From NCBI GenBank assembly GCA_031425655.1, contig JANPJS010000231.1:1-18131 (forward strand): a stretch of DNA of 18,131 nt, in the 5' to 3' direction. Source of the DNA: Abditibacteriaceae bacterium. GTDB lineage: Bacteria > Armatimonadota > Abditibacteriia > Abditibacteriales > Abditibacteriaceae. How positions within the stretch are numbered: the stretch's first letter is position 1; every line of letters starts with the position of its first letter. Below are positions 1 through 18,131 of the stretch, in pieces. The position numbers and the translations under genes were made by a program. A model generated the notes under the pieces. That model was not told the origin of the DNA. It ran no database searches and saw only the letters and a list, made by a program, of their open reading frames with translations.

Positions 1-2045
1 TCGTCGCGGTGTTCCTGCGGCTGCGTGAAAAAGCGGCTCCATTGATGCGGCCAGTAGCCGGGCAGAGCATGAATCGGCGCGCCCAGAGGCACTTCTTTGA
101 TAGTGGCGATGGCGCCGATGTGCGATTGCAGCGCAAAAGGCGACCTTTTCAGGCTCGGATTGGAAACGCCGACCACGAAAGTGCCATCGGCGCGGCGGCA
201 GGTGGTAACGGCCAAGCCGTCGCCCGCCGAAAATAAACGCTGCGCCGAGAGGGCCGCATCGTAGGCGCGGCGGGCGTGATTCAGCAAGAGAAAAGGCCGT
301 TCGAGTTCAGTGTTTTCGCCGCCCCACATCGGGTGGCCGCCCGCTTTGGCGGGCAGCGCCGTGCGATTCATGCCGGTGGCGGCCAAAGCCAAAATCAAGG
401 TGCCGCTGCCCTGCCGAATTTTGATGACCGCCGGGCGACCCATGCACGTCGCCAGAACTTCGCTTTTGGCGGCTGCCTTCGCTTCGTGCAGCTCGAAATC
501 AGAGGTTTCGCTGTCGGCGGCGCCGCTTGTCCACTTAATTGTTTCGCCTGCCGGCACCGTCACTTTGGCGGCGCGGCAGTATTCGGGCCACAGGCGCGCG
601 GCATCATCGCCAGCGGCCAGCACCGTGCCGCCCGAAGCCAAAAAAGCAGCGAGCCGTTCGCGCACGCCGGAGATGTCGTGTTCGAGGCCGCTGCACAGCA
701 CGAGGCTATAGCGCGCGAGAATTTCCGCAGGTGCGTCACTGAGCAGGCAATCGGCGATGTCGCCGTAGGGTGTGGGGGCCATCGCGCCGCGTTCGTCCAT
801 GAACCAGCCGCAGTTTTCGTAACCGGGAAAAAGCAGCGACAACAGGTTGTCTGTGAGAAAATCGCCCGGCGCATAGGGCAACGAATTGAACGCCGTGAAC
901 TGCGTGGTGTTGGTGCGCGCGGGCATCCAGCCGCTGAAATAATCCTGAAGAATCGCCACCGGCGTTTGCATCACGCCCGGCGAAAAGCCGCGTTGAATCA
1001 AGCGTTCGGTGTCGGCCTGCACCTGCCCGATGGGCGAAAGGCGGGCGCGTTTGTTGTCTTTATCGCGCGCCACCGTGGAGCCTTCAAAGCCCAGAATGCA
1101 CGAGTTCCACAGCCACTGGCTGAGAAACGTGCGCCGCATCAGGTTCGCGCTGCTGCCGCCGGGTTTCGCCACCATGTTGCCCGCGTCGTCAAGGCTCCAC
1201 GACGACAAACCGAAGGTGCTGAAAATCGAAACGTCGCCATACCAGAGCAGGCCGTATTGCTTGCCCGCGCCGCGCAAAAACGCATATTGCACCTGCGGAT
1301 TCGTCACGCCGTATTTGTTGTGGCACTCGGCGCCCAGCAAGCCCATCGCGCCGTCCTGCGCCGGATAGTGCCAGCCCCACAGCGTGGTCAGCAGCGTAAG
1401 GCGCCCGCCCTGATCGTCAATCACGCGGTCGCACCATTCGCGGAAGGCGCGGTGCTGTCCTTCGCGGTCGCGCGGCGAGGGCAACTGCAAATCTTCAAAG
1501 GAGTTATGATAACGCCCGTCCTGCTCGCCCAAATCGAAGCCGAGAAACTGCGCGCCGAGGATTTCGGTCAGCGCCTTGTTTTGCTCCGGCGTCACGAAGC
1601 ACTGCCCGAAACTGCCCTTCAGCGGCGAACCGGGGCCGTAGCCGCCGACGTTGAATAAATACGTCCCGGAGGCGCGCATCTGCCGCAGCGATTCGGAAAA
1701 CACCGGCTCTTTCTGGCGCAAAATGCCGATGTCCGGGCGATAAACGCGCCCCACCAGCCAGGGGCGGCCCGGCAAATCGGCATCATCGGGCACCTGCGTC
1801 AGCAGCGCGGCGGGAATGTTGGCGTTGAAAGCCGAATAGCGCCCGCCCACGAGTTGAGGCCGGTCGCCAAACGTCTTCCACGTTGGCACTTTAAAGCCGC
1901 GCCGCGCGTAGGCCGGATATTCCGACGGCTCCACCAAACGCCCATAGAATTGCGGCAACGGCAACGTGCCCAGCGGCGCTGTTTGGGCGCCGCCGATCAA
2001 AGAAGCAACGCCGAGCGCCGCGAAACAGTAAAAGATTTTTTTCAT
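1..2045 (-). CDS. Secreted uncharacterised protein, possibly glycoside hydrolase-like; 3' end runs off the window (>681 aa)
   Basis: Manual translation from ATG 2045: MKKIFYCFAALGVASLIGGAQTA (signal peptide) ...FLGFDLGEQDGRY...GAECHNKYG...YAFLRGAGKQYGLLWYG...PTPYGDIADCLLSDAP..., open to the window edge. GGAAGG RBS-like sequence upstream. Not in the ORF track because it has no stop in the window. The function call is inference. Confidence 0.85.
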   Translation of the reverse strand, partial: MKKIFYCFAALGVASLIGGAQTAPLGTLPLPQFYGRLVEPSEYPAYARRGFKVPTWKTFGDRPQLVGGRYSAFNANIPAALLTQVPDDADLPGRPWLVGRVYRPDIGILRQKEPVFSESLRQMRASGTYLFNVGGYGPGSPLKGSFGQCFVTPEQNKALTEILGAQFLGFDLGEQDGRYHNSFEDLQLPSPRDREGQHRAFREWCDRVIDDQGGRLTLLTTLWGWHYPAQDGAMGLLGAECHNKYGVTNPQVQYAFLRGAGKQYGLLWYGDVSIFSTFGLSSWSLDDAGNMVAKPGGSSANLMRRTFLSQWLWNSCILGFEGSTVARDKDNKRARLSPIGQVQADTERLIQRGFSPGVMQTPVAILQDYFSGWMPARTNTTQFTAFNSLPYAPGDFLTDNLLSLLFPGYENCGWFMDERGAMAPTPYGDIADCLLSDAPAEILARYSLVLCSGLEHDISGVRERLAAFLASGGTVLAAGDDAARLWPEYCRAAKVTVPAGETIKWTSGAADSETSDFELHEAKAAAKSEVLATCMGRPAVIKIRQGSGTLILALAATGMNRTALPAKAGGHPMWGGENTELERPFLLLNHARRAYDAALSAQRLFSAGDGLAVTTCRRADGTFVVGVSNPSLKRSPFALQSHIGAIATIKEVPLGAPIHALPGYWPHQWSRFFTQPQEHRD

Positions 2046-2291
2046 CGCCGCCCTTCCACCATAATTCACTGCGCGAAATCATAAACGCGCCGCGTGCCGT
2101 TGCCGGTCAGCGTCAGCACGCCTGTGGTTTCAGTTTCTCTTATTCAACTGGCCACATTTTGTGCAACTCCACTCAAAGGGGCATTGTCCAAGCTTTCTTA
2201 ACTCGCGTTATCGAGGAAAAACGTTTCTTTGTGCCGGAAAAGCGCGAGCGGGCACTTTGCGGGGCACTCAGGCGCCTATACTGAGAACGAA

Positions 2292-4988
2292 ATGCAGTCC
2301 ATGAAAACCCAAAAAATTACAGTGCTGCTCATAATCGGCACCGCAGGGGCGGTCCTGTCCACTTATGGGCAAGAGGCCTTGCTTTCTTTTGAAGCGGCCA
2401 GAGAACGGGGACGCCTGAAATCCAGATACGTGAGTGTGACCACGGATGTCGCAAAAGCCCCGGTCGTTGGTCCGAAGGCGAACCTTGCTTTCTATCAAAA
2501 ATCGGTGGCGCCAGTCCTGAAAAAGAGCTGCTTAGCCTGTCATGGCCCCACAAAGGCCAAGGGCAGGCTGCGCATTGATCAACTGAACCCAGACCTGCTG
2601 ACTGGCCCCGATGTGGAGAAGTGGCGCGAAGTCTTCAACGCTCTGAGCAAATCGGAGATGCCGCCTGCGGACGAACCGGATTATGCCCTCGCCGATGCTG
2701 ATCGCGCGCGCATTGTTGATTGGCTCACCGAGGAACTGAATACAGCGTCGCTCATACGTCGCAGCAGCAAGGAACATTCGTCTTTTCGGCGTTTGACGAG
2801 CTACGAATATAACTACGCTCTGCAAGACCTGCTTGGTCTGCAACACGTGGTTCCGACCAAGCTGCCGCCGGAAACCGCCTCTGAGGACGGCTTCAAAAAC
2901 AGTTCGGAACTGCTGCAAATGTCCGTCATGCAGTTTGAGACCTATCGTGAGATTGGCCTCAAAGCACTCAAGCGAGCCACGGTTATTGGTGAGCGTCCCC
3001 TGGCCGTTACTTATATCATCTCGATGAACGAAGAGATGGAAAAGGCGGTGAAGGCAAAAGACGCCAAGACCAGCAAAGACACTCCCAGAAAGCCGAGAAA
3101 CCAGCGGCAGTTGTTCCATCGTGAGACGGGCGAGAGCATTGCGTTTGGCGAAGGAGCGTCGTTGCCAAAGGCCGATGCTGTAGTCGGGCAAACTCCTGCT
3201 GTTTCTCCTGTTGTGCTGGTGCTTCCGCGCTCCAACGAGTTGAAGCTCAATTTGGATCGCTTTCTCCCCGACGAAGGCACCATGCGCGTTCGCATTCGCG
3301 CCGGGCGCTCTAACATGAACCCGGACGAGTTTGCGAGCCTGCGCCTGATATTCAGTGCCCACACCAGCAACAACGCGAACTTCTCGCAGGTCGTCAGCGA
3401 GCGCGACATCCCGGTCACGGCATCGGCTGACGCGCCGCAATTCATTGATTTCGATATTCCGCTGAGCGATATTCAGCGCAACCCGTTCCGCAAGCTCACC
3501 ACAACGTTTCCAAGGCGCGATGAATTTCTGCACATTCAGAACGTCTCGAATGCGGGCGGCAAAGAACCGCTTCAGGTTCAAATTGACTACATCGAAATCA
3601 GCGCGCCGTTTTACGAACAATGGCCGCCGAAGTCGCACACTGACATTTTCTTTGCGAGCAACAACAAAAACAACGAGCAGCTTTATGGCCGCGAGGTGCT
3701 GAATCGTTTCCTCAGGCGTGTCTGGCGTCGTCCTGTCACCAAGCCGGAAGTCGAGCAGTTCATGGCCTTGTTTGCCAAGTATCGGCCCGGCTTCCCGACC
3801 TTCGAAGGGGCCATGGTGGAAGTGATGGCCACGGCTCTGGCGACACCGGAGTTCCTCTACCTGACGCAACGAGAGTCGCCTGCCGAGGCCGCGACCGCAC
3901 CAACAAAAGCTGTATCAACCAAAGCCGCGTCAACCAAAGCCCCGCCAGTCAAATCCACGCCAACCAAAGCCGCGCCAACGAAATCTTCGTCTAAAATTAG
4001 CGATCTGGAATTCGCCAGCCGCCTCTCGATTTTTTTGTGGTCGAGCATCCCTGACGACGAGTTACTGACACTGGCCGAGCGGGGAAAACTCCGAGAGCCA
4101 ACGGTCTTGTCGGCTCAGGTGAAACGTATGTTAGCCGACCCGCGCGCGCGACGCTTCACGCAGAACTTCGTTGACCAATGGCTGGGTTTGGACAGGATAA
4201 ACAGTGTCAACCATCTGACCGACGAGTCCTTGAAAGAAGCGATGCTGGAAGAGCCAAAGGCTTACTTTGATGAAGTCCTGCGGAACAACCGCAGCGTCAT
4301 GGATTTCATTCATTCTGATTACGCCTTAGTCAACGAGCGACTCGCAGCGCACTATCGAATTCCCAAGGTGTATGGCCCAGAGTTCCGCAAAGTGCCCATT
4401 ACCCTGCAAACGAATCGCGGCGGCATTTTGGCAAGTGCGGCAACGATGACGATGAACTCCGACGGCAAGGATTCTAATCCTCTCAAGCGTGGTGTCTGGT
4501 TGATGAAGCGCATCCTCGACGATCCGCCGCCGCCGCCGCCGCCGAATGTCCCGACGGTTGACCTGACGAATCCGGAGATTCTGAAAATGACCGTGAAGGA
4601 GCGCATTGCCGACCACCGCAACAAACCGGCGTGCATTTCGTGTCACGCCAAAATTGATCCCTGGGGCATTGCATTCGAGAACTACGATTCCCTCGGAGCC
4701 TATCGCACCAGCATTGAGAACAAACCTGTTGATGCGACCTCCGAACTTTTCAACAAGCAGACTCTGGCCGGGGTTGATGGACTTAAACGATACTTGCTCA
4801 TGGATCGGCAAGATCAATTTTCCAGAGCCATGGTGCATAAGCTAACGGCTTATGCGCTGGGAAGACCGCTTACTTTTGCCGACCGTGCCGACGTTGACAG
4901 CTTGACGGCGCGATTCAGAAAACAGGATGATAAGCTGGGCGACCTGATCTCCCTAATTATCAGCAGTGACCTTTTTAATTCCAAATAA
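2292..4988 (+). CDS. Planctomycete-type cytochrome c domain protein (PSCyt1 + DUF1587/DUF1595/DUF1592/DUF1588/DUF1585 architecture)
   Basis: Two CxxCH motifs (CLACH, CISCH), MPP after the first haem site, RRLTSYEYNYALQDLLG, EFASRLSIFLWSSIPDDEL, SNPLKRGVW..DPPPPPPPNVP, KLTAYALGR. Hydrophobic N-terminus. Start is ATG 2292 or 2301 rather than the track's 2229. Confidence 0.92.
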   Translation: MQSMKTQKITVLLIIGTAGAVLSTYGQEALLSFEAARERGRLKSRYVSVTTDVAKAPVVGPKANLAFYQKSVAPVLKKSCLACHGPTKAKGRLRIDQLNPDLLTGPDVEKWREVFNALSKSEMPPADEPDYALADADRARIVDWLTEELNTASLIRRSSKEHSSFRRLTSYEYNYALQDLLGLQHVVPTKLPPETASEDGFKNSSELLQMSVMQFETYREIGLKALKRATVIGERPLAVTYIISMNEEMEKAVKAKDAKTSKDTPRKPRNQRQLFHRETGESIAFGEGASLPKADAVVGQTPAVSPVVLVLPRSNELKLNLDRFLPDEGTMRVRIRAGRSNMNPDEFASLRLIFSAHTSNNANFSQVVSERDIPVTASADAPQFIDFDIPLSDIQRNPFRKLTTTFPRRDEFLHIQNVSNAGGKEPLQVQIDYIEISAPFYEQWPPKSHTDIFFASNNKNNEQLYGREVLNRFLRRVWRRPVTKPEVEQFMALFAKYRPGFPTFEGAMVEVMATALATPEFLYLTQRESPAEAATAPTKAVSTKAASTKAPPVKSTPTKAAPTKSSSKISDLEFASRLSIFLWSSIPDDELLTLAERGKLREPTVLSAQVKRMLADPRARRFTQNFVDQWLGLDRINSVNHLTDESLKEAMLEEPKAYFDEVLRNNRSVMDFIHSDYALVNERLAAHYRIPKVYGPEFRKVPITLQTNRGGILASAATMTMNSDGKDSNPLKRGVWLMKRILDDPPPPPPPNVPTVDLTNPEILKMTVKERIADHRNKPACISCHAKIDPWGIAFENYDSLGAYRTSIENKPVDATSELFNKQTLAGVDGLKRYLLMDRQDQFSRAMVHKLTAYALGRPLTFADRADVDSLTARFRKQDDKLGDLISLIISSDLFNSK
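3897..3986 (+). repeat. Six imperfect 15-bp tandem repeats encoding a xx(T/V)K(A/S) pentapeptide linker
   Basis: gcaccaacaaaagct / gtatcaaccaaagcc / gcgtcaaccaaagcc / ccgccagtcaaatcc / acgccaaccaaagcc / gcgccaacgaaatct = APTKA VSTKA ASTKA PPVKS TPTKA APTKS. Confidence 0.85.
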
Positions 4989-5002
4989 GTCGAGACCATC
5001 CC

Positions 5003-6415
5003 ATGAATGACAAATCCATTGCGCTGAGTCGCAGAACCTTCCTTCGCGGTGCCGGTGTGGCACTGGCGCTGCCCTGGTTGGAAACGTTTGCTGCCGCCAG
5101 CTCGGCAAAAGGCGGGGCTTTGAAAGACGCGACTCCGAGGCGGTTTCTCAGCGTTTATCACCCCGATGGCGTTGGCTTGCCTCTCAAATCCGACCCGGCG
5201 TGGAAGGATTGGGCCTGGTTTCCACGCGGCGGCGAAAAAGACTTTGAATTGACCAAAGTCCTCGATGTGCTGGAGCCGCTGCGGAGCGATATCACGGTTT
5301 ATTCGGGGTTGTCCCATCCCGCCGCACGAAACGTGCACGGCCATTCCAATGCCGATCAGTATCTAACGGGCGCGCCCATCGGTGGCTTTGGCCTCTATCA
5401 AAATACGATCTCGCTCGATCAGGCGTATGCGGAACTCGCAGGCGACCTCACGCGGCACGCTTCGCTGGTGATGTCCACCAACGGCGGCATCGGCGGCCCG
5501 CGCGGCGCACAGACCCAGTCGTTCAACCGCGAAGGACGCCCGATTCCGGCGATGAACCGGCCGAGGGAGATCTTTGAACTGCTTTTCGTGACGAGCAGCA
5601 AAGACGCAGCCGCGAGACTATCGCGCAGCAAAAGCGCGCTTGATCTCCTGATTGAAAACACGCGTTCGCTCAATCGCCAACTCTCCAAACACGATCAAGA
5701 TACGCTCAAGCAGTATCTCGACGCCGTGCGCGATACCGAATTGAAGCTTGCGAAAGCGCAACGCTGGATTGATACGCCGATTCCCACGGTCGATACCCGC
5801 AATCTGCATCTGGATGCAGAGCCTAAAGAAGCCCGGCTTTATTTCCAGACCATGTATGAACTGATTTATCTCGCTTTCCTGAGCGATTCGACGCGCAGCG
5901 CGACGTTTCAGTTGGGGCGAGAAAACGGCGAAGGCCCACACGACCTGCTTTCACTCGCCGTTGGTCTTGGCGCCGCTCATGGCCTGACGCATAGCGTCAA
6001 GAACCCCAACGGATGGAAGAACCTCGGCACCTATAACCGTTATCAGGCCGAGGAATTCGGTCGTTTCGTCCAGAAATTAAAGGACACGCCAGAGCCAACC
6101 GGCAAAGGCAATATGCTCGACAACACGTTTGCCATGCACGGTTCGGCTTCCAGCAGCTTCCACTTGTCACGCAACTATCCGATTATTTCCGCCGGTGGCA
6201 AAAACCTCGGTTTCACCAACGGTCGTTATCTGAAATTTGGCAAAGGCAACGAAGACAACCAGGCCGGAGCGGGCATCGACACCGATGCCACCTATCAGAG
6301 CAAAACAGAAGTCGAAGAAGTGGCGCTCTCCAAACTCTTCGTCACCATTCTGCAACGCCTCGGCGCCGAAACCGATACTTTCGGCGGCGAAACCGGAACG
6401 TTGACACGCGTTTGA
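5003..6415 (+). CDS. DUF1552 (HXXSHH) domain protein
   Basis: LSRRTFLRGAGVALALPWLE N-terminus, SGLSHP..HGH, ISLDQ, D..L.QYLDAVRDTE, GNMLDNT. Lies 14 nt downstream of the DUF1592-type gene, the canonical pairing. Confidence 0.92.
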   Translation: MNDKSIALSRRTFLRGAGVALALPWLETFAAASSAKGGALKDATPRRFLSVYHPDGVGLPLKSDPAWKDWAWFPRGGEKDFELTKVLDVLEPLRSDITVYSGLSHPAARNVHGHSNADQYLTGAPIGGFGLYQNTISLDQAYAELAGDLTRHASLVMSTNGGIGGPRGAQTQSFNREGRPIPAMNRPREIFELLFVTSSKDAAARLSRSKSALDLLIENTRSLNRQLSKHDQDTLKQYLDAVRDTELKLAKAQRWIDTPIPTVDTRNLHLDAEPKEARLYFQTMYELIYLAFLSDSTRSATFQLGRENGEGPHDLLSLAVGLGAAHGLTHSVKNPNGWKNLGTYNRYQAEEFGRFVQKLKDTPEPTGKGNMLDNTFAMHGSASSSFHLSRNYPIISAGGKNLGFTNGRYLKFGKGNEDNQAGAGIDTDATYQSKTEVEEVALSKLFVTILQRLGAETDTFGGETGTLTRV

Positions 6416-6507
6416 CCTCGGCGGCATTCGGAGAAAAAAACGCAGGCGGCCCTTGCCCCTGTTTGGACTGGCGAAGACGCTGTCCGCACTTGTCGCACTC
6501 TCTTGCT

Positions 6508-6538
6508 CAGGGCAAACGCTTGAAAAGCGTTTGCCCTG
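6508..6538 (+). terminator. Perfect 14-bp hairpin, probable intrinsic terminator after the DUF1552 gene
   Basis: cagggcaaacgctt-gaa-aagcgtttgccctg followed by pyrimidine-rich ctcttttgctct. Confidence 0.55.
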
Positions 6539-6592
6539 CTCTTTTGCTCTCCCCAACTCCTCATACGATTGCCAACACGCCTTCAATCGCCT

Positions 6593-7825
6593 ATGAAACG
6601 ATTTTTACTCGCCGCACTGTTGCCGCTTTCGGCTTACGCCGCGCCAAATAACGCGCCACCGACACCGACCGACGACGCTGCCGCGCTGCGCCGCGTGGCC
6701 GATGGCGTGCTGGCGCAGACGACGCGGCGTTTGATTGACCGCAGCACCGGCGCGACTTATGAAAACAGCGACGATTTAGCGCCGAAGCCGGAGATCAGCA
6801 TCGAAAGCAAATTCAACGCGTGGTTTTATCAGACGTGGCTGCTGGCCGATGGCATGAGGCGCACCGCTTCGGCGCTGGGCGACGAAAAATATCGCGGTTA
6901 CGGCGAAGCGAACCTCGATTTCATTTTTCGCCATATGCTTTATTTCAAGAAGCAAAACGACGCCAAGATGAAAGCCGCGCCGATTGGCGATGGCGCGCTG
7001 TCGCCGATTGGCTTTTATTTCGGTATCGGCTCGCTTTGGCAAACCGGCCTCGCGCCGCTGGTGCAAGAGCACTACGCCGCTACCAAAGACGCGCGTTACG
7101 AGCCGTTTTTGGGGCGCCTGCACAAGTTTTTGGCCGAAAATCCGCGCTTCGAGGACGGCGCGTTTTATCGCAAGGGCAAAGGCATGATGACCGACGACCC
7201 GTATATGACGGTGCCGTTTTTGGTGCGAGAGTGGCAAGCGAGCGGCGACGAAAAATCGCTGGAAAGTGCCACCCGGCAAGTGCTGGGCACGCACGCCAAG
7301 CTCTTCGAGGCGCAGTCCGGTCTCTTCAAACACCTGTGGGATTTGAAGACCCAAAAACCCGCTGGCGAGTTCTGGGGACGCGGCAACGGCTGGATGGTGC
7401 TGGCCCAAGTGGAACTGCTGGCCGCGCTGCCCGTGCAGCACCCGCGCCGCGCCGCCGTCTTAGAAGCCTATCGCCAGCACATGAACGGCCTGCGCCGCTG
7501 CCAAGACGCGGCGGGCGGCTGGCACCAAGTGCTGGATCATCCCGAATCTTGGCTGGAAACTTCGGCGACCGGCATGATTACTTATGGCCTCGCACGCGGC
7601 GTCAACGAAGGCTGGCTCGACGCCTCGTTCGCTGCCGACGCGCGGCGCGGCTGGAAAGCATTGCAAGCCAAAATTACCCCGAAAGGCGATATTCTCGATG
7701 TTTGCGGCTCCACCGACACCGGCAATTTGGCGTTTTATCTGAACCGCCCCCGCCTCAAAGGCGATTTGCACGGCTTCGGCAGCTTTTTGCTCGCCGGTGC
7801 CGAAATCGTGCGGATGAAAGAGTGA
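6593..7825 (+). CDS. Glycoside hydrolase family 105/88 (unsaturated glycuronyl hydrolase, YteR-like), secreted
   Basis: Signal peptide MKRFLLAALLPLSAYA. Motifs TDDPYM (WxDDxYM-like catalytic Asp region), FWGRGNGW, GGWHQVLD, ETSATGM, DLHGFGSFLLA. Confidence 0.9.
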   Translation: MKRFLLAALLPLSAYAAPNNAPPTPTDDAAALRRVADGVLAQTTRRLIDRSTGATYENSDDLAPKPEISIESKFNAWFYQTWLLADGMRRTASALGDEKYRGYGEANLDFIFRHMLYFKKQNDAKMKAAPIGDGALSPIGFYFGIGSLWQTGLAPLVQEHYAATKDARYEPFLGRLHKFLAENPRFEDGAFYRKGKGMMTDDPYMTVPFLVREWQASGDEKSLESATRQVLGTHAKLFEAQSGLFKHLWDLKTQKPAGEFWGRGNGWMVLAQVELLAALPVQHPRRAAVLEAYRQHMNGLRRCQDAAGGWHQVLDHPESWLETSATGMITYGLARGVNEGWLDASFAADARRGWKALQAKITPKGDILDVCGSTDTGNLAFYLNRPRLKGDLHGFGSFLLAGAEIVRMKE

Positions 7826-7841
7826 GAAGAAAGTCTAAAAA

Positions 7842-7968
7842 GAAGGGACGCGGAGTTGCGCTATCCGACCCACAAGTGGGTGCCCCGATTTCGTGCGCGG
7901 ATTTTCGCTGATTTTTCAAAAGAATCCGTGTAAATCCGTGTCGTTTCAGTGCAATCCGCGTTCTATTC
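7842..7968. repeat. REP-like imperfect palindrome, copy 1 (related to 12330-12464)
   Basis: Ends gaagggacgcggagttgc ... gcaatccgcgttctattc are imperfect inverted repeats, with internal aatccgtg repeats. 7887-7914 matches the reverse complement of 12411-12438 at 27/28 nt. Confidence 0.8.
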
Positions 7969-7996
7969 AACCGCCGACAAATCGAAGAAAAACTCT

Positions 7997-8431
7997 ATGA
8001 ACCACAAATTAGCCTTCGCATTTTTCGCGGCGCTGCCTGTGCCCGCGCACGGATGCGCCGACACGGTGGAACTGGTGGTGGGCGGGCCGCGCGATGCGGT
8101 GGATGTTCCGGCGACGCAGACGCTACTGCGCGAGCCGTTTGGCACGGCCTTCGATGCCAAGGGCACGGCGTGGATTGTGGAAATGGCGTCCGGCAACCGC
8201 TTGCTGCACATCAAAGAAAACGGCACTCTGCGCCAAGTGGCGGGGCGCGAAGCACAATTTGATGGCCCGCATAATTTGGCGGTTTTGCCCAGCGACGAAG
8301 TGCTGATTGGCGACACATGGAACGGCAAAGTGCGCTGCGTGCAGCCGCGCACCGGCCAAATCAGCGACGTGGAAGGCTGGAGCGTGCCCAAGGAAAAAGC
8401 GCCGCGCCGGTTTCGCGTTCCAACGCGCTGA
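7997..8431 (+). pseudogene. Truncated NHL-repeat (beta-propeller) secreted protein
   Basis: Signal-like N-terminus. NHL-type blades LREPFGTAFDAKGTAWIVE and FDGPHNLAVLPSDEVLIGDTWNGKVR. Only about 2-3 blades before the frame runs into unrelated sequence at ~8400. Confidence 0.65.
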
Positions 8432-8556
8432 GAATCTCTTTCAATTCGTCCACGACGGCTTCGAGTTCGGTAATGGCTTCGGCGGCCAAGTCGCCGGGTT
8501 CGATGCTTGCGTCGTCATGGGCCAAGCGACATTCAAACGACCTGCAATCTCTCTAC
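8405..8556 (-). pseudogene. hsdM: C-terminal remnant of a type I restriction-modification M subunit
   Basis: Minus strand reads REIAGRLNVAW, then after a 1-nt frameshift HDDASIEPGDLAAEAITELEAVVDELKEILSALE. This resembles the HsdM C-terminal LDI.WL.DD...P..LA.E...LE helix (recognised from memory, not searched). Confidence 0.6.
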
Positions 8557-8610
8557 TTGTGATTGGTATACCTAAAGGGGCTGCATCAGCCATCATTCTT
8601 TTACCTCAGA

Positions 8611-9786
8611 TTATCTCCAATGGAGTCCATCGCTCAGCGTATTGAGGTTGTCGCATCCGTGCTCGGTCACCACGACCATGTCTTCGATACGGACTCCGCC
8701 AAGGTCGCGGCGGTAGAGGCCCGGCTCGACAGTCAGGGCCTCGCCCGTCAGCAGCGCGGGGCCTTTGATGTCTAATAATGGTGGTTCGTGGACATCGAGT
8801 CCGATTCCGTGACCTGTTCCATGCGTGAGGGCGCAATAAGAAAGCGGGGCATTCGCGGCGGGCAGGCCGAAAGCGTAGCCTGCGCCCTGCATCGCCTGCA
8901 CGGTTGCGCGATGAACGGCTTCGCCCGTGACTCCGGCGGCGATGGATTGCTCGGCGGCCAATTTCGCGGCTCGCACGGCGGCGTGCATGCGTTGAACTTC
9001 ATCGGGAATCTCGCCATGCACCACGGTGCGAGTGCAGTCGCCGTTATAGCGCGTCTTGCGATAGCGCGGAAAAATATCCACGATGACAGGTTCGCCGGTG
9101 AGGAGTTCACCCGTGCCCAGATAGTGACAATCCGCTGCCGCCGGCCCGCCGGCAATAATCGCCATGGGATTGATAAAATCACGATCCAACAGCCAATGAT
9201 CGACCGCTGCGCGGACGCGCTCAGAAGTCAATGCTTGGCCCTCATGCAGGAGCACGCCGTCACGCCGGACGTTGGCGCAGGCGATTAACTCACACGCCAT
9301 TTGCACGGCGCCTTCGGTGATGCGCTGGGCCTCGCGTAGGTGCTCGATTTCTTCGGTGGATTTTTGGCGGCGTTCGCTGACCCATTGGTCGGGATCGCAT
9401 TCGATGATAATGCCGGCCTTGCGGGCGAAGTCCGCGAAAATGAGCGGCAGCGTGCGATCTCCCAGCGCCACCGTAACACCCGCGCGGCGCAGGCATTCGG
9501 CAGCGGCCTGGGCGTTTGCCGTTTCCCGGTCGCCCGACAGGCCGCCTGTGGGCGTAAAATCCGCCGGGCAGGCTACGCTATCGACGCGTGCCGATTGCCG
9601 GGCGCGATTCATTTCGATGTCGCGCAGAATCAGCACCGATTTGCTGCCGGTTTGCCCCGGAAGTTCGATGAATACGACTTGGTCGCAGACCGAAAAGCGG
9701 ATGCGCCAGTAAAGGCTGCTGTTAACTTCGGGGATGCCGGCGGCGATTCTTGCGACGGCGGGCGACGAAGTGGAAGAGCTATTCAT
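8611..9786 (-). CDS. M24 family Xaa-Pro aminopeptidase/prolidase
   Basis: Metal ligands in VDIFP, YNGDCTRT, HGTGHGIGLDVHEPP, TVEPGLY, GVRIEDMV. ATGA overlap with the upstream DPP-IV stop. Confidence 0.93.
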   Translation of the reverse strand: MNSSSTSSPAVARIAAGIPEVNSSLYWRIRFSVCDQVVFIELPGQTGSKSVLILRDIEMNRARQSARVDSVACPADFTPTGGLSGDRETANAQAAAECLRRAGVTVALGDRTLPLIFADFARKAGIIIECDPDQWVSERRQKSTEEIEHLREAQRITEGAVQMACELIACANVRRDGVLLHEGQALTSERVRAAVDHWLLDRDFINPMAIIAGGPAAADCHYLGTGELLTGEPVIVDIFPRYRKTRYNGDCTRTVVHGEIPDEVQRMHAAVRAAKLAAEQSIAAGVTGEAVHRATVQAMQGAGYAFGLPAANAPLSYCALTHGTGHGIGLDVHEPPLLDIKGPALLTGEALTVEPGLYRRDLGGVRIEDMVVVTEHGCDNLNTLSDGLHWR

Positions 9787-12086
9787 GATAGTGATGGAAG
9801 CGGCGAGGGAGTTGCGGGCAGGTTTGCGCCCAAATAGCGGGTCAGCGTTTCGTAGAGGTGACGCTTGGTGTTTTTGCCTTCATTAAGGCCATGACCGCAG
9901 TTTGGATAAGAAATCTGGGCAAACTGCTTATTATGGTTAATGAGTTCGTTCACCAAAACCTCGCAGTTCTGGTAGTGGCAGTTATCGTCGCCCGTGCCGT
10001 AAACCAGCAGCAAATTGCCCTTCAGTTGGTGGGCAAAGGTGATAGGCGACCCGTGGGTGAATCCGTCTTCGTTGTCGGCGGGCAGCCCCATGTAACGCTC
10101 CTGATAAATCGTATCGTAGAACCTTTGGTTGGCAACGAAAGCGATGGCCATCGCGGTTTGATAAAGCTCTGGGTAACGAAAAATGGCATTCAGGCTCATC
10201 GAACCGCCGCCGCTCCATCCCCAAATGCCAACGCGTGCCGCATCGAGATAAGGCCGTTGCCGCAGAATCTCCTGGGTCGCTGCCGCTTGATCGGCGGAGG
10301 CAACGCTGCCGATTTGCCGATAGACACTTTTGCGCCAGGCACGCCCCAACGGAGCCGGAGTGCCGCGATTATCAATGCTCATGACGACATAGCCCCGCTG
10401 CGCCAACATCGCGTGCCAAAGGTAGTTGTCGCCGCCCCAGGCATCAACAACTGTCGAGGCGGCAGGTTCGCCATAAACATGAATAAAAAGCGGATACGAA
10501 CGCGCGGGGTCGAAGTCCGGCGGCTTGATGCACCAGGCATCAACCACCACATCTTGGCCGATGTCCACTTTGAAAAACTCATGGGGGCACGGCGTGATTT
10601 CGGCCATTTTTTGCCGCAACGTGGCGTTGCCGGCTAATACACGCACGACCTCGTGCTCCGGCAGGCTGACCAATTCGATGACGGGCGGTTGGCCGAAACA
10701 CGAGAAGGTGTGAAACGCCCAAAGACCGTCTTTTGAGAAACGATAGGAATGTGCGCCCTGCTGCTCAATCGGCGAAACGCGTTCCGCTTCGCCCGTTCCA
10801 TCCAGCCGGGCACGGTAGAGGTAGCGTTGGGTCGGGTTGTCCGGAGAAGCGATGAAGTAAGCGAAGCCCCGTTGTTCATCCACACCCGCCACACTCATCA
10901 CGTCAAACTCGCCCGGAGTCAGCAAGCGAATCGCCTGATCTTTTACCCTGACCGCGTAAAGGTGCTGCCACCCATCGCGTTCACTGAGCCAGAGGAAACT
11001 GGCGCCTTTGTCAATCCACCGCCACTCGGACATCACTTCCACCCAGGCGTCGTCGCGGTCGGTGAAGATGACTTGCGTCTCGCCCGTTTGAGGGTCGCCG
11101 CTGATGACTTGATTGGTATTTTGCAGCCGGTTCAACTGTTGAAAAAGGATGCGTTGGGAATCGCTCGACCATTCCATGCGGGGAATGTAGTGATTCCTTG
11201 GATCCGGGTTCGGGTTGAACCATTGGGTGGCTCCGCCGTTGGCACCCACAACGCCTACCCGGCACGCGGAGTTGGTTTCGCCGACTTTGGGATAAGCGTA
11301 GGAAGTGATCTGCGGATAAAGCGAGTCGGTGTTGTTGACGAGTGAAAACTCACGAACGCCGGAGGTATCGAACTGCCAGTAAGCGATTGACTGGGAATCG
11401 GGACTCCAGCGCAGGCCGTTGCGCAGGTGGAACTCCTCTTCGTTGACCCAGTCGGCTGTGCCGTTGATGATGGTGGCGCAGCCATCAAATGTCAGTTGGG
11501 TAATTTGCAAATCTTGCAGAGATTGCACGAACAGATTGTTCTCGCAGACATAAGCGAGGCTATCACCATCCGGGGAGAGAGTGGCAAACATCATCGTCGA
11601 GGGCGCACACGCTCCGCCTAATTGCTGCAAAGTGCCCTCTTTGCGATTCAACAGCCAGTAATCCCCGCGCGTCTTTTCACGCCAGACCCGCTGCGCATTG
11701 GTGAAGACCAATAATTTTTCCGCATCTTCTGTCCACGCATAATTTTCAATCTTGAGAGGCAAATCCTGCCCCGCAGGGATGAGACTCGCAGCCGGCACGA
11801 TGATTTCACTCTGCCCGGATGCAGGATCATATTTGACGATGTCTTTTATCTCTTTGGCCTGCTCGGCGCTGGCAAAAGCTTCTGAGACTTCCAGCGTGGT
11901 ATAACCCGCACCGTCCTTGAACCAGTGCGCGGGGCCCCAACTTTCGCTCTTAAATTCCTGTTCGGGGCCGAAAATGCGCTCCACAGTCAAGGGGCCGCGT
12001 TTTACGGGGGCATCAGGAGCTTGAACTTCGGCAAAGGTTGGCGTCTCGCCGTGCGGTGGATTGGGAATAGGCTTTGTGTTTGGCAT
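9783..12086 (-). CDS. S9B dipeptidyl peptidase IV (DPPIV_N propeller + peptidase S9)
   Basis: DWVNEEE (Glu-Glu motif), YPKVGETN, GWSGGG nucleophile, GTGDDNCH, catalytic His in CGHGL. ATG at 12086. Confidence 0.95.
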   Translation of the reverse strand: MPNTKPIPNPPHGETPTFAEVQAPDAPVKRGPLTVERIFGPEQEFKSESWGPAHWFKDGAGYTTLEVSEAFASAEQAKEIKDIVKYDPASGQSEIIVPAASLIPAGQDLPLKIENYAWTEDAEKLLVFTNAQRVWREKTRGDYWLLNRKEGTLQQLGGACAPSTMMFATLSPDGDSLAYVCENNLFVQSLQDLQITQLTFDGCATIINGTADWVNEEEFHLRNGLRWSPDSQSIAYWQFDTSGVREFSLVNNTDSLYPQITSYAYPKVGETNSACRVGVVGANGGATQWFNPNPDPRNHYIPRMEWSSDSQRILFQQLNRLQNTNQVISGDPQTGETQVIFTDRDDAWVEVMSEWRWIDKGASFLWLSERDGWQHLYAVRVKDQAIRLLTPGEFDVMSVAGVDEQRGFAYFIASPDNPTQRYLYRARLDGTGEAERVSPIEQQGAHSYRFSKDGLWAFHTFSCFGQPPVIELVSLPEHEVVRVLAGNATLRQKMAEITPCPHEFFKVDIGQDVVVDAWCIKPPDFDPARSYPLFIHVYGEPAASTVVDAWGGDNYLWHAMLAQRGYVVMSIDNRGTPAPLGRAWRKSVYRQIGSVASADQAAATQEILRQRPYLDAARVGIWGWSGGGSMSLNAIFRYPELYQTAMAIAFVANQRFYDTIYQERYMGLPADNEDGFTHGSPITFAHQLKGNLLLVYGTGDDNCHYQNCEVLVNELINHNKQFAQISYPNCGHGLNEGKNTKRHLYETLTRYLGANLPATPSPLPSLS

Positions 12087-12284
12087 AAGCAAAGAGTTAT
12101 GTAATCGAAAAATAACAACTCAGGCGAGAAAATGGCCGGATACCGGGGTTTGATCAGAGGTGAGTTTGACCAAGCCGAAATCGGGGTTGTGAAACTGTTT
12201 GGTCGGGCTACCGCAGGCTCGGCTCGGTTGTCGCCCTCCAACGCCAATCCTTGTATTCCAGTGCGTAAAATATGCTCCCACTTA

Positions 12285-12510
12285 GAAGCTGTTTGAGAAT
12301 TCGTCAAAGCCTCAAATCGAAGACTTTTCAATAGGACACGGAGCTTCGCTTTCCGACCCGCAAGCGGGTGCCCCGAAACGGCGGCTTTGAAGGCGCGGTT
12401 TTACCGAACGAAATCAGCGAAAATCCGCGCATGAAATCTGCGTAGAGAAGCTCCGCGTCCTATTTAAAGCGCCTCAACCCAAGAGTGATAGCTATTTTTC
12501 AAACAGCTTC
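12285..12510. mobile_element. 226-bp MITE, IS5/IS1031-like, with TTA target duplication
   Basis: TIR GAAGCTGTTTGAgAAtT / rc GAAGCTGTTTGAaAAaT (12 bp perfect, 15/17). TTA at 12282-12284 and 12511-12513. No transposase. Confidence 0.85.
12330..12464. repeat. REP-like palindrome, copy 2, nested inside the 226-bp MITE
   Basis: aataggacacggagcttc ... gaagctccgcgtcctatt, 17/18 inverted repeat. Shares arm and hairpin modules with 7842-7968. Confidence 0.85.
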
Positions 12511-12732
12511 TTAGGTCGCTTGCCAACGATTTGAACAACTCTCCGATAAAAGCCGCTTCTTTGAGCGCGTAGTCATCCATTCTTTAGGATGAAATGAGAA
12601 AGGCGAACTTGCCGGCGATAGCATTCATTTTGTGGAGGCCACCGTGTCCGACTTGCCTGTTGGCGCGGCGGCACTACGCGCACGATTTCTTCAAGTTGCC
12701 TCTGCATCAGCACTAACGCGGCGTCTACCTGA

Positions 12733-12875
12733 GAGATAGTCTGAAAAGTCCCCTCCCCTTGCCGTTTAAGGGGAGGGTTAGGGTGGGGTTCTGCCATTTA
12801 CAGAACCCCATCCCCAGCCCTTCCCCTTGATACGGCAAAGGGGAAGGGAGTCTCCACCACTTTTCAGACTATCTC
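12733..12875. mobile_element. 143-bp MITE, IS5/IS1031-like, with TGA target duplication
   Basis: Perfect 17-bp TIR GAGATAGTCTGAAAAGT / ACTTTTCAGACTATCTC. TGA at 12730-12732 and 12876-12878. Clean excision restores a reading frame. Confidence 0.92.
12750..12850. repeat. G/C-tract REP-like palindrome filling the 143-bp MITE
   Basis: cccctccccttgccgtttaaggggagggttagggtggggttctg-ccattta-cagaaccccatccccagcccttccccttgatacggcaaaggggaagggag. Each arm is also a hairpin. Translates as the PHPNPPL..GEG pattern familiar from repeats near DUF559 endonuclease genes. Confidence 0.8.
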
Positions 12876-13093
12876 TGAGGTTTTTGCTGGGCCAGCAATT
12901 CGTCTTTCAACTGCTACGTCCATCCCGCAACCTGGCGTGGTTGATACCCGTCCGGATTTGGCGTTGAATCGTTCATCAGAGCAACACCGCTCATCAAGAG
13001 AACGGCGAGAAGGAAATAACTTTTCATTGTTGCTCAGCGTCGGCGCCGCGATGCCGTTGGCGACGCAGATGAGCTTGCTCTGACTCCACCGGA

Positions 13094-14038
13094 TCAGGCT
13101 CGCGAACTCCGCCTATCCGACGACCGGGAAATGGTTTTTCCAGGAATCTTGGGCCGCTTCTCGATACCGTCGTGGATAATTTTCAATACGCGCTTGCGCT
13201 CTTCTCCCTTCAACACGAGGCGCGGCGCGCGAACCCATTCTTTGCCAAGACCGGTTTCCTGCACCGCCAACTTGATGTATTGCACGAATTTGGTGCTGAC
13301 ATCGAGGTGCAGAAGAGGCGTGAACCAGCGGTAAATCTCGCGCGCCTTGTCCCACTCGCCGCGTCGCGTGAGTTCCCAGAAGTATTGGTTCTCCGCCGGG
13401 AAGGCGATGCCGGTGCCCGCCACCCAGCCGTCAATGCCAAGGATGCTGGCTTCGAGCGCGAGGTTGTCCACGCCGGTGAAGATGGCGTAACGGTCGCCGA
13501 CGGTGTTGTGCAAATCGGTAATGCGGCGCACGTCGCCGGAGCTTTCCTTGAGCGCAACGAAGTTTTTCCGGTCGGCCAGCTTTGCCAACAGTTCCGGTGT
13601 GATGTCGTTCGCGTAGCTGATCGGGTTGTTGTAAATCATGATCGGCAGCCCCGTGGACTTCGCCACGGTGCGGAAATGTGTGAGCGTTTCGTCAGGGTCA
13701 CCCTTGTAAAGCATCGCAGGCATGAGCATCACGCCGTCGGCTCCGAGTTTCTCCATGTCGCGCGTGTAGCGCACCGCTTCAGCCGTGCTCGTTTCAGCCA
13801 CGCCGCTCAGAACCTGAACGCGCCCATTCACGACTTCAATCATCGATTCCATGACGCGGCGTTTCTCGTCGCCCGTCATGGGCTGGTTCTCGCCGAGTGA
13901 GCCGAGGAAAACCAGACCCTTGATGCCGGACTTGATGAGCGATTCAACGTGAAAGGCGGTCGCGTCGAGATCGAGCGAACCGTCTTTGTGCATCTGAGTC
14001 GTGATGGCGGGGAAGACGCCGGTCCAGTGAGGTTTCAT
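13094..14038 (-). CDS. DHDPS-family protein, likely delta1-pyrroline-4-hydroxy-2-carboxylate deaminase (LhpC-like)
   Basis: WTGVFPAITTQ, GSLGEN, IYNNP, Schiff-base Lys in LKESSGD, REIYRWFTPLLHLD and VRAPRL as in the hydroxyproline-pathway subfamily. Adjacent to a Hyp dehydratase. ATG at 14038. Confidence 0.82.
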   Translation of the reverse strand: MKPHWTGVFPAITTQMHKDGSLDLDATAFHVESLIKSGIKGLVFLGSLGENQPMTGDEKRRVMESMIEVVNGRVQVLSGVAETSTAEAVRYTRDMEKLGADGVMLMPAMLYKGDPDETLTHFRTVAKSTGLPIMIYNNPISYANDITPELLAKLADRKNFVALKESSGDVRRITDLHNTVGDRYAIFTGVDNLALEASILGIDGWVAGTGIAFPAENQYFWELTRRGEWDKAREIYRWFTPLLHLDVSTKFVQYIKLAVQETGLGKEWVRAPRLVLKGEERKRVLKIIHDGIEKRPKIPGKTISRSSDRRSSRA

Positions 14039-14083
14039 AATCGTAAGAAAGTGTTTATTGCTCAGTCGTGTCGCTGGCAAGTT

Positions 14084-15187
14084 TCAGAAGATCTCTACAA
14101 TTGGGTTGCCGAGCACATCCATCTTCACCTGTATGCCGAGTCCCGGTGCTTTCGAGGCAGCCATGCGACCGTTAATACGTTTTGGCGCTCCGTCGGCGGT
14201 GCTGACGGTCACATAGCTGTTAAAGTCGGTGGTGGTGAAAAGAAATTCCGTGGGCGTGCTGTGCGCAAGATGCGCGATGGCGGCGGTTGCGATGTCGCCG
14301 CCCCAGGAATCCTCCAATGTCATGGCGATGCCCATGCTCACGCACAGGTCGCGAGCTTGACGGATTTTCGTGAGGCCGCCGAGCTTGCTGATTTTCAAAT
14401 TCACCACGTCCATTGCGAGGTCGGCCTTGGCGCGCAGCAGGATGTTCAGGTCATCAATGTTTTCGTCGAGCACAAATGGGTGGTCGCACTGCCGGCGGAC
14501 GGCAAGACATTCCTCGTAAGTCAGGCAAGGCTGCTCGATGTAAACATCCACGTCGCGCACGGCCTTGGCGACGCGCACGGCTTCGTGCTGCACCCAGCCA
14601 GTGTTAGCGTCGGCCACGAGACGGTCGCCGGGCTGGAGTTTCGCGGCGACGGCGCGGATGCGAGCGATGTCCACGTCCGGATCACCGCCGACCTTGAGCT
14701 GGAAACGACGGTAGCCTTCGGCACGGTAGTCCGCGACTTTGCCGGCCATTTCCTCCGGTGACTCCTGGGAGATGGCACGGTAAAGAACGACATCCTCGCC
14801 ATAACGGCCGCCAAGTAATTCACACACAGGCATCTGCGTTGCCTGGCCGAGAATGTCCCAGCACGCGATGTCCACGCCGCTCTTTACATAGGGATGGCCT
14901 TTGAGCGCCGCGTCCATGGTGCGATTGAGTTTGGCGAGCTGGCGTGGGTCTTCGCCCAGCAAATGCGGACCGAGTTCACGCAGGCCCACCCGCACACCTT
15001 CTGCATAGGCGGGCAGATAGAACGGGCCGAGCGGACAAACCTCGCCATGGCCCACGAGTCCGCTGTCGGTCTCGACGCGGACGACAGTGCTGTCGAACAC
15101 GGTGACGGATTTGCCGCCGCTCCATTTGTAAGTCGTCTCGTGCAGCGGCAATTCGACGCGATAGGCGAGGATTCTTGTAATTTTCAT
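14084..15187 (-). CDS. cis-3-hydroxy-L-proline dehydratase (enolase superfamily, MR/MLE subgroup)
   Basis: [35 protein letters not shown], metal ligands DAN / EQP / LDE, NLKISK, EDSWGGD, TDFNSY; closely follows the characterised c3LHyp dehydratase pattern as recalled. ATG at 15187. Confidence 0.88.
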
Positions 15188-15371
15188 GGGTTGCCGAAAG
15201 AAACGAAAATGCGAAAGAATTTGAATTGAGGGGTGAAAGATACGACTAATTTGTTTTTTCGGCCACTTAATCGTCCGGCTGGTGCAGCGGTCGGGAGATG
15301 CCATATATTTTGATGGAGATCCGTCCCGTTCCAAAGTGTAGCAGGCTCAATTTCAAGCGTGCAATTTGAAC

Positions 15372-15627
15372 TGAACTTGTCCCCATAAAATGGACAGCAA
15401 GAGAGGAGCTATTGTGTGTTGAGCTGATAAGCCAACTCAAAAGCAATCGGACATTTGTTGCCTCCTTCCCAGAGGGCGCCCGCAGAATGCCGGCAAATCG
15501 AGATGTAAAAGTTGGCGATATAGTCACCAACCAACCACGCTGCCTGACTCTTGCTGGCAAAGCGTCGCCCTCGCTGATCGGCCAGCAACTCGGCTTTAAG
15601 TGTGCCGAAAAAGCTTTTCGCCAGACC
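15372..15627 (-). mobile_element. IS3-family remnant: integrase C-terminus plus right terminal repeat
   Basis: AKSFFGTLKAEL...F.SK..A...DYIANFY...RHSA...CPIAFE (rve_3-type C-terminus), stop at 15409, then TGTCCATTTTATGGGGACAAGTTCA ending in CA at 15372. The 5' part is absent. Confidence 0.85.
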
Positions 15628-15953
15628 CAATGCAAAAGTCTTCGTCAGTTGACAAATCACACGAAACGCTGCGTTTTTCACGGCTTAGGGGTTTCGTTCA
15701 GCGCTCCAATGTTGTAGCGGGACGCTCTTGTCACCGCCATGCGACAACAGGAATTGGCGACCCCGCCTGTCGGAAAGTAAGCGTTGCGCTCGCCACTCCC
15801 GGTCTCCATTTCATCAATGCCGAAGAGATCAAGAACTTCTGGCGCTCTGATCCTTACGGCACTCTCCAATGGCGTGTTCTCGCCCGGCTTTCGTTATCGC
15901 AACCCCGTGATCAATTTCGTCTCCTATTGAATGATCAAACAGACCCCGAAATC

Positions 15954-17168
15954 ATGAAAACACCACGCATTCCCGCCATTCACTTTTTTCTCTGGCTGGC
16001 ATCGCTCATCTTGGCGGCTCATGTTCAAGCGAAGCCGCTCAAAGTCTTCATCCTCGCCGGGCAGTCGAACATGGAAGGCCACGCGAAAGTCGAGACATTC
16101 GATTACATCGGCGACGACCCGGCGACCGCGCCGCTGCTGAAGCAGATGCGCAGTGCGGATGGCAAGCCGCGCGTGTGCGACAATGCATGGATTTCGTATT
16201 TTACCGGCAGCGGCGACAATAACGGCGAGGGGTTCGGGAAACTGACCGCCGACTACGGTTCGCGGCGCAATCCGGCGGAGGACGGCGGAAAAATCGGACC
16301 GGAGTTCACCTTTGGCCTCACCATGGATGCGGCGCTTGAGGAACCGGTGCTCCTCATCAAGACGGCGTGGGGCGGGAAGTCGCTCTATTATGATTTTCGC
16401 CCGCCGGGCGCGGGTGTTTTTGCGCGCTCACCACAGGACGTGGAGAAGAACCGCAACCCGGAAGCCGGCTCCGGGCATTATTACAGGCTGATGGTCCAGC
16501 ATGTGCAAAAAGTGCTCGCCGACCCAAAACGCGTCTACCCGGAATACGACGCGGCCCAAGGCTTCGAGATCGCGGGTTTCGTGTGGTTGCAAGGCTGGAA
16601 CGACATGGTGAACCGCGATGTTTATCCCGAACTACCCAGGGGCAGCGTGGACAATCGCTTCGCCAAATACAGCGAGTGGATGGCGACATTCATTCGCGAT
16701 GTGCGCAAGGATTTCAAAGCGCCGAAGATGCCGTTCGTCATCGGCGTGATGGGCGTGGACGGCGCCAAGGCCAACCCCGGCATTCTCCAATTCCGCGCGG
16801 CCATGGCCGCGCCCGCAGCGCTGCCGGAGTTTGCAGGCAACGTTACCGCCGTGCAGACCGCGCCATTCTGGTCGGAAGAACTGGGGGCCATCGCCGGCAA
16901 ACAGGACAAAGTTCGCCAGATGAGCTACTTTCTGAACTCAAAGCACAAAGACCACGCAAATGCCGACGGCAAAATGACCGAAGAGGAGAAGCGCGAGTCT
17001 TTGAAGAAATTCGAGGCCGACCTTATATCGCCCGCCGAGAAAGCCCTCTGGGAGCGCGGTGCATCCAACGCCGGCTACCACTACCTCGGCTGTGCCAAAA
17101 CCTTTGCGCTGATGGGCAAAGCCTTCGCCGAAGCCCTAATTGTCAGAGATGTCGAACTGGCAAAATAA
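15954..17168 (+). CDS. Sialate O-acetylesterase (SASA, SGNH) family carbohydrate esterase, secreted
   Basis: Signal peptide ending HVQA, FILAGQSNMEG, IGPEFTFG, IKTAWGG, WLQGWND, GYHY. Start ATG 15954 rather than 15600. Confidence 0.9.
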   Translation: MKTPRIPAIHFFLWLASLILAAHVQAKPLKVFILAGQSNMEGHAKVETFDYIGDDPATAPLLKQMRSADGKPRVCDNAWISYFTGSGDNNGEGFGKLTADYGSRRNPAEDGGKIGPEFTFGLTMDAALEEPVLLIKTAWGGKSLYYDFRPPGAGVFARSPQDVEKNRNPEAGSGHYYRLMVQHVQKVLADPKRVYPEYDAAQGFEIAGFVWLQGWNDMVNRDVYPELPRGSVDNRFAKYSEWMATFIRDVRKDFKAPKMPFVIGVMGVDGAKANPGILQFRAAMAAPAALPEFAGNVTAVQTAPFWSEELGAIAGKQDKVRQMSYFLNSKHKDHANADGKMTEEEKRESLKKFEADLISPAEKALWERGASNAGYHYLGCAKTFALMGKAFAEALIVRDVELAK

Positions 17169-17279
17169 TAAGTTCACGAGCTAATCGCGCTAATCGCGCC
17201 AACCGTAACATGACGGTTCGTTCTCAGTTTGGCGTCAACGTGCGAGTTAATTGTTGTCATTACATTGCTATTCGCGTAT

Positions 17280-18131
17280 ATGAAAAGGGTGCTTGAAAAA
17301 CTATTGATAGTCCTGACGATATGCACAGGACTTTTGGCGGACGCGACCGTCCTGGCTGATGGGGGTGAGAATACCAGTTCCGTGGCGAGATCAACGAAGG
17401 CGCGGGTATTCAATGCTCTGAACTACGGGGCTGTGGGCGATGACAAGACGGACAACACCAAGGCCTTTTCGGCATGTCTGAAGGCGTTGGTCGAGACAGG
17501 CGGCGGGCGGATGTATCTTCCGGATGGGGTCTATCGCGGCAGATTGATCATTCCGCCTGTTTCGAGGCCAATACCGAGTTGGATGACTGTGGAGATCGTT
17601 GGTGAAAGCGAACCGACACCCGTGTTTGGAACGATCGGGTCGTTCCCTTTGCGGAATCACGGCACCATCGTCAAAAGCCTCTCCGAAACAGGCCCCGCAG
17701 TCATTTATGCCATGCCTTCGCCCCAGTCGCTTTACGGGGGATTCTCGGCAATCTATGTAGTCATCAGGAATCTGGATGTCAGAACCTATGACAATCCTGG
17801 GATTGCGGGCATCGACCTGAACTTCGCCTTGCAATGCAGGTTGGAGAATGTCTTCGTAAACACTGGCGTTTACAGCGTGCAGGCGTCCAAACCAACTCAC
17901 GGCACCAGTGGCGTGATCACTCCGGCCAATAATAACGCCGCGTTAACCATCCTGCGGAACGTGACCGTAACCGGCTATCATACCGCCATCCTGGTCAATG
18001 AGCACACCGACGGTGATAACATCAATCTGGCCTGCAACTTTAACGGGCTGGAGTTTGCCTTCGGCCATCATGCCTCGCGCTTTGGCCGGGTGGGTGCGCA
18101 ACGCTGCACCAACACCATCAAGGTTTCGGGC
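17280..18131 (+). CDS. Right-handed beta-helix protein (Pectate_lyase_3 / GH28-related), partial at 3' end
   Basis: Manual translation MKRVLEKLLIVLTICTGLLADATVLA...VFNALNYGAVGDDKTDNTKAFSACL...GGGRMYLPDGVY..., open to the window end. Not in the ORF track. Confidence 0.88.
   Translation, partial: MKRVLEKLLIVLTICTGLLADATVLADGGENTSSVARSTKARVFNALNYGAVGDDKTDNTKAFSACLKALVETGGGRMYLPDGVYRGRLIIPPVSRPIPSWMTVEIVGESEPTPVFGTIGSFPLRNHGTIVKSLSETGPAVIYAMPSPQSLYGGFSAIYVVIRNLDVRTYDNPGIAGIDLNFALQCRLENVFVNTGVYSVQASKPTHGTSGVITPANNNAALTILRNVTVTGYHTAILVNEHTDGDNINLACNFNGLEFAFGHHASRFGRVGAQRCTNTIKVSG

What the first reader, a model, noticed from the sequence alone, without database searches (positions are those of the whole stretch)
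7868..15482. Candidate ultra-short mobile mini-hairpin (15-19 bp) with covariation and an empty site
Seen: three related motifs, all in the same orientation: acccacaagtgggtgccccg (7868), acccgcaagcgggtgccccg (12356) and cccagagggcgcccg (15468); consensus CCC-loop-GGG-YGCCC(C)G. Copies 1 and 2 differ by a compensatory A:T to G:C pair in the stem. The REP arm at 7846-7914 aligns to the reverse complement of 12411-12460 (10/10 and 27/28 flanks) but has exactly 19 extra nt, which is the hairpin, so filled and empty versions co-occur. The third copy adds 5 codons in an IS3 transposase remnant. Inference: a family of tiny structure-selected insertions or excision footprints, far smaller than MITEs or Rickettsia palindromic elements, with an unknown mobilising enzyme. 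Exact boundaries are ambiguous by 1-2 nt.
Basis: partly seen in the sequence, partly recalled or inferred. Interest (0 to 1): 0.82.

Follow-up and report, generated by a model that had tools for sequence, protein, structure and literature searches.

The report
Tiny hairpin that overwrites five bases
This bacterium carries over 300 copies of a 20-letter mobile DNA hairpin that takes the place of five letters of its landing site each time it arrives, even inside working genes, and an RNA-guided jumping gene has in turn learned to land inside it; the enzyme that moves the hairpin is unknown.

Summary
The three motifs are real copies of a genome-wide family: 333 copies against 2 in a reversed-genome control. 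It is not a clean insertion. Filled/empty comparison shows the cassette replaces 5 target bases (217 of 261 copies with an empty allele), starting with C in 83 of 84 site classes; 0 of 84 fit a clean insertion. The first base varies (T>C>A) between insertions at one site. The stem covaries (G:C 143, A:T 23, other 7). Copies sit in more than 12 unrelated REP-like families, in IS3 and ISAs1 remnants, and in frame (+15) in host genes, twice in TyrRS. The family also occurs patchily in Chloroflexota. An IS110 whose putative bridge-RNA guides match the hairpin sits in its loop at about 10 places; it looks like a passenger. No RT was found in three copy-rich genomes, and no linked RAYT. Closest known: Nostoc SDRs. 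This scan noted similar 20-21 nt elements on other DNA before (e1-7347315, e1-7231757).

The parts
7864..7887 (+). Micro-element, long-loop variant (24 nt, net +19), A:T stem variant
   Evidence: Empty alleles with the same flanks hold a 5-mer: CGCGG x10, CGCAG, CACGG; fold
7846..7914 (+). Host REP-like arm (filled)
   Evidence: (D4, I1)
12352..12375 (+). Micro-element, long-loop variant (24 nt, net +19)
   Evidence: Site class CGCTT|AAACG: empties CGCGG x3, CACGG x1; the same site holds the 20-nt form in other copies
12326..12468 (.). Host REPIN-like inverted pair; left arm filled, right arm empty
   Evidence: I6; folds at z -3.69; many genomic copies
12438..12442 (-). Empty target 5-mer (CGCAG) in the right arm
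15463..15482 (+). Micro-element, main 20-nt form with one stem substitution (net +15)
   Evidence: Closest IS3 homologues have CAACG or TAACG at this place (L009, L008)
15409..15681 (-). IS3-family integrase 3' remnant that hosts the third copy
   Evidence: Weak rve_2 match, E 3e-4, just under the cut-off; homologues at 39-79% identity in 6 of 26 other family genomes

Best explanation
A non-autonomous mobile micro-element of 19-24 nt: a C-rich left end, a 4-bp stem with a small loop, and a CCCG right end. It is copied into new sites by an enzyme acting in trans. Shown: each arrival leaves both flanks intact, removes 5 target bases that begin with C, makes no duplication, and leaves a variable first base; 20- and 23-nt forms keep reading frames. 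Filled REPs then spread with their host repeat. Inferred: the enzyme recognises the hairpin on single-stranded DNA, joins the CCCG end precisely, and the join at the target C is error-prone (untemplated or bypass-type base, A most often on the opposite strand). Two readings of that join cannot be told apart: five bases replaced, or C kept, one base added before it and four replaced. My best guess for the enzyme is a DNA-level nuclease/strand-transferase of the REP-associated kind (HUH-like), about 45%; it is not identified. The IS110 in the loop is a secondary parasite.
For: Gap between flanks in empty alleles is 5 in 217 of 261 copies and 84 of 111 site classes; C first in 83 of 84; 36 different 5-mers. 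14 site classes hold more than one first base or length variant, so the same site was hit more than once. First base T 70, C 43, A 36, G 5 of 154 and unlinked to inner variants (p 0.60, 0.58). Covariation G:C/A:T in 166 of 173 classes. Orthologue tests give +15 at both TyrRS sites and a PRC-barrel gene (3 of 3 relatives each) and in IS3. 271 of 321 copies have repeated flanks against 776 of 3000 random non-coding C positions; 102 of 132 site classes. One host REP family flanks a RAYT-like gene (C12). E. coli TnpA-REP works on ssDNA hairpins with very low cut-site specificity and does strand transfer (PMC3333891, passages). No RVT_1 match in G000, G019, G237.
Against: No enzyme is linked in cis: none of 6 Y1 genes has a copy within 2.5 kb, and no recurrent neighbour protein was found. 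Y1_Tnp is in 25 of 27 family genomes, so co-occurrence says nothing. Targets do not follow the CT rule of TnpA-REP: the base after C is A 27, C 16, G 24, T 17. No strand bias against GC skew (47:47; skew is weak) and no clear structural position of targets. 44 of 261 copies have another modal gap (4, 6, 7, 10), some from my boundary rule, some real. In Chloroflexota the first two bases vary more and a G-starting target was seen. The loop inside a transketolase-like gene also varies in length among relatives. Inner variants are unlinked to each other too (p 0.84), which weakens the linkage test.
Confidence: 0.5

Rival explanations
1. No dedicated enzyme: host replication or repair polymerases switch template onto a copy of the hairpin at stalled or nicked C-rich repeats and resume a few bases on.
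For: Variable first base with an A-rule-like bias; targets lie in C-rich repeats and often end in CG like the element (position 4 C 41, position 5 G 37 of 84); no linked gene.
Against: A loss fixed at 5 bases over 36 different 5-mers and two phyla, and an exact right end, are hard to get from slippage.
Confidence: 0.2
2. RNA route: a short transcript is reverse-transcribed at a staggered cut (target-primed), giving the 5-base loss and an untemplated base.
For: Untemplated additions and small target deletions are typical of target-primed RT (own knowledge); the stem covaries.
Against: RVT_1 not found in G000 (97% complete), G019, G237, while 21 of 27 family genomes have one. No orientation bias to flanking genes (58 same, 48 opposite).
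Confidence: 0.12
3. The IS110 makes or moves the hairpin (footprint or half-match by-product).
For: All 10 right ends and 9 left ends of this IS abut half-hairpins. All 7 family genomes with this IS clade have the hairpin. IS110s show single-strand and half-match routes (abstracts of 10.1101/2025.10.25.684509 and 10.64898/2026.08.31.748434).
Against: The IS joins at a CT core inside the loop, not at the element's ends. Relatives with other guides sit in other repeats with no hairpin. Copy-rich G237, G245, G096, G161, G019 (53-142 copies) have no match to this clade with this query. 23 of 27 family genomes have the hairpin, so 7 of 7 is weak.
Confidence: 0.08
4. The motif is only a conserved part of one REP family, spread passively.
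For: Most copies lie in repeats; 75 of 333 lie in close pairs.
Against: It sits in more than 12 unrelated repeat families, each with empty alleles, and in single-copy genes.
Confidence: 0.03

Closest known systems
Small dispersed repeats (SDR) of Nostocaceae (Elhai et al. 2008, Genome Res 18:1484; not held; seen only as cited in PMC4390886, PMC5861425, PMC3116915)
   Same: Very short dispersed mobile repeat, nested in other repeats, no known enzyme. Size 21-27 nt and compensatory changes are recalled, not read here.
   Different: Other phyla; SDR5 is described as a precise insertion between bases 3 and 4 of HIP1 (PMC4390886 passage), whereas this element removes 5 bases and has a variable first base. 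Whether other SDRs replace target bases could not be checked.
REP/REPIN with RAYT (TnpA-REP) (PMC3116915, PMC3333891, PMC3733652; passages)
   Same: Small hairpin, non-autonomous, mostly extragenic, sometimes in frame in genes.
   Different: No GTAG/CGTC tag, not a flank of any Y1 gene, no CT cut rule; it is a guest inside REPs, not the REP.
Rickettsia palindromic elements (as described in PMC3733652 passages)
   Same: In-frame insertions in working genes.
   Different: Much shorter (5-6 codons) and mostly inside other repeats.
IS621 and IS110-group bridge recombinases (PMC11208160, passages)
   Same: Applies to the nested IS: CT core, left-end non-coding region with guides matching both target arms, repeat targets.
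   Different: Its target is a 20-nt micro-element nested in REPs, reached in two registers (G000/G266/G125 and G107).

Membership tests
SDR (Nostocaceae) | Dispersed unit of about 20-27 nt with covarying stem | tested here: met
   19-24 nt, 333 copies, covariation p 5e-24; SDR size range is recalled
SDR (Nostocaceae) | Nested in other repeats | tested here: met
   heptamer tandem repeats in Chloroflexota loci
SDR (Nostocaceae) | Precise insertion without target loss (stated for SDR5) | tested here: not met
   0 of 84 site classes fit
SDR (Nostocaceae) | Sequence kinship to SDR1-8 | not testable with these tools
   Paper not held
REP/REPIN-RAYT | GTAG or CGTC tag at the foot of the hairpin | tested here: not met
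   Column counts show no such tag
REP/REPIN-RAYT | Repeat flanks its RAYT gene | tested here: not met
   0 of 6 Y1 genes have a copy within 2.5 kb; three lie near contig ends
REP/REPIN-RAYT | Cuts at CT | tested here: not met
   Target logo against PMC3333891
MITE | Terminal inverted repeats and target-site duplication | tested here: not met
   Ends are not inverted; target is lost, not doubled
Retro-element (RT-mobilised) | RT in the host | tested here: inconclusive
   RVT_1 not found in G000, G019, G237; draft genomes, one Pfam family only
IS110 group (nested IS) | DEDD and Transposase_20 domains | tested here: met
   Own fragment PF02371; relative L192 (81% identical to it) has both; own full gene is not assembled
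IS110 group (nested IS) | CT core and guides matching both target arms | tested here: met
   Left guide 9/9 and right guide 7/7 in G000 and G125; 7-8/9 and 6-7/7 in G107, G046, G220, G293, G021 with changed targets
IS110 group (nested IS) | Expressed bridge RNA | not testable with these tools
   No RNA holder listed

The most novel reading that the evidence does not exclude
This is a member of an undescribed class of 'replacement' micro-elements of about 20 nt, shared across phyla and moved by an unknown chemistry that needs only a C, deletes a fixed 5 bases and writes an untemplated base, tuned to keep reading frames; it is abundant enough to have become the programmed target of a bridge recombinase, giving a three-level nest (REP, hairpin, IS110).
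Probability: 0.4. Interest if true: 0.88.

Novelty: new variant of a known kind. Interest (0 to 1): 0.72.

Why it matters
How 20-base repeats move has been open since the SDRs were described. This family gives a sharp, countable signature (C target, 5 bases lost, variable first base, net +15) over hundreds of sites, so candidate enzymes can be tested against an exact product. It adds five residues to working proteins such as TyrRS. An enzyme that writes a short cassette at almost any C would be of interest as a tool. The retargeted IS110 is a natural example of guide reprogramming onto a 20-nt target.

Tried and rejected
Exact clean-deletion search: 31 of 543 loose hits had a joined-flank match, at lengths of 15-26 nt, mostly whole repeat units, none supporting a clean 15-16 nt indel. 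Fold energy as evidence: not beyond shuffles. Rfam: 0 matches in the window. Structural position of targets in host hairpins: no clear peak in 87 empty alleles. Orientation to transcription and GC skew: none. Recurrent neighbour proteins within 0.9-1.5 kb in own and foreign loci: only ABC transporters, regulators and repeat-derived spurious frames. Autonomous long version: half-elements lead only to IS110, other IS ends or chance matches. Orthologues of the window's 7864 locus: not found in 3 genus relatives. Sequencing runs: no RNA holder listed; contigs of 4 runs showed no empty allele at the three sites among the rows listed, and X1 may be the source sample. Viral contigs: 9 single matches, not interpretable. 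Single matches in other phyla were treated as chance. G305 gives the same places as G266 and was counted once. Literature searches that found no description of this family; the library lacks most subscription papers, and no supplements were read.

Full report
Observation. The three motifs are at the stated places. A stricter model gives 333 copies against 2 in the reversed genome: 277 main form, 21 a 19-nt form, 14 of 22-23 nt, 21 of the class that holds the window's two 24-nt copies (some of these are a shifted 20-nt form).

Boundaries. For 16 flank pairs I listed all alleles in the genome. Filled alleles were usually 15 nt longer than empty ones, but the bases at the junction differed. A genome-wide flank search settled this: of 331 testable copies, 261 have an empty-like allele (at most 1 mismatch in 10+10 flank bases), and in 217 of these the flanks are 5 bases apart. 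By site class the gap is 5 in 84 of 111, and the 5-mer starts with C in 83 of 84; no other position is fixed. None of the 84 fits a clean insertion (best fit 1-5 mismatches, median 3). So a 20-nt cassette takes the place of Cxxxx. In the window, copy 1 (7864-7887) replaces CGCGG/CGCAG, and the arm at 12438-12442 is such an empty site. The 44 other copies have modal gaps of 0-10, mostly 4 or 6; part is my boundary rule, part is real, for example one family with net +14.

The first base. It is T 70, C 43, A 36, G 5 among 154 site/variant combinations and is not linked to inner variants. 14 site classes hold more than one first base or length form, and equivalent sites in other genomes have other first bases. 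I infer that it is made at insertion. The second base is C in 150 of 154, so the target C may be kept with one base added before it; one Chloroflexota site with a G in both places fits that reading, two similar sites do not.

Structure. The pair outside CCC/GGG is G:C in 143, A:T in 23 and other in 7 of 173 flank classes (p 5e-24; classes are not fully independent). The next pair is not kept. Fold energy alone is ordinary.

Where it lands. 271 of 321 copies have repeated flanks against 26% of random non-coding C positions; host amplification inflates this, but 102 of 132 site classes still do. One host family flanks a RAYT-like gene. 53 of 333 copies overlap crude ORFs, mostly through spurious ORF extensions. 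I tested 6 in-gene sites against relatives and one against paralogues. TyrRS has two +15 inserts absent from 3 of 3 genus relatives, with C-start 5-mers in 2 of 3 and 3 of 3. A PRC-barrel gene has +15 against 3 of 3, losing CATCR. A PA14-like region is +15 against 5 of 5 homologues, and a Calx-beta-like repeat against its paralogues (these two names are recalled). Two sites are shared with G019 and absent in G237 and G266, with some length noise. The window's IS3 copy follows the rule. Three ISAs1-like genes, one from Chloroflexota, carry a copy at the same codons (no empty allele fetched), which hints at a site preference not seen in the logo.

Spread. The strict 19-mer is in 14 of 301 genomes of the phylum; a looser 16-mer in 23 of 27 family genomes, with one control match. 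Four Chloroflexota genomes hold 68-124 copies. In a sample of 301 of that phylum, 34 have a match and 8 have 7 or more, against 12 control matches. Five-base C-start empties are seen there too (CATCG, CATTG, CAACC), with more variation at the left end.

Enzyme. Y1 transposases are in 25 of 27 family genomes and none of the 6 own genes lies near a copy. RVT_1 was not found in G000, G019 or G237. No recurrent neighbour gene emerged. The enzyme stays unidentified; the fixed loss and exact right end argue for one.

Nested IS110. Ten left halves and nine right halves of the hairpin abut the ends of one IS, split at a 2-nt core (CT on the minus strand). The fragment is Transposase_20 and a close relative has both IS110 domains. 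Its left end holds a 9-base match to the left target arm and a 7-base complement of the right arm; across relatives these segments change with the target, as described for IS621 (PMC11208160, passages). G125 has complete copies in the same hairpin; G107 uses the next CT; G046, G220, G293 and G021 target other sequences. Five copy-rich genomes have no match to this clade. It is best read as a passenger.

Comparison and verdict. It works like the Nostoc SDRs but fails the precise-insertion feature stated for SDR5; I could not read the SDR paper. It is not a REP, MITE or IS footprint by the tests listed. Papers seen: passages of PMC4390886, PMC5861425, PMC3116915, PMC3733652, PMC3333891, PMC11208160; abstracts of two IS110 preprints; listings otherwise. 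Earlier scan notes describe similar 20-21 nt elements in other genomes; their sequences were not shown, and two sequence look-ups found nothing, so kinship is untested. Verdict: real, a new variant of a known but unexplained kind; interest 0.72.

Noticed in passing
G000 C101:5172-5552, C70 end, and 17 other contig ends: Multi-copy IS110 inserted in the loop of the hairpin; body not assembled; putative bridge-RNA guides match the hairpin.
   Followed up: yes
L085, L038, L181: ISAs1-like transposases of three genomes in two phyla carry the hairpin at the same codons.
   Followed up: partly
G000 C25:8795, C86:7671: Copies whose left and right flanks seem to come from different REP families, perhaps by recombination at the hairpin or through IS110 copies.
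   Followed up: no
G000 C187:19442, C304:8659, C56:13593-13638: Two copies side by side, each in place of an adjacent 5-mer or a few bases apart.
   Followed up: partly
window 12727-12881: Another REPIN-like inverted pair of a family that is filled at two different sites elsewhere; here empty.
   Followed up: partly
window 3901-3983: Five 15-nt tandem copies encoding a Thr/Lys/Ala-rich linker in a 919-aa ORF.
   Followed up: no
G000 C109:21409, C138:6797: Left half-hairpins followed by other, different IS-like ends.
   Followed up: no
family-wide: The genus of this genome almost lacks RVT_1 matches (none in 3 of 4, one broken weak match in G266) while 20 of the 23 other family genomes have one.
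   Followed up: no
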